Below the pieces are notes generated by a model that was not told the origin of the DNA, did no database searches, and saw only the letters and a list, made by a program, of their open reading frames with translations. Positions 1 to 64,000 of a DNA stretch of 64,000 nucleotides are shown here, one piece after another (the first letter of the stretch is position 1; every line of letters begins with the position of its first letter). The stretch spans positions 7,715-71,714 of the forward strand of contig CAYOEN010000002.1 in NCBI GenBank assembly GCA_964403085.1, given 5' to 3'. This DNA is from an uncultured Faecalibacterium sp. Its GTDB lineage: Bacteria; Bacillota; Clostridia; Oscillospirales; Acutalibacteraceae. The position numbers were made by a program, and so were the translations under genes.

Positions 1-7
1 GTGAGTT

Positions 8-502
8 ATGATTATCACGCTTGAAAGCCTGATGAACGGTGGGATTGAGAAGCTCTCTCTTGACTGTTCGTTCGATTTTTCAAAAGAAGAGTTCGACGGT
101 GTGTTTCCATTCACAACGCCTGTTTCGCTCTTGGGAGAGATCGCGAACCGCGCGGGGATCGTTTCACTGACTGCTGTTGCAACGTTTGATTTTACGGCGT
201 TTTGCGACCGTTGCGCCGCTGAATTTACGAAGGTGTTTCGTGTTCCTGTCGAACACACGCTCGTTTCTTCGCTCAGCGACGAGGAAAACGATGATTTCAT
301 TGTTGTTCCTGCCGACGGTCTTGATATCGAAAGGCTCACTTTAGAAGACATCTATCTTTTTCTGCCAAGCAAGTTGCTTTGTAAGGAAGACTGCAAAGGC
401 GTTTGTCCGTCTTGCGGCGCCGACCTCAACGAGGGATCTTGCAATTGCAAAAAAGAGATAGACCCGAGGTTGGAAGCTTTGCTTTCAATGCTCGAAGAAT
501 GA
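8..502 (+). CDS. YceD/DUF177 family protein
   Basis: 164-aa ORF. The C-terminal Cys cluster CKEDCKGVCPSCGADLNEGSCNC and the position directly upstream of rpmF are typical of DUF177/YceD. Confidence 0.8.
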   Translation: MIITLESLMNGGIEKLSLDCSFDFSKEEFDGVFPFTTPVSLLGEIANRAGIVSLTAVATFDFTAFCDRCAAEFTKVFRVPVEHTLVSSLSDEENDDFIVVPADGLDIERLTLEDIYLFLPSKLLCKEDCKGVCPSCGADLNEGSCNCKKEIDPRLEALLSMLEE

Positions 503-542
503 TTTTGTTTATTTAATTATTTTAATAAGGGAGGTGCTGGTT

Positions 543-728
543 ATGGCAGTACCGGCAAGAAGAGTATCAAAGGCAAGAAGAGACAAGAGACGCTCAAACG
601 TTTGGAAGCTTGAAGCTCCGACACTTGTCAGATGCAAGCAGTGCGGCGAATACGCAGTTCCGCATAAAGTATGTGGCAACTGTGGGTATTATAAGGGCAA
701 GCTCGTTGTTGCTAAAGATGAGGACTAA
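543..728 (+). CDS. rpmF: 50S ribosomal protein L32
   Basis: ATG 543 follows AAGGGAGG (526-533). Product MAVPARRVSKARRDKRRS with CxxC...CxxC matches bacterial L32. The track start 534 (GTG) abuts the RBS. Confidence 0.9.
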   Translation: MAVPARRVSKARRDKRRSNVWKLEAPTLVRCKQCGEYAVPHKVCGNCGYYKGKLVVAKDED

Positions 729-848
729 GCCTTTGAGCTTATGAAGGGTGGAGAAGCTGCTTTGCTTTCTCTGCCTTTTTCATTGTTGCGTTTCACACGA
801 ATTAAAAACAGCGCTTGTCTGCTGCGTTAATGATTGGAGTTTTTAAAA

Positions 849-2153
849 ATGTCTGTTCTTGTCAGCAATGTCACCAAAAAGTCAATAGCCGACAAAAAAG
901 GCATTAAGCCCGGCGATGTCCTCGTTTCCGTAAATGCGCACGAAATCAATGATGTTCTTGACTATCGCTTTTACATTCAGGAAGAAAAACTGACTCTCGC
1001 TCTCGTTTCTAACGGAAAAGCAAAAAAAGTCAAGCTTCGTAAGAATGAGTATGACGATATCGGACTTGAGTTTGAAACCTACCTCATGGACAAGCAACAA
1101 CACTGCAAAAACAAGTGTGTCTTTTGTTTTATCGACCAACTTCCCGAGGGTATGCGCGAAACATTATATTTTAAAGACGATGACTCCCGTCTTTCGTTCC
1201 TTTTCGGAAACTACGTCACTCTTACAAATTTAACAGAGCACGATGTTCAGCGTCTTATTGATATGCACATAAGTCCCGTCAATGTTTCCGTTCACACCAT
1301 GAACCCGGTTCTCAGGGTCAAAATGATGAAAAATCCGCACGCGGGTGAGTGTCTTTCAATTTTAAAACGCCTTGCCGATGCGGATATAAAGCTGAACACA
1401 CAGCTGGTTCTTTGTCCCGGAATAAACGACGGCGAAGAGTTGCAATACAGTCTTGATGCGCTTGAAGAACTTTTCCCGGCTATTCAGAGCATTGCCGCCG
1501 TCCCGGTCGGACTCACAAAATTTCGCGAAGGATTACCGGAGCTTAAAGCGTATACTCCGGAAACAGCGAAAGCCGTTATTGATATTGTGGATTCCTTTGG
1601 TGAACGCTGCTTAAATAAATACGGAACGCGTATCGCTTTTTGCGCTGATGAATTCTATTTAAAAGCCGACCAACCGATTCCTCCCGATGATTATTACGAG
1701 GATTATCCGCAAATTGAAAACGGAGTCGGTTTATGGAGAAACCTTGAAACGGAGTTTGCGACGGCTCTTGAAAGCGCAGTTGCGGAAAATCGCGAAAAAA
1801 GGCGCGTTTCTTTGGCAACCGGTGTTGCGGCATATCCGCTTATCAAACGATTGGCGCAACTCGTTGAGTCCCAATATCCGTTTATCAAGGTGGATGTTTT
1901 TGAAATTAAAAACGACTTTTTCGGACACAGTATAAATGTTGCCGGTTTGATAACCGGGCGCGACCTGATTGCTCAATTGAAGGACAAAAATGTTGGTGAA
2001 ACTCTGATAATTCCGTCTGTCATGCTGCGCAGCGAGGGTGATATGTTTCTTGATGATGTCACTGTTGATGACGTTGAAGACGAACTCGGTGTTGAAATCA
2101 GAGTTGCCAAAAACGATGACGGATATGAATTACTTGAAAAAATTTTGATGTGA
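849..2153 (+). CDS. DUF512-type PDZ / radical-SAM-like protein
   Basis: PDZ-like N-terminus, Cys motif CKNKCVFC and a long C-terminal domain. This family commonly precedes der in Clostridia. GGAG lies about 9 nt before ATG 849; the track start 834 is TTG. Confidence 0.7.
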   Translation: MSVLVSNVTKKSIADKKGIKPGDVLVSVNAHEINDVLDYRFYIQEEKLTLALVSNGKAKKVKLRKNEYDDIGLEFETYLMDKQQHCKNKCVFCFIDQLPEGMRETLYFKDDDSRLSFLFGNYVTLTNLTEHDVQRLIDMHISPVNVSVHTMNPVLRVKMMKNPHAGECLSILKRLADADIKLNTQLVLCPGINDGEELQYSLDALEELFPAIQSIAAVPVGLTKFREGLPELKAYTPETAKAVIDIVDSFGERCLNKYGTRIAFCADEFYLKADQPIPPDDYYEDYPQIENGVGLWRNLETEFATALESAVAENREKRRVSLATGVAAYPLIKRLAQLVESQYPFIKVDVFEIKNDFFGHSINVAGLITGRDLIAQLKDKNVGETLIIPSVMLRSEGDMFLDDVTVDDVEDELGVEIRVAKNDDGYELLEKILM

Positions 2154-2178
2154 TATTATTTTAAAGGAGGGATCGACC

Positions 2179-3498
2179 ATGGCAAAACCGGTTGTTGCGA
2201 TTGTTGGTCGCCCAAACACAGGAAAAAGTACATTGTTCAACAAGCTTGTCGGCCAACGCCTTTCGATCGTTGACGATACTCCCGGTGTTACGAGGGATAG
2301 AATATTCGGCGATTGTGAATGGCTTTCACGCCATTTTCTTCTCGTTGACACGGGCGGAATTGAGCCCTATTCAAACGACATTATTTTAAAGCAGATGCGT
2401 CGTCAGGCACAACTTGCAATCGAAAGCGCAAACGTAATTATTCTTGTTTGTGATATACGTTCGGGCGTGGTTGCCACCGACAGCGAGGTTGCTTCAATGC
2501 TTCAACGCAGCGGAAAACCCGTGGTGCTTTGCGTCAATAAATGCGACGCAATAGGTGAGCTTCCGGCTGACTTTTATGAGTTTTATAATTTGGGACTCGG
2601 TGATCCTATCGGCGTTTCGGCGGTTCACGGTCACGGTACCGGCGATTTACTCGATGAAGTCATTAAATATCTTCCGCCATACAGCGAGGAAGAGGAAGAA
2701 AACGTTATCAGCGTTGCCGTGATCGGAAAGCCTAATGTCGGAAAATCTTCGCTCATAAACGCAATTTCAGGAGAAGAGCGCGCAATAGTTTCCGACATTG
2801 CAGGCACAACACGAGACGCTACGGACACATATCTTTCAAACGAATACGGCGACTTCGTTTTTATTGACACCGCCGGAATGCGCCGCAAGAGTCGCATTGA
2901 AGATCAGCTTGAAAAATACAGTATCATTCGGGCGAAAATGGCTGTTGAACGCGCCAATGTTTGCGTAATCATGATTGACGCTGTTGAAGGTTTTACCGAG
3001 CAGGACTCAAAGGTTGCGGGAATTGCGCACGAAATGGGAAAAGCCTGCATCGTTGCGGTCAACAAATGGGACGCTGTTGAAAAAGACGGCAGAACCATGG
3101 ATTCATACAGGAAAAAACTCATGAACGATTTTTCCTTTATGTCGTATGCGCCGATAATTTTTATTTCCGCAAAGACAGGACAACGCCTTGACAGACTTTT
3201 TGAACTTATTCGTTTTGTTGACGAACAAAACGCCATGCGTATTTCAACGGGTAAGCTCAATGACGTTCTTGCCGCTGCAACGGCGCGCGTTCAACCGCCG
3301 ACAGACAAGGGCAAGCGACTGAAAATTTATTATATGACGCAAGCTTCCACAAGACCGCCGACATTTATCTGCTTTGTCAATAAAGCCGAGCTGTTTCATT
3401 ATAGCTACCAGCGTTATATCGACAATCAAATTCGTGAAGTTTTCGGTCTCGAAGGCACACCAACAAGGTTTGTGATTCGCGAACGCGGTGGAAAATAA
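2179..3498 (+). CDS. der: ribosome-biogenesis GTPase Der (EngA)
   Basis: Two tandem GTPase domains with P-loops GRPNTGKST and GKPNVGKSS, DTGG/DTAG and NKCD/NKWD motifs, plus a KH-like C-terminus. Confidence 0.95.
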   Translation: MAKPVVAIVGRPNTGKSTLFNKLVGQRLSIVDDTPGVTRDRIFGDCEWLSRHFLLVDTGGIEPYSNDIILKQMRRQAQLAIESANVIILVCDIRSGVVATDSEVASMLQRSGKPVVLCVNKCDAIGELPADFYEFYNLGLGDPIGVSAVHGHGTGDLLDEVIKYLPPYSEEEEENVISVAVIGKPNVGKSSLINAISGEERAIVSDIAGTTRDATDTYLSNEYGDFVFIDTAGMRRKSRIEDQLEKYSIIRAKMAVERANVCVIMIDAVEGFTEQDSKVAGIAHEMGKACIVAVNKWDAVEKDGRTMDSYRKKLMNDFSFMSYAPIIFISAKTGQRLDRLFELIRFVDEQNAMRISTGKLNDVLAAATARVQPPTDKGKRLKIYYMTQASTRPPTFICFVNKAELFHYSYQRYIDNQIREVFGLEGTPTRFVIRERGGK

Positions 3499-3528
3499 AT
3501 CTTTCCGTCAATAAAGCCTGATGTTTTA

Positions 3529-3557
3529 TTGACAATTCTTCAGTCAGGTGCTACAAT
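3529..3557 (+). promoter_or_regulatory. sigma-A-type promoter of the B12-regulated operon
   Basis: TTGACA (3529-3534), 17-nt spacer, TACAAT (3552-3557), placed just upstream of the riboswitch. Confidence 0.6.
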
Positions 3558-3567
3558 TAAATTCAAT

Positions 3568-3657
3568 CAAAGCTCAGTGGGGAAATACCGGTGAAAATCC
3601 GGAGCAACCGCCATTGCCGTTATCAGCTTTTTGCTGTCAGTCGGAATGCCCGCTTTG
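3568..3657 (+). promoter_or_regulatory. cobalamin (B12) riboswitch aptamer
   Basis: Hallmark strings GGGGAAATACCGGTGAAAATCCGG (3579-3602) and B12-box-like GTCAGTCGGAATGCCCGC (3636-3653). Candidate P1 is CAAAGC/GCTTTG (3568-3573/3652-3657). Confidence 0.8.
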
Positions 3658-3716
3658 CTTTTTGCTTTTCGTATTCACTTTTGGGCAATTGGAAGAGTGA
3701 GCGGCCGTAGGTTACT

Positions 3717-3752
3717 GCGCCCTTTTTTTGCTCAAAAAGGGCGCTTATTTTT
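3717..3752 (+). terminator. riboswitch expression-platform intrinsic terminator
   Basis: Stem GCGCCCTTTT / AAAAGGGCGC followed by TTATTTTT, ending about a dozen nt before the first gene start. Confidence 0.75.
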
Positions 3753-3765
3753 ATGGGGTGATGAT

Positions 3766-5085
3766 TTGAAAAGATTTTTTTCCTTATTCTTCGCGTTTTG
3801 CTTGCTTGTAAGTTTCTGCTTCTTCGTGTCGGCAGACAACAGCTCACAGAAGTACATAACTTCAGCTCTCACACCAACTGATTCGGCAACTCTCAAATGG
3901 TCAAAAAAACTCGGTGGAGGCTTTGCTGCCTCGCCGACAGCTCCGCTTGTTGTCGGTGATACTCTGATAGTTGCTTCGGGAAAAACAATTTATAAGCTGA
4001 ATTCAAAAACAGGTGATGTTTTACAAAGCAACGAAATGCTCGGTTCTCTCGGGTATGCGGTTGTTGCTCCAACCTACGCCGAAAACAAAATTTTTATTCA
4101 GCTTAACGGTGGAAAGATACAGGCGTTTGATTTTGAAACTCTTGATTCACTGTGGCTTTATACTGATGCGCTTGGTGGTCAGGCGCTGTCTCCGATTGTC
4201 TGCGATGACGGCTATATTTATACCGGTTTTTGGAACGGTGAAGACGATAATGCAAACTTTGTCTGCCTGAGCACAAAGGACGAACAACCAAACAAGAAAA
4301 ACGAAAAAAAGAAAGCCAAATGGGTCTATCGAAGCAAAGGCGGTTTTTATTGGACCGAAGCGGCAGTTACAAAGGGATATGTAATTTTCGGTACCGATGA
4401 CGGGAACGATGGAACCGGCGCCGAGTCGCGCATCGTTTCGCTCAATAAAAAGAACGGCAAACTTTCTTCTTCGCTCAGAACAAAAGGGGATATTCGTTGC
4501 GCAGTGACCTATGATAAGGAGAACGGATTTTATTTCACGGCGAGCAAGTCGGGCTTTGTTTATCGCTTTAAATTCAATGAAGAAACAGGAGAGCTTCGCA
4601 ATCTGAAAAAATATAAAACCGGGGGCGAAGTCACGTCTTCACCCGTTGCACACAACGGACGAATATATTTTGCCTGTCAAAACGGAAAGAGCGGAAAGTT
4701 CGTTGTTGTGGAAGAAAAGACAATGAAAAAAATATATGATTGTCAGATGCTCGGTTATTCTCAGTCAACGCCTTTGATTTCGGTTGCGTATAAAGATGTT
4801 GTTTATGTTTACATGACCTACAACGAAAAGCCCGGAGGAATCACGGTCTTTAAAGATTCTTCCAATCAAACCGAAGCGATAAAAACGGAACTTTTTGAAC
4901 CTTCCGGCGACGCTTCTCAGTATTGTATTTGTTCCGTAACGGCGGACGAAAACGGCAATCTTTTCTATAAAAACGATTCGGGTACAATATTTGCTGTCGG
5001 AAAGAAAAGCAACTCGCTCTTAACGAAGATACTGAACATTCTTTTTCGAGCGATAATTCGTTTCGCTTCCGGGATAATATCATGA
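3766..5085 (+). CDS. secreted PQQ-like beta-propeller repeat protein
   Basis: A TTG start at 3766 gives signal peptide MKRFFSLFFAFCLLVSFCFFVSA. Repeated blade-like motifs are GKIQAFDFETLDSLWLY, GYVIFGTDDG, GFVYRFKF, GRIYFACQNG and GNLFYKNDSGTIFAV. The track ORF start 3631 runs through the riboswitch and is not credible. Confidence 0.7.
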   Translation: MKRFFSLFFAFCLLVSFCFFVSADNSSQKYITSALTPTDSATLKWSKKLGGGFAASPTAPLVVGDTLIVASGKTIYKLNSKTGDVLQSNEMLGSLGYAVVAPTYAENKIFIQLNGGKIQAFDFETLDSLWLYTDALGGQALSPIVCDDGYIYTGFWNGEDDNANFVCLSTKDEQPNKKNEKKKAKWVYRSKGGFYWTEAAVTKGYVIFGTDDGNDGTGAESRIVSLNKKNGKLSSSLRTKGDIRCAVTYDKENGFYFTASKSGFVYRFKFNEETGELRNLKKYKTGGEVTSSPVAHNGRIYFACQNGKSGKFVVVEEKTMKKIYDCQMLGYSQSTPLISVAYKDVVYVYMTYNEKPGGITVFKDSSNQTEAIKTELFEPSGDASQYCICSVTADENGNLFYKNDSGTIFAVGKKSNSLLTKILNILFRAIIRFASGIIS

Positions 5086-5954
5086 AAATCGGAGCACGGG
5101 GAATACACCCGTTTTCTGCTGCTGTTTTCTTTGCCGTTGTTTTTGTAATAACACTGCTAACATTGAACCCATATCTGCTCGCAATCAGCTTTTTGAGCGG
5201 CTTTATGTTTGATATTAATCTTCGGGAAAAAAAGGCAATCAAAGAACTATGTTGTCTTTCGGCGATAGCTGTCGTTATAGTGCTTTTTAATACGCTTTTT
5301 GCGCACTATGGTGTTACGGTTTTGTTTACTCTTAAACGCGGAAACAACATAACTCTCGAAGCTTTTGTTTGCGGCGCGGTTTATGCTGTTCGCTTTGTTT
5401 CAACAATGATTTGGCTTTCATGTTTCAATGAAGTTGTTGACGAAGAAAAGTTCCTTTTCCTTTTCGGACGTCTTTCGCCGAGGCTTGCGCTCGTTACGTC
5501 AATGGTGCTTCGATTTTTGCCGCTTGTGTCTCGTTACACTGCCGAAACGCAAAAGGCGTGTCGCGGGATCGGGTCGGACAGTTCTGTCGGTTCGATATAT
5601 GTTCGTTTGAAAAACGCAACACGAATAGTTTCAATAGTTATTTCAAGACTGCTTGAACACGCTGTTGACACAGCCAATTCAATGATGGCACGCGGCTATA
5701 CACTCAAGGGGAGAACGAGTTGCCGCGTCTATCCGTCAAGAATTATTGATGCGCTTCTGGTCAGCGTCTCAGGCCTCTCTGCTTTGCTCATTTTATCCCT
5801 TAACGACAGCGTTGCCGCGCAGTATAATCCGATTATAATTATCGCGCCCTTTTCTCTAAGGTGCGCCACCGTTTGCCTTGGTTTTACAGTGCTGTGCTTT
5901 TTGCCGCTTGCTTTTGATATAACGGAGAAAAAAATATGGTCGATTTCAAATTAG
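5082..5954 (+). CDS. ECF transporter transmembrane (T) component, CbiQ/EcfT family
   Basis: Polytopic membrane protein with the conserved Ala-Arg-Gly coupling motif (SMMARGY). Its ATGA start overlaps the upstream stop. Confidence 0.85.
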   Translation: MKIGARGIHPFSAAVFFAVVFVITLLTLNPYLLAISFLSGFMFDINLREKKAIKELCCLSAIAVVIVLFNTLFAHYGVTVLFTLKRGNNITLEAFVCGAVYAVRFVSTMIWLSCFNEVVDEEKFLFLFGRLSPRLALVTSMVLRFLPLVSRYTAETQKACRGIGSDSSVGSIYVRLKNATRIVSIVISRLLEHAVDTANSMMARGYTLKGRTSCRVYPSRIIDALLVSVSGLSALLILSLNDSVAAQYNPIIIIAPFSLRCATVCLGFTVLCFLPLAFDITEKKIWSISN

Positions 5955-7600
5955 AAAACTTTTCTTTTTCGTTTCCGAATGGGACGAGTGCACTCAAAAA
6001 CATTAATCTTGAAATAAATCGCGGAGAACTTGTTGTTGTTTGCGGTCGAAGCGGCAGCGGAAAGACAACGCTCCTTCGGCTTTTAAAGCCGCAACTCAAA
6101 CCACATGGAAAACAAAGCGGGTCGCTTTCGATCTTTCAAAAAGATGAAAGCGAAATCTCTCTTCGCGATTCCGCTTCGCTGATTGGATTTGTGATGCAAA
6201 ATCCGGAGCTTCAATGTGTAACGGATACCGTGCAGTCCGAGCTGTGTTTCGGACTTGAAAATCTCGGTTTTGACCGAAAGGCTGCTCAGTTAAGAGTGGC
6301 GGAAACGGCGGCTCTTTTTTCGCTTGAAAACCTTTTAGACAAAAAAACAGCCGAGCTGTCAGGCGGACAAAAACAATTTGTGAATCTCGCTTCGATTGTT
6401 GCGATGAATCCCAATGTTCTGTTGCTTGACGAACCTACTGCACAGCTCGATCCGGTTTCAGCTCAAAGACTCATTGACCTTGTGTGTATGCTTTGCCGTG
6501 AATACGGGGTTACCGTTATTATTTCAGAGCACCGACTGGAAAAGCTCGTTGCCGTTGCCGACCGACTCGTTGTTCTCGAAAACGGCAAAATCATAAACAA
6601 CAGCGCTCCGCGAGATGTGAGCTATGAAGTTATGAAAATGAATGAATTAGTGCGTTTGAGCTTGCCGTTTTATATGCGCCTTAATTATGAACTTGGGCTT
6701 TTTGAAAAAATGCCGACCGATATGAAATCCGGTCGTGCGCTTGTTTCAAATATTCTCAAAAGCGCAACCGCAGTTGAACCGTTTTTGTCACCGGAAAGCG
6801 AAAAAGCCGAATTGGCGGTCAACATTAAAAATCTGTATTATTCATATGATGCAAAAAACTACGTTTTAAAAGGGCTCGACCTTCAGATCAAGAAGGGGAG
6901 TTTCTTTGCTATACTCGGTTCGAACGGAGCGGGAAAAACAACTCTGCTCAATCTTATCGGCGGACTGCTCAAATCAAAAAGAGGGAAGCTTGAACTGTTT
7001 TCAAAAAGCATTTCAAAGTATTCGACGTCTGAGCTTTATAACGAAAACGTTGCCTTCCTCCAACAAAATTGTGAGTCGATTTTTGCGGGTCCAACCGTTC
7101 AAGAGGATTTTGAAAATATTTTAAGAAGCAGCGAATACACACGCAGCCAAATTGAAGAACGCATTAAAAGCGTCAGCTCTTTTTTCGAAATTAAGGAATT
7201 GCTTCTCTCTCATCCATATGATTTGAGCGGAGGCGAGTTGCAACGTTGTGCCCTTGCTGCTGTGATGTTGAAAAACGCGCGTCTTCTTTTGCTTGATGAA
7301 CCGACAAAAGGATTGGACGTTCTTTTCAAAAATCAACTTGCAACGCAGCTTCGCCGACTTTGTTCCGCCGGCACAACGGTAGTCATCGTTTCTCACGACA
7401 CCGAGTTTTGCGCAAAATACTGTGATGAATGTGCGCTGATTTTTGACGGCAGGGCTGTTTCTCAAGGCGTCACCCATGAGTTCTTTTCTAACAACTGTTT
7501 CTATACCACAGCTGCAAGCAAATTGATGCGGGGAATAGTCGATAATGTCGTTACCGAGGAAGAGGTGATTGAACTTTGCAAAAAGAGTATAAATGGTTAA
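5936..7600 (+). CDS. ECF transporter fused double ATPase (EcfA-EcfA' type)
   Basis: Two ABC cassettes with Walker A GRSGSGKTT and GSNGAGKTT, signatures LSGGQKQ and LSGGELQ, and Walker B LLLDEPT twice. Confidence 0.9.
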   Translation: MVDFKLENFSFSFPNGTSALKNINLEINRGELVVVCGRSGSGKTTLLRLLKPQLKPHGKQSGSLSIFQKDESEISLRDSASLIGFVMQNPELQCVTDTVQSELCFGLENLGFDRKAAQLRVAETAALFSLENLLDKKTAELSGGQKQFVNLASIVAMNPNVLLLDEPTAQLDPVSAQRLIDLVCMLCREYGVTVIISEHRLEKLVAVADRLVVLENGKIINNSAPRDVSYEVMKMNELVRLSLPFYMRLNYELGLFEKMPTDMKSGRALVSNILKSATAVEPFLSPESEKAELAVNIKNLYYSYDAKNYVLKGLDLQIKKGSFFAILGSNGAGKTTLLNLIGGLLKSKRGKLELFSKSISKYSTSELYNENVAFLQQNCESIFAGPTVQEDFENILRSSEYTRSQIEERIKSVSSFFEIKELLLSHPYDLSGGELQRCALAAVMLKNARLLLLDEPTKGLDVLFKNQLATQLRRLCSAGTTVVIVSHDTEFCAKYCDECALIFDGRAVSQGVTHEFFSNNCFYTTAASKLMRGIVDNVVTEEEVIELCKKSING

Positions 7601-8301
7601 AAGTTGTTTCTCCGATCTCTCTTTTTGTCCTTGCCCCGATTTTCGCCTTTATTTGTTGCAAGGTTTTCGACCCGAAATATTACTACATTTCAGCAACTGT
7701 TATAATTGTTCTTGCAATTTTGCCGTTTTTTGTAATGTTTGAAAAACGAAAGCTTAGCACAATAGAACTTGTCACTGTCGCCGTTATGGTGGCGGTTTGC
7801 AGCGGTTCACGACTCGCTTTTTCGTTTCTTCCACAGTTCAAACCGATGTGTGCGCTTGTTATCATTGCAGCATCCGCTTTCGGCGAAAACATCGGCTTTA
7901 TCGTTGGCGCAATGTCTGTGTTTGTTTCAAATTTCGCTTTTGGCCAGGGTGCGTTTACACCGTTTCAAATGCTCGGAATGGGGCTTGTTGCGTTTTTGTG
8001 CGGTGCTTTGTTTCACAACAAAATTCTCGGCAAAAACCGCTTGGCAGTCAGCGTTATCGGCACCGTCCTTACGTTCTTCGTGTATGGCGTAATCGTTGAC
8101 AGCGCCTCTGTTTTCATGATGACAACGGAGTATACATTTGAAAAAATCATTGGTATTTACGCTTCGGGAGTCGGTTTTAATTTGATTCATGCGATTACAA
8201 CCGGAATTGTTTTGTTCCTGTTTTACAAACCTATGATAAACAAACTTTCGCGTCTTAACGTTAAATACGGAATATTTGCTTTTTCCGCTGATTGGAGGTA
8301 A
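7576..8301 (+). CDS. polytopic membrane protein, candidate ECF substrate-capture (S) component
   Basis: 241 aa and about 6-7 hydrophobic helices with no soluble domain. It overlaps the ATPase gene end inside the ECF operon. I could not assign a family by eye. Confidence 0.5.
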   Translation: MQKEYKWLKVVSPISLFVLAPIFAFICCKVFDPKYYYISATVIIVLAILPFFVMFEKRKLSTIELVTVAVMVAVCSGSRLAFSFLPQFKPMCALVIIAASAFGENIGFIVGAMSVFVSNFAFGQGAFTPFQMLGMGLVAFLCGALFHNKILGKNRLAVSVIGTVLTFFVYGVIVDSASVFMMTTEYTFEKIIGIYASGVGFNLIHAITTGIVLFLFYKPMINKLSRLNVKYGIFAFSADWR

Positions 8302-8305
8302 AACT

Positions 8306-9025
8306 ATGAAAAGAATTTTTTCGCTATCAATGAGTGTGCTTTTAATACTTTTTTTGACCGCTTGCTCCGGTTTTAAAAGTGAACCCGAAACAACGCTTTC
8401 GACAATCGGCTCATCGTTACAATATGAGAGTTCCAAAAGCGAGGGTTCAACCACAAATTCAACACCGACAACCTATTCGTCAACGACCGCAACGAAGCCC
8501 AGCGCAACTCAGAACATTAAAACCTCGGAAACGACTTCGGAAGTTTTAATGAGTTCAACAGCGCAAAAGACTGAAACAAACGTTGAAGAGACGACCGAAA
8601 GCTCTTCAATAACCTGTTATGTCACGATTGATTGCACAAAAATTCAGGAAAATTTTGAAGAATTGAACAAAAGCAAAAGGAGTTTTGTTCCTTCAAACGG
8701 CTACATATTAAAAGATGCCGCTGTTGAACTCAAAGAGAACGAAAGCGCGTTTGATGCACTCAAAAAAGCTTGCGCTGAATATTCATGTACCGATAACTGC
8801 AAATACTGCCAAAAGGACGGCATTCAGCTCGAATATTCTTATACGCCGGCGTATCATTCTTATTATGTTGAAGGAATTCATCAGCTTTATGAAAAGGATT
8901 GCGGCGATCTTTCAGGTTGGCTGTTTTGCGTTAACGACGCTCTTGCCGAAAGCGCTTCCAGTTCTTATTATCCTCAAAACGGCGACAAAATTATGTTCAC
9001 TTACACTGTTTCAATGGACTTTTGA
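8306..9025 (+). CDS. lipoprotein with transcobalamin-like DUF4430 domain
   Basis: ATG 8306 follows GGAGG. Lipobox in MKRIFSLSMSVLLILFLTAC, then a Ser/Thr-rich linker. C-terminal domain carries GDLSGWLFCVND...NGDKIMFTYT, as in DUF4430. Confidence 0.65.
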   Translation: MKRIFSLSMSVLLILFLTACSGFKSEPETTLSTIGSSLQYESSKSEGSTTNSTPTTYSSTTATKPSATQNIKTSETTSEVLMSSTAQKTETNVEETTESSSITCYVTIDCTKIQENFEELNKSKRSFVPSNGYILKDAAVELKENESAFDALKKACAEYSCTDNCKYCQKDGIQLEYSYTPAYHSYYVEGIHQLYEKDCGDLSGWLFCVNDALAESASSSYYPQNGDKIMFTYTVSMDF

Positions 9026-9063
9026 ACAGTGTTTGTAGATAAATTCAGAAAGGAAGACAAAAC

Positions 9064-9867
9064 ATGAAAACACTCAAAAAAACAACGGCATTGCTTCTTT
9101 CTCTCTTGATGCTTGTATCCTGCTTTGCAGCTTCGGTATCAGCGGCGGGAAAGATAACAGTCAAACTTCGAATCGAAGGCATCAACGCCTGTCAGTATTA
9201 CAGCTATGTAACTGTTGACAGCGGTTCAACGGTACTTGACGTTGTTAAGCAGGCGGACTCAATCGATTCAACCCTTACCGTCACGGTGGTTGAAAGCAAG
9301 TACGGTGATTACATTTCGGAAATCAATGGCGAGAAAGAAAAAACCTTTAAAGGTTGGGACGGCTGGCTTTACAGAGTAAACAATGCCGAACCCGAAGTTG
9401 GTGTTGCGGCTTACACCGTTTCCGATTCCGACAGCATTGTTGTTTATTACGGCGATCCTTACGGCGTCGGAATGCAATATCCGGAAATCAACGTTGACGC
9501 TCTTTCTGACGGAAAAATTTCGTTTACGAGCCTTGATACCGTATATGGTGATAACTCCGTTCCCATAACAACGCGCAATTCCGTTACCGGCTACACTCTT
9601 ACATGGGGATATAGCAATTCAAAGACTGTTAAGGTGACTCCGGACGAAAACGGCGTTTGCACCATTGATGAGCGGTATCTCACAAATGAAGCGCACAGCG
9701 TTCAAATTGAGCGTTATGCACCCAACGGTTGTCCGACCGTTTTAAGGCTTGAACCGGATTTTTATGTTGGCGAAAAAGTTACCGAAAACTTTATTTATGA
9801 GCTTTTCACTACGCTCAAAAACTTCTTTAATAAGATAATCAACTTCTTCAAGTCACTCTTTAACTGA
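9064..9867 (+). CDS. secreted DUF4430 domain protein with extra C-terminal domain
   Basis: Signal peptide ending VSA-AGK. DUF4430-like core GWDGWLYRVNN...SDSIVVYYGD, then an additional ~120-aa domain and an amphipathic C-terminal tail. Confidence 0.65.
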   Translation: MKTLKKTTALLLSLLMLVSCFAASVSAAGKITVKLRIEGINACQYYSYVTVDSGSTVLDVVKQADSIDSTLTVTVVESKYGDYISEINGEKEKTFKGWDGWLYRVNNAEPEVGVAAYTVSDSDSIVVYYGDPYGVGMQYPEINVDALSDGKISFTSLDTVYGDNSVPITTRNSVTGYTLTWGYSNSKTVKVTPDENGVCTIDERYLTNEAHSVQIERYAPNGCPTVLRLEPDFYVGEKVTENFIYELFTTLKNFFNKIINFFKSLFN

Positions 9868-9928
9868 AAATTGAGATTGGCATAAAAACACATAATAAGC
9901 AACAATCAAAGCTTATTGACGACATCCT

Positions 9929-9968
9929 AAACGGCTTGTGTATCCCCTTTATACACGAGCCGTTTTTT
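9929..9968 (+). terminator. intrinsic terminator ending the B12 operon
   Basis: Stem AACGGCTTGTGTAT / ATACACGAGCCGTT followed by a T6 run. Confidence 0.8.
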
Positions 9969-9998
9969 AAATTAACAAATAAATCTATCGCAAATATG

Positions 9999-10027
9999 TT
10001 GCTTTCTGTCGGAAAATTTTATATAAT
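9999..10027 (+). promoter_or_regulatory. candidate promoter of the MFS-WYL unit
   Basis: TTGCTT, 17-nt spacer, TATAAT (10022-10027). Confidence 0.5.
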
Positions 10028-10076
10028 AATCAGGTAAAACATTTTCTGCCTGTGCAGACAAAAAAGGAGAAATACT

Positions 10077-11489
10077 ATGCAAAAGAAAAAAATCTCTTTG
10101 CGCCTTTGGTTCAACATCATTCTTTTCGGTTTGATGGGTCAGATCGCCTGGAATATGGAGAATATGTACTTTAACACATTTCTCTATAACAACATTTATT
10201 CAAATGGCGCTTCGCAAGCCGCCGTCAATTCCGCAATTCCGTACACAACGGCAATCAGCCTTATGGTTGCGCTTAGCGCAATTACTGCCGTTGTAACGAC
10301 TTTTATCATGGGTACGCTCAGTGACAGATTGAACAAACGAAAGGTTTTCATTTCTATCGGATATATAATTTGGGGACTCATCACCGCTTCTTTCGGGTTG
10401 ATTTCTCGCGACAACGTTGCTTCGTTGTTCCATCTTTCCGATGAGGTTCAAATTCTTACCGCTACCGTATGGACCGTAATCGTTATGGACTGTGTCATGA
10501 CATTTATGGGTTCAACAAGCAACGACTCCGCCTTCAACGCTTGGGTCACAGATATCACCGAGCCCGAAAACCGTCCTGCTGTTGAAACTGTTTTTGCCGC
10601 TTTACCAGTTATAGCCATGGGGCTTGTTATTGCTTTCGGTTCGCTCGCTCAGGCGGGAACTGTCACATATACACTTTTCTTCGGTGTGCTCGGCATGATC
10701 GTTGCCGTTTGCGGTGTTGTCGGTCTTTTCACTCTTGAAGAACCGAAACACAAAATTCAACAAAACACAAATTCCAATTATTGGTCGGATCTCTTTTACG
10801 GTTTCAGACCTTCTGTTATAAAAGAGAACGCGCGTCTTTATCTCGTTCTTTTGGCAAGCTGCATTTTCGCCGTTGCAACTCAGGTTTATTTCCCATATCT
10901 TTTGATCTATCTTCAATATGTTGTTTTGCCGATGGCGGGCGATAACCTTCTTTCTGTTCCCGTTATAATAAGCGCAATTGCTTCCGTCGCGATGATGATC
11001 GGGGGAATCGTTGCAATTTTGAAGCTTAACAAAAAACTCAGCAGGGGAACACTGCTTGTTGTTGCGCTTCTGTGCTCTGTAATCGGTCTTTTCATGTTGG
11101 GCTTTTCCAAAAATATTGTAATGCTTCTCATTTCCGCAGCGCCTACGGTCGTCGGCTATGCCACTCAGGGTATTTTGATCAATGCCACTATCAGAGACTT
11201 CACGCCGGAATCTAAGGCGGGTCAGTTCCAGGGGGTAAGAATGATTTTCGGTGTTCTCATCCCGATGGTTCTCGGACCTGTCACCGGCGCACTTGCCATT
11301 GAGCGTTCCGCTGTTACATATGTTGATGAATACGGAACGATGCAAACCGTTCCGACGGAACTCATGTTTACCTTCGCCGCAATTGTTTCGATCTTGGCCG
11401 TCATTCCTCTTGCGATTCTCATCAAGAAAGGCATTCTTTCAAAACCGGCCGGAGCAGAGAAAGAAGATGAATTGACAGAAACGGCGTAA
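10077..11489 (+). CDS. MFS transporter
   Basis: 470 aa, about 12 hydrophobic helices, and an MFS-like loop GTLSDRLNKRK after TM2. Confidence 0.8.
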   Translation: MQKKKISLRLWFNIILFGLMGQIAWNMENMYFNTFLYNNIYSNGASQAAVNSAIPYTTAISLMVALSAITAVVTTFIMGTLSDRLNKRKVFISIGYIIWGLITASFGLISRDNVASLFHLSDEVQILTATVWTVIVMDCVMTFMGSTSNDSAFNAWVTDITEPENRPAVETVFAALPVIAMGLVIAFGSLAQAGTVTYTLFFGVLGMIVAVCGVVGLFTLEEPKHKIQQNTNSNYWSDLFYGFRPSVIKENARLYLVLLASCIFAVATQVYFPYLLIYLQYVVLPMAGDNLLSVPVIISAIASVAMMIGGIVAILKLNKKLSRGTLLVVALLCSVIGLFMLGFSKNIVMLLISAAPTVVGYATQGILINATIRDFTPESKAGQFQGVRMIFGVLIPMVLGPVTGALAIERSAVTYVDEYGTMQTVPTELMFTFAAIVSILAVIPLAILIKKGILSKPAGAEKEDELTETA

Positions 11490-11510
11490 GAAAAGGAGCG
11501 TAAAACAGCT

Positions 11511-12527
11511 ATGAAGGGACAAACGAAGCTGAAGCTTCTGTATATTAAAGATTACCTTGAAAAATACAGCGATGAAAATCATCCTGTCAGCGCGGAAATT
11601 TTGCAACAGATGCTTGAGCGTAACGGAATCGTTTGTGAACGCAAGTCAATTTACAGCGACGTTCAAGCCCTCAGAGATTACGGAATGGAGATTTTTCGCG
11701 TCAGGGCACCCGGAAACGGTTATTATCTCGCTTCCAGAGAATTTGAAGAGCCGCAGGTTCGACTTCTGGTTGACGCCGTTCAGGCAGCGAGCTTTATTAC
11801 CGAAAAAAAGACTAAGGAACTTGTCAAAAAAATCGCTTCGCTTTGCAGCGAAAGCGAGGGCAGGCAGTTGACCCGTCAGGTATATATCGAAAATCGTGTC
11901 AAGTGCTCCAACGAAGAGATATACTATAGCATTGACGTTTTGAGCCGCGCAATCAAAGCGAGGAAAAAAGTTGCGTTTGTTTATTGCAAACGTGTTATTG
12001 CCGAAGATACAGGAGCAATAAAAATCAACGAACGACGCCATATTGTCAGTCCGTATGCACTCATTTGGTCCAACGATCATTATTATCTCGTTGCCAACAA
12101 TCAAAAATATGATAATTTGATGCATACTCGTATTGACAGAATGAAACGAGTTGAAATGCTCAATGAAACCATCAGACCGTTTGGCGAAGTTTCAACATAT
12201 CGCAGCTTTTTTGATTCGGCGGACTACGTCAGTAAGCTTTTCAATATGTTCAGTGGAACGATTCAGTCGCTTGATATTCTTTGTGACAACTCGATTCTCG
12301 AAGAAATTCTTGACCGTTTCGGCACGAATACGCTGATAACAAAAGATATAGACGAAAACCGTTTTCGCCTCAGAACGAAGCTCGCGGTCAGTGAAGGTCT
12401 CATTTCGTGGCTGATGCAATTCGGCGAAAAACTCGAGGTTCTCGAGCCGCTCTCTTTGCGCACTCAGATCAAAGAAAAAGCGAAAGAAATTCTCGGGGTA
12501 TATAAAGACGAAAGTGTTTTTGGCTGA
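11511..12527 (+). CDS. HTH-WYL domain transcriptional regulator
   Basis: N-terminal winged HTH, central WYL-domain region SPYALIWSNDHYYLVANN, and a WCX-like C-terminal domain. It lies 21 nt after the MFS gene. Confidence 0.85.
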   Translation: MKGQTKLKLLYIKDYLEKYSDENHPVSAEILQQMLERNGIVCERKSIYSDVQALRDYGMEIFRVRAPGNGYYLASREFEEPQVRLLVDAVQAASFITEKKTKELVKKIASLCSESEGRQLTRQVYIENRVKCSNEEIYYSIDVLSRAIKARKKVAFVYCKRVIAEDTGAIKINERRHIVSPYALIWSNDHYYLVANNQKYDNLMHTRIDRMKRVEMLNETIRPFGEVSTYRSFFDSADYVSKLFNMFSGTIQSLDILCDNSILEEILDRFGTNTLITKDIDENRFRLRTKLAVSEGLISWLMQFGEKLEVLEPLSLRTQIKEKAKEILGVYKDESVFG

Positions 12528-12655
12528 TTTGTGTCAAAATCGCTAACTATGTAGAAAAAATTAACGGACTGTTAACAAATATTAAAGTCTGTTACTGTAT
12601 ACTCTATTAGGTATGTAAATCTTTACTAATAATCAAAGATTGGTGGTATGTTCAA

Positions 12656-14161
12656 ATGAAAAAGACTGTTTTTCTTACCGGCGCTTCGGGAACAATGGGC
12701 TTTGAAGGTTTCAAAGAACTTTATGTTCGCCGCAATATGTACGACATCGTTCTCCTTCTCAGAGACAGCAAGAAGAACCGTAATCTCTTCGCTCCGTACA
12801 TGAACGATCCCAGCATTAAGATCGTTTGGGGTGACCTGACCGTTTATGAAGATGTTCTTGAATGCATTAACGGTGCGGATTATGTTCTTCATGTCGGTGG
12901 ACTTGTTTCTCCCGCTGCCGACTATTTCCCCAAAAAGACCCTCTTCACCAATGTTACCGCTATGGAAAACATTGTTAATGCCGTTAAGGCGCAGCCCGAT
13001 CCCGATGCCGTTAAGGTTGTTTATATCGGTACTGTTGCTCAGACCGGCGACAGAAACGCTCCCGTTCACTGGGGACGCACCGGCGACCCGATCCAGATAA
13101 GTGTTTATGACCACTATGCTATCAGCAAGACAAAGGCGGAAGCGATCCTTGCTGACTCCGGTCTCAAGTATTGGGTTTCTCTTCGCCAGACCGGTATTCT
13201 TTATGGCGACATTCTCAAGAACATGGATCCCATTATGTATCATGTTCCCATTAACGGTATGCTTGAATGGGCAACCGTTGAAGACAGCGGTCGTCTTTGC
13301 GCAAAGGTTTGTAACGACAGACTTCCGGAAGAGTTCTGGCGTCGTTTCTACAACATCAGCTCCGGTCATGACTACAGACTTACCAACTATGAATTTGAAG
13401 TTCTCCTTCTCAATGCTATCGGCATGAAGGGCGAAGATATTCCGAAGAAGCTCTTCGATCCGTATTGGTTCATCAACCGCAACTTCCACGGCCAGTGGTA
13501 CACCGATGCCGATGATCTTGAAAATTATCTTCATTTCAGAGCTAACATTCCTGTTAAGCAGTATTTCAAGATGCTCGCGAAAACCGCTCCCGCATACTTC
13601 AAGCTTGCCGGTCTTGCACCGCTTCCGCTTGTTAAAAAGTTCATGATGGAGCCGATCGCCAATGCACCGCTTTACGGTACTCAGACATGGATCAAGAACG
13701 GCATGAAAGACAGAATCACTGCTTTCTACGGTTCAAAGGAAGAGTTCGCTGCTATCCCCAAGACATGGGACGAATTTGAAGTTGTTATCCCGGACAAGGA
13801 AACTCCCGAGAATCTTCTTGACCACGGTTATGACGAGTCTAAGCCTCTCGAAAAGCTCACTCTCGCAGAACTTAAAAAGGCTGCCGAATTCAGAGGCGGT
13901 GAGTGCCTTGCAAAGAAGGCACCGAAGGATCCGTATACCCCGATCAAGTGGAAATGCGCCTGCGGTCATGAATTTGAAATGTCAGTCAACCTTGTTCTTA
14001 AGGGTGGTCACTGGTGCCCCGAATGTCTTCCGATGCCCTGGAAGTATGACGAAATCGCAAAGGTTAATCCGTTCTTTGCTCAGGTTTGGTATGCTCACCA
14101 CAAGGAAGACGAAAACAACGTATATACCACTGATATTTATTACGGTTACAACGAGAAATAA
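12656..14161 (+). CDS. extended SDR (NAD-dependent epimerase/dehydratase-like) with C-terminal zinc-ribbon domain
   Basis: Rossmann motif TGASGTMG and catalytic YAISK (YxxxK). The C-terminus carries WKCACGHEFEMSVNLVLKGGHWCPEC. Codon usage (AAG, CTT, TTC, CCC, AGA) resembles rpmF. Confidence 0.75.
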   Translation: MKKTVFLTGASGTMGFEGFKELYVRRNMYDIVLLLRDSKKNRNLFAPYMNDPSIKIVWGDLTVYEDVLECINGADYVLHVGGLVSPAADYFPKKTLFTNVTAMENIVNAVKAQPDPDAVKVVYIGTVAQTGDRNAPVHWGRTGDPIQISVYDHYAISKTKAEAILADSGLKYWVSLRQTGILYGDILKNMDPIMYHVPINGMLEWATVEDSGRLCAKVCNDRLPEEFWRRFYNISSGHDYRLTNYEFEVLLLNAIGMKGEDIPKKLFDPYWFINRNFHGQWYTDADDLENYLHFRANIPVKQYFKMLAKTAPAYFKLAGLAPLPLVKKFMMEPIANAPLYGTQTWIKNGMKDRITAFYGSKEEFAAIPKTWDEFEVVIPDKETPENLLDHGYDESKPLEKLTLAELKKAAEFRGGECLAKKAPKDPYTPIKWKCACGHEFEMSVNLVLKGGHWCPECLPMPWKYDEIAKVNPFFAQVWYAHHKEDENNVYTTDIYYGYNEK

Positions 14162-14173
14162 TTATCATTTTCT

Positions 14174-14206
14174 AAGGCTGTCGTTAAATGCGGCAGCCTT
14201 TCTTTT
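14174..14206 (+). terminator. intrinsic terminator after the SDR gene
   Basis: Stem AAGGCTGTCG / CGGCAGCCTT (one G-U pair) followed by TCTTTT. Confidence 0.7.
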
Positions 14207-14325
14207 CAGTGGCGTCGATTGGTTTACAAGGAAGCTTAATGTTGATTGAAATTATACGATATTATAACGAAACAACAAAAGAACAATTTCTGTTTCATCT
14301 GACAGGTTGTTTGCTTTTTCACCTA

Positions 14326-14355
14326 TTGACAGGTGTTGACCCGAGGTGTTAAAAT
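14326..14355 (+). promoter_or_regulatory. candidate promoter of the phosphohexomutase gene
   Basis: TTGACA, 18-nt spacer, and extended -10 TGTTAAAAT. Confidence 0.5.
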
Positions 14356-14383
14356 ATTAATAGATTTGAAGGAGGTATTTGAT

Positions 14384-16099
14384 ATGAATGATGTAAATTG
14401 CCTTTATTCGCTTTGGTGCGAAAAAGCTCTTGCCGACCCCGATCTTCAGGAAGAGCTTTTATCCATACAAGGAAAAGAAAGCGAAATTAACGATCGTTTC
14501 TATAGAAACCTTGAGTTCGGAACTGCCGGTCTTCGCGGTGTTATCGGCGCCGGAACAAACAGGATGAATATTTACACTGTTAACCGCGCAACTCAGGGAC
14601 TTGCAACTTATTTGCTTAGCGAGTATGGCTCTGCAAGTGTTGCGATTGCATATGATTCAAGAATCAAATCAACTGATTTTGCGAAAAGTGCAGCTTGTGT
14701 GCTTGCTGCTAACGGAGTCAAGGTTTGGATATATCCGGAGCTCGTGCCGACTCCGATGCTCTCTTTTGCTGTCAGAGAGCTTTCCTGCAAGGGCGGCATA
14801 ATCATCACGGCGAGCCATAACCCGGCCGAGTATAACGGCTATAAGTGTTATGACCCCGAAGGGTATCAGATGACCGATGAGGCCGCAGCAAAAACGTATG
14901 AATATATCCTCAACACCGACATCTTTTCCGATGTCAAGACTATGGATTTTGAAGAAGCGATTGATAAAGGTCTTATATACTTTATCGGTGATGATATAGT
15001 TCAAAAGTTTTACGATCGCGTCGAAAGTTGCTGCCTTTCAAAAGATGTTACCGAAAGAACCGACTTGAAGGTTATATATACTCCGCTTAACGGCACGGGC
15101 AACAAGCACGTTCGCGCAATGCTTGAAAGAATCGGCATCAAAAATGTCAGCGTTGTCAAAGAACAGGAAAAGCCCGACGGTAATTTTCCGACTTGTCCGT
15201 ATCCGAATCCCGAAATCAAACAGGTGTTTGAGTGCGCAATAAAAATGACAGAGCAGGAAAAAGCCGATCTTCTTCTTGCGACCGATCCCGACTGTGACAG
15301 AGTCGGAATTGCCGTTTTCGACAGCGGTGAGTATAAATTGATGAGTGGCAATGAAGTTGGCGTCCTTCTCGCCGAATACTTGCTTTCAAGGCGAAAAGAG
15401 CTTGGCATTCTTCCTCAAAACGCCGTTGTTGTCAAATCTTTTGTTACGACTGACCTTGTTGATGTTGTTTGCGAAAAATATGGCGCAACCGTAAAGAGAC
15501 TGCTTACCGGGTTCAAGTATATAGGAGAGTATATCACAGCGCTTGAAGCTGCAGGTGAAGCGGAACGCTTTGTTGTCGGAATGGAAGAAAGCTATGGTTA
15601 TCTTTCAGGTATTCACGCCAGAGACAAAGACGCAGTCGTTGCTTCAACGCTTATTTGTGAAATGGCCGCTTATTATAAAGAAAAAGGTTTGAGCCTTTAC
15701 GAAAAAATGCAACAGATCTATGCCGAACACGGCTATTACCTGAACCGCGTTGAAAGCTTTGAGTTTAAAGGCGAAAGCGGAATGGAAAAAATGGCTCTGA
15801 TAATGGAAAATCTCAGAGCTGAATCTCCGTCGGCAATAGCGGGATATATAGTTCTCTCCGTTTCCGACTACAAAAAAAGCGAGACTGTTTATTCAAACGG
15901 TGGTGCGACCGAAAAAATCGAATTGCCGAAATCAAATGTACTCGCATATTCTCTCGAAAACGCAAACGGCGTAATTATACGTCCCAGCGGAACCGAGCCG
16001 AAAATTAAAGTTTATTTCACCGCAAGAGGCAACACTAAAGCTGATGCGGAAAAGATTTTTGCTTCACTCTCGAATGACATGAAGCAATACCTGAACTGA
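14384..16099 (+). CDS. phosphoglucomutase/phosphomannomutase (alpha-D-phosphohexomutase)
   Basis: Phosphoserine loop TASHNPAEYNGYK and metal loop DPDCDR. ATG 14384 follows GGAGG; the track start 14333 is upstream of the RBS. Confidence 0.9.
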   Translation: MNDVNCLYSLWCEKALADPDLQEELLSIQGKESEINDRFYRNLEFGTAGLRGVIGAGTNRMNIYTVNRATQGLATYLLSEYGSASVAIAYDSRIKSTDFAKSAACVLAANGVKVWIYPELVPTPMLSFAVRELSCKGGIIITASHNPAEYNGYKCYDPEGYQMTDEAAAKTYEYILNTDIFSDVKTMDFEEAIDKGLIYFIGDDIVQKFYDRVESCCLSKDVTERTDLKVIYTPLNGTGNKHVRAMLERIGIKNVSVVKEQEKPDGNFPTCPYPNPEIKQVFECAIKMTEQEKADLLLATDPDCDRVGIAVFDSGEYKLMSGNEVGVLLAEYLLSRRKELGILPQNAVVVKSFVTTDLVDVVCEKYGATVKRLLTGFKYIGEYITALEAAGEAERFVVGMEESYGYLSGIHARDKDAVVASTLICEMAAYYKEKGLSLYEKMQQIYAEHGYYLNRVESFEFKGESGMEKMALIMENLRAESPSAIAGYIVLSVSDYKKSETVYSNGGATEKIELPKSNVLAYSLENANGVIIRPSGTEPKIKVYFTARGNTKADAEKIFASLSNDMKQYLN

Positions 16100-16111
16100 A
16101 AATCAAGGAAG

Positions 16112-16357
16112 GTGAATTTGTTGTTTCCAAAAAAGATGGTAAAAATTATCTGTGTTGTTCTTGCTGCTTTAATGCTGTTAAGTGGAGTTGCCGTTTTGCT
16201 TCAGGTCTTTGCTGCTGATTCGGCTTTGCTTGCAGTTTCACCGAGCACAGGCGAAAGCGACCTTGACAAGCTCGTTCCGATAATAGTTATCGTTGCGGCG
16301 GTAATGGCGGTGCTCGTTTGTTTGCTTCTGCCAAAGTTTAAGAAAAAATCACAATAA
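16112..16357 (+). CDS. small signal-peptide protein with SPSTG sorting-signal-like C-terminus
   Basis: About 73-81 aa depending on start (GTG 16112, TTG 16118/16121, ATG 16136). Signal peptide ending VFA-ADS, then SPSTG, a hydrophobic helix and KFKKK. Confidence 0.45.
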   Translation: MNLLFPKKMVKIICVVLAALMLLSGVAVLLQVFAADSALLAVSPSTGESDLDKLVPIIVIVAAVMAVLVCLLLPKFKKKSQ

Positions 16358-16371
16358 TACTTTTTTGACGT

Positions 16372-16427
16372 GAGTCGGCGAAGATGATTGCTAATACTTC
16401 ATTTTCGCCGACTCATTTGTTAGTTTT
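16372..16427 (+). terminator. intrinsic terminator
   Basis: 11-bp stem GAGTCGGCGAA / TTCGCCGACTC followed by a T-rich tail. Confidence 0.65.
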
Positions 16428-16551
16428 CAACAAAGAGCCAAGTGTGTTTTTCTAACGTTGTTTAATTTTTTATCATTGTAAAATTTTTGTAAAGGTGATA
16501 AAATTGAACCGACGATATCAGTCGTCAGACACTGAATATGGAGGAATATTG

Positions 16552-18486
16552 ATGAAAAAATTAGTTTCGCTCATTCTTTGCCTTGCGTTAATATTTTCAC
16601 TCGGGAACGTTGTCTCGGCAAAGTTCGATAAGGATGATTACAACGGATATCCGGTAGTAGTTGTTGCCGGTTATAGCTCTTCTGCTATGTACAGACTTGA
16701 CAGCAACGGAGAAAAAATCCATGTTTGGGGCGTTGATTTCGACGAGATAATTGCCGCTCTTTTCAAAAACATCGTTGAAGTCGGTATCGACATCGGCGCA
16801 TTGGCAACGGGAAACGGGAAAGCACTCGGTGAAACAGTCGGCAGAGAGTTTGTGAAGCTCTATTATGATATGGCCTGCAATCCAGACGGTTCGAGCGTTT
16901 ATCAGCTTGAACGATACTGCGTTACTGCCGAAGAAAGCAATCGCGCTTTGATGCTTGAAAAATATGACGGAGACCTTATTTATCAGCATGAAACGGAAAT
17001 AATGGGCGAATATGCCGAATACATCGGTGACGAAAACATTTATAACTTCAATTGCGATTTCAGAATGGGTGCTGTATTCTGCGCGCAGCAGCTCGATGAA
17101 TTCATTCAATCGGTAAAAGAGCACTCGGGAAAAGATAAGGTCAACATTTTTGCCGTCTCGCACGGAGGTCAGGTCACCGGTACATATCTGACTCTTTACG
17201 GCGAAAAAGGCGATGTTGAAAATGCCGTTATGACCGTTCCCGCTCTTGGAGGTGCCGGTCTTGCGTATAACATTCTTGCGGATAATATCGAATTTGACGA
17301 AGAGGGTCTTGTTCGTTTTGTTGAACACGGAATGATGGCCGAAACCGATTACAATTGGCTTGTTCGCGCAAACGAACTCGGTTTTCTTGATGAGGTGCTC
17401 AATGCGCTGGCACCTTATGCGAGACAGATTCTCGGTTATTGGGGCAGCATTTGGGATTTCTGTCCGACAGAGTATTATGAAGAAATGAAAGAAAAGTTGC
17501 TTGATCCTGTTGAAAGCGCCGAACTCATCGAAAAAAGCGACTATATGCATTATAATGTTATGACCGATTTTTCAAACGGCTTCAAGCGTGCTCAACAGGT
17601 AGGCACCGATGTCTATATTGTTGCCGGTTATGATAATAAAATCGTTACCGGTTTGAACGAAAGCTCGGATGGTATTATCACAATTGCCGCTTCAACAGGT
17701 GCAACAGCCGCTCCTCTCGGGAAGCGTTTTGCCGATGGTTATACGCAAATAAACGACACAGGCTTTTATCAGGTTTCTCCGTCGATGACTGTGGACGCTT
17801 CGACGTCTTATTTGCCGAACCACACTTGGTTTGTTGAAAACTTTTATCACGGAATGATATATAAAGATCCATACACCGCCGAACTGTTAAAAACATTACT
17901 CCTGACTGAAAAAATTGATGATGTTCATTCATCGTCTCTGTATCCGCAGTTTCACGCAACAACCAATAAATCACACTCTGTCCACGCAATGTTCAACAGC
18001 AGCACCGAAGGCTACCTTTCTTCAAAAGACAGTGCGTTAGTGGTTCAGAATCTTTCGGAAAAATATAAGATGAAAATAACCGCAATCACCGTAAGGGGAA
18101 TGGACCTTGAGTTTCCTTCTTCGATTTTCACTGAACTTATCGAGCCGGGAGAAAGCATTGAAATTAAATACAGCGGCGATATTCCCAAGATTTCTCTTGC
18201 AAATTTTGAACTCGTGGTTGATTATGCACTTATCGGAAGCGTTACACCGCTTGGCGAAAGAATATTTGATTTCACTTTGATGAACGGCGAAAACGTTGTC
18301 TTTGACGAATCAACGCCACTTGTTTCAGCGAGCTTTGTCGGTGATTTTGACTCCCTGCTCGACGAAGAAAGCAACAATATTCTCAACCAAACCGGAAGCA
18401 AAAGCTTTTTTGAAATGCTTTATAACGTTGTCTATCCGATAGTGAAATGGATAGCACAGCTCGTTGAAATGTTTAAAAATCTTTGA
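16552..18486 (+). CDS. secreted alpha/beta-hydrolase (lipase/esterase-like)
   Basis: ATG 16552 follows GGAGG. Signal peptide MKKLVSLILCLALIFSLGNVVSA and nucleophile-elbow-like AVSHGG (AxSxG). A large C-terminal beta-rich region ends in an amphipathic tail. Confidence 0.65.
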   Translation: MKKLVSLILCLALIFSLGNVVSAKFDKDDYNGYPVVVVAGYSSSAMYRLDSNGEKIHVWGVDFDEIIAALFKNIVEVGIDIGALATGNGKALGETVGREFVKLYYDMACNPDGSSVYQLERYCVTAEESNRALMLEKYDGDLIYQHETEIMGEYAEYIGDENIYNFNCDFRMGAVFCAQQLDEFIQSVKEHSGKDKVNIFAVSHGGQVTGTYLTLYGEKGDVENAVMTVPALGGAGLAYNILADNIEFDEEGLVRFVEHGMMAETDYNWLVRANELGFLDEVLNALAPYARQILGYWGSIWDFCPTEYYEEMKEKLLDPVESAELIEKSDYMHYNVMTDFSNGFKRAQQVGTDVYIVAGYDNKIVTGLNESSDGIITIAASTGATAAPLGKRFADGYTQINDTGFYQVSPSMTVDASTSYLPNHTWFVENFYHGMIYKDPYTAELLKTLLLTEKIDDVHSSSLYPQFHATTNKSHSVHAMFNSSTEGYLSSKDSALVVQNLSEKYKMKITAITVRGMDLEFPSSIFTELIEPGESIEIKYSGDIPKISLANFELVVDYALIGSVTPLGERIFDFTLMNGENVVFDESTPLVSASFVGDFDSLLDEESNNILNQTGSKSFFEMLYNVVYPIVKWIAQLVEMFKNL

Positions 18487-18572
18487 CAAGCGTTTTTCTG
18501 TTGATTTAAACTTCCGGATATGTTAATATATCAGATGAAAAAAACATTCAGTTGAAAAAGGAGAACTTAAAA

Positions 18573-19364
18573 ATGATAAACAACAAAACTATCGTTTTGA
18601 CCGGCTGTAACAGCGGAATCGGACTTGAGGTTTTGCGCCTGCTCGTTCAGGGAAACAACCGCATTCTTGCTGTTGACAAAAACATTGATCGACTTGACGG
18701 TTTTGACAAAAGAAAAGTTATACCGATGCAAATTGACGTATCTTCTCAGGAAGCTGTTGACATGATATTCGATACCGCTGTTGAAAAGCTCGGCTCTATT
18801 GATATTTTTTATGCCAACGCAGGATATCCCTATTATGAAGAGATGAACTATGTTGACTGGAACCGTGTTTCGGCAATGTTTGAAACCAACGTCTTTTCAC
18901 CGATTTATTCCTATCAGAAGTATGTTCAGTATTTGAACGGCAAAAACGGAATTTTTGCAATAACAGTTTCCGCCATCGGAAAAATGGCAATGCCGGGCTT
19001 CACAGTTTACTCCGCTTCGAAGTTTGCAGTGCAGGGATTCCAGCAGGGGATAAGGCTCGAAAAGCCGAAAAACGTTCAGCTCACCTGTCTTTATCCCGTT
19101 GCAACAGACACGGGCTTTTTCAAAGCTGCCAATGAGATTGAGTTTAAAAAACCCTTCCCCGTGCAGCAGCCGACTCTGGTCGCAAAAAAAATGGTTGAAG
19201 GCATTGAAAAAGGAAAAGACACAGTAAGCCCCTGCCTTCTTTTTGGTTTTGCTGAGCAACTTATGAAATTTGCTCCCTTCGTCAGAAATATATACTGGGG
19301 TCTTGAAAAAAGAAAGTTCAACGAATTTAAGGAAAACGTTAAAAAGCTTAAAGGCAACAAGTGA
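18573..19364 (+). CDS. SDR family oxidoreductase
   Basis: TGCNSGIG dinucleotide motif and catalytic YSASK. ATG 18573 follows AAGGAG. Confidence 0.85.
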   Translation: MINNKTIVLTGCNSGIGLEVLRLLVQGNNRILAVDKNIDRLDGFDKRKVIPMQIDVSSQEAVDMIFDTAVEKLGSIDIFYANAGYPYYEEMNYVDWNRVSAMFETNVFSPIYSYQKYVQYLNGKNGIFAITVSAIGKMAMPGFTVYSASKFAVQGFQQGIRLEKPKNVQLTCLYPVATDTGFFKAANEIEFKKPFPVQQPTLVAKKMVEGIEKGKDTVSPCLLFGFAEQLMKFAPFVRNIYWGLEKRKFNEFKENVKKLKGNK

Positions 19365-19372
19365 GGTTAAAC

Positions 19373-21442
19373 ATGGGATATAAAATTTTGTCAAGCCCAA
19401 TGATGATTGGCAATGTCGAAATTAAAAATCGCGTTGTCTTGCCACCGATGCTTATGGGCTTCGGTCAATTCAACGGCAAGCCGACGGAACAGATGATGGA
19501 CTATTATGAAGAACGCGCAAAAGGCGGCGCAGGTCTTATAATGACAGAAATAACGAGAGTGAACGATCAGACCGGTTCGGCGGCGTTCGCTCAGCTGGCT
19601 GTCAGCCATGATTACCACATTGCGCCTCTCGCCGAACTTGCAAAACGCGTTCAACGCCACGGAGCAAAGTTTTTCGTCCAGCTTCATCACCCCGGAAGGC
19701 AAAACGTCGGACTTCTTGTCGGAACTGTTCCTCTTTCAATCAAAGCGCAGGAAATCACAAAAGGCGCTTACGGAAAGCTTCTTTATAAGCTCACGCCCGC
19801 TGTCGGACCGTTGCTTTTAAACCACAACATTGTTCCGTCTTCCGTTGCGCCCTCAAAATGTGATCCCGCTTATTTTGCGGGCGGAAGGGTAAGAGCGCTT
19901 CGCTATGAAGAAATCAAACAACTCGAAAAGCAATTCGTTGACGGCGCAGTTCGCGTTTTCAAAGCCGGTTGTGACGGTGTTGAGTTGCATTGCGCTCACG
20001 GATATCTTCTTCAACAGTTCCTCAGTCCGGTGACAAACAATCGAACCGATGAATACGGTGGTTCTCTCGAAAACAGAATGCGCTTTATTCTCAATATTAT
20101 CAACGGCATTAAAACAGAATGCGGAAAGAACTTTCCGATAATCGTTCGTCTTTCAGCCGATGAGTGCTACTCGATGATCGGTCAGCCCGAGAAAGGCTAC
20201 GATTTGAAAACGGGTGTTGAAATTGCAAAACGTCTCGAAAAAGCCGGTGTTGACGCCATTGATGTTTCTTCTGCCGGTTATGACACTTTCAATTATTGGC
20301 TTGAGCCCGTTTCGTTTGAACCCGGTTGGCGAAAATATATGGCGAAAGCAATCAAGGACGCCGTCTCCATTCCTGTTCTCGCCGCGAACCTGATTCGCTC
20401 GCCAGAGCAGGCCGAACAACAGCTTCAAGAAGGAATTCAGGACTTTGTCTGTCTTGGCAGACCGCAAATTGCCGATCCTTATTGGACCGAAAAAGCTCTC
20501 TCGGGAAAAACCATAAGGCGCTGCATATGCTGCCTGAATTGCATCCAATCGATGCAGGATAACGCATATATCGGTTCCCATGGCGAATGCTCCGTAAATC
20601 CGTTTGTCGGTCACGAAAAGGAAAAGCTTGTCAAAAACGGAAACAATCTTAAAGTTCTTGTTGCCGGTGCCGGTCCTGCCGGTCTCACAGCAGCCGACAT
20701 TCTCGCTCGCAGAGGCTTTGATGTCACCGTTTACGAAAAGAGCAACGAACCCGGTGGTCAGCTTAAACTGGCGTGTGTTCCACCGAAAAAAGATAAAACT
20801 GCCTGGTTCACCGAGGATGCGTATAAAATCTGCTGTGAGGATTCGGTTAAATTTGTCTTCAACACACCGTTGACCGCAGAACTCGTTAAAAACGAAAAGC
20901 CGTACGCGGTTATCCTTGCTGTCGGCAGCGAACCGATAAAACCGATGTTCCCCGGCAATTACGCTGAAAATACGGTCTATACTTTCGAAGATGTTCTCGG
21001 CAAAAAGGTTGAACTTAATAATTGCAGCGTTGCGGTTATTGGTTCCGGTCTTACCGGCCTTGAAACAGCTGAGTATCTTTCAGCGAATGGCTGTCACGTC
21101 ACTGTTGTCGAGATGGCACCGCAGCTTGCTCCGGGAACATGGATGCAACACAAAGATGATATTTTGCCGAAACTGGAAAAGGCAGGAACCGAATTCAAGG
21201 TCGGCGAAAGACTTTGCGAAATTGAAAACGGCTGCATCGTTACCGAAAACACAAAAACAAAAGCAAGAACCAGAATCAAATGCGAAAAGGTCGTTCTTGC
21301 GCTCGGCTCAAAACCGAACGCAGAACTTGAAGCGGCTCTTCGCGGAACGGATGTCAGGGTCATGAGCGTCGGAGATTGCGTTCGCGCAGGTAATATAGCA
21401 GCAGCGACAAAAGCCGCTTTTGCTGTTGCAACAGCTCTTTGA
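19373..21442 (+). CDS. NADH:flavin oxidoreductase, OYE barrel + FAD/NAD(P) domain (2-enoate / 2,4-dienoyl-CoA reductase family)
   Basis: OYE motif HCAHGYLLQQFLSP, Cys cluster CICCLNC...C, and dinucleotide motifs GAGPAGL and GSGLTGLE. Confidence 0.85.
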   Translation: MGYKILSSPMMIGNVEIKNRVVLPPMLMGFGQFNGKPTEQMMDYYEERAKGGAGLIMTEITRVNDQTGSAAFAQLAVSHDYHIAPLAELAKRVQRHGAKFFVQLHHPGRQNVGLLVGTVPLSIKAQEITKGAYGKLLYKLTPAVGPLLLNHNIVPSSVAPSKCDPAYFAGGRVRALRYEEIKQLEKQFVDGAVRVFKAGCDGVELHCAHGYLLQQFLSPVTNNRTDEYGGSLENRMRFILNIINGIKTECGKNFPIIVRLSADECYSMIGQPEKGYDLKTGVEIAKRLEKAGVDAIDVSSAGYDTFNYWLEPVSFEPGWRKYMAKAIKDAVSIPVLAANLIRSPEQAEQQLQEGIQDFVCLGRPQIADPYWTEKALSGKTIRRCICCLNCIQSMQDNAYIGSHGECSVNPFVGHEKEKLVKNGNNLKVLVAGAGPAGLTAADILARRGFDVTVYEKSNEPGGQLKLACVPPKKDKTAWFTEDAYKICCEDSVKFVFNTPLTAELVKNEKPYAVILAVGSEPIKPMFPGNYAENTVYTFEDVLGKKVELNNCSVAVIGSGLTGLETAEYLSANGCHVTVVEMAPQLAPGTWMQHKDDILPKLEKAGTEFKVGERLCEIENGCIVTENTKTKARTRIKCEKVVLALGSKPNAELEAALRGTDVRVMSVGDCVRAGNIAAATKAAFAVATAL

Positions 21443-21466
21443 AAACGATAAAATTTCGTTTTATTC
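21442..21466 (+). terminator. short intrinsic terminator
   Basis: AAAACGA / TCGTTTT hairpin directly after the stop codon, followed by a T-rich tail. Confidence 0.5.
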
Positions 21467-21476
21467 ACGCCTTTTG

Positions 21477-21505
21477 TTGACATAAACTGTGCATTGTGGT
21501 AAAAT
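21477..21505 (+). promoter_or_regulatory. guaB promoter
   Basis: TTGACA (21477-21482), 17-nt spacer, TAAAAT with upstream TG (TGGTAAAAT). Confidence 0.6.
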
Positions 21506-21549
21506 CCTATAAATTAAGTAGCCGCTGACAGGTTTTTAACAGACGCTTT

Positions 21550-21606
21550 AAATGTCTTATACGATCTGTTAGGCTTTCGGGTCGTATGAGACATTTGTTT
21601 TGTTTG
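21550..21606 (+). promoter_or_regulatory. terminator-like hairpin in the guaB leader (candidate attenuator)
   Basis: 15-bp stem AAATGTCTTATACGA / TCGTATGAGACATTT followed by GTTTTGTTTG, located about 100 nt before the guaB ATG. Confidence 0.4.
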
Positions 21607-21707
21607 ATTAATTTTCAGTGACTACCTTTCGCCGCGCTTTACGGAACGCTTTTTGTTGTGAAGCTCGGCTATTTTAAAAATCAATTATAAAAATCAGGAG
21701 GAGAATT

Positions 21708-23213
21708 ATGGCAATTTTTATCAATGAACCGTCACATACCTTTGACGAATATCTTCTCATTCCGGGCTATTCATCCGACAAGTGTATCCCGGCTAACGTC
21801 AGCCTTAAAACGCCGCTTGTAAAGTTTAAAAGGGGTGAAGAGTCTGCCATAACTATGAATATACCTATGGTTTCCGCCATTATGCAGTCCGTTTCGGGCG
21901 ACAGGCTTGCGGTCGCCCTTGCAAAAGAGGGCGGCGTTTCGTTTATATATGGCTCTCAAAGCGTTGAAGACGAAGCCGCAATGGTTTCAAAAGCTAAGAA
22001 TCACAAGGCCGGCTTTGTTACGAGCGATTCAAATGTTTCTCTTTCCGCGACCCTTAGTGACATCATCGCTTTGAAAGCGAAAACCGGTCATTCAACCGTC
22101 GCTGTAACGGAAGATGGAACCGAAAACGGAAAGCTGCTTGGCATTGTTACCAGCCGCGATTACAGAGTCAGCCGCATGGATCCCGACACGCCCGTCAGTG
22201 AGTTCATGACTCCGTTTTCAAAGCTTGTTGTTGCCAAAGAAGGAACGAGCCTTAAAATTGCCAATGACATAATTTGGGATAACAAACTCAACTCTCTTCC
22301 GATCATTGATGAAAAACAAAATCTTTGCTATTTTGTTTTCAGAAAAGACTATGATTCCCACAAGCAAAACCCCAATGAGCTTCTCGACAACGAGAAACGT
22401 TATGTTGTCGGTGCCGGTATTAATACCCGTGACTACGCCGAGCGCGTTCCCGCTCTAATCGAAGCCGGAGCCGATGTGCTTTGTATCGACTCGTCCGAAG
22501 GTTTTTCCGAATGGCAGAAGCTTACGATTGCGTGGATAAGAGAGCATTACGGCGAAAGCGTCAAGGTTGGCGCGGGCAACGTTGTTGACGCCGACGGTTT
22601 TCGTTTTCTTGCCGATTGCGGAGCGGACTTCGTAAAAGTCGGAATCGGCGGCGGTTCAATTTGCATCACTCGCGAGACAAAGGGTATCGGCCGTGGACAG
22701 GCAACAGCCCTCATTGAGGTTTGCAAGGCTCGCGATGAATATTTTGAAGAAACCGGAGTTTACGTTCCTGTTTGTTCTGATGGCGGAATCGTTTATGACC
22801 ATCACATTACACTTGCTCTCGCCATGGGTGCGGACTTTGTTATGCTCGGCAGATATTTCGCTCGCTTCGATGAAAGTCCGACAAACAAAATCAGCATTGG
22901 CGGAACTTACATGAAGGAGTATTGGGGCGAAGGTTCTGCGCGCGCAAGAAACTGGCAGCGCTATGACCTTGGCGGCGACAAGAAGCTTTCGTTCGAAGAA
23001 GGCGTTGATTCTTATGTGCCGTACGCCGGAAGTCTTAAGGACAATGTTGCCCTTTCGCTTTCAAAGGTAAAATCTACCATGTGCAATTGCGGTGCACTTT
23101 CAATTCCGGAGCTTCAAAGCAAAGCAAAAATCACTCTCGTTTCCTCAACAAGTATTGTTGAGGGCGGAGCACATGACGTTGTTCAAAAAGATAAAACCGG
23201 CGTCATTAAATAA
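21708..23213 (+). CDS. guaB: IMP dehydrogenase
   Basis: Catalytic loop [12 protein letters not shown], an inserted CBS-pair region, 501 aa, and a strong RBS AGGAGG. Confidence 0.9.
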
Positions 23214-23222
23214 TTAATCTCT

Positions 23223-24110
23223 ATGAAAATTATAAACATCTTAAACGACGAAAAGCCGTCAATTTCTTTTGAGGTCTTTCCGCCGAAAAAAGAGTCGTCT
23301 TTCGCTTTGGTGAAAGATGCTGTTAAAAAAATCGCCGCCATAGGTCCTTCCTATATGAGCGTCACTTACGGCGCCGGCGGCGGTACAAGTAAATATACGC
23401 TTGACATTGCGAAAAGCATCAAAGAGCAGTACGGCGTCGAAACCGTCGAACATTTAACCTGCGTTTCTTCTTCAAGGGAAACGATTCTCAATCAGATTGA
23501 AGCAATAAAAGCCGGCGGCGTTGAAAACATTCTCGCGCTTCGCGGCGATATTCCCGAAGATATGCTTTCCTTCGACAGAAGCAATTGGAAATACAGTCAC
23601 GCCACTGAGCTCATTCGCGAGATAAAGAAAATATATCCCGAATCCTGTGTCGGAGCTGCCTGCTATCCTGAAATTCATCCCGAAAGCAAGAGCAGCAAAG
23701 AAGATATTTTCTACCTAAAAGAGAAAGTTCTTGTCGGTTGTGAATTTCTGACCACACAGATGTTTTTTGACAATTCGTTGCTTTACAGTTTTTTGTATCG
23801 CCTTCGAGAAGCCGGTGTTACCGTTCCCGTTGTCGCGGGTATAATGCCAATCACAAACGCCAATCAGGTTGAACGCGCAATAAAACTTTCCGGTTGTCAT
23901 ATGCCTCAAAGGTTTATAAGTCTTGTTGACCGATTCGGTTCAGATCAGAATGCCATGAAACAGGCCGGAATAGCCTATGCGACCGATCAGATAATTGATT
24001 TGTTTGCCAACGGAGTAAGTAATGTTCATGTCTACTCGATGAACAAGCCCGACGTTGCCGAAAAAATATATCGCAATCTTTCAGACATAATTGGTAAAGA
24101 ATATGAATAA
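23223..24110 (+). CDS. metF: methylenetetrahydrofolate reductase
   Basis: N-terminal SFEVFPPK motif and MTHFR TIM-barrel length (295 aa). Confidence 0.9.
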   Translation: MKIINILNDEKPSISFEVFPPKKESSFALVKDAVKKIAAIGPSYMSVTYGAGGGTSKYTLDIAKSIKEQYGVETVEHLTCVSSSRETILNQIEAIKAGGVENILALRGDIPEDMLSFDRSNWKYSHATELIREIKKIYPESCVGAACYPEIHPESKSSKEDIFYLKEKVLVGCEFLTTQMFFDNSLLYSFLYRLREAGVTVPVVAGIMPITNANQVERAIKLSGCHMPQRFISLVDRFGSDQNAMKQAGIAYATDQIIDLFANGVSNVHVYSMNKPDVAEKIYRNLSDIIGKEYE

Positions 24111-24705
24111 TATTGTGTTTAGGTCTTATACCGATATTCCGGTTAACCGCCGTGAAGTTTTCAGATATATGCATTGCGAAACACCGGATGAAACGATGAA
24201 CTTGCTTTTAAACGACTGCATTGAAGAGGCTGCCGGCGTTTTAAGTTATAAAACCTGCTTTTGTGAATTTCTTCTTTCGATTCAAGGCGATGAACTCAAT
24301 CTTGGCTTTTCGGTCGTAAAAAGCAAAGCGTTGTCAATCAATCTGAAAGGCTGTGAACGTGTCATACTTTTCGCCGCAACGATCGGTCATGACATGGATC
24401 GTCTCATAAAGAGAACTTCACTGCTTTCTCCTTCAAAGGCGGTTTGCTTTCAGGCTCTCGGCAGTGAACGAGTTGAAAGCTTGTGTGATACTTTAAACAG
24501 TGAATTAAAAGCAAAATATGGTGAGCTTGGCTATTCACTTAAACCACGCTTCAGTCCGGGATATGGCGACTTACCGCTTTTGCTTCAAAAAAGCATTATG
24601 CCGGTTCTTGATTGCAAAAAATTACTCGGAATTACTTTAATGGATAATCTTATGATGGCGCCGTCGAAATCTGTCACGGCGCTAATCGGCGTGTATAAAC
24701 GATAA
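24103..24705 (+). CDS. stand-alone methionine synthase activation (AdoMet-binding) domain protein
   Basis: About 200 aa. ATG 24103 overlaps the metF stop (ATGAATAA). Position directly before a MetH that lacks its activation domain. The family call is from context and general resemblance. Confidence 0.65.
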   Translation: MNNIVFRSYTDIPVNRREVFRYMHCETPDETMNLLLNDCIEEAAGVLSYKTCFCEFLLSIQGDELNLGFSVVKSKALSINLKGCERVILFAATIGHDMDRLIKRTSLLSPSKAVCFQALGSERVESLCDTLNSELKAKYGELGYSLKPRFSPGYGDLPLLLQKSIMPVLDCKKLLGITLMDNLMMAPSKSVTALIGVYKR

Positions 24706-24720
24706 GGCAGGTGAATACCT

Positions 24721-27114
24721 TTGAACATTCGCAGCTTGTTAAACAGACAATTTATAATTCTTGACGGTGGATTTGGCACTTTCCTTCAAAACGAAGGCTT
24801 GAAACCCGGCGAACACACCGAAGCCTGGAATTTAAGCCATCCAGATGTTGTTCAAAGTGTTCATAAAAAATATTTTGATGCAGGCAGTAACATTGTCTGC
24901 GCCAACACTTTCGGCGCGAATGCGCTTAAATATTCCGACGAAGAACTCGAAGAAATTATTCGAGCCGCGCTTTTCAACGCAAGACAGGCAGCAAAAGCTT
25001 CTTCGGCTCCGCAGGAAAAATTTGTTGCGCTTGACATCGGCTCTCTCGGAAAGCTGTTAAAACCGTTCGGTGATCTTGATTTTGAAACCGCTGTTTCGGT
25101 TTTCGCGAAAAGTGTTCGCTTCGGTGAAAAACACGGTGCAGATCTTATCTTTATAGAGACGATGAACGACAGCTATGAAACTAAGGCCGCTCTCCTGGCT
25201 GCAAAAGAGAACAGCTCGTTGCCGGTCTTCGTCACCAACGCCTACAGTGAGGACGGAAAATTAATGACAGGCGCAACACCGCAGGCGATGGTTGCCATGC
25301 TCGAAGCCATGGGCGCGGATGCTGTCGGCGCAAACTGTTCCCTTGGTCCGAAGCAGCTTGAAGCCGTTGCAAAACAGATGCTTTCCTGCGCTTCGGTTCC
25401 GATAATTATGAAGCCGAACGCCGGCATGCCGCGAACAGTTGACGGAAAAACAGTTTTTGACGTCTCTGCCGACAGTTTTTGCGAAGAAATGGAAAAACTT
25501 GCGTCCCTTGGTGTTTCCGTTCTCGGCGGCTGTTGCGGAACAAACGACAGATACATCGAAAAACTTGCCGATAAAGTTAAAAACGTCTGCTTTTCGCCGA
25601 TTCAAGAGAAAAGCATGACGGTGGTTTCTTCTTACACGCACGCCGTTTCGTTCGGTAAAAAGCCATTGCTTATCGGTGAAAGGATCAATCCGACCGGCAA
25701 AAAGCGTTTTAAACAGGCGTTGCTCGAAAACGATATCGGTTATATCTTGCGCGAAGGACTTTCGCAACAGGAAAACGAAGCGGACATTTTGGATGTTAAT
25801 GTCGGCATACCGGAGATTGATGAATCGCGAATGCTGACAACTGCTGTTTTTGAGCTTCAAAGCATTATTGACCTTCCGTTACAAATAGATACATCGGATA
25901 TTGCGGCGATGGAATCCGCGCTCAGAATATACAACGGAAAAGCCATGATAAACTCCGTCAGCGGCAAGCAGGAAAGCATGGATGCGGTTTTTCCGCTCGT
26001 AAAAAAATACGGCGGCGTTGTAACTGCTTTGACCCTGGACGAAAACGGAATACCCGAAACCGCCGAAGAAAGATTTAAAATCGCCGAAAAAATCCTCAAC
26101 AGAGCCGCTGAATACGGAATCGACAAAAAGAATATTGTTTTTGATACGCTTGCAATGGCTGTGAGCGCAGAACCTACCGCGGCTCGAGTTACCATTAATT
26201 CGCTCGAAAAAATCCGTCGCGAGCTCAAATGTCATACAAGCCTGGGCGTTTCAAATGTTTCTTTCGGCTTGCCGGGTAGGGGAATGTTGAATTCTTCCTT
26301 CTTTCTCCTTGCTCTCGAAGCCGGTCTTTCGGCGGCAATATTGAATCCTCTCAGCGAAGACATGAAAAGAGCGTACAAATCCTATTGTGCCCTTTGCGGT
26401 TATGACGACGGATTTAAGAAGTATATTGAATTTTCTTCACTGAATCAAACTGAACCTTCAAATGTTAAAAACGCGAACGCCGGGGACACCTCTTCTCTTT
26501 TGCGCTGCGCTATTGAAAAAGGATTGAAGGAAGAGGCGGGTGAACTTTGCTCTTTGCTCCTTCGTGAAAACGATGGACTTCAAATTATTCGCAACATTGT
26601 CATTCCGGCTCTTGATACGGTCGGACGCGGCTTCGAAGAAAAAAGTTTATATCTTCCGCAGCTTTTGATGAGCGCCGAAGCAGCAAAAGCCGCTTTCGAA
26701 AAAATCAAGGCTTCGCTTTCAAAAAACGAAAAAGCGGAACCTTCTGCCTCTTTTCCGATCGTGCTTGCCACTGTTAAAGGTGACGTTCATGATATTGGAA
26801 AGAATATTGTTAAGCTTCTTTTGGAAAACTACGGCTATGAAGTCATTGACCTCGGAAAAGATGTTTCCGAAGAAAAAATCGTTAAAGCTGCCATTGAAAG
26901 CGGTGCGAAACTTGTCGGCTTAAGCGCTTTGATGACAACTACCGTTCCGGCTATGGAAAAAGCTATAAAAGCACTTAATCAATCTGTGCCCGATTGCAAA
27001 ACCGTTGTAGGCGGCGCCGTTCTGACAAAGGAATATGCCGAAAAAATCGGTGCCGATAAGTATTCGAAAGATGCCATGGAGACCGTGAGATACGCCGAAG
27101 CATTGTCAAAATAA
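24721..27114 (+). CDS. metH: cobalamin-dependent methionine synthase (Hcy, pterin, cap and B12 domains; no activation domain)
   Basis: Zn-site GGCCGT, a pterin-binding barrel, B12 motif GDVHDIGKNIV (DxHxxG) and SALMTTT. Starts at TTG after AGGCAGGTG. Confidence 0.9.
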   Translation: MNIRSLLNRQFIILDGGFGTFLQNEGLKPGEHTEAWNLSHPDVVQSVHKKYFDAGSNIVCANTFGANALKYSDEELEEIIRAALFNARQAAKASSAPQEKFVALDIGSLGKLLKPFGDLDFETAVSVFAKSVRFGEKHGADLIFIETMNDSYETKAALLAAKENSSLPVFVTNAYSEDGKLMTGATPQAMVAMLEAMGADAVGANCSLGPKQLEAVAKQMLSCASVPIIMKPNAGMPRTVDGKTVFDVSADSFCEEMEKLASLGVSVLGGCCGTNDRYIEKLADKVKNVCFSPIQEKSMTVVSSYTHAVSFGKKPLLIGERINPTGKKRFKQALLENDIGYILREGLSQQENEADILDVNVGIPEIDESRMLTTAVFELQSIIDLPLQIDTSDIAAMESALRIYNGKAMINSVSGKQESMDAVFPLVKKYGGVVTALTLDENGIPETAEERFKIAEKILNRAAEYGIDKKNIVFDTLAMAVSAEPTAARVTINSLEKIRRELKCHTSLGVSNVSFGLPGRGMLNSSFFLLALEAGLSAAILNPLSEDMKRAYKSYCALCGYDDGFKKYIEFSSLNQTEPSNVKNANAGDTSSLLRCAIEKGLKEEAGELCSLLLRENDGLQIIRNIVIPALDTVGRGFEEKSLYLPQLLMSAEAAKAAFEKIKASLSKNEKAEPSASFPIVLATVKGDVHDIGKNIVKLLLENYGYEVIDLGKDVSEEKIVKAAIESGAKLVGLSALMTTTVPAMEKAIKALNQSVPDCKTVVGGAVLTKEYAEKIGADKYSKDAMETVRYAEALSK

Positions 27115-27174
27115 TTTGCAATGGTTTGAAGGTCATGTTTTTCCAATCAAAAAAATGAATCGAGGTTAAAAAAG

Positions 27175-27483
27175 ATGGAAATAAAGCTTACCGAAAATAA
27201 TTACGATGAATTTGTTGCCAATAACGATAAGCTTGTGCTTATTGATTTTTGGGCTGACTGGTGCGGACCGTGTAGAATGATCGCACCGATCATTGAAGAA
27301 ATTTCGGAAGAACGCAGCGATATTACCGTTTGCAAGGTCAATGTTGACGATGAACCAGCGCTCGCGGAAAGATTCGGCGTCAGGTTCATTCCGATGTTGG
27401 TCGGAATGAAAAACGGTGAAATTATCAATTCAACCACCGGTTACCACGAAAAAGAAGAAATACTTTCGCTCCTGGAGGGCTAA
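27175..27483 (+). CDS. trxA: thioredoxin
   Basis: WCGPC active site, 102 aa. Confidence 0.9.
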   Translation: MEIKLTENNYDEFVANNDKLVLIDFWADWCGPCRMIAPIIEEISEERSDITVCKVNVDDEPALAERFGVRFIPMLVGMKNGEIINSTTGYHEKEEILSLLEG

Positions 27484-27486
27484 TTA

Positions 27487-27684
27487 ATGAAAATCAGGCT
27501 TAACGAGAACGAAGAATTGGTAAGAACCGTTAAAGAGGGTCTTGAAAAAAACAACGGCTTTTGTCCTTGTATGCGCGAAAAAAGCGAAGAAACCAAGTGT
27601 ATGTGCAAAGATTTTCGCGAAAAAATCAAAGATCCGCAATTTGAGGGTTATTGCCACTGTATGTTATACTACAAGGAGAAATAA
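27487..27684 (+). CDS. ferredoxin-thioredoxin-reductase catalytic-subunit-like small Cys-rich protein
   Basis: 65 aa with CPC-x9-CMC-x16-CHCMLY. The CPC and CHCML motifs are the FTR catalytic-chain hallmarks. It lies 3 nt after trxA. Confidence 0.6.
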   Translation: MKIRLNENEELVRTVKEGLEKNNGFCPCMREKSEETKCMCKDFREKIKDPQFEGYCHCMLYYKEK

Positions 27685-27867
27685 AGGCTTTTTCTCAATC
27701 ATTCAGGAAAAGCCCAAGAAGCGGAAAACGAAGCAGTCGCCGTTGCGCGGCTGCTTTCTGATATATGTCGTTCTCTTTCGGTTAAAAATTTTCAATAATA
27801 AACTTGCCTCATCAACTTACCCACGCTTTTCTCTTTACAAAAAGAAAAAAGTGTGATACTATATAAG

Positions 27868-27881
27868 CGAACAAATGTTCG
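27868..27881. promoter_or_regulatory. LexA (SOS / Cheo) box
   Basis: CGAACAAATGTTCG is a perfect match to the Firmicute CGAAC-N4-GTTCG consensus, 17 nt upstream of the dinB ATG. Confidence 0.8.
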
Positions 27882-27897
27882 GAAAGAGGCATGTTAA

Positions 27898-29145
27898 ATG
27901 GCAAACAGAATTATTCTTCACTGCGATTTAAATAATTTCTTTGCTTCGGTTGAATCTATCGACTGTCCTGAATATAAAAACGTTCCGATGGCGGTTTGCG
28001 GCGACGTCAAAGACCGCCATGGTATTGTGCTCGCAAAAAACGAAAAAGCAAAAAGTTTCGGCGTCAAAACAGCTGAGACGATTTGGCAAGCTAAAGAAAA
28101 ATGTCCGACACTGGTAATTGCGCCGCCTCATTATGAAAAATACGTTCAATATTCAAAGGCGGTTCGTACCATTTATGAACAATATACCGATAAGGTCGAA
28201 CCGTTCGGAATGGATGAGTGCTGGTTGGATGTGACCGGAAGTCTTCTCCTTTTCGGCAGCGGAAAAAATATTGCGAACGAAATCAGAAGGCGAGTTAAAA
28301 AAGAGCTCGGATTGACGATTTCTGTCGGAGTGAGCTTTAACAAAGTTTTTGCGAAACTTGCTTCCGATATGAAAAAGCCGGATGCCGTAACGGTAATAAG
28401 CGAAGAAGATTTCAAAGGCGTAGTTTGGCCGTTGAAAATCGAAGAAATGATCGGTGTCGGGAAAAGCACAAAAAAGCGATTGAATGATCTCGGTATATAT
28501 ACCCTCGGAGACCTTGCCGCCGCCGATTCATTGCAGATGAAGCGAATGCTCGGAAAAATGGGTCAACAGCTTTGCAACGCAGCTGCGGGAAAAGACCTTG
28601 CTCCGGTTCTCTCAAATGTTGAATTGCCAAAAGCAAAAAGCTACGGTCGAAGCATCACCGGAGCACACGACATGACAAAGACAAAAGAAGTTGCCGATAT
28701 TTTGCTCTATCTTTCGGAAAAGGTTTCCTCGTCGCTTCGGGCGGGTCGTGTTATGGCAACAGCTGTTCAGCTTCATATTCGCGACGAAGAACTTTCGGTT
28801 CATGAGTGTCAGGCGAAACTTTCTCAACCGACGAGGATAACGGAAATGATTTTTTCGAGCGCAATGGAGCTGTTTTCTTCTGTTTGGTTCTGGGATTGCA
28901 ATATCCGTTCGGTGGGTGTTCGCGCGTTTGATCTTGTTCCCGAAGATGATTTTTCGCAATACAATCTTTTTTATGACAGCTTGCGTTATGAAAAGCTCGA
29001 AAGGTTGGAAGCTGAGGTATACAAAATTTGCAAAAAATATGGAAACAGAGCCGTCTTTCACGCTTCAACAATGAATCTTTCGATTCCAAAGGAAGACACA
29101 CCGGCGTTTACCGACATTCGTTTTATGGCAAAAAATCAGCATTAA
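27898..29145 (+). CDS. dinB: DNA polymerase IV (Y-family)
   Basis: Motifs HCDLNNFFASVE and SVGVSFNKVFAKLASD, 415 aa. Confidence 0.9.
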   Translation: MANRIILHCDLNNFFASVESIDCPEYKNVPMAVCGDVKDRHGIVLAKNEKAKSFGVKTAETIWQAKEKCPTLVIAPPHYEKYVQYSKAVRTIYEQYTDKVEPFGMDECWLDVTGSLLLFGSGKNIANEIRRRVKKELGLTISVGVSFNKVFAKLASDMKKPDAVTVISEEDFKGVVWPLKIEEMIGVGKSTKKRLNDLGIYTLGDLAAADSLQMKRMLGKMGQQLCNAAAGKDLAPVLSNVELPKAKSYGRSITGAHDMTKTKEVADILLYLSEKVSSSLRAGRVMATAVQLHIRDEELSVHECQAKLSQPTRITEMIFSSAMELFSSVWFWDCNIRSVGVRAFDLVPEDDFSQYNLFYDSLRYEKLERLEAEVYKICKKYGNRAVFHASTMNLSIPKEDTPAFTDIRFMAKNQH

Positions 29146-29229
29146 ATTATTGATGATATATTTAGAAATTGGCTGTACATTTTATTTTTAATGTGTTAGA
29201 ATACTATACAAATCGAGTCGGAGGTCAGT

Positions 29230-30660
29230 ATGGAAAACAGTACTTTTATCTTACCGAAGTTTGAACTTGATGATGCGTTTGAACTTTTCGGAAAATGCGA
29301 TTTCAAATTCAAAGCACTTCAAGACCAAAAAGCTGAAATTTCTTTTGATGTCGATTCTTTTTCTCTCGTGATAACCCTTTCCGATTGCAAAATTTCACCT
29401 GAATATCCAAGCTGTACCTACAACGTAAAAAAAGAGTTTTCGTCGCTCGAAACGCACGAAAAAGAAAGCCGACTTTATTTTTCGAGTGATGTTTACAATT
29501 TTAACGGCGAGCTGCTTCGTAACGATAATGTTACTGTTGTGTTTAAAAATGCACAGTTTGAACTCAAAGTTTATGACGCCTTTAAATCTCTGCCGTTTTA
29601 TTCCACGCAACCGTGGAAACAGCTCGGCGCCGCGTGTGCGGTTATTAAAAACAGGGGCGAACTTTCATTTGCGCTTTTAAACCAAAAAGAAAAAGAGCTT
29701 TTTGAGCTTGTTGATTTCATTTTTTGGATATCCGTCTCCGATACGCCCGACGAAGCCAGGAAATCGCCAGAAATTTTTCGAAATCTTGCAAAGGAATGCA
29801 AAGCCGGCAAAATTGAACTTTTGTTGAAAGAGAAATCTTCAATTTCGAAAGATGTAAAGAAAAAGCTGTTTTTTGATGCGCTGAAAAACCCGGACACCGA
29901 ACAGCTTTTCAGAAAAATTAAAAAGTTAATTGTCGATACGCAGGAAGGATATTCTGTACCTGCCGATGAAACCCTTTTGAATAAATTTGAGCAAACAAAA
30001 AAATATGTTTCAAGAACGCTTTATCGCCTTGGTTATAACGGAGAATATCCGCATTTTTTCAAAACAACAGGTGTTAAGTGCGCAACATTTGTTTCATATG
30101 ATTCGTTTTACACTGTGATAAATGAAAAAAGCTCAATTTCATGCGTTGATTTTTTTGAAAACTTCACAAAAGACGGAGCTGAAATAATCGCCAACAGTTC
30201 AATTGGATTTTTCAAAAACAAAGACGCCGAAGATGTTGACGATGTGACCTGCGGCTTTGACGCAAAAGGAAAAAGCCGTGTGAGTCAAACGGTGTGCAGC
30301 ATATCTTCATTGCAGGGGGAAACGTATGTTGAACCCGACACCGTAAAAGAGCTTTGCGTCATTGCCGCAAAAAAAGCAGAGCTGAAAAAGCTTTCAAACT
30401 CCGAAGTCGGAAATATGCCGTCTTCAACATCGGAAGTGAGCAGATACATTTTTGTGGGAGTGTTAAGCGGCTTTCTTTTTGCGGCTTTGTTTGTTCCGGC
30501 AATGGTCCTTTTCACTGTAATTACCGAAGGAGACATTTCGTTTCTTGAAGAAATAAAGAGTTCGTTCTGGAAACATGCTTTCTTAGTGATCGCCGCTCTC
30601 TTTGGCGCGTTAATGACGCTTGCGTTGTTTATTACAAAAAGAGTTGCACGAAGACGATAA
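29230..30660 (+). CDS. hypothetical protein with two C-terminal transmembrane helices
   Basis: 476-aa ORF with RBS GGAGG. It has a ~400-aa soluble region with no motif I recognise, then two hydrophobic helices and an RRR tail. Confidence 0.6.
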   Translation: MENSTFILPKFELDDAFELFGKCDFKFKALQDQKAEISFDVDSFSLVITLSDCKISPEYPSCTYNVKKEFSSLETHEKESRLYFSSDVYNFNGELLRNDNVTVVFKNAQFELKVYDAFKSLPFYSTQPWKQLGAACAVIKNRGELSFALLNQKEKELFELVDFIFWISVSDTPDEARKSPEIFRNLAKECKAGKIELLLKEKSSISKDVKKKLFFDALKNPDTEQLFRKIKKLIVDTQEGYSVPADETLLNKFEQTKKYVSRTLYRLGYNGEYPHFFKTTGVKCATFVSYDSFYTVINEKSSISCVDFFENFTKDGAEIIANSSIGFFKNKDAEDVDDVTCGFDAKGKSRVSQTVCSISSLQGETYVEPDTVKELCVIAAKKAELKKLSNSEVGNMPSSTSEVSRYIFVGVLSGFLFAALFVPAMVLFTVITEGDISFLEEIKSSFWKHAFLVIAALFGALMTLALFITKRVARRR

Positions 30661-30765
30661 TATATCAAGAAACGATTTATATCACGCGTTTTTTTTGACA
30701 GGTAGCAAAGTTTCTTTATATGTGTTTTCTTTCTATATATAGCGTATCTTTTCGGAGGTCTTAAA

Positions 30766-32235
30766 GTGGTATTTTCGAACCTGTTCTTTCTCTATTTTTT
30801 CTTTCCGCTTAGCTTAATATGCTATTTTTTCGCCAAAGATCTTAGGCAAAAAAATATTGTTATGCTCGTGTTTTCCCTGTTCTTTTATGCGTGGGGAGAA
30901 CCGAAGTATGTTTTTTTGCTTATTTTTGAGTGCTTCGCGGACTGGCTTCTTGCGTTATATATAGAAAAATTTCGTGGCACAAAACGGTCGAAATTTCTGC
31001 TTGTTGCCGCGTGCGTTGTTGACCTTGGTCTGATTGGCATATTCAAATATCTGACCTTCATTCTTACGAATGTCAATTCCCTTACCGGCTTTCCGGAAAC
31101 GATTCCGCAAATTGCTCTGCCTATCGGAATTTCATTTTATACATTCCAACTGTTGTCATATGTGATAGACGTTTATCGAGGAGATACCGATGCGCAGAAA
31201 AAGTTTTGGTATGTTCTTCTTTATGCAAGTCTTTTTCATCAGTGCATCGCAGGTCCGATCGTTCGTTACAGCGATGTTTGCTACGAAATTGAAAACCGAA
31301 AAACAAACCTAACGGAAATGTCAAAGGGCATAACGCGTTTTTCTGTCGGTCTTTCAAAAAAGGCGCTGCTTGCAAACACTTGCGGTTCGCTCGCGGATAC
31401 GATTCTGTTGTCGGATTCCGCTCTTGCGGTTGCGTCGGATCTTGAAAAAAATCTTGCCGTTCTCGAAAGCAGACCTGCTCTCGGTCTGTGGCTTGGCATG
31501 ATTTTTTATATGCTGCAAATTTATCTTGATTTTTCCGCCTATTCCGATATGGCAATCGGTATGGGTCAAATGATAGGCTTTCATTATAAAGAAAATTTCG
31601 ATTATCCCTATTGTTCAAAGAACGTGACCGAATTTTGGCGAAGGTGGCACATTTCGCTCGGAACCTTCTTCCGCGATTACGTTTATATCCCTCTCGGAGG
31701 AAGCCGAAAAGGACTTTCAAGAACCATTATAAACACCTTTATTGTTTGGGCGCTGACAGGTCTTTGGCACGGCGCAAGTTGGAATTTTGTTTTTTGGGGA
31801 TTATACTTCTTTGCCTTTTTAACAATGGAGCGTCTCTTCCTTCGGGAAAAGCTTGACAGATTGCCCGGTTGGGTGTCTCATGTTTATCTTTTGTTGGTTT
31901 CGCTTTTCGGTTGGATAATTTTCCGTTTCCGCGACGTAAAACTCGGCTTTGCGGTCTTTAAGGGTATGTTTGGACTTTCCCAAAACGGTTTCACCAATTT
32001 TGAAATTAACGCCTTGTTGAAAAACAACATTGTTTTTCTTTTTGTTGCCGTTGTTGCCTGCACACCGTTCATGAAAAATCTCGGAAAGCTCATCACGAAT
32101 AAAGCTCGTAATGATGCCGACACGGCGTTCTTTAACGTCGTTCGAAAAATCATCGTTCCGCTCGCTCTCCTTGTCTTTTCGACGTTTTCTCTTGTCGGAG
32201 ACAGCTATAACCCATTCCTTTATTTTCAATTCTAA
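30766..32235 (+). CDS. MBOAT family O-acyltransferase (AlgI/DltB/PatA-like)
   Basis: Polytopic protein with a conserved His region WHISLGTFFRDYVYIPLGG. GTG start after GGAGG. Confidence 0.85.
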   Translation: MVFSNLFFLYFFFPLSLICYFFAKDLRQKNIVMLVFSLFFYAWGEPKYVFLLIFECFADWLLALYIEKFRGTKRSKFLLVAACVVDLGLIGIFKYLTFILTNVNSLTGFPETIPQIALPIGISFYTFQLLSYVIDVYRGDTDAQKKFWYVLLYASLFHQCIAGPIVRYSDVCYEIENRKTNLTEMSKGITRFSVGLSKKALLANTCGSLADTILLSDSALAVASDLEKNLAVLESRPALGLWLGMIFYMLQIYLDFSAYSDMAIGMGQMIGFHYKENFDYPYCSKNVTEFWRRWHISLGTFFRDYVYIPLGGSRKGLSRTIINTFIVWALTGLWHGASWNFVFWGLYFFAFLTMERLFLREKLDRLPGWVSHVYLLLVSLFGWIIFRFRDVKLGFAVFKGMFGLSQNGFTNFEINALLKNNIVFLFVAVVACTPFMKNLGKLITNKARNDADTAFFNVVRKIIVPLALLVFSTFSLVGDSYNPFLYFQF

Positions 32236-32249
32236 GAGGGGAGATTGCA

Positions 32250-33581
32250 ATGAAAAAACGTAAATACAGCAAAAGTTATATCCGTTTTGTCAAAAAAAGT
32301 GTAAAATTATATAAAGTAATTTTGCCATGTGCTTTTTTCGGTCTCCTCATTCTCGGACTTTTTGTGTCGTTGCTTTTTCCCTTGCGACCAAAGTATTCGG
32401 AAAACGAAAAGCGTGAGCTCGCAACCTTTCCTGCGTTCAGTTTTTCTTCCCTCGCAAGCGGAGATTTCTTTCGCGGTATTGACACATGGTTTTCCGATAC
32501 CTTTCCGTTCCGCGAAGCGATGATAACCGCCAACGAAAAACTCGTCGCTTTGCGCGGCTTCGGTGACAGAGTTTACGGACTAAACGACGAAAACGTAGAA
32601 GCTCCCGTTCCACCGATAAATTCGGATGTCACGACAACAGAACCTCAAATAACTCAGGAAGAACCGACCGTTCCGGATCAGCTTGGCGAAGTCACTCAAA
32701 AGCTTTCAAGCATTGTGGTTGTCGGAGACACCGGATATGAATACTGCTCTTTCAATCAAACCGCTGCCGACCAATATGTTTCAATCGTCAACAAAACCGC
32801 CCAAAAACTATCGGGAAAAGCGAAAGTGTATACAATGCTTGTTCCGACAAGTATTGATATCACCATGTCCGACAGCGTTCGAAAAAACATGAACACGAGC
32901 GACCAAAAAGCAGCCATCGAATATATTTCCTCTTCTTTTTCCGAATCGGTAACCAATGTTGATCTCTATACAGCAATGAGAATGCACAGAGACGAATATA
33001 TATACTATCGAACCGACCATCATTGGACGGCACTCGGAGCTTATTACGCCTATGAGCAATTTGCTGCGACGCGCCAAATCAAAGCCGTTTCGCTCGAACG
33101 TTTCGAAAAAACAAACTACGGTGAATTTCTCGGCTCCTTTTACACAAACACAAATAACAGCGCAATGAAGAAAAATCCCGACGAGCTTATCGCGTATGTT
33201 CCGCCCTACAAGACAACATTGAAATACACCGACACCTCGGGTGGCGTCGTTGACTGGTTCCTCGTGAATGATGTTTCCTCTTATCCTGTCTCACAAAAGT
33301 ACAGCGCCTTTACAGCAGGGGATAATCCATACACTGTTATCGAAAACCTGAATCGAAAAAAAGGCAGAACCTGCGTAATTGTTAAGGAAAGCTTTGCAAA
33401 TGCTCTTATTCCTTATATGGTCTATAATTACAAAAAGGTCTATGTCGTTGATTATCGTTACTATAACCAAAGTTTTGTTGAGCTCGCCGAAAAGGTTGGA
33501 GCCAAGGATGTTATCTTTATCAACAACATGTCTGCCGTTCGCAACGAAACTCTTATGAACAGAATGAACGCTATAAGCTGA
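32250..33581 (+). CDS. DHHW family protein (AlgX/AlgJ-like SGNH partner of MBOAT)
   Basis: N-terminal membrane anchor and signature YRTDHHWT. Confidence 0.8.
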   Translation: MKKRKYSKSYIRFVKKSVKLYKVILPCAFFGLLILGLFVSLLFPLRPKYSENEKRELATFPAFSFSSLASGDFFRGIDTWFSDTFPFREAMITANEKLVALRGFGDRVYGLNDENVEAPVPPINSDVTTTEPQITQEEPTVPDQLGEVTQKLSSIVVVGDTGYEYCSFNQTAADQYVSIVNKTAQKLSGKAKVYTMLVPTSIDITMSDSVRKNMNTSDQKAAIEYISSSFSESVTNVDLYTAMRMHRDEYIYYRTDHHWTALGAYYAYEQFAATRQIKAVSLERFEKTNYGEFLGSFYTNTNNSAMKKNPDELIAYVPPYKTTLKYTDTSGGVVDWFLVNDVSSYPVSQKYSAFTAGDNPYTVIENLNRKKGRTCVIVKESFANALIPYMVYNYKKVYVVDYRYYNQSFVELAEKVGAKDVIFINNMSAVRNETLMNRMNAIS

Positions 33582-33644
33582 CGAGAATATACCTTAAAAA
33601 CCGTATGGGATTCGACTCTCATCAACTTAAGAAAGGAAATAAAT

Positions 33645-33947
33645 ATGATAAAACACGTTGTTATGTGGAAATTCAAACCCTTTGCCGAAGGAAAAACAAA
33701 GCAGGAAAACCTTCTTCTCGTAAAATCAATGCTCGAAGCACTTCCGAAGAAAATTGATTTTCTTCGTTCGATGCAGGTGAATTTAAACGTCAACCCGAAA
33801 GAGTCGATGTTTGACGCTGTGTTGATCAGCGAATTTGACACGCTTGACGATGTTTTGAAATATCGGGAACATCCGGAGCACAAAAAGATATCATCGTACG
33901 TTGCTCTTGTTCGCGAGGCTCGTGCGGCTGTTGATTTTGAATTCTAA
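33645..33947 (+). CDS. Dabb (stress-responsive alpha/beta barrel) family protein
   Basis: 100 aa, starts MIKHVVMWKFK, dimeric alpha/beta-barrel family pattern. Confidence 0.8.
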   Translation: MIKHVVMWKFKPFAEGKTKQENLLLVKSMLEALPKKIDFLRSMQVNLNVNPKESMFDAVLISEFDTLDDVLKYREHPEHKKISSYVALVREARAAVDFEF

Positions 33948-33983
33948 ATTTTAAAATGTTTAATTTTCTTTTGGCTCTTTTTA

Positions 33984-34013
33984 TTGACAATCAGTGAACA
34001 GTAGTGATATAAT
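33984..34013 (+). promoter_or_regulatory. candidate promoter of the esterase gene
   Basis: TTGACA, 18-nt spacer, TGATATAAT (extended -10). Confidence 0.5.
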
Positions 34014-34066
34014 ACTCTTAAAGAACTACACCGCCTTTTCTGACGGTGAGAAAAGGAGAAAGTATC

Positions 34067-34957
34067 ATGTTTCAGAAAATTATTTCATTCTTTATGGCAA
34101 TTGTTTCGTTTTTCATGTCGCTTTTCGGTATCGGAACAGTAGGCAAAAACAGCTATATCTATAAAGATTTAAGATATGGCGCTGCAGAGCGCAACACTCT
34201 CGACCTTTATGTTCCGAAGGATGCGAAGGGCAGTTGCGGTCTTGTTCTCAATATTCACGGCGGCGCCTGGATAGTAGGGGACAAGTCTGCCTATGATGAC
34301 GACACCCTTTCCTACATAAGCGACGATCTTGGATTCGCCGCAGCCTCAATTAATTATCGTTATATTAGCGATGACGTAGATGTTCTTGATATTCTCGAAG
34401 ATATTGATGCTGCTTTGCGCACTATCAAGGATAAAGCTTTGGAAACCGGAGCGGTTATTGACCGCGTTGCTTTGACGGGTGTTTCTGCAGGAGCACATCT
34501 TGCTTTGTTGTATGGATATAAATATGCTCTTACAGCACCTATGAAGATATCTTTCATTGCTTCTTATTGCGGACCCACCGATCTTTCGGACACAAACTTT
34601 TATTCATCATGTCCCGACCTCGGCTCGCAGGAGGATATTTGCAATCTTATGTCAAAGGCCTGTGGCAAAAAGTTCAACATGGATACCTATGCTTCGGCAA
34701 TTCCGAACCTTAAAGCCGCTTCACCGATAACATATGTCAGCTCTGTTTGCCCGCCAACGATTATTGCGCACGGAAAAAAAGACACCATTGTTCCGTTTTC
34801 CAATGCGGTAAAACTTGATGCTGCGCTCGGTGCAGTCGGAGTCAAACATGATTTTGTAATTTACGAAAACTCCAATCATGGTCTTGAAAGCGATTCCGAC
34901 AGTGCAAAAGCTGTTGATAAATTACTTGAGCAGTATATCAAAGATTATCTCAAGTGA
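34067..34957 (+). CDS. alpha/beta hydrolase (esterase/lipase, HGG type)
   Basis: N-terminal hydrophobic anchor, oxyanion motif HGGAW, nucleophile elbow GVSAGAH. ATG 34067 follows AAGGAG. Confidence 0.8.
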   Translation: MFQKIISFFMAIVSFFMSLFGIGTVGKNSYIYKDLRYGAAERNTLDLYVPKDAKGSCGLVLNIHGGAWIVGDKSAYDDDTLSYISDDLGFAAASINYRYISDDVDVLDILEDIDAALRTIKDKALETGAVIDRVALTGVSAGAHLALLYGYKYALTAPMKISFIASYCGPTDLSDTNFYSSCPDLGSQEDICNLMSKACGKKFNMDTYASAIPNLKAASPITYVSSVCPPTIIAHGKKDTIVPFSNAVKLDAALGAVGVKHDFVIYENSNHGLESDSDSAKAVDKLLEQYIKDYLK

Positions 34958-34997
34958 TAACAGCGCTTTTTGAGATAGTTTAATCTGTATTAAAACA

Positions 34998-35035
34998 ACA
35001 GAGCACACCATTGCGAATGATGTGCTCTGTTTTTA
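34998..35035 (+). terminator. intrinsic terminator
   Basis: Stem ACAGAGCACA / TGTGCTCTGT followed by TTTTT. Confidence 0.8.
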
Positions 35036-35125
35036 AGTTGACGAAAGCTCAAGCTCGTGCAGATTTATTGATAATACTGCTCAATGCTTCGGCAATTGAA
35101 AACTATTGTTTACGGCGAAAAAGCG

Positions 35126-35154
35126 TTGACACGATACAGTGAATGAATTATAAT
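35126..35154 (+). promoter_or_regulatory. orphan perfect-consensus sigma-A promoter
   Basis: TTGACA (35126-35131), exactly 17 nt, TATAAT (35149-35154). No ORF starts within 300 nt downstream, and it points into the antisense of tRNA-Lys. Confidence 0.6.
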
Positions 35155-35188
35155 AAAAAGAAAACCGACAAAATCTGACATCGGTTTT
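35152..35188 (-). terminator. second (distal) terminator-like hairpin after tRNA-Lys
   Basis: AAAACCGA / TCGGTTTT stem. On the - strand it is followed by CTTTTTATTAT. Confidence 0.45.
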
Positions 35189-35220
35189 CAAAAACGATCA
35201 TTTAAGAAAATCGGGCGAAC

Positions 35221-35267
35221 GAAAACAAAGAAAAACGTTCCGAAACCGATGAAGTTACGGAACGTTT
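35221..35267 (-). terminator. intrinsic terminator of tRNA-Lys
   Basis: Stem AAACGTTCCG / CGGAACGTTT. On the - strand it is followed by TTCTTTGTTTTC. Confidence 0.7.
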
Positions 35268-35272
35268 GTATC

Positions 35273-35348
35273 TGGTGATCCATCGGAGATTCGAACTCCG
35301 GACACCTTGATTAAAAGTCAAGTGCTCTGCCGGCTGAGCTAATGGATC
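35273..35348 (-). tRNA. tRNA-Lys (anticodon UUU)
   Basis: Reverse complement reads GATCCATTAGCTCAGCCGGCAGAGCACTTGACTTTTAATCAAGGTGTCCGGAGTTCGAATCTCCGATGGATCACCA. Acceptor is GATCCAT/ATGGATC, anticodon loop CTTTTAA, T-loop GTTCGAATC, with encoded CCA. Confidence 0.9.
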
Positions 35349-35361
35349 AAACAGCTTGAAT

Positions 35362-35390
35362 ATGATAGCTTATTTTGCAAAAAATGTCAA
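35362..35390 (-). promoter_or_regulatory. tRNA-Lys promoter
   Basis: On the - strand: TTGACA, 17-nt spacer, TATCAT, about 13 nt before the tRNA 5' end. Confidence 0.6.
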
Positions 35391-35464
35391 CCCTTTTTTC
35401 AATTTTTTTCTGATTTTTTTAATTTTATATTTTCATTTGTAGTTTTAGCAATAAGGAGGATTTT

Positions 35465-36574
35465 ATGCTGTTATCCAATCTTAGTTATGTCGATAAAAAT
35501 TTCAATATCAAAAAGGGAAACATCTGCCTTGAAAATTCCCGAATCAAATCGCTTGGCGGTGACAGTGACGGCGAAAACATGGACGGACTTTTGGCGTTAC
35601 CCGGCTTTGTGGATATACATACTCACGGCGGTGACGGAGTTGACTGGTGCGACAAAGACGAAGACAAACTTCAAAAACTTTCGCTTTATTATGCGCTGCA
35701 CGGAGTTACGTCTGTCTGTCCGACAACAATGACGCTGCCGGAGAGCGAACTTTCGTCAATACTCAAAGCGATTGAGAAGCTGAAAGGTTGCGAAGGCGGC
35801 GCATATATCCATGGGATAAACCTTGAAGGCCCGTATATATCATATGATAAGCGCGGCGCACAAAACCCCGAATATATACGTCCGGCAAGCGTAGATGAAT
35901 TTGAACGATTGAATGCGGCGAGCGAAGTTCTTCTTGTTGATCTCGCTCCCGAAATTGACGGAGCAATAAGCTTCGCTGCAAATATCGCAAAAAAAGCAGT
36001 TTGCAGTGTTGCTCACACAAATGCAACCTTTGCCGAAGCAAAGAGAGGACTTGACAACGGTTTCACTCATGTAACACACCTTTTTAACGCAATGACACCG
36101 TTTGAAAGCAGAGCTCCGGGCGCCGTCGGAGCTGTGTTCGATTCCGACCGTGCAACAGCCGAACTTATCTGTGACGGCTTTCATCTTGCGCCACAGACTG
36201 TCAGGCTGGCCTTTAAAATTCTCGGTGCGCACCGCGCTGTTGCAATAAGTGATTCCCTCAGCAGCGCAGGGTGCAAAGACGGTGAATATGTTCTCGGCGG
36301 TCAAAAAGTTATCGTCAAAGACTCGCGCGCCCACCTTGAGGACGGAACAATAGCCGGAAGCACAACAAATCTTTTTGACGAATTTAAAAACCTTCTGTCT
36401 TTCTCAATCCCGTTTACCGACGCACTCGCTGCGTGCACAATTAACCCGGCACGCGTCATCGGCAGGGATAAAATTTGCGGAAGCATTGAAGAAGGAAAGA
36501 ATGCCGATATTATTTTCGTCACTGCGCAAATGGAGTTAAAACACGTTATGGTTAAAGGAAAAATGATCTTTTGA
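35465..36574 (+). CDS. nagA: N-acetylglucosamine-6-phosphate deacetylase
   Basis: Amidohydrolase metal motif PGFVDIHTHGG and ELICDGFH, 369 aa, RBS AAGGAGG. Confidence 0.85.
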   Translation: MLLSNLSYVDKNFNIKKGNICLENSRIKSLGGDSDGENMDGLLALPGFVDIHTHGGDGVDWCDKDEDKLQKLSLYYALHGVTSVCPTTMTLPESELSSILKAIEKLKGCEGGAYIHGINLEGPYISYDKRGAQNPEYIRPASVDEFERLNAASEVLLVDLAPEIDGAISFAANIAKKAVCSVAHTNATFAEAKRGLDNGFTHVTHLFNAMTPFESRAPGAVGAVFDSDRATAELICDGFHLAPQTVRLAFKILGAHRAVAISDSLSSAGCKDGEYVLGGQKVIVKDSRAHLEDGTIAGSTTNLFDEFKNLLSFSIPFTDALAACTINPARVIGRDKICGSIEEGKNADIIFVTAQMELKHVMVKGKMIF

Positions 36575-36575
36575 G

Positions 36576-36604
36576 TTGAAATATCCCTTGATTTGTGGTA
36601 TCAT
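36576..36604 (+). promoter_or_regulatory. candidate promoter of the apgM unit
   Basis: TTGAAA, 17-nt spacer, TGGTATCAT (extended -10). The ~95-nt leader has two small hairpins (GACAGC/GCTGTC and GACGC/GCGTC). Confidence 0.55.
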
Positions 36605-36698
36605 ATTCTTTAATTCATTGACAGCGCGCTTGCTGTCTGTCGTTAAAAATTTTACGAAAGGATTGGACGCTTTTTAAATATGCGTCTGTGACTGATTT

Positions 36699-37913
36699 AT
36701 GAAATATCTTGTTGTTCTTTATGATGGTATGGCAGATTATCCCGTTCCCGCTCTCGGAGGTAAAACGCCGATGATGTGCGCTAAAAAGCCGCGCTTTGAC
36801 TCGCTCGCAAGGCGCAGTACCGTTGGTCTTGTGAAAACGGTAGATGACTCTTTGAAACCGGGAAGCGATGTCGCAAACATGAGCGTTATGGGGCTTGATC
36901 CGCTCAAATACTATACTGGACGCTCTCCGCTCGAAGCGGTCAGCATCGGAGTTGAACTTTTGGATGACGATGTCACTTTGCGTTGTAATCTTGTCACGCT
37001 TTCCGATGACGAAAGCTATGAAGACAAAACAATGATTGATTATTCAGCCGGTGACATTTCAACAGCCGAAGCCGCTGAAATAATGAAAAGCGTTCAGCAG
37101 CATTTCGGAAACGATAAATTTTCATATTACAGAGGTGTAAGCTACCGCCACTGTCTTGTTGTTCATGGCGGCACCACTGAGCTTGGTAACATGACACCGC
37201 CGCACGATATCAGCGGAAGGGTAGTCGGATCTCATTTGTCAACCTCCGAAAACGCCGCAGAACTCGTAGCAATGATGAAAGAAAGCTATGAGCTTTTAAA
37301 GAATCATCCCGTAAACCTCAAACGAATCGCTGAAGGCAAGCGCCCGGCAAACTCAATCTGGCTTTGGGGCGAGGGTAAAAAGCCGATTTTGCCCTCATTT
37401 GAAAGTCTTTACGGCTTGAAGGGCTCCGTTATATCCGCCGTTGACCTGTTAAAAGGTATTGCTATCAGTGCAAAGATGGCCGCGCCCGATGTTGAGGGCG
37501 CAACCGGATATATTGACACAAACTTTGAAGGCAAGGCGAAAGCCGCCGTTGATGAGCTTGAAGCCGGAAAAGATTTTGTATATCTTCACTTTGAAGCTCC
37601 CGATGAATGCGGTCACAGAAACGAACCCGATAACAAAGTGCGCGCAATCGAACTTATTGACGAACGCGTTTTGCCGATCCTTTTGGATGCTCTGGAAAAA
37701 TACGATGATTATAAAATCATGATCCTTCCCGATCATCCGACGCCTATCGTGACCATGACACACGCGAGAGACGCCGTGCCGTTCATGATATATCACAAAA
37801 ACAAAGAAGTTGACGGCGTTGAAACCATAAACGAAGAAACCGCAGCTTCCACAGGTCTTTTTGTTGAAAGAGGACCGCAGCTTATGAAGCTTTTCTTGTC
37901 AAAGGAGGATTGA
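36699..37913 (+). CDS. cofactor-independent phosphoglycerate mutase, archaeal type (ApgM family)
   Basis: Starts MKYLVVLYDGMADYP, metal-site region EAPDECGHRN, 404 aa alkaline-phosphatase-superfamily pattern. Confidence 0.8.
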   Translation: MKYLVVLYDGMADYPVPALGGKTPMMCAKKPRFDSLARRSTVGLVKTVDDSLKPGSDVANMSVMGLDPLKYYTGRSPLEAVSIGVELLDDDVTLRCNLVTLSDDESYEDKTMIDYSAGDISTAEAAEIMKSVQQHFGNDKFSYYRGVSYRHCLVVHGGTTELGNMTPPHDISGRVVGSHLSTSENAAELVAMMKESYELLKNHPVNLKRIAEGKRPANSIWLWGEGKKPILPSFESLYGLKGSVISAVDLLKGIAISAKMAAPDVEGATGYIDTNFEGKAKAAVDELEAGKDFVYLHFEAPDECGHRNEPDNKVRAIELIDERVLPILLDALEKYDDYKIMILPDHPTPIVTMTHARDAVPFMIYHKNKEVDGVETINEETAASTGLFVERGPQLMKLFLSKED

Positions 37914-37915
37914 AT

Positions 37916-38599
37916 ATGAGCAAGATTCTTATCGTTGACGATGATGTGGCAATTGCAAATCTTGTGTCAGACGCGCTTGGCGATGAGGGGTTTGAAACAG
38001 TTGTATGTTCGGACGGAAACGAAGCGCTTGAATATATCGAACAGCACACAATTGACATTTCGCTTATCACTCTTGATATAATGATGCCCGGTCTCAGTGG
38101 GCTTGAGCTTTGCAGAATGATAAGAGACAAAGTTGATTGCCCGATAATTTTTGTCTCTGCCAAAGGAAAAACGCTCGACACTGTTCTTGGACTCGAAATG
38201 GGCGGAGACGATTATATTTCAAAACCGTTCGTCGTTGAAGAACTCGTTGCAAGAGTTAAGGCTCATCTTCGCCGCGAGCAACGAAGAGGGGACATCAACG
38301 AAGAAGGTGTCATTAAAGTCGGTGACATCGAAATTCACACCGGTTCTTTTGAAGTTTTCAAGAACGGACAATCAATTCAGTTTTCGACAAGAGAATTCCA
38401 GCTGCTTCAATATTTGATGGAAAACGCCGGAAAGGTACTTACTCGCGAACAGATATTCAGCCATGTATGGGACACGGAGTTCGGTGATATCGGTACGGTT
38501 GCGGTTAATATCAAGAGCATCAGAGACAAGCTTGATCCGAATAATGAATACATTAAAACCGTTTGGGGTGTAGGTTACAAATTTGTAAAAATACACTAA
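37916..38599 (+). CDS. OmpR/PhoB-family response regulator
   Basis: Receiver domain (ILIVDDD, LDIMMPGLSG, KP) and a winged-helix C-terminus (VWGVGYKF). Its RBS AAGGAGG lies inside the apgM 3' end. Confidence 0.9.
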   Translation: MSKILIVDDDVAIANLVSDALGDEGFETVVCSDGNEALEYIEQHTIDISLITLDIMMPGLSGLELCRMIRDKVDCPIIFVSAKGKTLDTVLGLEMGGDDYISKPFVVEELVARVKAHLRREQRRGDINEEGVIKVGDIEIHTGSFEVFKNGQSIQFSTREFQLLQYLMENAGKVLTREQIFSHVWDTEFGDIGTVAVNIKSIRDKLDPNNEYIKTVWGVGYKFVKIH

Positions 38600-38612
38600 A
38601 AGGATTTAAGTG

Positions 38613-39896
38613 ATGACAAAAGATATAAAAGCCAACATTGTTGTTATCTTGCTTTTTTTGGGTGTCATAGTTGCTTTTTCGTATTCATATAACGCCTATG
38701 TGACAACTGCGGTAACCGATTCTGCGTATAACGACGAAGAAAGTCTGAAACAGTATAACGCAGAGATAATCGAAAAACTCGGCGAAACAAACAGCACTGC
38801 CGAATGGTCGTCCATTGTTGAGCAGTATCGTGACATTGTAATAGTTATCGAAAACAGCTCAAACGAGGTTGTTACCCGTTCCAAAAACCGTGACTGGACA
38901 GCGCTCGACGTTAAGGTCAGAACAGCTTTTGAATACAAAAACAAGGCCTACATGATAATCTCTTCTGTTTATTTTCTGCGTGATTATGAAAATGACAGTC
39001 GAATTTTGGTTCGCTTTGTTTTCGTTGAATTTTTAATCGGTCTTTCTGCGCTTTGTTTGTTGATTTTTGTAATATATACAATGATGCTTCGTCCTTATCG
39101 AAAATTCTATCAACTGATCGAAGAATACGAAAAAGGCAAAACGCTTTCCAAACACCGATTCAAAGGCTATATCGGTCACGTTTACGACCGCTTTGTTTCC
39201 TTAACGAGAAATCTTGAACACCAGCAACAAAATCAGCAAAGAATAATAGCTTCCATCTCTCACGACATTAAAACGCCGCTGACTTCCATTCTCGGCTATG
39301 CAGAGAGAATTAAAAACGGAAACATCAGCAACGAAAGAAAATTGCAATACCTTGACACCGTTTACGGCAAAGCACTGGAAATTCAGGAGCTTGTTGATGA
39401 ATTCGATGAATATCTCAGCTATAATATGACCAAGCAGGTCCACACAGAACGAGTTGACACAAAGCAGCTTGTTGATTTGCTGAAGTATGAATATGCCGAT
39501 GAGCTTGAAATGTCGGGTATATCTTTTAAGGTGATAAATAATGCCGAAAAAGCAGCGGTGATGATTGATAAAACGAAAATGAGACGCGTTTTCGGAAATA
39601 TAATCGGCAACAGCGTTAAGCATATGCTTTCAGAGGAAAAGAAAATCGAAGTTGAAATATCAGCAACCAGAGACGATGTTTTAATATCAATGAGCGATAA
39701 CGGTGAAGGTGTTGAAGAAGAAAAACTTGAAATTATTTTCGAACCGCTTTATACCTCCGATGAAGGCAGACGAGTCGCCGGTCTCGGTCTGGCAATATGC
39801 CGCGAGATCGTTTCAAGTCACGGCGGCAGTATATATGCCTGTCGCTCGAAATACGGTGGTCTCAGCGTGTGCATTGAACTTCAAAGATGTAAATAA
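38613..39896 (+). CDS. sensor histidine kinase
   Basis: Two TM helices flank a ~110-aa extracytoplasmic loop. H-box SHDIKTPLTSILGY; N/G boxes GNSVKH, DNGEGV and GLGLAICR. Confidence 0.85.
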   Translation: MTKDIKANIVVILLFLGVIVAFSYSYNAYVTTAVTDSAYNDEESLKQYNAEIIEKLGETNSTAEWSSIVEQYRDIVIVIENSSNEVVTRSKNRDWTALDVKVRTAFEYKNKAYMIISSVYFLRDYENDSRILVRFVFVEFLIGLSALCLLIFVIYTMMLRPYRKFYQLIEEYEKGKTLSKHRFKGYIGHVYDRFVSLTRNLEHQQQNQQRIIASISHDIKTPLTSILGYAERIKNGNISNERKLQYLDTVYGKALEIQELVDEFDEYLSYNMTKQVHTERVDTKQLVDLLKYEYADELEMSGISFKVINNAEKAAVMIDKTKMRRVFGNIIGNSVKHMLSEEKKIEVEISATRDDVLISMSDNGEGVEEEKLEIIFEPLYTSDEGRRVAGLGLAICREIVSSHGGSIYACRSKYGGLSVCIELQRCK

Positions 39897-39922
39897 AACA
39901 TTTGACCGTTAGGGGTATGGTA

Positions 39923-41299
39923 ATGAAAACAAAGAAGAACGCGGTTATTAAAAAGAACGATGAAATCACCCTTGAAATAACCGCGATTACTTCGCAGGGC
40001 AGCGGAGTGGGTCGCTTTGAGTCGATGGCGGTTTTTGTTGAAGGTACTGCTCCGGGCGATATTGTTTTAGCTCATATAATTCTCGTTAAACAAAACTATG
40101 CAATCGGAATAATTAAAAAAATCCTAAAGGCATCAAAGTCGAGAATTTCATGTGATTGCGGCGTTGCCGGCTCCTGCGGAGGGTGTTCGTTCCGCCACAT
40201 TGAATATGAAGAAGAGCTTCATTTTAAAAGGCAACGCGTCCGAGATGCATTCGAAAGAATAGGCGGTCTCGATGTTGAAGTCGGCGAAATTATTACAACA
40301 GGGAAGACTTCACGTTACAGAAATAAGGCGCAGTATCCTGTCGCTCTGACCCCTCAGGGAAAAACATTGATTGGCTTTTACGCAAAAAAGAGCCATCGCG
40401 TTGTTGATTGCAGAGATTGTCTTTTGCAACCTTCGGAATTTTCGGCGCTGCTTCGCGTTGTTGAACGTTGGGCAGCAGAATACGATATATCAATTTATGA
40501 CGAAAAGCAAAAGACCGGTCTCCTTCGTCATATTTATATTCGCAAAGCTTTCAAAACCGGGCAAATTATGCTTTGCCTCGTTGTGACAAGTAAAATTGTG
40601 CCACATGTCGAAAAACTTGTAAAAGCGCTCTTTTTGCAAGAACCGTCAATAAAAAGCATTGTTATCAACGTAAATTCAAAAGACACAAACGTTGTCCTTT
40701 CAAAAGATTGCATCACTGTTTGGGGCGAAGATTTCATTGAAGATGAACTTTGTTCATTACGCTTCAAGATTTCGCCGCTTTCATTTTTCCAAGTCAACCC
40801 CGAAGGAGCGCAGCTTTTATATGAAAAAGCCGCCGAATACGCTTCTTTGACAGGAAAGGAAACTGTGTTAGATCTTTATTGCGGAACCGGCACAATCGGA
40901 CTTTCCATGGCCAAAAAGGCCAAAGCTATTATTGGCGTTGAAATAATCGAACAGGCTATCGAAAATGCCGTTGAAAACGCAAAGCTAAACGGAATAAGCA
41001 ACGCACGATTCTTTTGCGATGATGCTTCGGGAGCATCAAAACGTCTTAGCGAAAGCGGCGAAAAGATTGACGTAATAATTCTCGATCCGCCGAGAAAAGG
41101 CTGCTCACACGATGTTATTGCCGCTTCGGCTTCAATGAAACCCGAACGCATTGTTTATGTTTCCTGCGACCCTGCAACCCTTGCGAGAGATTGCGCCGCT
41201 TTTAAAGAATTCGGATATCGAGTCAACAATGTGACACCCGTTGATATGTTTCCGAGAACCACCCATGTGGAGACGGTATGTCTGCTGTCAAAAGCATAA
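39923..41299 (+). CDS. 23S rRNA (uracil-C5)-methyltransferase RlmD/RumA family
   Basis: TRAM domain, Fe-S Cys cluster CDCGVAGSCGGCSF, SAM motif DLYCGTGTIG, DPPRKG. Start candidates are 39902 (TTG), 39917 and 39923 (ATG). Confidence 0.85.
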   Translation: MKTKKNAVIKKNDEITLEITAITSQGSGVGRFESMAVFVEGTAPGDIVLAHIILVKQNYAIGIIKKILKASKSRISCDCGVAGSCGGCSFRHIEYEEELHFKRQRVRDAFERIGGLDVEVGEIITTGKTSRYRNKAQYPVALTPQGKTLIGFYAKKSHRVVDCRDCLLQPSEFSALLRVVERWAAEYDISIYDEKQKTGLLRHIYIRKAFKTGQIMLCLVVTSKIVPHVEKLVKALFLQEPSIKSIVINVNSKDTNVVLSKDCITVWGEDFIEDELCSLRFKISPLSFFQVNPEGAQLLYEKAAEYASLTGKETVLDLYCGTGTIGLSMAKKAKAIIGVEIIEQAIENAVENAKLNGISNARFFCDDASGASKRLSESGEKIDVIILDPPRKGCSHDVIAASASMKPERIVYVSCDPATLARDCAAFKEFGYRVNNVTPVDMFPRTTHVETVCLLSKA

Positions 41300-41320
41300 C
41301 CGACAATACTGAATTTAGCA

Positions 41321-41359
41321 AAAAACCGGCCGGTAGCTATTGCGCTGCGGTCGGTTTTT
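41321..41359. terminator. bidirectional intrinsic terminator between convergent genes
   Basis: AAAAACCGGCCG / CGGTCGGTTTTT has an A-run on one side and a T-run on the other. Confidence 0.75.
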
Positions 41360-41394
41360 GGTTTTAATCTCTGTTTAATAATATGCGCTATTGA

Positions 41395-41952
41395 TTATTT
41401 CAGTTTTTCCCCGTCTTTAAAGGCGTTTCCGACCTTTTCACCGAGGGCGATATATGTATGATTCATACCATCATAAGTTATCGGGCACAGCTTCATCGGG
41501 TCGATTTTTCCATCGGTCAAAACGCTTTCATCCGCGCAAACATTAACAATTTCGCCAACCATACGGCAGGTATCCTTATCATAGCTTTTTAGTCTGCATT
41601 CAATGCCCATAGGCAATTCACCGATAAGCGGTGCGTTCACAAATTCACTTTTGAATGTGTGCCAGCCCGCTTTTTCAAGCTTGTTTTTAACATCGTTTGC
41701 AGAAGCGATACCGACATAATCACAAGCAACAACCGTGCCCACGGTTGCCATGCTGACCGTAAAAGCTTTTGTTTTCAAGATGTTCTTAACTGTTTTGTGC
41801 TCGGCGCTCAGACACATCGAAATTTCATTTGCTTCGCTGATTCCGCCCCAAGCAGCATTCATTGCATCGGGAACGCCGTTTTCATCGTAGGAAGCGATAA
41901 TAAGAACAGGTTGCGGATAAATAAGCGGTTTTGCTCCAAAGTTTTTTCTCAT
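41395..41952 (-). CDS. flavin reductase-like (FMN-binding split-barrel) protein
   Basis: About 185 aa with a typical flavin-reductase-domain pattern. ATG 41952 lies 8 nt after GGAGG; the track start 41967 overlaps the RBS. Confidence 0.7.
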   Translation of the reverse strand: MRKNFGAKPLIYPQPVLIIASYDENGVPDAMNAAWGGISEANEISMCLSAEHKTVKNILKTKAFTVSMATVGTVVACDYVGIASANDVKNKLEKAGWHTFKSEFVNAPLIGELPMGIECRLKSYDKDTCRMVGEIVNVCADESVLTDGKIDPMKLCPITYDGMNHTYIALGEKVGNAFKDGEKLK

Positions 41953-42090
41953 GGTTATGACCTCCATTTTTGGTTTTCTTTGCCTTGCTTTGTAAAGCGG
42001 CTTGTGGTATTATTATAAGGCATTGGGTGAATGAAAAGTTTTTCAACCTTTTGCCTTGGAATTATAATGTTATTTGGGGAGGCGAGGGCT

Positions 42091-42960
42091 ATGTGGATTG
42101 TTGCCGCTGTGCTTTCGGCTTTATTTGCTGCGTTGACATCCATACTCGCAAAGTGCGGAATACGCAAAACCGATTCGGATATTGCAACGGCGATACGAAC
42201 TATCGTTGTTTTGCTTTTTTCGTGGATAATGGTTTTTGTTGTCGGTTCTTATGATCAGCTGACATCAATCGGCGCAAAGTCATTCGTGTTCCTCGTTCTG
42301 TCCGCAATTGCCACCGGCGGCTCCTGGATCTGTTATTTTAAGGCGCTTTCTCTCGGCGATGTCAATAAGGTTGTGCCAATTGACAAGTCTAGCACAATAT
42401 TGACTGTGCTGTTGGCTATTGTCTGTTTCGGTGAAACGTCAAACCTTTCAATCAAGCTTGTTTCAACAGTGATACTCGCCGCGGGAATTTATCTTATGGT
42501 TGAAAAGAAGGAACCTCAACCGAAAAAGAAGGGGAGCGGTTGGAAAATTTACGCCGTGGCTTCGGCGGTGTTCGCCGCGCTGAGTTCTATCCTCGCTAAG
42601 GTCGGCATTGATAACGTTGAGTCCAACCTCGGAACCGCAATTCGAACCGCCGTCGTTCTTTTGATGGCGTGGGTAATCGTTTTTGCAAAAGGAAAACACT
42701 CTCAACTTAAAACTATTGAAAAACGAGAGCTGATATTTATATTGCTTTCCGGTGTTGCAACCGGTGGGTCGTGGCTTTGCTATTATTACGCAATCCAGAA
42801 CGGCGATGTCAGCGTTGTTGTTCCGATAGATAAGCTGAGTATTATACCGACAGTTCTGTTTTCATACATATTCTTCAAGGAAAAGCTGACAAAGAAAGCT
42901 TTGCTCGGTCTCGTTCTCATGGTGACAGGAACGGTTCTCATGGTGTGTTTAACAGCGTGA
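42091..42960 (+). CDS. EamA/DMT family transporter
   Basis: 10 TM helices with an obvious internal duplication (SALFAALTSILAKCGI vs SAVFAALSSILAKVGI; VPIDKSSTILTVLL vs VPIDKLSIIPTVLF). ATG 42091 follows GGGGAGG. Confidence 0.75.
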   Translation: MWIVAAVLSALFAALTSILAKCGIRKTDSDIATAIRTIVVLLFSWIMVFVVGSYDQLTSIGAKSFVFLVLSAIATGGSWICYFKALSLGDVNKVVPIDKSSTILTVLLAIVCFGETSNLSIKLVSTVILAAGIYLMVEKKEPQPKKKGSGWKIYAVASAVFAALSSILAKVGIDNVESNLGTAIRTAVVLLMAWVIVFAKGKHSQLKTIEKRELIFILLSGVATGGSWLCYYYAIQNGDVSVVVPIDKLSIIPTVLFSYIFFKEKLTKKALLGLVLMVTGTVLMVCLTA

Positions 42961-42970
42961 GAAGCGCAAA

Positions 42971-42996
42971 ACAAAAAGAGCCGCTTGAAAGCGGCT
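42971..42996 (-). terminator. terminator of tRNA-Leu
   Basis: AGCCGC/GCGGCT hairpin; on the - strand it is followed by CTTTTTGT. Confidence 0.55.
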
Positions 42997-42997
42997 G

Positions 42998-43082
42998 TGG
43001 TGCGGATAACAGGGGTCGAACCTGCACGCCGTGAAGCACAAGATCCTAAATCTTGCGTGTCTGCCAATTCCACCATATCCGC
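42998..43082 (-). tRNA. tRNA-Leu (anticodon UAG)
   Basis: Reverse complement reads GCGGATATGGTGGAATTGGCAGACACGCAAGATTTAGGATCTTGTGCTTCACGGCGTGCAGGTTCGACCCCTGTTATCCGCACCA. It has a long variable arm, anticodon loop TTTAGGA and encoded CCA. Confidence 0.9.
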
Positions 43083-43206
43083 ATTTTTGTTAATTATACA
43101 GCACAATCTTTTTTCTGTCAAGAACCCGATTTTCAAAATTACAGTTCTGAAAGCTTTGAGACATTTTGCTCTTTTTTCGTTCATATTAATTGGACGGGTG
43201 ATTTTA

Positions 43207-43932
43207 ATGAAAAAGCTTTTATATCGAACTTTGAACGCAAAACAGTTTCTTTTTTTCGCTTTCATTGCTGTTTTGGTATTGGCCTTCGTTTTCGGAATTG
43301 ACTTATTTTACAGCAACAAGTCGGTTGCCGTCACAAAAAGTGAGCTACCGTTAATTATAATCGACGCCGGTCACGGCGGTGAGGACGGTGGAACTCAGTC
43401 TTCAACGGGCGTTTTGGAGAAAGATATCAACCTTTCGGTTTCAAAAGATCTTGAAGCGATTTTTGCCGTTCTCGGTTTTAAAACGATTTCTGTAAGAAGT
43501 GACGATGAGCTAATATATGACAACAACTGTAACACGATCCGCGAAAAGAAAGTTTCCGATATTCATAACAGAATGGCTCTTATTGAAGCGCACCCTAACA
43601 GTATTTTTTTAAGCATTCACCAAAATCATTATGCCGAAAGCAAGTATTACGGAGCGCAGGTTTTCTATTCAAAAAACGATTCGCGAAGCGAAATCATGGC
43701 GCAAAGCATCCAGTCATCCATTGTTCAAAAGCTTCAGCCCGAAAACGAACGATTGATAAAGCCCTCCGGAACGGAAATATATCTTCTTTATCACGCAAAA
43801 ATTCCTGCGGTCATGGTTGAATGCGGTTTCCTTTCAAATCCCGGCGAAGCCCAGCTTTTGAATGATCCGGATTATCAAAAGAAAATCGCTCTGGCAATTG
43901 CCGACGGCGTTATAAAATATTTATCAAACTAA
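43207..43932 (+). CDS. cwlD: N-acetylmuramoyl-L-alanine amidase, CwlD-like (germination-specific)
   Basis: N-terminal membrane anchor, then IIDAGHGGEDGG and ECGFLSN amidase_3 motifs. The track start 42985 reads through tRNA-Leu and is rejected. Confidence 0.75.
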   Translation: MKKLLYRTLNAKQFLFFAFIAVLVLAFVFGIDLFYSNKSVAVTKSELPLIIIDAGHGGEDGGTQSSTGVLEKDINLSVSKDLEAIFAVLGFKTISVRSDDELIYDNNCNTIREKKVSDIHNRMALIEAHPNSIFLSIHQNHYAESKYYGAQVFYSKNDSRSEIMAQSIQSSIVQKLQPENERLIKPSGTEIYLLYHAKIPAVMVECGFLSNPGEAQLLNDPDYQKKIALAIADGVIKYLSN

Positions 43933-43970
43933 ACCTTTGCTGTTTAAAACGATTTAAGGAAGTGAAAGTT

Positions 43971-45344
43971 TTGGCTCAAAAATCAAAAACGATATATGTT
44001 TGCACGGCTTGTGGGTATGAAACCTCGAAATGGCTCGGAAAATGCCCCGAATGCGGCGAATGGGCAACACTCGAAGAAGAAGTCAGGACTTTTCAAACTC
44101 AGTCCTCAACAGCAAAAACCGCGAAGTCTTCATCGGTGAGTTCTTATAGATTGGGCGAAATTCAACCCGACAACGAAATCAGATACAAGACAGGTATGTC
44201 CGAACTCGACCGCGTCCTTGGCGGTGGTATTGTCAAAGGCTCGCTTGTGCTTTTGAGCGGTGACCCCGGAATCGGAAAATCGACAATTCTTCTTCAGGTT
44301 TGTCAGCAACTCGGAAAGAGCCTTGAAATTATGTATGTCTCCGGTGAAGAGTCATATAATCAAATAAAATTGCGTGCAGACAGACTGAATGTTAACACAC
44401 AAAAGTTAAGAATTTTGTGCGAAACCGATGTTCAGGCAATTTGTGAACATATAAGAAGTGTGGCGCCGGACGTTGTCATTGTAGATTCGGTTCAGACCAT
44501 GAACCATTCCGAAATTTCTTCTTCACCTGGTAGCATTACTCAGGTAAGAGAATCGGCAAATTTACTTATGCGCGTCGCCAAAACGATGTCTGTCCCCGTA
44601 ATAATGGTCGGCCACGTTAATAAAGACGGCAATATTGCCGGTCCGAAGGTTTTGGAACACGTTGTCGATGCCGTTCTTTATTTTGAAGGCGAAAGAAATC
44701 TCTCGTTCAGAATTTTGCGCGCTGTTAAAAACAGATACGGTTCGACGAATGAGATCGGTGTTTTTGAAATGACCGACAAGGGGCTTGAAGAAGTTAAAAA
44801 TCCGTCTGAAATGCTGATTTCCGGTCGTCCGAAGAACACGCCCGGAACTTGTGTTGCCTGTGTTATGGAAGGGTCAAGACCTATCCTTGCGGAAATTCAG
44901 GGGCTTGTAACTCCAACCGCTTACGGTAATCCGCGAAGAATGACGAACGGATTTGATTACAACCGAATGGCAATGCTGATCGCCGTCCTCGAAAAAAGGG
45001 GAGGGTATTATCTTGGCAATTTTGACACCTATATCAATATTGTCGGCGGAATGAAGCTCGATGAACCCGCGCTCGATCTCACGATTGCAATGGCTCTCGT
45101 TTCATCGTTGAAAGATTATGCTATTCGTGATGACGTTCTTGCGTTTGGCGAAATCGGTCTCGCCGGTGAAGTTCGCGCAATATCTCATTGCGAACAGCGC
45201 GTGAAAGAAGCGGCGCGCCTCGGATTTAATCGCTGCATTATTCCGAAACACAACCTGAAATCCGTTCCGGATGAATTAAAGAAAAGCATTGAGGTCATCG
45301 GAGTCAGAACGATCAGACAAGCTTTCGAGGCGCTGATAACATGA
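43971..45344 (+). CDS. radA: DNA repair protein RadA (Sms)
   Basis: Zn ribbon CTACGYETSKWLGKCPEC, Walker A GDPGIGKST, KNRYG motif and a Lon-protease-like C-terminus. The TTG 43971 start fits the RBS AAGGAAG better than GTG 43962. Confidence 0.9.
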   Translation: MAQKSKTIYVCTACGYETSKWLGKCPECGEWATLEEEVRTFQTQSSTAKTAKSSSVSSYRLGEIQPDNEIRYKTGMSELDRVLGGGIVKGSLVLLSGDPGIGKSTILLQVCQQLGKSLEIMYVSGEESYNQIKLRADRLNVNTQKLRILCETDVQAICEHIRSVAPDVVIVDSVQTMNHSEISSSPGSITQVRESANLLMRVAKTMSVPVIMVGHVNKDGNIAGPKVLEHVVDAVLYFEGERNLSFRILRAVKNRYGSTNEIGVFEMTDKGLEEVKNPSEMLISGRPKNTPGTCVACVMEGSRPILAEIQGLVTPTAYGNPRRMTNGFDYNRMAMLIAVLEKRGGYYLGNFDTYINIVGGMKLDEPALDLTIAMALVSSLKDYAIRDDVLAFGEIGLAGEVRAISHCEQRVKEAARLGFNRCIIPKHNLKSVPDELKKSIEVIGVRTIRQAFEALIT

Positions 45345-46102
45345 GTTTTTTATCGAAGGCCAATCTTCCTTCCGGAAAGATTAAAACGGCAATCATGGCA
45401 AATATCGACCCTGAAATTACCGCTTTTATAAAGTCTTTCAAAATTGAATTGTTACACACCGAAGCGAATGAAAGTATTGATTTTTCAATATCTCACCATG
45501 CCGATGTGAATGCTTTCCATTTCGGAAACGGAAAAGTTTTGCTGGATATATCTCAGAAAGCACTATATAAAAATCTGTCAAAAAGGGGATTTAACGTTCA
45601 ATTCGCGAATAAGCCTGTTTCCGGAGCTTATCCGTCCGACTGTTCATTGAATTGTTTTTCTCTCGGCAACAAAGTATTCGGTAAAAAAAACTACGCAGAT
45701 AAAACAATAATTGATTTCTACGGCTTCGAAAACTATGTAAACGTCAACCAGGGATACGCAAAATGTTCGACCTGCGTTGTTAACGAAAACGCTGTTATAA
45801 CCGACGACGTTTCAATTTATCGTGTGTGTGCAAAGCATAATATTGAAGCGCTTTTAATTGAAAAAGGCAGTGTTTGTCTTCCCGGACATAAGTATGGATT
45901 TATTGGCGGCGCGAGCGCTCTTATTGACAAAAACACTCTTGCGTTTTTCGGCGATATCACGGCACACAGTAACTATCGCGAGATTTTGTCTTTCCTAAAA
46001 AAACACAATTGTGATTATGTCTGCTTAAAGAAACACAAGCTCACCGATATCGGCGGAATCATCGCAGTCGAAGAAGAGGGCGATGTCTCTTCTAAAGTAT
46101 AA
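45341..46102 (+). CDS. conserved hypothetical protein translationally coupled to radA
   Basis: 253-aa ORF with an ATGA overlap with the radA stop. No motif confidently recognised; there is a vague resemblance to guanidino-modifying-enzyme-fold DUF proteins (HHADV, GYAKCS, GFIGG). Confidence 0.55.
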   Translation: MSFLSKANLPSGKIKTAIMANIDPEITAFIKSFKIELLHTEANESIDFSISHHADVNAFHFGNGKVLLDISQKALYKNLSKRGFNVQFANKPVSGAYPSDCSLNCFSLGNKVFGKKNYADKTIIDFYGFENYVNVNQGYAKCSTCVVNENAVITDDVSIYRVCAKHNIEALLIEKGSVCLPGHKYGFIGGASALIDKNTLAFFGDITAHSNYREILSFLKKHNCDYVCLKKHKLTDIGGIIAVEEEGDVSSKV

Positions 46103-46137
46103 TTATTTCTAATTTTTCTCTTGCTTGAAATATCGGC

Positions 46138-46167
46138 AACTATACAAAATAAATATTTTGTATAGTT
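46138..46167. repeat. perfect 14-bp inverted repeat (2-nt spacer) inside a longer imperfect hairpin
   Basis: AACTATACAAAATA aa TATTTTGTATAGTT, with outer arms TCTTGCT (46119-46125) / AGCAAGA (46174-46180). Confidence 0.9.
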
Positions 46168-46640
46168 AAGGGGAGCAAGAATAAATGTTTTTTACAAATT
46201 CAGCAAGAATTGTTGCCGAGTTTTTGATTTGTCGCTTTTATTCATCGGTAAACCATCCGTCATATAGATTGCATTTGATTATTTTTAACCATATCGGTGA
46301 TTTCATTATTAAAGATTTTTTTATTACCGCGATAAACGTTATCTACTTCAAACTAATCAAGACGACCAAATAACCCACTTGTTATTTGATTATTTTAATT
46401 CAATCAATAAGCTTATTTCAGCTTAATTATTTATTGTTTTTGATTTGTATATTTGTTAACGATTTTTGGATTTACAATTATTACAATAAAGTTTTTCAAC
46501 GAATTCAATCGTTTATCTTTTTCAATTATTCTATTCCCAAATCCTGCGATTGATTTATTTCTGTTAATTGAAGAAGTTCATCTTTTATTTGTAACGTTTT
46601 TTGTTATATACAAATTCTTTTTGATTTCTAACTTAACTGT

Positions 46641-46673
46641 CTTTGTTTTGTGAAACAGTTTCACAAAACAAAG
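46641..46673. repeat. perfect 33-bp palindrome abutting the recombinase RBS
   Basis: CTTTGTTTTGTGAAAC a GTTTCACAAAACAAAG. The RBS GGAGGTG starts 2 nt later and ATG is at 46687. Confidence 0.9.
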
Positions 46674-46686
46674 TGGAGGTGACAAT

Positions 46687-47673
46687 ATGCCGGAATATGA
46701 TCCTGAACTTTTGCCGAAAAGAGTCAATGAATTCGTTGACCGACTTTTTGCCGTTAAAGGCTGCTCAAAACTCACGGTAAACGGATATGTTCGCGATCTT
46801 CGATTGTTGTTCGAATATCTCGTTGCAACAAAAAAGGGGCTTTCCTCCCCTGCCAAACTCGGAAAAGACTTTGACCTTTCGTTTATTGATGATGATTTCC
46901 TTTCAAAAATAACTCTTGGTGACCTCTATAATTTCATCGGTTATTGTGCTTCCGAGCGCAGCAATAATGTTACAACCAGGAACCGCAAAGCGTCGTCAAT
47001 TCGCGGCTTTTTTAAGTACATTTCGGATAATATGAAATATATCCCCGAAAACCCCGCCGCGCAGCTTCAGGTTGCATCGGGAAAGCGAAAGCTTCCGCGC
47101 TATCTTACGCTTGAACAAAGCGTGGAATTGCTCAACGCCGTTGAAGGCAAAAACAGCGCTCGCGATTATTGTATATTAACATTGTTTTTGAATTGCGGTT
47201 TACGACTCGCGGAGCTCGTTGGGCTCAATTTAAACAGCATTGACCTTAACAAAAGGACGATGAAGGTTCTCGGTAAAGGTAACAAAGAACGTATGCTTTA
47301 TTTAAATGATGCCTGCGTTCTTGCATTGGAGGCATATCTTAAAGTCAGACCCGTCGATTCTTTGAAAGGTGAAGACCGCAACGCGTTGTTTGTCAGTCGC
47401 CTTAACAAACGAATGGGCAGACAGGCAGTTCAGCTTATGGTATATCATTATCTCGAAAAAATCGGATTAAACGGTCAAAATTATTCTGTTCATAAGCTGA
47501 GACACACCGCAGCAACGTTGCTGTATCAATATAACGATGTTGACGTCATGGTTCTCAAAGAGATGCTCGGACATGAAAACCTTTCAACCACGGAAATATA
47601 TACTCACGTTGAAAACAAACAAGTTCGTGAAGCCATTGAATCCGGTCCGTTAAGTGAAATTAAAAAATCATGA
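46687..47673 (+). CDS. tyrosine recombinase, XerC/XerD-like
   Basis: SAM-like N-domain, then catalytic region GLRLAEL, HKLRHTAAT and LGHENLSTTEIYTHV. Confidence 0.85.
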   Translation: MPEYDPELLPKRVNEFVDRLFAVKGCSKLTVNGYVRDLRLLFEYLVATKKGLSSPAKLGKDFDLSFIDDDFLSKITLGDLYNFIGYCASERSNNVTTRNRKASSIRGFFKYISDNMKYIPENPAAQLQVASGKRKLPRYLTLEQSVELLNAVEGKNSARDYCILTLFLNCGLRLAELVGLNLNSIDLNKRTMKVLGKGNKERMLYLNDACVLALEAYLKVRPVDSLKGEDRNALFVSRLNKRMGRQAVQLMVYHYLEKIGLNGQNYSVHKLRHTAATLLYQYNDVDVMVLKEMLGHENLSTTEIYTHVENKQVREAIESGPLSEIKKS

Positions 47674-47691
47674 AGAGATTTTACTCGTTTG

Positions 47692-48330
47692 TTAAAAGCT
47701 CGGCAGTAAATGCTGCGAAAGCAGTTTTAGCAAAGCCGTATCTATCAATGCAGAAACAGCGAGCAGCGCAGCTGCAATTGTATTGCGCAGCAGATAAAGT
47801 TTAAAGTCCACTTTTTCCGTTATTTCGATATTTGCGGCCAAACGCATTTTTTGCGCGGTTTGAAAACAGTTTTGAATTATTATAAGCATAGCAAAAAACA
47901 TAAATGTTTTCCCGGGCAATATGACAAGCAAAAAGTATTTGATTCCCGAAAAAGCGAAGCTGTCGAAGAAATATGCGCCGAGCGAACCGATTCCCGACAT
48001 TCTGAAAAACGCCGTTATCAGAATCGGTATTCTTCCGAAGGCACTTGTTCCCAAGATTGACAAGATAAGCAAAACGGACAAGTCTGTTATGAAAAAGCCG
48101 GAAAACGCTTCAAAAAAGCTTTTTCCGGAAAGATCGGTAGAAAAAGCGACAAAGCTCTCAAAGAGCGGCGTTTTGAATATATCGCTTTTAAATCTGTAAA
48201 GCAATCCTCCGCAGAGAATCGCAAGCAGCATTACAGCTTCAATCGCAACAAGCGCTTTATCTGCGTTTTTAATTCTGTTGCCATGCATTTTTATTTGTGG
48301 CTTTTTGGTTATCACAGCGTTAATCTTCAT
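47692..48330 (-). CDS. polytopic membrane protein, possibly SpoIIM-like
   Basis: 212 aa, about 5 TM, RBS GGAG. The segment pattern ILGTSAFGRIPILITAFF...VILPGKTF loosely resembles SpoIIM, and the gene sits next to a Xer gene as in Bacillus. Confidence 0.45.
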   Translation of the reverse strand: MKINAVITKKPQIKMHGNRIKNADKALVAIEAVMLLAILCGGLLYRFKSDIFKTPLFESFVAFSTDLSGKSFFEAFSGFFITDLSVLLILSILGTSAFGRIPILITAFFRMSGIGSLGAYFFDSFAFSGIKYFLLVILPGKTFMFFAMLIIIQNCFQTAQKMRLAANIEITEKVDFKLYLLRNTIAAALLAVSALIDTALLKLLSQHLLPSF

Positions 48331-48345
48331 TTTTTCAACTCCAAT

Positions 48346-48774
48346 TTATTTGCGTTTTGGTTTAATTCGTATGTTGACCGAAACCATTCCGCCTAACATC
48401 GAAGACACGATCATTATAAACAGTGATATTACAGCGGTCAGATCAATTGAAAACGAATTAAGAATTGCCGAAATTAATGTTACGAGCAAATTAAACGGCA
48501 AACAAAACAAAAAGCCGATAACAATTCCTTTTTTGTGAATTTTATATCCCGAATACAAAGCGCATAAAAAAGAACTTATTGCGAAAGCGAAAATACAAAC
48601 ATAAAAAGCATAGCTCACAGAAACATTAAACGCCAAAGACACGCCCGAAGCGACAAGAAAAGATATCATATACAGTATTAAAGCCAATATTTGCGCTTTG
48701 ATGAACACCTGCGTTTTAGTGTTAAGGGAAGAAAAGCCGCTCTTTTTTGCAGGCTTAACCTTTTTTGAGGTCAT
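48346..48774 (-). CDS. small 4-TM membrane protein (YrzE-like, downstream of yajC)
   Basis: 142 aa, four hydrophobic helices and a basic C-terminal tail KPKRK. The family call comes from position after yajC only. Confidence 0.45.
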   Translation of the reverse strand: MTSKKVKPAKKSGFSSLNTKTQVFIKAQILALILYMISFLVASGVSLAFNVSVSYAFYVCIFAFAISSFLCALYSGYKIHKKGIVIGFLFCLPFNLLVTLISAILNSFSIDLTAVISLFIMIVSSMLGGMVSVNIRIKPKRK

Positions 48775-48776
48775 TA

Positions 48777-48823
48777 AAAACCCTCCTCATATTCCTTTTG
48801 CTATAGAATATGAGGAGGGTTTT
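48777..48823 (-). terminator. strong hairpin terminator after yajC that contains the RBS of the next gene
   Basis: Arms AAAACCCTCCTCATATTC / GAATATGAGGAGGGTTTT, about 18 bp. On the - strand it is followed by TTTTTAATG, where ATG is the next start codon. Confidence 0.75.
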
Positions 48824-48844
48824 GTAATTATGCCGGGAAAGGAA

Positions 48845-49261
48845 TTATTTGTCTTCCTTTTTGCTCTTGCCTTTGGAAGCTTTTTTCTCAGCCTTGGCCT
48901 TTTCGGCGGCTTCTTTGGCTGCGGCTCTTTCAGCGGCAAGTCTTGCGTTTGCGGTATCATTGCTCTGAACCGCCCAACGGGTAACTTGCATTCTGTTTCT
49001 GTCGGCGCCGGTTTCGATGATAAGATGGTTGTCCTTAACGGTGACAACGCGGCCGCATATACCACCGATTGTTGTGATCTCATCGCCGATTTCAACAGCG
49101 TTACGCATTTCCTGTTCTTCTTTTTGTCTCTTCTTCTGCGGACGAATCATGACAAAGTACATAACCGCAAACATACCGACCATAAGAAGAATCATGGTCA
49201 TCGGGTTGCTGCTGCCGGTTCCCGTACCTGTAGAAGAAGCGCTTGCAAAAATAAAGTTCAT
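48845..49261 (-). CDS. yajC: preprotein translocase subunit YajC (with Lys/Ala-rich C-terminal extension)
   Basis: Core MILLMVGMFAVMYFVMIRPQKKRQKE...IGDEITTIGGICGRVVTV. ATG 49261 lies 8 nt after GGAGG; the track start 49276 is a TTG inside the RBS. Confidence 0.85.
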   Translation of the reverse strand: MNFIFASASSTGTGTGSSNPMTMILLMVGMFAVMYFVMIRPQKKRQKEEQEMRNAVEIGDEITTIGGICGRVVTVKDNHLIIETGADRNRMQVTRWAVQSNDTANARLAAERAAAKEAAEKAKAEKKASKGKSKKEDK

Positions 49262-49385
49262 TTCTTGTTCCTCCAAAAATTAATGTTTTTATTATACAGT
49301 TTACCAACAGGTTTTTCAAGTGTATTATAAAGATTTTCGCCAAAAACGCTTAAAAAGTCGAAAAAAACTGTAAAGCTCTTGAAAA

Positions 49386-50537
<1,152 letters not shown>

Positions 50538-50547
50538 TTATAAATAA

Positions 50548-52815
50548 TTAAACCTGAAAGCCGTCAAACTGAAGATTGTTTTTCAATGCCGCGTCCTCCG
50601 TACTGAGCAAAGCTCCTGTTGACGGAAGGTTTTTGGATTTGTAACGATACGGCTTGACAAATTCACCTTCAACATAATCACGAACAAGGGAAATTCGATT
50701 GCTTTTCTTGAGCGTCATGCAGGCAACGCCCTGCGTGTCTTTCATTGCTTTCGAAGAAATCAAAGCCGTGTTGAAAAGCAGATATCTTCCGGCAGTGGTC
50801 TCGATGACAAGATCGCGTTCGGCTTCGAGCAACATCATTTGAACCAGCGGAGATTTATCGCTGTATGCTTTAATGAGCTTTTTCCTGTTGGCTTTCGTTG
50901 CATAAGACGAAAGAGAAACTTTTGCGCATTTTCCGTTTTCAAAGAAGAAGAGCATATGTCCTTCGTAACCGTTATTAAGAACGGCGGCAAAAACGGTGTT
51001 TTCATCCTCGTCCATAGAAAGCTTTGAAGCAACATAGTCGCCCAGAACGCTGGCCTTTGAATCGGCAAAATCAGCAAGCTTCGCCTTATAAACCTGATGC
51101 TTATCGGTGAAGAACAAAACTTCCTTTGCGTTGCTTGTTTCAACTTGCAAAACAAGCTCGTCGCCTTCTTTGAGCTTTTGCTCGCTGCTCATTCGCAATG
51201 ACTGCGGCGTTATCTTTTTGAAATATCCGTCGCGGGTAAAAAACGCGGTGACGGGATAATCCGGAATTTCTTCTTCCTGCTCCGATTCTTCAATTTCCGA
51301 AGCGTAAAGAATATCACTTCTTCGTTCGATTGAATATTTCTTTATAACTTCTTCGAGCTCTTTTATGATAACTTTTCTGATTTTCGCCTTGCTTGAAAGT
51401 GTGTCCTCCATGTCGGATATCGACGCGGTCAGTTCGTCAATATCTTTCAGGCGTTTCAGAATGTATTCGCGATTGAGGTGGCGAAGCTTGATTTCGGCAA
51501 CATACTCAGCCTGCGTTTTGTCAATTCCGAATTCAACCATCAAATTCGGAATAACTTCGCTTTCTTCTTCGGTTTCGCGAATAACTTTGATCGCTTTGTC
51601 AATATCGAGCAAAATCTTTTCAAGACCCTTTAAAAGATGCAGCTTGTCCTTCGCTTTTTGAAGGTCAAAGCTGATTCGTCTGAAAACACACTTGCCCCTG
51701 AAGCGTATCCATTCAAGAAGAATTTCTTTGACCGACATAACTTTCGGATATCCGTTAATAAGAATATTAAAATTACACGAGAAGCTGTCTTCAAGCGGCG
51801 TTGCTTTATAAAGCTTTTGCATCAGCTTATCCGCATCCACTCCCCTTTTCAGATCAATCGTGATTTTTAATCCCTGACGGTCGGTTTCGTCTCGAATGTC
51901 ACTGATCTCCTTGAAAGTTCCGGCTTTTATTCGTTCAATAATTTTGTCAATAATGGCTTCCGCTGTCGTGGTTGGCGGTATTTCATAAATATCAATGCAA
52001 TTATAATCTTTGTCATATCTGTACTTTGCTCTGACTTTTATTGAGCCGCGACCGGTATTATAGACATCTTCAATTGCTTTTCTGTCATAAATTATTGTTC
52101 CACCGCCGACAAAGTCTGGTGCAATGAGAGTGTCGATGACGTTGTGCTCCTGATTTTTTATGAGTTCTATCGTCGTTTCACAGAGTTCTTTGAGATTAAA
52201 GGAACAGATCGAGCTTGCCATGCCAACCGCAATTCCGAGACTTACGTTCGCGAGAATAGACGGAAAGGTTACCGGGAGCAAAACAGGCTCCTTTGTTGTG
52301 CTGTCATAGTTATCGACAAAATCGACCGTGTTTTTATCAATATCGCGAAACAGCTCGTTACATATCGGTTCAAGCTTTGCTTCGGTATATCTTGCAGCGG
52401 CGTAGTGCATATCACGCGAATATGCTTTGCCGAAGTTACCCTTCGAGTCAACAAGCGGACAAAGAAGCGTTTCGTTTCCTCTTGCGAGACGAACCATGGT
52501 TTCATAAATCGATGCATCGCCATGCGGGTTAAGGCGCATGGTCTGACCGACAATGTTGGCAGACTTTGTTCGCGAGGAGGAAAGAAGATTCATTTTATAC
52601 ATGGTGTATAAAAGCTTTCTGTGAGAAGGTTTGAGACCGTCAATTTCGGGAATAGCTCTCGAAAGTATTACGCTCATTGCGTAAGGCATATAGTTGATTT
52701 CAAGAGCGTCCACTATGGGCTGTTCAACGACGTCACCGGCCGAAGAAATATGAGCGTGCTCAAGCAACTCGGTTATATCGTTGGTCTTTTTAACTGTTTT
52801 TTTCTTTTTTGCCAT
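50548..52815 (-). CDS. parC: type IIA topoisomerase subunit A (ParC/GrlA-like topoisomerase IV)
   Basis: Catalytic Tyr region AAARYTEAKL, 755 aa with a shortened C-terminal beta-pinwheel, paired with a GyrB/ParE-like gene. Confidence 0.75.
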   Translation of the reverse strand: MAKKKKTVKKTNDITELLEHAHISSAGDVVEQPIVDALEINYMPYAMSVILSRAIPEIDGLKPSHRKLLYTMYKMNLLSSSRTKSANIVGQTMRLNPHGDASIYETMVRLARGNETLLCPLVDSKGNFGKAYSRDMHYAAARYTEAKLEPICNELFRDIDKNTVDFVDNYDSTTKEPVLLPVTFPSILANVSLGIAVGMASSICSFNLKELCETTIELIKNQEHNVIDTLIAPDFVGGGTIIYDRKAIEDVYNTGRGSIKVRAKYRYDKDYNCIDIYEIPPTTTAEAIIDKIIERIKAGTFKEISDIRDETDRQGLKITIDLKRGVDADKLMQKLYKATPLEDSFSCNFNILINGYPKVMSVKEILLEWIRFRGKCVFRRISFDLQKAKDKLHLLKGLEKILLDIDKAIKVIRETEEESEVIPNLMVEFGIDKTQAEYVAEIKLRHLNREYILKRLKDIDELTASISDMEDTLSSKAKIRKVIIKELEEVIKKYSIERRSDILYASEIEESEQEEEIPDYPVTAFFTRDGYFKKITPQSLRMSSEQKLKEGDELVLQVETSNAKEVLFFTDKHQVYKAKLADFADSKASVLGDYVASKLSMDEDENTVFAAVLNNGYEGHMLFFFENGKCAKVSLSSYATKANRKKLIKAYSDKSPLVQMMLLEAERDLVIETTAGRYLLFNTALISSKAMKDTQGVACMTLKKSNRISLVRDYVEGEFVKPYRYKSKNLPSTGALLSTEDAALKNNLQFDGFQV

Positions 52816-52827
52816 TAGTCTACCTCT

Positions 52828-54813
52828 TTAGCTGACATCGGTCATATCAATATAAAGATGACCGAAATTAGCAATATAATCCTTTCTGCCTGCCAGATTA
52901 TCTCCGAGAAGAAGGTCAAATTTTTCTGCCGTCGCCTGCGCTTCGGAAGGATCGATTTTAATCAAGCGACGAGTCGCCGGATTCATGGTCGTGAGATTCA
53001 TCATCTCAGCATCGTTTTCACCGAGTCCCTTGGAGCGTTGAACAGTGTATTTTTTGTTGCCGATTTCAGAAAGAGCGTCGGCCTTTTCTTTTTCGGTGTA
53101 AGCAAACCAGGTTTGATCGCCGCTTGTTATCTCATAAAGAGGAGATTCGGCAATAAACACCTTGCCGGCGCTGATGAGCGAAGGCATAAGACGATAGAGC
53201 ATGGTAAGAATCAAAGTCCTTATCTGATATCCGTCAACATCGGCATCGGTGCAGATAATGATTTTGTTCCAACGAAGGTTGTCCATGTTGAATGTGACCA
53301 TGTTCTTATCGGGGATATGCTTTGTTTTAACTTCAACCCCACAGCCGAGAACTCTTATCAGATCAACAATTATTTCGCTCTTGAAAATCTTGTCGTATTC
53401 GGATTTGAGACAATTCAATATTTTTCCTCGGACAGGTATGAGCGCCTGGAATTCAGAGTCGCGCGCCTGCTTACAGGCACCCAGAGCAGAATCACCCTCA
53501 ACAATAAACAATTCGCGAACATTTACGTCTCTGCTTCTGCAATCAACGAATTTCTGAACGCGGTTCGTTAAATCGTTCGAAGCGGAAAGCGTTTTCTTAA
53601 TGCTGACTCTTGTAGCTTCGGCCTTAACACGGCTTCGCATATTGACAAGAATCTGATCGCATATTTTCTCGGCTTCAAGTTTGTTTTCGAGAAAATAAAT
53701 TTCAATCTGGTGACGGAGAAACTCGGTCATCGCCTCTTGAATATATTTATTTGTTATGGCTTTTTTCGTTTGGTTAAGATATGATGTCTCCGTTGAAAAA
53801 GAAGAGGAAACGAGAACGAGACAATCAGAGATATCCTGAAACTTGATTTTCGGGTCCGTTTTGCTGTATTTGCCGTTTTGTTTAAGATAAGAATCTATCT
53901 GCGAAACAAAAGCGCTTGTGACGGCTTTTTCGGGAGAGCCGCCAAATTCAAGCCAGCTTGAATTGTGGTAATACTCAATCATTTGCTGCTTGTTGCAAAA
54001 CGTCAGCGCAACATTGAGCTTGACCTTATATTCCGGAAGGTCGGGTCTGTCGCGACCGGCTCTGTCTGCTGACCAGAACTGAATCGACGAAAGAGCATCC
54101 TCACCGACAAATTCGCGAACATAGTCGGCGATGCCGTTTTCATAGTAATATTCAAATGTTTCAAAGCCGCCTTTTATCTGATTTTTGAGTTCGAAGCGAA
54201 CGCGGCTGTTAACTATCGCCTGACGGCGAACAACCTCCTGATAATATTCAAGAGGAATGTCAATATCGGTAAAAACGTCGAGGTCGGGTTTCCATTTGAT
54301 TCGGCTGCCGGTTGCGCGTCCGGAATAAGGCTCGCAGGAAAGCCCGCCGACGTTTTCGCCTTTTTCGAAATGCAAAGTATACCTTTGACCGTCGCGTTTG
54401 ATTTCGGCGTCCATGTATTCGCTTGCATACTGAGTTGCGCAAAGACCGAGACCGTTAAGTCCGAGAGAATACTCATAGCTGCCGCCGGCGTTTGTCTTGT
54501 ATTTTCCTCCGGCATACATTTCGCAAAAAACAAGTTCCCAGTTATACTTTCCGTATTTTTCGTTAAAACCCACCGGTATTCCGCGGCCAAAATCCTGCAC
54601 TTCGACAGAACCGTCAAGAAAACGAGTAATTATTATTTTGTCGCCGTAGCCTTCTCGCGCTTCATCAATTGAGTTTGAAAGAATTTCGAACATTGAGTGC
54701 TCGCAGCCTTCAATTCCATTAGAACCAAATATTACAGCCGGGCGTTTTCTGACTTTGTCTGCGCCTTCGAGGACTTCAATGTCCTGATCGCTGTAGCCGC
54801 TTTTTTTTGCCAT
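52828..54813 (-). CDS. parE: type IIA topoisomerase subunit B (ParE/GrlB-like topoisomerase IV)
   Basis: GHKL ATPase N-terminus, TOPRIM EGDSA, PVRGKILN. ATG 54813 gives MAKKSGYSDQDIEVLEG; the track start 54846 is upstream. Confidence 0.75.
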   Translation of the reverse strand: MAKKSGYSDQDIEVLEGADKVRKRPAVIFGSNGIEGCEHSMFEILSNSIDEAREGYGDKIIITRFLDGSVEVQDFGRGIPVGFNEKYGKYNWELVFCEMYAGGKYKTNAGGSYEYSLGLNGLGLCATQYASEYMDAEIKRDGQRYTLHFEKGENVGGLSCEPYSGRATGSRIKWKPDLDVFTDIDIPLEYYQEVVRRQAIVNSRVRFELKNQIKGGFETFEYYYENGIADYVREFVGEDALSSIQFWSADRAGRDRPDLPEYKVKLNVALTFCNKQQMIEYYHNSSWLEFGGSPEKAVTSAFVSQIDSYLKQNGKYSKTDPKIKFQDISDCLVLVSSSFSTETSYLNQTKKAITNKYIQEAMTEFLRHQIEIYFLENKLEAEKICDQILVNMRSRVKAEATRVSIKKTLSASNDLTNRVQKFVDCRSRDVNVRELFIVEGDSALGACKQARDSEFQALIPVRGKILNCLKSEYDKIFKSEIIVDLIRVLGCGVEVKTKHIPDKNMVTFNMDNLRWNKIIICTDADVDGYQIRTLILTMLYRLMPSLISAGKVFIAESPLYEITSGDQTWFAYTEKEKADALSEIGNKKYTVQRSKGLGENDAEMMNLTTMNPATRRLIKIDPSEAQATAEKFDLLLGDNLAGRKDYIANFGHLYIDMTDVS

Positions 54814-54913
54814 TATTTCAATTCCTTTCTTTCGAGCGGAAAACACAAAATCCGCTAATATTTATAAGAATATCACAAGATATAGTACAACAGATATATT
54901 TTACACATTTTTC

Positions 54914-54943
54914 AAAAAAAATCAAGAGGCCCCGGAGAGCCTC
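54914..54943 (-). terminator. intrinsic terminator of spoVM
   Basis: On the - strand: GAGGCTC tccg GGGCCTC, then TTGATTTTTTTT. The stem overlaps the TGA stop. Confidence 0.6.
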
Positions 54944-55019
54944 AGGAATCTTTGATCTTAAAAATCATTTTCAATATACCGCGAAGTGCTTTCGGACTCT
55001 TAATGACAACAACCTTCAT
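54942..55019 (-). CDS. spoVM: stage V sporulation protein M (25 aa)
   Basis: GGGAGG RBS, then MKVVVIKSPKALRGILKMIFKIKDS. Compare B. subtilis SpoVM MKFYTIKLPKFLGGIVRAMLGSFRKD. The position after rsgA is the same as in Bacillus. It is hidden inside an 87-aa track ORF. Confidence 0.75.
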   Translation of the reverse strand: MKVVVIKSPKALRGILKMIFKIKDS

Positions 55020-55048
55020 AAAGAAAACCTCCCGAAAAGAATTGAGCT

Positions 55049-55195
55049 CTATCTTGAACAGGATATCACGCCGAGAATTACAAGCATTATCGCAAGAATA
55101 AAGAGCATTATTTTTGTCGGGAAGCAAAGAGCCAGCAATAGCCCTGCACCGAACGCGGCAAAAACGAGACCTTTGTTGCCTCTTTGACCTGACAT
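55049..55195 (-). CDS. unlisted 48-aa two-helix membrane peptide upstream of spoVM
   Basis: GGAG lies 10 nt before ATG 55195. Product MSGQRGNKGLVFAAFGAGLLLALCFPTKIMLFILAIMLVILGVISCSR; it stops 29 nt before the spoVM ATG. Confidence 0.4.
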   Translation of the reverse strand: MSGQRGNKGLVFAAFGAGLLLALCFPTKIMLFILAIMLVILGVISCSR

Positions 55196-55270
55196 GATAC
55201 ACCAACTCCGATAATAACGCTTGCCTTTCGGCTGTTTGAAAAGCTCAATATATTATACGGAGTTTTCGTT

Positions 55271-56176
55271 TTAGTGTGAAAGAGTCCATTCTTTAATGTT
55301 TTTCGCTTCGTTATACAAAGAAACGTAATTGTCGTGGCGACTCTTACTTATAACACCCTTCTCTGTCATTTCGCATATTGCGCAGCCTTTTTCGCAAGTA
55401 TGCGTGCACGAAGTGAAACGACATTGACCGAGAAATTGCGAAAACTCGGGGAAGCAGACGGCGAGTTCATCTTTGAGAATCGGATCGTTGGAAACAAGAT
55501 CAAGCGAAGAAAAACCGGCAGTGTCAATAATAAGACCGCCGCCGACATGGAAAATTTCCGCCTGTCGGGTCGTGTGTCGTCCGCGTTTCAGCTTGTTGCT
55601 GATTTCTCCCGTGCTGAGGGAAAGCTCGGGACTCAGAGCGTTTATAAGAGTGGATTTGCCTGCGCCCGAATTGCCTGTAAAGGCAGTAAGCTTTCCGGTT
55701 AATTCGCTTTTGATCGCTTCAAGCTGAGAGTGATCCTGAGGCGAAACGGTGTAAAGCTTGTAGCCGGTCGTTTTATAAATATCGATCATTCGTTCTGGGC
55801 TTGCAAGATCCGTCTTTGAAAAAACAAGAATCGGCTGAATTCCCTTTCTTTCAGCGAGCGTTGTCATTTTATCAATAACCATTGTGTTCGGTTCCGGGTC
55901 GCGCATTGAAACCACGATCAAAAGGTTGTCGATATTGGCAACAGGCGGCCGTTTAAGATAATTTTTTCGTTCTTCGATGAGGGAAATCGTGTTTTCGGCG
56001 TTTTGATTGATTTCGATTATCACTTTGTCTCCGGCAAGCGGAGAGATGCCTTCTTTGCGAAATCTCCCCTTCGCCTTACATTCAAAAACGCCTTCGTCGG
56101 TTTCAACGTAATAGAATCCTCCGATTCCCTTTAAAACTGTTCCGTGAATTTCGGTCGATAGTTTTTGTTCGCTCAT
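55271..56176 (-). CDS. rsgA: ribosome small-subunit-dependent GTPase A
   Basis: OB-fold N-terminus, circularly permuted GTPase with GNSGAGKSTLINAL, and Zn finger CRFTSCTHTCEKGCAI. Confidence 0.9.
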   Translation of the reverse strand: MSEQKLSTEIHGTVLKGIGGFYYVETDEGVFECKAKGRFRKEGISPLAGDKVIIEINQNAENTISLIEERKNYLKRPPVANIDNLLIVVSMRDPEPNTMVIDKMTTLAERKGIQPILVFSKTDLASPERMIDIYKTTGYKLYTVSPQDHSQLEAIKSELTGKLTAFTGNSGAGKSTLINALSPELSLSTGEISNKLKRGRHTTRQAEIFHVGGGLIIDTAGFSSLDLVSNDPILKDELAVCFPEFSQFLGQCRFTSCTHTCEKGCAICEMTEKGVISKSRHDNYVSLYNEAKNIKEWTLSH

Positions 56177-56178
56177 AT

Positions 56179-58092
56179 TTACTCCTCAATCACGGGATCC
56201 TGATTTTCAGAAGAAGGTTCACTGCTCGCAGCTGCGGAAGAATTTTCGCCTGAATCACCTGAATTTTCGGTTGATTGAGTATCGGGTTCCGCTGAGGTTG
56301 AAGGAAGAGTGGTTAAACGTCTCGGCTCCGTGGTGGTTGGAGCGGTCGTTGACTCGGATGTTTTGGGAGCAGTCGTTGACTCGGTGGTTGATTCGGTGCT
56401 CTGAGTCGGGAGTTGACCAGTGCTGACATAAACCGCGATCGCAGTTCCGGGCGCGACTTGTTCACCGACGTGTTCGTAACCGATTATAGTGCCTCTTTCG
56501 GCGGCGTTGCTTCTATACTCAGTGCGGGCGGTGTCAAGCACAAGTCCGACTTTTTCGAGTTCGGCTTGCGCTTCGGTAACAGTCAAACCGGTAAGGCTCG
56601 GAACGTCGACCGGTTCCGAATCATCGGTAGTTGCAACAAAGATTGTAACAACCGAGCCTTCTTCAACTTCTTCGTTGCGAGCCGGAGAAGTTCTTATAAC
56701 TGTGCCCGGTTCGGCGTTCGAGGTCTTTTCTTTGATGATTTTCGGGTCAAAATTCTTTTCAATTAGAAGTGCACGAGCGGAATTGTATTCATATCCGTAA
56801 ACATCGGGGACGGTTGTTTTTTTGCTTGATTTGGCAACATAAAGTGTTATTGTGCTGCCGCGATTTACCTTTCCGCTCTTCGGCGACTGGTCAACAATAA
56901 CGCCGTCCTCTTTTTCGCTGTTGGTAACTTCGTTACAATTAAACTCAAAATCTGCATATTCTTCTGCATTCATGACCTCTTGGGCGAAGTTCTTGCCGAC
57001 AAGGTCGGGAACGCGAACTTTGTTTTTTCCGGGGACAACAATAGCGAGTATAACAGCGATAACAACCGCAAACGCGGCGAAAATTCCGCCGAGAATGGCA
57101 ACGGTTTTTTTCTTGGATTTATTAAGTCTCTCGCTGTCATTACCGTCGAGGTCATCGTCTTCAAACATCGACTCCGAATTTTTCGCGGCTTTCTCAATCG
57201 TGTCAAGCGGAACATACTTTGTGGGCTGCCTGTCAACAAAGTATGAATAATCGAACTTAACATTCGGGTTCTTTTTGAACTCGCCGATATCCAAAAGCAT
57301 CTCCGACGCCGATTGATAGCGGTCGTTAATATTCTTTTGCATTGCGCGGATAACGATTTGTTCAAGACCGACAGGAATATCCGGATTCAATTCTCTGGGT
57401 TTAACAGGATCGTTTTGAAGTTGCATCAGCGCAACGGAAACCGCGTTGTCCGACTGGAAAGGAACCTTGCCCGTGAGCATTTCATAAAGCACAACGCCAA
57501 CAGAATAGAGGTCGGTTTTTGCGTCCGTAACGCTGCCTTTAGCCTGCTCCGGGCTTATGTAGTGAACCGAGCCGATTGCGCCGTCGGTCATTGTTCTTGT
57601 TTCGCTGCGACTAAAGCGCGCAATTCCGAAATCCGTGACTTTAATAGTGCCGTCGGAAAGGAGCATAATATTCTGCGGTTTAACATCGCGATGAACAATT
57701 CCTTTGTCGTGCGCGTGTTGCAATGCACGAAGAATTTGAGTGACAAAATAAATCGCTTCGCGAATATCAAGTCTTCCCTGCTGCTCAATATATTCCTTAA
57801 GTGTGATACCGTCCACATATTCCATAACGATATATTGAAGGTTATCACCGTAACTGACGTCGTAAATTTTAACAATATTGGGATGCGAGAGCACCGCAAT
57901 TGCTTTTGATTCGTTTTTAAATCTGCGTCTGAATTCCTGGTTTTGAAGGTATTCATCTTTTAAAACCTTGACGGCAACAATTCTGTTGTCAATGTTATCG
58001 AAAGCTTTGTAAACAACAGCCATTCCACCGACACCGATTATCTCGATTATTTCATAACGACCGTCAAGTCTTTTTCCAACATAATTTTCCAC
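56179..58092 (-). CDS. prkC: Ser/Thr protein kinase with PASTA repeats
   Basis: Kinase motifs GVGGMAVVYKA, HRDVKPQN and DFG, a single TM helix, three PASTA-like repeats, and a Ser/Thr/Glu-rich low-complexity tail. Confidence 0.9.
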   Translation of the reverse strand: MENYVGKRLDGRYEIIEIIGVGGMAVVYKAFDNIDNRIVAVKVLKDEYLQNQEFRRRFKNESKAIAVLSHPNIVKIYDVSYGDNLQYIVMEYVDGITLKEYIEQQGRLDIREAIYFVTQILRALQHAHDKGIVHRDVKPQNIMLLSDGTIKVTDFGIARFSRSETRTMTDGAIGSVHYISPEQAKGSVTDAKTDLYSVGVVLYEMLTGKVPFQSDNAVSVALMQLQNDPVKPRELNPDIPVGLEQIVIRAMQKNINDRYQSASEMLLDIGEFKKNPNVKFDYSYFVDRQPTKYVPLDTIEKAAKNSESMFEDDDLDGNDSERLNKSKKKTVAILGGIFAAFAVVIAVILAIVVPGKNKVRVPDLVGKNFAQEVMNAEEYADFEFNCNEVTNSEKEDGVIVDQSPKSGKVNRGSTITLYVAKSSKKTTVPDVYGYEYNSARALLIEKNFDPKIIKEKTSNAEPGTVIRTSPARNEEVEEGSVVTIFVATTDDSEPVDVPSLTGLTVTEAQAELEKVGLVLDTARTEYRSNAAERGTIIGYEHVGEQVAPGTAIAVYVSTGQLPTQSTESTTESTTAPKTSESTTAPTTTEPRRLTTLPSTSAEPDTQSTENSGDSGENSSAAASSEPSSENQDPVIEE

Positions 58093-58106
58093 TTGTCAAG
58101 CACTCC

Positions 58107-58835
58107 TTAACATTTGATGGCGACGACTGTAATATTATCACGTCCGCCGTTTTCGTTTGCTGTATTTATCAAGCTGTCGCAAAGATTCTCAAATGCAACG
58201 CTTTTTGAAAGTTCAAGAATACTTTCGGGCTTTACGAGACCGCTCAAGCCGTCCGAACAAAGGATGATCGTATCACCTTCAAGGACATCGACATAATCGA
58301 AATCTATCTCTATTTCTTCATCGACGCCCAAGACGCGTGTGATGATGTTTTTGTTTGGATGGTTTTCAAACTGTTCTTTGGTTATTTGACCGTTATCCAA
58401 CATTTCCTGAACAAGTGAATGGTCTTTTGTGAGCTGGTTGATTTTGTCGTTTGAAATTATGTAAGCTCGACTGTCACCAACGTGAGCGATGCAGGCCGTA
58501 TTGCCTTTAACGACACAGGCAACAATAGTCGTACCCATCCCTTTCAATTCGCTGTCAACAGCTCCTCGGTCGAAAACGGTGACGTTAGCTGTTGTTATGG
58601 CAGAAAGGAGCATATTCTCGATTGAAACGCCGGTCATTGATTTGTTATAGCTTTTTTCAAGCTTTCTGCTGACCATATCGGCAGCAATTGTGCTCGCAAG
58701 GCGACCGCCCGAAGCGCCGCCCATTCCATCGCAGACAACAGCCCAAATTGAGCCGTCGTCATACTTTCCGAAACGAAAAGCGTCTTCGTTCATTTGTCGA
58801 ATTTTTCCGATGTCCGAATTGCCAAGAACAATCAT
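58107..58835 (-). CDS. prpC: PP2C-family Ser/Thr phosphatase (Stp/PrpC)
   Basis: Motifs VCDGMGG and CSDGL, 242 aa, upstream partner of prkC. Confidence 0.9.
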   Translation of the reverse strand: MIVLGNSDIGKIRQMNEDAFRFGKYDDGSIWAVVCDGMGGASGGRLASTIAADMVSRKLEKSYNKSMTGVSIENMLLSAITTANVTVFDRGAVDSELKGMGTTIVACVVKGNTACIAHVGDSRAYIISNDKINQLTKDHSLVQEMLDNGQITKEQFENHPNKNIITRVLGVDEEIEIDFDYVDVLEGDTIILCSDGLSGLVKPESILELSKSVAFENLCDSLINTANENGGRDNITVVAIKC

Positions 58836-58858
58836 GCTACCACCTCCGATGGGTTTTA

Positions 58859-59884
58859 TTACTTTTCGCCTCTGCGAAGCTGACCGCAGGAGGCGTTTAT
58901 ATCACTGCCAAGCGTTCGCCTGACGGTAACGTTGATTGAATTTTTTTCAAGTATGCGTATAAAAGCGTTGATGCGTTCATTGCTGCTTTTGACGTAATCA
59001 CGTTCCTTTACAGAATTTATCGGTATTAAATTAACGTGACAAAGCATACCTTTCAATTTTTGCGAAAGCAGCCGCGCGCAATCATCACTGTCGTTAACTC
59101 CGCTTATCATTGCATATTCAAAGGATATCCTTCGATTTGTCGCCTCAGTATAATCACGACAGGCTTTAAGAAGCGTGTCAATATTCCAACGGCTGTTAAC
59201 GGGCATTGTTCGGTTTCTGATTTCATCGCTAGGTGCGTGAAGAGATATTGAAAGGGTCAGCTGAAGATGTCTGTCAAGAAGCTTATAAATTCCGCTGACA
59301 ACACCGCAGGTTGAAAGAGAAATGTTTCTCATGCTGAGATTTTGACCGTTTTCGTCAGAGACAAGTTCCAGAAAACGCATAACGTTATCAAAATTGTCAA
59401 GCGGCTCACCGACGCCCATCATAACAATATGCGATATACGCTCACCGATATCCTTTTGTGCGGTATAAAGCTGAGAAAGGATCTCACCGGGAAGAAGATT
59501 ACGAACAAATCCGGCAATCCCGGAAGCGCAAAACGTACAGCCCATTTTACAGCCTACCTGACTTGAAACGCAAATCGTTCTGCCGTATTTATACTTCATT
59601 ACAACGGACTCGATCAATTCTCCGTCAGAAAGCCTGAAAAGATATTTAACCGTACCATCATACACTGAAACAAGCTTTTTTTCAATAGTACACCCTGAAA
59701 TATAGTAGTTTTTTTTCAGCTTTTCTCTCAGGTTTTTTGAAATGTTTGTCATTTCGTCAAACGATGAAACGAGGTGTTTGTGTAACCAGGAAAAAATTTG
59801 CGAAGCAACAAAAGCTTTTTCGCCGAGCGAAGTCATTTCTTCGCGAAGCTCGGCGAGATTCATTGATTTTATATCTTTAATCAA
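58859..59884 (-). CDS. rlmN: 23S rRNA/tRNA (adenine-C2)-methyltransferase RlmN
   Basis: Radical-SAM CKMGCTFC. The N-terminus IKDIKSMNLAELREEM...FVASQIFSWLH fits RlmN. Likely TTG start at 59884, one nt after the rsmB stop (or ATG 59863); the track start 59998 lies inside rsmB. Confidence 0.9.
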   Translation of the reverse strand: MIKDIKSMNLAELREEMTSLGEKAFVASQIFSWLHKHLVSSFDEMTNISKNLREKLKKNYYISGCTIEKKLVSVYDGTVKYLFRLSDGELIESVVMKYKYGRTICVSSQVGCKMGCTFCASGIAGFVRNLLPGEILSQLYTAQKDIGERISHIVMMGVGEPLDNFDNVMRFLELVSDENGQNLSMRNISLSTCGVVSGIYKLLDRHLQLTLSISLHAPSDEIRNRTMPVNSRWNIDTLLKACRDYTEATNRRISFEYAMISGVNDSDDCARLLSQKLKGMLCHVNLIPINSVKERDYVKSSNERINAFIRILEKNSINVTVRRTLGSDINASCGQLRRGEK

Positions 59885-59885
59885 G

Positions 59886-61196
59886 TTATCCCTTCTTAAT
59901 AAAAAGTGCAACAAAAAAACCGTCACTGTTGTTTTCGTTAGGGAAAAACGTTTTGAATTTTTCGTTTGAAAGCTCGGGTAATGGTTTTTCGGCAACAAAT
60001 TCAGGATGATGCTTTAAAAATTTTTCGCAAACATCTTCGTTTTCAGCGCGGCTAAGCGTACAGGTTGAATAGAGCAATCTGCCGCCGGGTTTGACATAAC
60101 GAGAACCGTTTTCCAAAATAGCGAGCTGCAATTTCGGCAAAGCTTCAAGCTCGGTCGGCGATTTAAATTTGATTTCGGGCTTTTTGGAAATTATTCCAAG
60201 TCCCGAACACGGAACATCACACAAAACGCAATCGGCGTATCCGAGCGAATCGTCAAAAACAGAAGCGTCACCTTCAAAGGCGGTAATTATATTGAGTCCC
60301 AGTCTGTCTTTGCCATTGTTTATAAGATCGACTCTTCCGCTATAAATATCAAAAGCCTTCAATGTTCCGCGGTTTTGCATGTATTGCGCAACGGTGAAAG
60401 TTTTCCCGCCGGGAGCGGCGCACAAGTCAAAGACCGTATCATCGGGTTTTGCGCCGAGCGCTTTTGCGCATAACTGTGAAGGCAAGCCTTGAACATGAAA
60501 AAGTCCGTCTTGAAATTCTTCAAGTTCTTCGATCGGTAAAGAATGTGTATCTACGATGAGAGAATCTTTAATGTGCGTCGTTTTGCAGTCAATCCCCTTT
60601 TCGTTCAAGAGCTCAATGAGGGCAGCGGTTGTTGTTTTGAGTGTGTTTACACGAATTGAGGGATGATTTTCCTTCAAAGAATATGCAAGTATATTTTCGG
60701 TGCAATCGTAGCCATATTCGGTTTGCCATTTTTCAACAAGCCACTGCGGGCAGGAGTATTTAACGCCGAGATATTTTAAGGTCTCTTGGGATTCGGGAAG
60801 GATAAGTCCGTTTTGCGAAACTTTTCTCAAAACAGCATTAATAAGACCCGCAGCATATGAACAGCCGTTATTTTTTGCCAATTTGACGCTTTCGTTGACT
60901 GCGGCGGAATTCGGAACGCTGTCAAGAAACAAGATCTGATAAGCGCCGAGTCTGAGTATTGTAAGTACATCGGGTTTCAGTTTTTTCAATGGCTTTGAAA
61001 GATAGGAAACGAGAACATAGTCAAGTGTTATCATGCGCTCGACGGTACCGTAAACCAAAGTGGAAGCGAAAGCTCTTTCGCGTTGCTCGGCGTTTGACTT
61101 TTTCAACGCAAAATCAAGCGCAATATTTGAGTATGCATTATCCTTAAAAATTTTCGAAAGCACATTGAATGCAATTTGTCGCGCTGTAATTTTCAT
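59886..61196 (-). CDS. rsmB: 16S rRNA (cytosine967-C5)-methyltransferase RsmB
   Basis: NusB-like N-domain, SAM motif DLCAAPGGKT, catalytic DVPCSGLG and STCT. ATG 61196 follows GGAG. Confidence 0.9.
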   Translation of the reverse strand: MKITARQIAFNVLSKIFKDNAYSNIALDFALKKSNAEQRERAFASTLVYGTVERMITLDYVLVSYLSKPLKKLKPDVLTILRLGAYQILFLDSVPNSAAVNESVKLAKNNGCSYAAGLINAVLRKVSQNGLILPESQETLKYLGVKYSCPQWLVEKWQTEYGYDCTENILAYSLKENHPSIRVNTLKTTTAALIELLNEKGIDCKTTHIKDSLIVDTHSLPIEELEEFQDGLFHVQGLPSQLCAKALGAKPDDTVFDLCAAPGGKTFTVAQYMQNRGTLKAFDIYSGRVDLINNGKDRLGLNIITAFEGDASVFDDSLGYADCVLCDVPCSGLGIISKKPEIKFKSPTELEALPKLQLAILENGSRYVKPGGRLLYSTCTLSRAENEDVCEKFLKHHPEFVAEKPLPELSNEKFKTFFPNENNSDGFFVALFIKKG

Positions 61197-61261
61197 CAAT
61201 TCTCCGTTCAATTAACAATTGTGGTTACTTTCGGTCAAACAAATAGTCTCTGGGAAAGAGG

Positions 61262-62191
61262 TTATCCGAGAACAGTTCCGACCGAAAGTTTATGACCGTT
61301 AAGAAACGCAGAAACGGTCATACGCTTTTTGCCTTCAAGCTGTAATTCAACAAGTTCTATGCAGTGATTGTCACCACAGGTAACTACGATTCTTCCATCG
61401 GTGTCAATGATTTCGCCGGGAATATTGTTACCGGTGAGTTCACTCAAAACAGAACTTTGAAGCTTTAATGTTTTTTCCTCAAGCTTCGTGAAAGCTCCCG
61501 GCCAGGAATAAAGTCCTCTTATTCTGTTGTGAACGGTAAGGGCGCTGTCATTCCAGTTAATAAGACCGTCTTCTTTTGTGAGCAAACCGGCATAAGTTGC
61601 AAGCTCATCGTTCTGTTTTATCGGTTTCAACTCACCTTTTTCAAGCAACTCGATCGTTTTCAGCATAACCTTTGCGCCGAGAACGGAAAGCTTTTCAAAC
61701 ATATCGAGCGTTGTGTCATTGATGGATATCGGCAATTTCTCGGTTAAAAGCATATCTCCGGTATCAAGACCGGCATCCATTTGCATCGAAGTTACGCCGG
61801 TTTCCTTTTCGCCGTTCAAAACGCAGTGGTGAATGGGCGATGCGCCGCGATATTTCGGCAGGAGTGAAGCGTGAATGTTTATGCAGCCGTATTTCGGATA
61901 TTCAAGAAAATCGGGAGGCAAAAGCTTTCCGTAAGCAACAACGATTACAAGCTCAGGCTCGATTTGTTTTAATATTTCAACGCCGTTGCCGTTCTTCAAT
62001 GTTTTCGGCTGAAAAATCGTTAATCCGTGCTTCAAAGCTTCGACCTTAACATCCGGCATTTTCAATTCCTGCTTTCTGCCAACGGGCTTGTCCGGTTGGC
62101 AGAAAACTGCGACTATCTCGTGTTTCGATTCAACAAGCGCCTTCAGGCATTCAACGGAAAAATCCGGTGTACCCATAAATGCAATTTTCAT
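61262..62191 (-). CDS. fmt: methionyl-tRNA formyltransferase
   Basis: Motif HASLLPKYRGASPI, 309 aa. Confidence 0.95.
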   Translation of the reverse strand: MKIAFMGTPDFSVECLKALVESKHEIVAVFCQPDKPVGRKQELKMPDVKVEALKHGLTIFQPKTLKNGNGVEILKQIEPELVIVVAYGKLLPPDFLEYPKYGCINIHASLLPKYRGASPIHHCVLNGEKETGVTSMQMDAGLDTGDMLLTEKLPISINDTTLDMFEKLSVLGAKVMLKTIELLEKGELKPIKQNDELATYAGLLTKEDGLINWNDSALTVHNRIRGLYSWPGAFTKLEEKTLKLQSSVLSELTGNNIPGEIIDTDGRIVVTCGDNHCIELVELQLEGKKRMTVSAFLNGHKLSVGTVLG

Positions 62192-62238
62192 TTAGTAAGC
62201 CCCTTTTATTAAAAACTGTTTTCGCGAAGATCGTTTCG

Positions 62239-62712
62239 TTAATTATCCCGAAGCTCTTCTTCGCTCAGAATACGCGAAACCTTATCGGTGAAAACTATTC
62301 CGTCAAGATGGTCGATCTCGTGACAAAAGCAACGTGCCTTGAGTCCTTCGCCTTTATACATTCTCCATTGACCTTTTCTGTTTTGCGCGCGAACTTTAAC
62401 GAACTCGGGACGTTTCACTATTCCCCATTCGCCGGGAAGCGAAAGGCAGCCTTCTTGCCCTTCCTGTTCCCCGTTTTGTTCAACAATTTCGGGATTTATC
62501 AATTCGAGCGGCTCTCCGTCACCGACATCAACTATAACCGCTCGTCTGAGAATTCCGACCTGAACCGCAGCGAGACCGACACCGTCCGCTTTTTTCAAAG
62601 TCTCCTTCATATCATCAAGAAGTGTCCAGAGCTTTTCGTCAAAATTGACCACAGGGCGGCTCTTTTTCCTGAGAACGGAATCTTCAACTGTAACTATTTT
62701 TCTAATTGCCAT
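62239..62712 (-). CDS. def: peptide deformylase
   Basis: Motifs GLAAVQVG, EGCLSLPG and HEIDHLDG. Confidence 0.95.
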   Translation of the reverse strand: MAIRKIVTVEDSVLRKKSRPVVNFDEKLWTLLDDMKETLKKADGVGLAAVQVGILRRAVIVDVGDGEPLELINPEIVEQNGEQEGQEGCLSLPGEWGIVKRPEFVKVRAQNRKGQWRMYKGEGLKARCFCHEIDHLDGIVFTDKVSRILSEEELRDN

Positions 62713-62732
62713 AATAATATGTCTCCTTAAAA

Positions 62733-64000
62733 CTATACGAGCGATGAAGGGTTAATGTCCGCAAAGACCGTAACATCGCTGAAGGTTTTGCTTGCGCCGA
62801 ATTCAACAAGCAGGTCTGAAATAATCTTTCTGAACGCAGGACTGTTCCTGCATTTAATAATAATTCTATATCTAAATTTGTTATTAACCTTTGCGACGCG
62901 CGGCGGCATCACAGGCAAAGCGATAACTTTTATGTTTTTCTTTTCTTTGTCAACCGCACTGCGAAACTTTTCAAGAAAAAGCTGAGCGGCTGAAAGCGCC
63001 GGAAGTTCGTTTTCGCTGACAGCGCAAACAGTGCAAATGTCACAAAACGGAGGATAGGTCAAATAGCGCCTAATCTCTATTTCGTTATCATAAAAAGCGT
63101 TGTAATTTTGCGCTTTTGCGAGATTTATCACGTTGTTCTCCGGCGTTGTTGTCTGGATGATCGCAGTGCCTTTTGTTTTTCCGCGACCACTTCTTCCGAC
63201 AACCTGAGTTAAAAGGTCAAAGGTGAGCTCTTCACTTCTGAAATCATCGTTATATAATTGCTGGTCGGCGTTGATAACACCGACGAGCGTAACGTTTTCG
63301 AAATCAAGACCCTTCGCAACCATTTGCGTGCCGAGCATTATATCGTATTCATTGTTTCCGAAAGCTGTGATATTCTTTTCAAAAGAATATCGACCGGAGT
63401 TTGAGTCAGTATCCATTCGCAAAATTCTTGCCTGCGGCAAAAGATTATGCAACTGCTCTTCTATTCGCTGAGTACCGTATCCGGAATATCGAACGTGATC
63501 TTTTCCGCAGATATCGCATTTGGTTTTAAAATCGGTTGTATAACCGCAATAATGACACATGAGTTTTTTGTTTGACAAATGGAACGTCAGAGAAATGCTG
63601 CAATTCGGGCAGGTTACAACGCTTCCGCAACTGTCGCAGGCAACAAATGTGTTATATCCGCGTCGGTTGATAAGGAGGATGGATTGCTTTTTGGCATCGA
63701 GATTCGCTTTTAATTCATTGATAAGCTGTGTGCTGATTAGATACTTGTTGCCCTTTTGGCGTTCCGCTTTCATATCAACGACTGAGACATCGGGCAAAAC
63801 AGCGTCACCGTAACGCTCATTCAGAGTTTCAAGCGAATAAACGCCTTTTTTGGCGAGCGAGTAGCTTTCGATGCTCGGAGTCGCCGAGGAAAGTAAAAGC
63901 AGCGCATTGTGCCATTTTGCCCTGAATTTTGCGACGTCCCTCGCGTGGTATCGCGGAGAAGATTCGGATTTATATGTGTGCTCTTGTTCTTCGTCAATAA
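62733..64000 (-). CDS. priA: primosomal protein N' (PriA), C-terminal part; gene continues beyond the window
   Basis: Helicase C-half with Zn-binding CxxC clusters (CDSCGSVVTCPNCS, CHYCGY, CDICG). The reading frame stays open upstream of the track start 63797 to the window edge (…LLLLSSATPSIESYSLAKKGVYSLETLNERYGDAV…). Confidence 0.85.
   Translation of the reverse strand, partial: IDEEQEHTYKSESSPRYHARDVAKFRAKWHNALLLLSSATPSIESYSLAKKGVYSLETLNERYGDAVLPDVSVVDMKAERQKGNKYLISTQLINELKANLDAKKQSILLINRRGYNTFVACDSCGSVVTCPNCSISLTFHLSNKKLMCHYCGYTTDFKTKCDICGKDHVRYSGYGTQRIEEQLHNLLPQARILRMDTDSNSGRYSFEKNITAFGNNEYDIMLGTQMVAKGLDFENVTLVGVINADQQLYNDDFRSEELTFDLLTQVVGRSGRGKTKGTAIIQTTTPENNVINLAKAQNYNAFYDNEIEIRRYLTYPPFCDICTVCAVSENELPALSAAQLFLEKFRSAVDKEKKNIKVIALPVMPPRVAKVNNKFRYRIIIKCRNSPAFRKIISDLLVEFGASKTFSDVTVFADINPSSLV

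Follow-up and report, generated by a model that had tools for sequence, protein, structure and literature searches.

A probable corrinoid-scavenging operon that joins a dedicated ECF transporter to transcobalamin-like and beta-propeller proteins behind a short cobalamin riboswitch

We analyzed a 64,000-nt stretch of DNA (the window) from a Gram-positive, Acutalibacteraceae-like bacterium, and found an operon that probably serves in scavenging and importing corrinoids (the vitamin B12 family) and is probably switched off in the presence of intracellular cobalamin. Six open reading frames on the plus strand, which overlap by 4, 19, and 25 nt at the first three junctions, form the operon as follows.

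3766-5085 (+): secreted 8-bladed BamB/PQQ-like beta-propeller, 439 aa (PQQ_2/BamB-like; TTG start codon; signal peptide)
5082-5954 (+): EcfT, transmembrane coupling subunit of the CbiQ family (CbiQ, 25.9 bits against a cutoff of 25; position conserved)
5936-7600 (+): fused EcfA-EcfA' double ATPase, 554 aa (TIGR04520, 346.7 bits; TIGR04521, 337.8 bits)
7576-8301 (+): CbrT-like ECF S-component, 241 aa (PF07155, 34.9 bits against a cutoff of 26.7)
8306-9025 (+): DUF4430 lipoprotein with lipobox LTAC, Ser/Thr-rich linker, and C-terminal DUF4430 domain (transcobalamin beta-like SLBB; Pfam)
9064-9867 (+): secreted DUF4430 protein with signal peptide, transcobalamin beta-like domain, beta-sandwich domain, and C-terminal amphipathic helix
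9929-9972 (+): intrinsic terminator at the operon end, 15-bp stem (9929-9965) followed by a T-run

The positions of the reading frames agreed with the six packed genes and overlaps of the original prediction, and the promoter, leader hallmarks, leader terminator, and final terminator were all found where it had placed them. The downstream B12-dependent MetH that had been proposed is also present in the window (24721-27114; domains S-methyl_trans, Pterin_bind, B12-binding_2, and B12-binding), with an MTHFR gene directly upstream. MetH represents a demand for B12, which argues for a corrinoid function of the operon.

By family, the transporter genes make up a dedicated ECF importer of group I, consisting of EcfT, a fused EcfA-A', and a CbrT-like S-component; the profile scores thereby confirmed the subunit families of the T/A-A'/S module proposed earlier. 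The S-component is extended at its N-terminus by about 56 aa, which hold two extra hydrophobic segments. By far its closest solved relative was CbrT (PDB 6FNP chain A; profile E = 4.2e-16), and the next S-component matched at 3e-4. Because of the riboswitch and the homology to CbrT, the substrate is probably a corrinoid.

The two DUF4430 proteins scored 39.2 and 49.6 bits against a Pfam cutoff of 23.8, as expected of the transcobalamin-like pair described beforehand. The model of the secreted protein (pLDDT 87.9) superimposed on 5NO0 with a TM score of 0.84 and an rmsd of 1.6 A; its top 17 structural matches were the beta domains of transcobalamin, haptocorrin, and intrinsic factor, and its profile matched haptocorrin (E = 2.5e-4). 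As modeled, the DUF4430 domain of this protein is structurally a transcobalamin beta domain; in the lipoprotein, whose linker is 45% Ser+Thr, the domain is assigned from Pfam only. The propeller (model pLDDT 88) gave its best structural and profile matches with 8-bladed BamB/PQQ propellers, and neither BtuG nor BtuK was among these matches. Because it is BamB/PQQ-like and 8-bladed, the parallel once drawn with BtuG is an analogy only, with nothing in common beyond the propeller fold. Its C-terminal amphipathic helix (residues 418-438) is conserved. All three extracytoplasmic proteins would stay at the membrane: the lipoprotein through its lipid anchor, the propeller and the secreted DUF4430 protein probably through their C-terminal amphipathic helices. 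The three may bind corrinoids, and together would probably capture scarce external corrinoids and deliver them to the S-component.

The accessory genes were compared across 60 loci, taken at species level and with sufficient sequence upstream; DUF4430 was encoded in the operon in 48 of them and a propeller-domain protein in 12. As anticipated, the neighborhood was kept behind B12 riboswitches across Firmicutes. Giant surface proteins in related operons carry an alpha/alpha-toroid domain. Speculatively, the propeller may take the place of such a toroid, which provides the second face of a binding sandwich both in transcobalamin and in those giant proteins. All 13 examined contexts of the approximately 440-aa propeller were operons of this type, and one locus (L027) encodes a single polypeptide in which DUF4430 is fused to a PQQ-type propeller.

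An importer of corrinoids whose propeller and DUF4430 proteins take no part in a capture relay is an unlikely alternative; these proteins might instead act as a scaffold, in passage through the cell wall, in stripping B12 from host or dietary carriers, in competitive sequestration, or in surface storage. The propeller is BamB-like, and the typical use of that fold is as a protein-protein scaffold. To our knowledge, extracytoplasmic binding proteins are normally dispensable for ECF transporters, which counts against capture. DUF4430 is absent from 12 of the 60 related operons, so the core transporter can do without the accessory proteins. In addition, a propeller-DUF4430-DUF4430 trio has no adjoining ECF genes in the 11.3 kb covered at locus L209; its place behind the same riboswitch (110 bits), however, also counts for a corrinoid role. 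Some Bacteroides Btu surface proteins (BtuK2 and BtuL) bind no B12 (PMC13616437). However, the accessory genes in the window are tightly translationally coupled with the transporter genes, minimal loci pair a DUF4430 lipoprotein with a solitary CbrT-like S-component, and the transcobalamin beta fold itself argues for capture.

Among relatives of this architecture, experiments have been done only on the Lactobacillus sakei cluster lsa1836-1840, which likewise encodes an S-component with its AA' ATPase and T component as well as a transcobalamin beta-like protein, but has a transcobalamin alpha-like (toroid) partner in place of the propeller (bioRxiv 10.1101/864751). Heme uptake was impaired when the five genes were deleted and recovered on complementation, and this assignment to heme counts against a B12 function; DUF4430 and SLBB domains are also generic binders of soluble ligands (PMC1796856). 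Nevertheless, it is improbable that the operon in the window serves another ligand, such as heme, with the B12 riboswitch only coordinating expression. In most of the sampled operons with this S-component family, a cobalamin riboswitch of the short or the classical RF00174 type lies upstream, and the closest solved S-component belongs to a transporter of B12 and cobinamide, whereas the L. sakei paper reports no B12 riboswitch (bioRxiv 10.1101/864751).

The corrinoid reading depends in part on the leader, in which the following elements were located; transcription would start at about 3564.

3529-3557 (+): sigma-70-type promoter TTGACA-17-TACAAT with a TG-extended -10 (11/12 matches, the best in the region)
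3568-3657, approximate (+): short-type cobalamin-clan aptamer (below threshold with RF00174; 146.8 bits with R1, a model built in this analysis)
3568-3573 and 3652-3657 (+): P1, closing helix CAAAGC/GCTTTG (3568-3572 paired with 3653-3657)
3577-3581 with 3649-3653 (+): P2 (C3653 is counted in both P1 and P2, as alternative registers)
3579-3602 (+): leader segment GGGGAAATACCGGTGAAAATCCGG, by sequence reading
3588-3591 with 3599-3602 (+): P3
3609-3612 (+): L5 loop
3617-3619 with 3642-3644 (+): P6
3624-3636 (+): small hairpin inside the aptamer
3636-3653 (+): B12-box-like leader segment GTCAGTCGGAATGCCCGC, by sequence reading
3676-3699 (+): P13 hairpin of the expression platform (conserved; 7/7 stem pairs changed on both sides)
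3717-3754 (+): leader intrinsic terminator, the putative regulated element (11-bp stem at 3717-3744 with six G-C pairs, T-run)

A scan of the whole window with RF00174, the check suggested at the outset, gave zero matches at the gathering score. With permissive filters, the leader produced a significant match below that threshold (28.1 bits against 31.5; E = 1.5e-5), in which the alignment extended wrongly into the promoter. A DNA pattern derived from the aptamer core only picked out 120 loci in metagenomes; in about 90 of these, the next gene downstream encoded DUF4430, with ecfT, ecfA, and ecfS usually behind it. R1 also detected the element upstream of homologous operons. In the R1 alignment (94 instances, 73 distinct), 90.9% of cells were paired compared with 74.3% in shuffles (0/500 shuffles as high) and 25 to 50% in slid controls, and 390 double-change cells were observed against 118 expected; because the sequences were aligned by fitting them to R1, and many of them are related to one another, independent compensatory events are fewer than these cell counts suggest. 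The L5-L13 kissing loop varied between GCC/GGC and GUC/GAC, with central pair counts of CG 47, UA 13, UG 6, and other 1. Homologous leaders from operons whose S-components are 45 to 47% identical matched RF01689 at 29 to 33 bits, and RF00174 matched at 35 to 119 bits directly upstream of 11 of 15 sampled distant operons with the same S-component family. Two relatives (L121 and L184) passed the gathering score of RF01689 and one (L110) that of RF00174; 17 of 20 sampled relatives fell below the Rfam gathering score, as does the aptamer in the window.

Judged from its sequence, the leader is, despite the subthreshold Rfam score, a genuine riboswitch of the cobalamin clan and belongs to a short subtype; recurrence, strong covariation, and the relatives that pass Rfam thresholds support the identity first assigned to it. 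The low score and the absence of the P6 extension found in RF00174 could point to a degenerate remnant or chance likeness before a constitutive or otherwise regulated operon, but this is very improbable, as >130 loci have the element at the same position before this type of operon, compensatory changes affect every helix and the kissing loop, and relatives reach gathering scores.

The predicted kissing loop joins G3684-G3685-C3686 of the P13 loop to G3610-C3611-C3612 of L5. When B12 is bound, this contact would lock P13, and the terminator, whose end lies about 12 nt 5' of the TTG start at 3766, would form before the first gene. When B12 is absent, bases of P13 may pair with the terminator region and allow transcriptional read-through. 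The competing pairing (3679-3687 with 3729-3736) was weak and appeared only in folds of truncated transcripts, and the minimum-energy fold of the full-length leader contains the terminator regardless of ligand, which counts against the switching model.

The leader resembles class-II-type cobalamin riboswitches (RF01689, clan CL00101), which are short, lack the large P6 extension, have a conserved core, and form an L5-L13 kissing loop with a downstream hairpin, although most members of the leader's own subtype, including the aptamer in the window, reach the gathering score of neither RF01689 nor RF00174. In structurally studied class-II switches, the kissing-loop hairpin holds the ribosome-binding site, whereas in this leader a separate intrinsic terminator comes after it. 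The ECF CbrT family was reportedly predicted by Rodionov et al. in 2009. ECF-CbrT of Lactobacillus delbrueckii (6FNP), which transports cobalamin and cobinamide (Santos et al. 2018, PMC5997447), is likewise an ECF-type ABC importer with a CbrT-like S-component in a B12-related family context. However, CbrT is a 182-aa solitary S-component on a general ECF module (group II), without the two extra N-terminal hydrophobic segments, and lies in the cluster nrdJ-cbrS-cbrT-pduO, whereas in this operon the S-component comes with dedicated T and fused AA' genes and three co-encoded extracytoplasmic proteins. The Btu relay of Bacteroides thetaiotaomicron (BtuG, BtuH, BtuJ, and BtuK; PMC13616437) follows the same logic, with riboswitch control and surface proteins, including propellers, that capture cobamides. 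Its folds differ (BtuG and BtuK are 7-bladed, BtuJ is DUF4465, BtuH has its own fold, and none is DUF4430), and its transporter is TonB-dependent BtuB with BtuFCD in a diderm envelope rather than ECF.

The closest precedent is the description of secreted transcobalamin-like SLBB proteins, often paralogous pairs and some fused to a beta-propeller, in operons with CbiO-like and CbiQ-like genes (Burroughs, Balaji, Iyer and Aravind 2007, PMC1796856), where B12 scavenging was a prediction only, with no riboswitch analysis. Those proteins use SLH or sortase anchors instead of a lipid or amphipathic helix, and this operon lacks their alpha/alpha-toroid domain and has the propeller as a separate conserved gene. 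Thus, the riboswitch, the ECF transporter, and the transcobalamin fold of the original prediction were supported, but its likeness to BtuG and its view of the architecture as uncharacterized were not, given the 2007 prediction and the experimental work on the L. sakei relative (bioRxiv 10.1101/864751). What is new to an architecture of this predicted kind is that a stand-alone propeller is conserved as the third partner, that the riboswitch belongs to a subtype mostly missed by Rfam thresholds, and that relatives carry A-A'-S fusions.

The leader and six genes of the operon were first delimited within 3529-9968, where six open reading frames with overlaps of 4, 19 and 25 nt follow the leader. 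Pfam and NCBIfam searches called a PQQ_2/BamB-like propeller, CbiQ, a fused double ECF ATPase, an ECF S-component and two DUF4430 proteins, which bore out the gene assignments of the original prediction. Its promoter, aptamer strings, closing helix, leader terminator, gene overlaps and end terminator were all located where it had placed them, and the MetH gene that it had reported downstream of the operon was also present. The features of the region are as follows.

3529-3557: TG-extended, near-consensus promoter (TTGACA-17-TACAAT), the top promoter-like site of the region
3568-3573 and 3652-3657: CAAAGC/GCTTTG helix, read from the sequence
3579-3602 and 3636-3653: aptamer strings quoted in the original prediction, read from the sequence
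3676-3699: P13 hairpin, 3' of the aptamer, seven pairs with compensatory changes
3717-3744: 11-bp stem of the leader terminator, which with its T-run ends about 12 nt 5' of the start codon
3766: first start codon, TTG, with GGGGTGA in front
9929-9965: operon-end terminator, 15-bp stem
24721-27114: MetH, with MTHFR upstream

The downstream MFS gene (10077-11489) was excluded from the operon because a strong terminator lies in between and the gene is not kept in related loci. The next open reading frame (11511-12527) has a counterpart, annotated as a WYL-domain protein, on the near-identical contig L001. Two further open reading frames, one of 204 aa between MTHFR and MetH (24091-24705) and one of 663 aa (16495-18486), gave no Pfam match at E <= 1e-5.

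The Rfam scan of the whole window returned no cobalamin family (clan CL00101) at the gathering score, and scans of the whole sequences of three related loci (L001, L002, and L006) gave the same result. The leader had been predicted to match RF00174, and this check was formally negative; under permissive filters, the model scored 28.1 bits against a threshold of 31.5 (E = 1.5e-5), with 7 nt in place of the 62-position P6 extension and with the 5' end of the alignment spuriously put in the promoter. Because RF00174 remained below its gathering score, the leader was examined by comparison with other loci, by permissive local scans and with our own covariance model, R1, which was built from four seeds. 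Leaders of operons whose S-components are only 45-47% identical matched RF01689 at 29.0-33.2 bits, which is also sub-threshold. The 31-nt core GGTGNNAAYCCNNNGCAANNGYCATTNCYGT was found again upstream of a dozen homologous operons, and the same core searched as a bare DNA pattern against metagenomes recovered at least 120 loci. The R1 matches reached up to 155 bits and were always on the operon strand, directly upstream of the operon.

In the R1 alignment of 94 sequences (73 distinct), which was fitted to the R1 model, standard pairs occupied 90.9% of the cells compared with 74.3% in column shuffles, a level reached by none of 500 shuffles. Both sides of a pair had changed in 390 cells against 118 expected, at 20 of the 29 pairs, and independent compensatory events are fewer than these cell counts imply because many of the sequences are related. 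As a control, sliding the 3' partners by 1 to 3 columns lowered pairing to 25-50%. Compensatory changes were found in P2, P3, P6, the small P6 hairpin and all seven P13 pairs; the conserved core helices of the clan (P2, P3, and P6) were present with covariation, together with the B12-box region. Loop L5 (GCC, or GUC in some lineages) covaried with the P13 loop L13 (GGC or GAC), the central pair being CG in 47 cases, UA in 13, UG in 6 and another in 1, and both P13 and L13 lay outside the DNA search pattern. Class-II-type cobalamin riboswitches are characterized by such an L5-L13 kissing loop. P1 was left out of R1 because the MAFFT alignment of the seeds was out of register there, and it was modestly supported when the duplex energy between flanks of one and the same sequence was compared with that of crossed flanks (p = 0.004).

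Three members of the R1 family that pass curated thresholds place the family in the cobalamin clan, L121 (43.6 bits) and L184 (41.0 bits) for RF01689 and L110 (46.5 bits) for RF00174. Covariation, the kissing loop and these relatives argue that the window leader is a real cobalamin-clan riboswitch, as predicted, of a short subtype mostly missed by Rfam thresholds. Among 20 loci sampled from L089 to L209, 17 were missed at the gathering thresholds of Rfam 15, and all 20 scored 41-110 bits with R1. Because so many loci of this common subtype fall below the Rfam thresholds, the B12 regulons of gut Clostridia are probably under-annotated. In L006 (4587-4663 and 5086-5169), and also in L014, a 93-95-aa gene carrying a homing-endonuclease-associated repeat (PF18780) is flanked by two cobalamin-type aptamers spaced about 500 nt from each other. 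The PF18780 gene also occurs at L207 7710-7997, where it lies 5' of the propeller gene, and in L006 it lies 5' of a 322-aa gene upstream of the propeller. The product of this 322-aa gene, a secreted protein preceded by the second L006 aptamer, showed no Pfam match.

The aptamer with its kissing loop to P13 is followed by the leader terminator. When cobalamin is bound, the L5-L13 contact would form and P13 would be stabilized, the terminator would then form, and the operon would be switched off. In the absence of ligand, the terminator region could pair with the L13 bases and with the 3' strand of P13. When a transcript truncated at 3736 was folded, 3679-3687 paired with 3729-3736, and GGAAG paired with CUUUU. 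This antiterminator alternative is weak and was seen only in truncated transcripts, where it is kinetically plausible, and the terminator was present in every full-length minimum-energy fold of the leader. The switch would consequently have to be kinetic.

EcfT, two ATPase domains and an S-component are encoded together in the operon and make up a full group I ECF importer that belongs to the CbrT lineage. Among the window proteins, CbiQ scored 25.9 bits against 25 and PF07155 scored 34.9 bits against 26.7, and TIGR04520 and TIGR04521 were above their cut-offs on the fused ATPase. The S-component family profile searched against the PDB matched CbrT, the B12 S-component of L. delbrueckii (6FNP chain A), at E = 4.2e-16, with the next S-components at 3e-4 or worse, and CbrT was thus closer than other S-components. 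Among curated Pfam and NCBIfam models, none specific to CbrT was matched by the window S-component. The dedicated ECF T/A-A'/S module of the original prediction is upheld by these subunit scores and by CbrT as the nearest S-component. The riboswitch context and homology point to cobalamin or cobinamide as the likely substrate.

At its N terminus, the S-component is extended by 56 residues relative to CbrT (182 aa), and this stretch (7576-7745) contains two strongly hydrophobic segments, which suggests eight membrane helices, not six. A few S-component homologues also match PF20221 (DUF6580). The ATPase and S-component genes of the window overlap by 25 nt in different frames. EcfA-A' is fused to the S-component in a single open reading frame of about 830-950 aa in 31 of the 71 related genome loci (for example, L024 8192-10690 and L152 7191-10031), with two ABC_tran domains and PF07155 per protein. 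This covalent link is noteworthy given that S-components are believed to topple and, in many systems, to leave the module.

Three of the six proteins have export signals, and two of these carry a transcobalamin-beta-like DUF4430 domain (PF14478, 39.2 and 49.6 bits against 23.8). For the propeller, the lipoprotein and the secreted DUF4430 protein, PDB searches with single sequences gave nothing of use, and profiles and predicted structures were needed. The secreted DUF4430 protein (9064-9867) was modelled at pLDDT 87.9, and the top 17 matches of the first domain of the model were beta domains of transcobalamin, haptocorrin and intrinsic factor; against 5NO0, the model gave a TM of 0.84 and an rmsd of 1.6 A at 24% identity. 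Its profile matched haptocorrin at E = 2.5e-4, and after the first domain the protein has a beta-sandwich domain and a conserved amphipathic C-terminal helix. The lipoprotein (8306-9025) has the lipobox LTAC, a Ser/Thr-rich linker and a C-terminal DUF4430 domain. Both proteins fall in the DUF4430/SLBB clade, the secreted protein by the beta-domain fold of its model and the lipoprotein domain by its Pfam score, in agreement with the transcobalamin likeness originally proposed. An exact-sequence look-up gave no record identical to the secreted DUF4430 protein, and no functional study of DUF4430 or PF14478 was found in the literature.

The six window proteins gave no Prenyltrans or SQHop_cyclase match, indicating that the alpha/alpha-toroid, and with it the full transcobalamin/intrinsic factor architecture, is absent from them. 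The alpha/alpha-toroid is the fold of the transcobalamin alpha domain. Related operons encode giant surface proteins of 1300-1900 aa (L020 691-6447 and L021 2450-6349), in which SLH cell-wall anchors and Ig-like domains are combined with an alpha/alpha-toroid (Prenyltrans/SQHop_cyclase) and DUF4430. Judged by their domains, these would in effect be cell-wall-anchored bacterial transcobalamins. The giant SLH-anchored proteins take the propeller's place in more distant operons.

The propeller was modelled at pLDDT 88.1, and its closest structures were 8-bladed BamB, tetrathionate hydrolase and PQQ dehydrogenases, with a TM of up to 0.78 on the target. The propeller profile matched only BamB, PQQ-type and designed 'Cake' propellers among PDB sequences, and BtuG and BtuK were absent both from these matches and from the best 50 Foldseek matches. 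A weak match to Pfam DUF5074 was also obtained (25.3 bits against a cut-off of 27.2). Kinship with the seven-bladed, BtuB-partnered BtuG, to which the propeller had been likened, was therefore ruled out by the Foldseek and profile searches. Organisms of this type lack an outer membrane and BtuB.

A total of 377 propeller homologues were detected, all unnamed or generically named, and the gene context was this operon type in 13 of the 13 examined. L027 encodes a single polypeptide that contains both a DUF4430 domain and a PQQ-type propeller. In L209 (7771-10857), a riboswitch (110 bits with R1) is followed by propeller, DUF4430 and DUF4430 genes, and the 11.3 kb examined contain no ECF genes. 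The L027 fusion and the L209 trio behind the same riboswitch tie the propeller functionally to DUF4430, and the L209 layout indicates that the extracytoplasmic trio is a module encodable apart from the transporter. Conserved C-terminal amphipathic helices are present in both the propeller (residues 418-438; 5017-5082) and the secreted DUF4430 protein (residues 243-266; 9790-9864), each with a hydrophobic moment of about 0.65 and, in the DUF4430 family, with the consensus FFxxIxxFIKxLF. These helices may serve as an in-plane membrane tether or as a transporter docking element.

Among the matches listed for the pattern-derived metagenomic loci, a DUF4430 gene was directly downstream in about 90 of 120, and where the contig goes on, ecfT, ecfA and a CbrT-like ecfS were usually next. 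A minimal locus type consists of the riboswitch, a small DUF4430 lipoprotein and a solitary 182-aa S-component whose sole PDB match was CbrT. The operon family is widespread, with S-component relatives in at least 594 stretches of a collection holding one genome per species; the matches listed include Clostridia, Paenibacillus, Cohnella, Tissierella, Christensenella and others. In 60 S-component loci with at least 3 kb upstream, the operon DUF4430 was found in 48, a propeller-domain protein in 12 and both in 11. The ECF gene order was kept in 71 genome loci, and of 15 distant loci sampled, 11 have a classical RF00174 riboswitch (35-119 bits) immediately 5' of the first gene. The association of B12 riboswitch, DUF4430 and CbrT-like ECF transporter is robust and did not depend on which component served as the query. 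Behind B12 riboswitches, this gene neighbourhood was conserved across Firmicutes.

The surface proteins would capture corrinoids and deliver them to the S-component. The main rival for the identity of the substrate is heme, since the related L. sakei operon is genetically needed for heme uptake (bioRxiv 10.1101/864751), but the pervasive B12 riboswitch control of this operon family speaks against that assignment. For corrinoid capture, a tentative joint model, which we consider rather doubtful as a whole, is that the BamB-like 8-bladed propeller and a transcobalamin-beta-like SLBB protein sandwich the corrinoid and hand it over to the 8-helix CbrT-like S-component, as a Gram-positive counterpart of the Bacteroides cobamide relay. 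The propeller would here replace the alpha-toroid, and tethering would be provided by the lipid anchor and the C-terminal amphipathic helices. The L027 fusion and the complementary distribution of propellers and toroid-bearing proteins prompt the speculation that the propeller supplies the face given by the alpha-toroid in transcobalamin. If the joint model is true, it would provide the first demonstration of an ECF transporter that requires dedicated proteins for external B12 capture, and a propeller would have been recruited convergently to bind B12. In the gut, Firmicutes and Bacteroidota are competitors for the same corrinoid pool.

Altogether, the original interpretation was partly supported: the riboswitch, the ECF transporter and the DUF4430 proteins stood, and the likeness to BtuG did not. 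This kind of architecture was already predicted in 2007 and is not categorically new. Burroughs et al. (PMC1796856) described secreted transcobalamin-like SLBB proteins of low-GC Gram-positives in operons with CbiO/CbiQ, often as two paralogues and sometimes fused to a beta-propeller, in hosts without B12 synthesis, and proposed B12 scavenging. For CbrT, transport of cobalamin and cobinamide was a prediction of 2009 that was proven in 2018 (PMC5997447). The L. sakei operon encodes an S-component, an AA' ATPase, a T component and beta-like and alpha-like proteins (bioRxiv 10.1101/864751), and the comparison with this Lsa1836-1840 system (S-component and binding proteins Lsa1836, Lsa1839, and Lsa1840) was made at the level of operon architecture. 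A 2026 review states of cobamide capture outside the cell by Gram-positive Firmicutes that it "remains entirely uncharacterized" (PMC13616437). New here are the 8-bladed propeller, which is encoded on its own and conserved as a third partner, the widespread kissing-loop riboswitch subtype with a terminator platform below Rfam thresholds and, probably, membrane tethering via C-terminal amphipathic helices. The operon, in which a single riboswitch controls an ECF importer together with three small surface proteins, is a compact system in which B12 binding by bacterial transcobalamin-like proteins, the feeding of an ECF transporter and the propeller's contribution become testable. Its logic is analogous to that of the Bacteroides relay (BtuG, BtuH, BtuJ, and BtuK), whereas the components of that relay are unrelated in fold and family.

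Follow-up and report, generated by a model that had tools for sequence, protein, structure and literature searches.

Gut communities are shaped by competition for vitamin B12 and related corrinoids, and the capture machinery has been worked out for Bacteroides only, where it consists of BtuG, BtuH, BtuJ, BtuK and BtuB. Two unrelated propeller families of Bacteroides, BtuG and BtuK, bind corrinoids on one face, and BtuG2 is reported to take B12 from intrinsic factor. According to a 2026 review, capture outside the cell 'remains entirely uncharacterized' in Gram-positive Firmicutes. For low-GC Gram-positive bacteria, Burroughs et al. [quoted passage not shown] In their account, SLBB paralogues are paired within an operon, with CbiO and CbiQ as neighbours, and an SLBB domain is fused to a beta-propeller in Clostridium. 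It is proposed there that B12 auxotrophs scavenge B12 by this means, and noted that the metabolite scavenged by some SLBB proteins of archaea may be a different one. In this comparative study the propeller is treated as a generic tethering module. Our literature search yields nothing that combines an ECF transporter, a cobalamin riboswitch and a propeller, and nothing functional on DUF4430 in bacteria.

The window analysed here, a stretch of 64,000 nucleotides from an uncultured Faecalibacterium sp., contains a locus that is the same system as the SLBB operons of Burroughs et al. 2007 (PMC1796856), as these are described in the accessible portions of that paper. A stand-alone propeller gene, a linkage to riboswitches, a conserved propeller subfamily and a CbrT-like S component are additional features of the locus, none of which is described in those portions. 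The locus consists of six translationally coupled genes, which encode the propeller, EcfT, EcfA-A' as a fusion, an S component that is CbrT-like, and a pair of DUF4430/SLBB proteins, and it is framed by a promoter, a short riboswitch and a terminator in front and by a strong terminator at its end (Table 1). The preliminary description had presented the propeller gene as the lead gene of a B12-controlled ECF operon, and the position of this gene as the first of the six behind the riboswitch, together with the identification of the three ECF components, bears this out.

Table 1. Features of the propeller operon and its leader, with positions in the window
Feature	Position	Strand	Evidence and remarks
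Sigma-70-type promoter	3529..3557	+	TTGACA, 17-nt spacer, TG-extended TACAAT; 11/12 consensus matches
Short-type cobalamin riboswitch aptamer	3571..3657	+	RF00174 match spans 3529-3671
Leader intrinsic terminator (expression platform)	3717..3752	+	11-bp stem with 6 GC pairs, then TTATTTTTAT
Ribosome-binding site GGGGTGA	3755..3761	+	Read from sequence; GGTG conserved in leader alignment
Propeller gene	3766..5085	+	439 aa; TTG start; stop overlapping next ATG
Signal peptide, aa 1-23	3766..3834	+	Predicted cleavage VSA/DNS; sequence inspection
Eight-bladed PQQ/BamB-like beta-propeller domain, aa ~41-415	3886..5010	+	PQQ_2; AF2 strands; Foldseek
C-terminal amphipathic helix tail, aa 417-439	5014..5082	+	AF2 helix 418-438; hydrophobic moment 1.6
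EcfT (CbiQ-type transmembrane component)	5082..5954	+	PF02361, 25.9 bits (cut-off 25)
Fused EcfA-EcfA' double ATPase	5936..7600	+	TIGR04520, 346.7 bits, and TIGR04521, 337.8 bits, above cut-offs
ECF S component, CbrT-like	7576..8301	+	PF07155, 34.9 bits (cut-off 26.7)
DUF4430/SLBB lipoprotein	8306..9025	+	PF14478, 39.2 bits (cut-off 23.8); lipobox LTAC read from translation
Secreted DUF4430/SLBB protein	9064..9867	+	PF14478, 49.6 bits (cut-off 23.8); signal peptide
Operon terminator	9929..9975	+	15-bp stem, then T-rich tail

The riboswitch is not detected in the window when Rfam is scanned at the gathering threshold. A local E-value search with RF00174 detects it at 28.1 bits (E 2.4e-5), which is under the gathering score of 31.5 bits. 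Five close relatives (L002, L008, L016, L024 and L036) likewise give no riboswitch match at the gathering score. The aptamer contains the GGGAA..GGTGAAA.TCC core and a B12-box-like AGTCGGAATGCC, and the region of the P6 extension, which spans 62 model positions in RF00174, is reduced to 7 nt. The covariance model R1, which was built in the present analysis, gives 98.5 bits on the riboswitch of the window. Both conservation and covariation of the riboswitch are seen in a set of some 35 orthologous leaders. When 30 leaders are compared, 96% of the cells are paired, and 65 cells are compensatory as compared with 22 +/- 3.8 in shuffles, none of which reaches 65 (0/500). The structure score for these 30 leaders is 0.396, and decreases to 0.10 or less when the pairing partners are shifted by 1-3 columns. 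The riboswitch is therefore accepted as real on the basis of its conservation and covariation, its Rfam score being sub-threshold. The promoter is conserved in the syntenic relatives L005-L009, and the alignment of the leaders of these five relatives shows that promoter, aptamer, terminator and ribosome-binding site are all conserved. The leader terminator at 3717-3744 with its U tail, which is also conserved in the relatives, lies 14 nt upstream of the start codon.

Translation of the propeller gene starts at the TTG codon at 3766-3768, which the preliminary description had also chosen. This codon is located 5 nt downstream of the GGGGTGA sequence and is aligned in L005-L007 as well, and all the motifs that had been quoted from the protein are found in its translation. 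The gene ends with a TGA at 5083-5085, and the following gene begins with an ATG that overlaps this stop codon (ATGA). The mechanical ORF spans 3631-5085, and the public gene call (P0001) gives a protein of 476 aa. Both start within the aptamer and read on through the leader terminator. The warning that riboswitch and gene are wrongly fused in annotation is therefore correct, because the relatives conserve the promoter, aptamer, terminator and ribosome-binding site that these calls disregard, as well as the TTG codon.

The N-terminus of the protein, MKRFFSLFFAFCLLVSFCFFVSA/DNS, shows upon inspection the n/h/c layout of a signal peptide for SPase I, and the homologues have the same start position and equivalent signal peptides. 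The AlphaFold2 model (pLDDT 89.6, pTM 0.85) contains a helix at residues 2-17, which is followed by a low-confidence linker at residues 18-27. Pfam PQQ_2 (PF13360) matches the protein with 39.8 bits (cut-off 27.6). Among the best 50 of 1,761 significant Foldseek matches of the model, the top places are taken by BamB, Cake8 (a designed protein of eight blades), tetrathionate hydrolase and YxaL, and E values go down to 3.5e-17. These results agree with the assignment of a secreted PQQ-like beta-propeller made from the sequence alone. The number of blades, previously given as 7-8, is eight, because the AlphaFold2 strands form eight four-stranded blades; the propeller is closed by the N-terminal strand at residues 42-48. 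A PQQ-dependent quinoprotein dehydrogenase was also considered as the identity of the protein and was rejected, the matches having E values of 0.1-2 only and the matched methanol and alcohol dehydrogenases being 577-677 aa long as compared with a domain of ~390 aa.

When 79 propeller domains are compared, some 70 positions reach an identity of 90% or more. The conserved residues are more frequent in the D-A and B-C loops (38/119) than in the opposite loops (11/74), with a Fisher p of 0.01 that becomes 0.09 when Gly and Pro are left out, the faces being assigned from strand order rather than from coordinates. On the conserved 'top' face, Asp, Asn, Gln, Glu, Arg and Lys are abundant together with aromatic residues, and there are invariant acidic and basic residues. 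Such a face suits a protein-protein interface equally well as a ligand site. A profile of the propellers' C-terminal tails finds the C-terminal ends of the second DUF4430 protein family as well.

When the S component is compared with the PDB sequences, its sole match is 6FNP_A, the CbrT subunit of ECF-CbrT, which is full length and weak (E 1.5e-4, 24.9 bits). The DUF4430 lipoprotein is composed of a lipobox, a Ser/Thr-rich linker and an SLBB domain at the C-terminus. The secreted DUF4430 protein has an additional C-terminal domain and an amphipathic tail, and its best PDB match is the beta domain of transcobalamin-2 (E 0.14). An alpha/alpha toroid was sought in 25 SLBB proteins that are co-encoded with a propeller and is not recognisable in any of them, the only other domain found in this search being FecR-like (7/25). 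The strongest clue to function comes from the pair of DUF4430/SLBB genes that closes the operon, together with DUF4430-propeller fusions elsewhere, and both are absent from the preliminary description, as is BtuK, the second propeller binder of Bacteroides.

Relatives are present in at least 338 species, and the propeller subfamily comprises 1,126 clusters at E <= 1e-30. At 80 related loci from different species, the propeller is flanked by ECF T/A/S genes, DUF4430 genes or both wherever the flank is long enough. At about 18 loci, DUF4430 and propeller form a single polypeptide, and Pfam confirms this fusion in Proteiniclasticum ruminis L050, in L047 and in L071. Orthologues are overwhelmingly linked to riboswitches, a point on which the preliminary description had left the matter to be checked: at nearly all of the 40 close loci, a riboswitch precedes the propeller gene and has the same orientation. 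MAFFT aligns short-type and canonical riboswitches poorly, and Rfam was therefore used to scan the distant loci. In 19 of these 34, a canonical RF00174 riboswitch is found at the equivalent position at the gathering score, with scores of up to 114 bits. The remaining 15 have no riboswitch at the Rfam gathering score, the upstream flank being too short to judge in some of them. Gene arrangement varies among the loci. At L016, L020 and L030 the genes directly behind the riboswitch and propeller gene encode DUF4430 proteins, and ECF genes are not adjacent, and at L074 the propeller-DUF4430 genes and the ECF genes have separate riboswitches. The larger relatives contain the propeller among generic surface modules (Cadherin-like, Big_2, SLH and CWB2), the arrangement of Cadherin-like module and propeller being found in 26 of 41 sampled relatives, and the propeller is kept where the wall-binding modules SLH, CWB2 and dockerin occur.

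We consider that the propeller probably belongs, as an accessory component outside the cell and close to its membrane, to a system for corrinoid acquisition, with a probability of roughly 0.6. Its role in corrinoid acquisition is well supported by the operon anatomy, the riboswitch linkage, the ECF/DUF4430 neighbourhood and the propeller-DUF4430 fusions. Because it leads a B12-repressed uptake operon in gut Clostridia and is always paired with transcobalamin-like domains, the propeller is a strong candidate for a Gram-positive component of B12 capture. Corrinoid binding by the propeller itself is something that we only infer. When corrinoid is plentiful, the riboswitch and terminator would keep all six genes from being transcribed. 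Under corrinoid scarcity, the cell would make the dedicated ECF importer, composed of EcfT, EcfA-A' and the CbrT-like S component, and the three surface proteins. The propeller is an obligate partner of the SLBB proteins, with which it is always co-encoded and often fused, and with which it sometimes forms a separate riboswitch unit without ECF genes. Propeller and two SLBB proteins would then form a capture module that passes environmental corrinoids to the S component, and the propeller would act through its conserved 'top' face. This face may bind corrinoid directly, as BtuG and BtuK1 do, or may close over a corrinoid that is held by the SLBB domain.

A more specific proposal is that in Clostridia the eight-bladed propeller replaces the alpha/alpha toroid of transcobalamin and intrinsic factor and, with its conserved face, clamps the corrinoid together with the SLBB/DUF4430 domain, and that these, with the second SLBB protein and the shared C-terminal membrane-anchoring tails, form an extracellular corrinoid relay of Gram-positive bacteria that feeds the ECF transporter, convergent with BtuG/H/J/K of Bacteroides. 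The lack of a recognisable toroid in the co-encoded SLBB proteins (0/25) and the occurrence of propeller-DUF4430 fusions in many species support the proposal, which we regard as unlikely on the whole.

The propeller may instead be a pure scaffold or tether that never contacts corrinoid, and that holds the SLBB proteins at the membrane or the ECF complex, as BamB does in the BAM complex, or binds wall polysaccharide and thereby retains the capture proteins at the cell surface. Consistent with this, BamB and YxaL are its top structural matches, related propellers form part of large surface proteins that also contain Cadherin-like, Big_2, SLH and CWB2 modules, and Burroughs et al. 2007 (PMC1796856) propose that tethering is what the propeller, like further modules joined to SLBB domains, contributes. 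The amphipathic C-terminal tail, which is common to the propeller and the second DUF4430 protein, also suggests that these two proteins are co-anchored. However, the stand-alone propeller already has a putative anchor in its tail helix, and its 390-aa domain, in which sequences of 40% identity have ~70 residues in common at a level of at least 90%, is under more constraint than a generic tether. Moreover, the propeller is retained despite the presence of dedicated SLH, CWB2 and dockerin wall-binding modules, and corrinoid-binding propellers have precedent. We judge a pure scaffold to be somewhat unlikely.

An extracellular enzymatic or releasing role, in which corrinoids are processed by the propeller, or are freed by it from host or dietary carriers (haptocorrin or intrinsic factor, for example) ahead of their capture by the SLBB proteins, is suggested by the presence of tetrathionate hydrolase and quinoprotein dehydrogenases among the Foldseek matches, by the invariant acidic and basic residues on one face, and by the reported acquisition of B12 from intrinsic factor by BtuG2. 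Such a role is very improbable, because the dehydrogenase sequence matches are marginal (E 0.1-2), the domain of ~390 aa is short as compared with the roughly 570-680 aa of the matched quinoprotein dehydrogenase chains, and no catalytic motif is recognised in the propeller. Anaerobic Clostridia are not known to make PQQ, which also argues against it. It is still harder to believe that the propeller and ECF transporter import another metabolite and that the riboswitch link is incidental or misidentified. The score of the window's riboswitch under the Rfam gathering score would fit this, as would the different metabolite that some archaeal SLBB proteins may scavenge according to PMC1796856, but the strong covariation and conservation of the riboswitch, the canonical RF00174 riboswitches at equivalent positions of 19 distant loci, the CbrT-like S component and the membership of DUF4430 in the transcobalamin domain family all argue against it.

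The locus and its relatives give the search for B12 capture in Firmicutes concrete candidates, namely a distinct and strongly conserved propeller subfamily, the transcobalamin-like domains with which it is invariably paired, a CbrT-like ECF importer and the corrinoid riboswitches that control them. If the propeller binds or clamps corrinoids, propellers would have been recruited to B12 capture independently for a third time. Such a system would explain how Clostridia compete with Bacteroides and host intrinsic factor, and would provide a bacterial model for a transcobalamin beta domain that works without its toroid partner. Automated reconstructions of B12 regulons will miss the system, because the start of the propeller gene is misannotated inside the riboswitch and because the riboswitch variant is under the Rfam threshold.

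The propeller resembles BtuG (Bacteroides surface lipoprotein, DUF5074; BT1954; PDB 3DSM/8BMZ) in that both are exported beta-propellers encoded in B12 transport loci under the control of corrinoid riboswitches, and in that both occur fused to a second B12-binding domain, as BtuGH in Bacteroides and as DUF4430-propeller proteins in the relatives described here. However, BtuG has seven blades, whereas the AlphaFold2 model of the window's propeller has eight. The DUF5074 score of the window's propeller is 25.3 bits (cut-off 27.2) and covers aa 287-415 only, whereas that of BtuG2 is 73.6 bits, and the hhalign comparison of alignment A1 with the BtuG alignment gives a probability of 37.7% in a different register. 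The similarity to BtuG is thus a generic likeness of blades, because the two comparisons align different regions. Homology to BtuG was rejected on the basis of the sub-threshold DUF5074 score, the hhalign probability of 38% and these differing regions. Any functional similarity would therefore be convergent, as had been proposed. The two proteins also differ in that BtuG has a lipobox Cys and the Bacteroidetes lipoprotein export signal, whereas the window's protein has an SPase-I-type peptide (VSA/DNS), no lipobox and a C-terminal helix. The partner of BtuG is the TonB-dependent BtuB, whereas that of the window's propeller is an ECF transporter, and corrinoid binding has been measured for BtuG, at femtomolar affinity, whereas it is a candidate function for the window's propeller.

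BtuK1 and BtuK2 (Bacteroides lipoproteins of PKD and seven-bladed propeller; PDB 9S6C, 4R5O) likewise place a propeller in a B12 locus, and CNCbl is bound on an exposed face of BtuK1, which is consistent with hand-off. The order of Ig-like module and propeller in BtuK parallels that of Cadherin-like module and propeller in the relatives, whereas the window's protein has no Ig-like module and has eight blades rather than seven. A search of the PDB sequences as a whole with the propeller profile, at E <= 10, gives BamB, Cake, YxaL and dehydrogenases alone, and no propeller of a B12 locus. Homology to BtuK at the sequence level was rejected for lack of such a match.

BamB and YxaL, which are eight-bladed PQQ-like propellers without cofactor, give the best folds (TM 0.70-0.85, normalised to the target) and belong to PQQ_2, as does the window's propeller. 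However, the sequence identity to them is only about 15%, the NCBIfam BamB models give 45.6 bits, far below the cut-off of 285 bits, BamB belongs to the BAM complex as an outer-membrane lipoprotein of Gram-negative bacteria, and the genomic context here is entirely different. Several observations run against the proposed role in corrinoid acquisition: neither sequences nor profiles connect the propeller with BtuG or BtuK, its nearest folds are those of BamB and YxaL, scaffolds without enzymatic activity and not binders of small molecules, 15 of the 34 distant loci have no riboswitch at the Rfam gathering score, and larger relatives contain the propeller among generic surface modules.

The importer shares the ECF architecture of ECF-CbrT (B12 importer of Lactobacillus delbrueckii, PDB 6FNP), to the CbrT subunit of which its S component is distantly similar. 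Cobalamin and cobinamide are the putative substrates. CbrT of L. delbrueckii was studied together with a separate ECF module and belongs to the ECF type in which S components share one module, whereas the window's operon has a dedicated module. The assays in the ECF-CbrT study include no extracellular accessory protein, whereas here EcfA and EcfA' are fused and three exported proteins are co-transcribed with the importer.

The propeller gene starts with TTG (3766-3768), which is located 5 bases downstream of GGGGTGA in the window sequence, and terminates with TGA (5083-5085) in an ATGA overlap with the ATG of the next gene. Its 439-aa translation begins with MKRFFSLFFAFCLLVSFCFFVSA, followed by DNS, and contains all of the blade-like motifs quoted in the preliminary description. 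The protein matches Pfam PQQ_2 above the curated cut-off (39.8 vs 27.6 bits), Beta-prop_ACSF4 and DUF5074 under their Pfam cut-offs, and the NCBIfam BamB models weakly (45.6 vs 285 bits). In the AlphaFold2 model (mean pLDDT 89.6, pTM 0.85), for which A1, an alignment of 37 homologues, was the input, an N-terminal helix (2-17) and a disordered linker (18-27) precede 32 strands forming eight four-stranded blades, with strand 42-48 from the N-terminus completing the eighth; residues 418-438 form a C-terminal helix. Among the best 50 of 1,761 Foldseek matches in the PDB, the top ones are BamB, the designed eight-blade Cake8, tetrathionate hydrolase and Bacillus YxaL (E down to 3.5e-17; target-normalised TM up to 0.85). 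On these grounds the gene product is a secreted eight-bladed PQQ/BamB-like propeller, and the strand grouping narrows the earlier estimate of 7-8 blades to eight.

The mechanical ORF starts at 3631, and the sole gene call on public record for it (P0001, 476 aa) starts at 3655. Both starts are within the riboswitch aptamer, and both frames cross the leader terminator. The homologues are 430-450 aa long and carry an equivalent signal peptide at the N-terminus. In a leader alignment of five syntenic relatives, the promoter, aptamer, terminator hairpin and GGTG ribosome-binding site are all kept, and the TTG start is also aligned in three fetched loci (L005-L007). Because the start at 3631 is inside the aptamer, the homologues are of this length and the leader is conserved, the supplied ORF is wrongly fused to the riboswitch, as had been proposed.

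No cobalamin riboswitch is found in the window at the Rfam gathering score. A local search with RF00174 gives 28.1 bits (cut-off 31.5, E 2.4e-5) at 3529-3671, and the P6-extension region of this model (62 positions) is replaced by 7 nt in the window copy. By motif scan, a GGGAA..GGTGAAA.TCC core is present upstream of the propeller gene on the same strand in many related loci, and compensatory changes are visible in the P4 stem among the leaders carrying it. Sixteen leaders align cleanly, with five helices recovered by RNAalifold, and were used to build a covariance model, R1. R1 scores 98.5 bits at 3571-3657 in the window and, in 35 loci, gives one plus-strand match ahead of the propeller gene (>73 bits), with about 10 weaker ones. 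In 30 R1-matched sequences, 96% of the cells hold standard pairs, 65 cells are changed on both sides as compared with 22 +/- 3.8 in shuffles (0 of 500 shuffles reach 65), and the covariation score is 0.396, as compared with at most 0.10 for pairings offset by 1-3 columns. By conservation and covariation, the window leader carries a genuine cobalamin riboswitch of the short type, working through transcription termination. RF00174 gives no match at gathering score in the five close relatives scanned (L002, L008, L016, L024 and L036). Since the window copy falls under this score as well, standard annotation will miss this short variant without the P6 extension, the conserved segments of which are GCAACCGCCATTRCCGT and AGTCGGAATGCC. 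Class II cobalamin aptamers, which are without the P6 extension, tend to favour methyl-/hydroxocobalamin over adenosylcobalamin.

Features of the propeller operon and its leader (window coordinates)
Feature	Coordinates	Strand	Evidence or remark
Promoter TTGACA-17-TG-TACAAT	3529-3557	+	flanks aptamer
Leader terminator, 11-bp GC-rich stem + U tail	3717-3744	+	flanks aptamer
Propeller	3766-5085	+	PQQ_2, AlphaFold2, Foldseek
EcfT (CbiQ)	5082-5954	+	25.9 vs 25 bits
Fused EcfA-EcfA'	5936-7600	+	TIGR04520/04521, 347/338 bits
S component	7576-8301	+	PF07155, 34.9 bits
DUF4430 lipoprotein	8306-9025	+	lipobox LTAC; 39.2 bits
Secreted DUF4430 protein	9064-9867	+	49.6 bits

The operon consists of six overlapping or near-adjoining genes and ends with a 15-bp terminator (9929-9965). 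The propeller is its lead gene under B12 control, as the preliminary description stated: the riboswitch with covariation is followed by the propeller, EcfT, EcfA-EcfA' and the S component. Among PDB sequences, the S component matches only 6FNP chain A (E 1.5e-4, full length); this entry is the vitamin B12 importer ECF-CbrT. In transcobalamin and intrinsic factor, DUF4430 forms the C-terminal domain, which contacts B12; it is the 'transcobalamin-like SLBB' domain of Burroughs et al. 2007 (PMC1796856). The flanking genes (834-3498 and 10077-12527) are unrelated to the operon; a PDZ and radical-SAM-like DUF512 protein and GTPase Der/EngA (about 92% identity in syntenic relatives) are encoded upstream, and an MFS transporter and a WYL/WCX regulator downstream.

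A propeller relative is encoded in at least 338 species when one genome per species is scanned. Eighty loci were fetched from such species, and their ORFs were all searched by tblastn and iterated HMMs of the window proteins. The hosts are mostly MAGs of Acutalibacteraceae, Oscillospiraceae, Lachnospiraceae and Christensenellaceae; Eubacterium barkeri, Proteiniclasticum ruminis and Syntrophaceticus schinkii are also among them. In close relatives the riboswitch is followed, as in the window, by propeller, EcfT, EcfAA', S, DUF4430 and DUF4430. In L016, L020 and L030 the riboswitch and propeller are directly followed by DUF4430 genes, adjacent ECF genes being absent, and in L074 one riboswitch serves the ECF genes and another the propeller-DUF4430 genes. 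More distant Clostridia carry the propeller as one domain of surface proteins of 800-3,500 aa, the genes of which adjoin T-AA'-S-T2 ECF genes and genes for 400-570-aa DUF4430 proteins. DUF4430 and the propeller are on one polypeptide in about 18 loci, with Pfam support in L050 (1,585 aa: DUF4430, Cadherin-like and PQQ_2), L047 and L071. Canonical RF00174 is present on the strand of the gene in 19 of 34 distant loci at the Rfam gathering score (up to 114 bits); several of the remaining 15 have short upstream sequence. A lack of association between orthologues and B12 regulons, one of the outcomes that the preliminary description named as refuting it, is therefore not what the loci show: the association is very strong. 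An exhaustive search of 1.84 billion representative proteins with the propeller profile gives 1,126 clusters at E <= 1e-30, the best 150 of which are mostly multi-domain. Cadherin-like domains are present in 26 of 41 sampled relatives and Pfam-detectable DUF4430 in 7; a few carry SLH, CWB2, Big_2 or fn3.

Some loci contain two or three cobalamin riboswitches that separately serve DUF4430 genes, the propeller protein and ECF genes (L047, 2766-2954, 3712-3914 and 10240-10466; L052, 2795-2962 and 4413-4526; L074, 4253-4339 and 7696-7782). The order T-AA'-S-T2, with two EcfT-like genes beside multi-domain propeller proteins, is unusual (L042, L047, L049-L052, L054-L056, L059-L062, L064, L065, L068, L072 and L073). 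A FecR-like N-terminal domain is present on 7 of 25 scanned DUF4430 proteins (400-530 aa) of distant loci (L050 4499-5977, L047 4174-5397 and five others). In Eubacterium barkeri, one DUF4430 protein (L044 5489-6430) has a type-I dockerin domain, a sign that a B12-binding module may be displayed there through a cohesin.

In a set of 79 propeller domains with identities as low as 40%, about 70 residues reach 90% identity or more; among them are the motifs QAF, WxYxD, YTGFWxxE, GGxY, GDxR, TYN..PGG and YKNDSG. C167 (4264-4266) and C387 (4924-4926), conserved to at least 90%, could form a disulfide or ligate cobalt as in BtuM. Strands were assigned to blades from the secondary structure of the AlphaFold2 model, and the topology probably places the D-A and B-C loops on the 'top' face. 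Of the 119 positions in these loops 38 are conserved, as compared with 11 of 74 in the loops on the other side (Fisher p = 0.01); without Gly and Pro the numbers are 21 and 6 (p = 0.09). Conservation on the top face involves the side chains D134, Q139, F155, W156, E159, Y195, D211, D242, R244, K261, T290, Q333, Y352, N353, N403, D404 and S405. The sole strongly conserved element on the presumed 'bottom' face is a Lys-rich insertion, KDEQPNKKNEKKKAK (4273-4320, aa 170-185), in the C-D loop of blade 3, with D172, E180, K182 and A184 conserved family-wide. The propeller (5014-5082) and the second DUF4430 protein (9790-9864) end in alike amphipathic helices of about 22 aa, as exemplified by SFFQKIIATIKNIFAKIVAMFKK and SFFDGIIAFFKMIFEAITSLFA. 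In a comparison that also took in the L001-L076 orthologues, a propeller-tail profile run on 2,676 ORFs preferentially matches DUF4430 family proteins at their very C-termini (E 7e-4 to ~1), with one other operon ORF matched (L038 6977-7915). This common tail may be a membrane-surface anchor or docking motif.

Sequence and comparison across loci indicate that a presumably corrinoid-repressible unit encodes a CbrT-like ECF importer and three predicted exported proteins, and that the propeller is obligately paired with SLBB domains. One SLBB protein would be kept at the membrane by its lipid anchor, and the propeller and the other SLBB protein by their amphipathic C-terminal helices; the exported proteins would jointly capture corrinoids and pass them to the S component. 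The conserved propeller face might bind the corrinoid directly, or cover a corrinoid held by the SLBB domain. In transcobalamin, an alpha/alpha toroid completes the binding site. Such a toroid is found in none of the 25 scanned DUF4430 proteins co-encoded with the propeller, and DUF4430-propeller fusions are frequent; the idea that propeller face and SLBB domain act as a corrinoid clamp is encouraged by these two observations. The chief alternative is that the propeller acts purely as a scaffold or tether, like BamB or as in Burroughs et al. 2007 (PMC1796856), where the propeller and other fused modules are suggested as cell-surface tethers; the conserved top face would suit a protein interface equally well. 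A role of the system outside B12 is unlikely, as is an enzymatic role of the propeller, and service in B12 uptake is strongly supported by the linkage to riboswitch, ECF and DUF4430. The observation of the preliminary description is confirmed and its interpretation partly supported: the B12-uptake role stands, and the propeller is a candidate for corrinoid binding.

Burroughs et al. 2007 also record SLBB proteins that have signal peptides and occur as two paralogues in an operon, adjoining genes of the CbiO-like and CbiQ-like kinds, hosts that lack B12 biosynthesis and an SLBB-propeller fusion in a Clostridium, and propose B12 scavenging. Therefore, to the extent of these records, the system is already known at the comparative-genomics level. 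A literature search found no paper characterising the SLBB-propeller-ECF system or singling out the propeller, and, according to a 2026 review, the extracellular capture of cobamides by Gram-positives is 'entirely uncharacterized'.

BtuG is a seven-bladed lipoprotein with a Bacteroidetes export signal, whereas the window propeller is eight-bladed with an SPase-I-type signal peptide. BtuG2 belongs to DUF5074 (73.6 bits); the window propeller scores 25.3 bits (cut-off 27.2) over blades 6-8 only, and profile-profile comparison with eight BtuG sequences from the eLife supplement gives 37.7% probability over blades 1-3. These inconsistent registers point to generic blade similarity. BtuK, the second Bacteroides family, has a PKD domain and a seven-bladed propeller that binds CNCbl on an exposed face. 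The propeller profile returns no BtuG or BtuK entry from all PDB sequences at E <= 10. Membership of BtuG is rejected on the sub-threshold DUF5074 score, the low probability, the blade count and the signal type, and that of BtuK on the PDB search; any functional likeness to BtuG would be convergent rather than homologous, as had been anticipated. BtuG2 contacts corrin amides through a polar-plus-aromatic surface, and the predicted top face of the window propeller is of the same kind. The window propeller is best classed with the surface accessory proteins of corrinoid transporters, outside the BtuG and BtuK families, and any function in common with either would be convergent.
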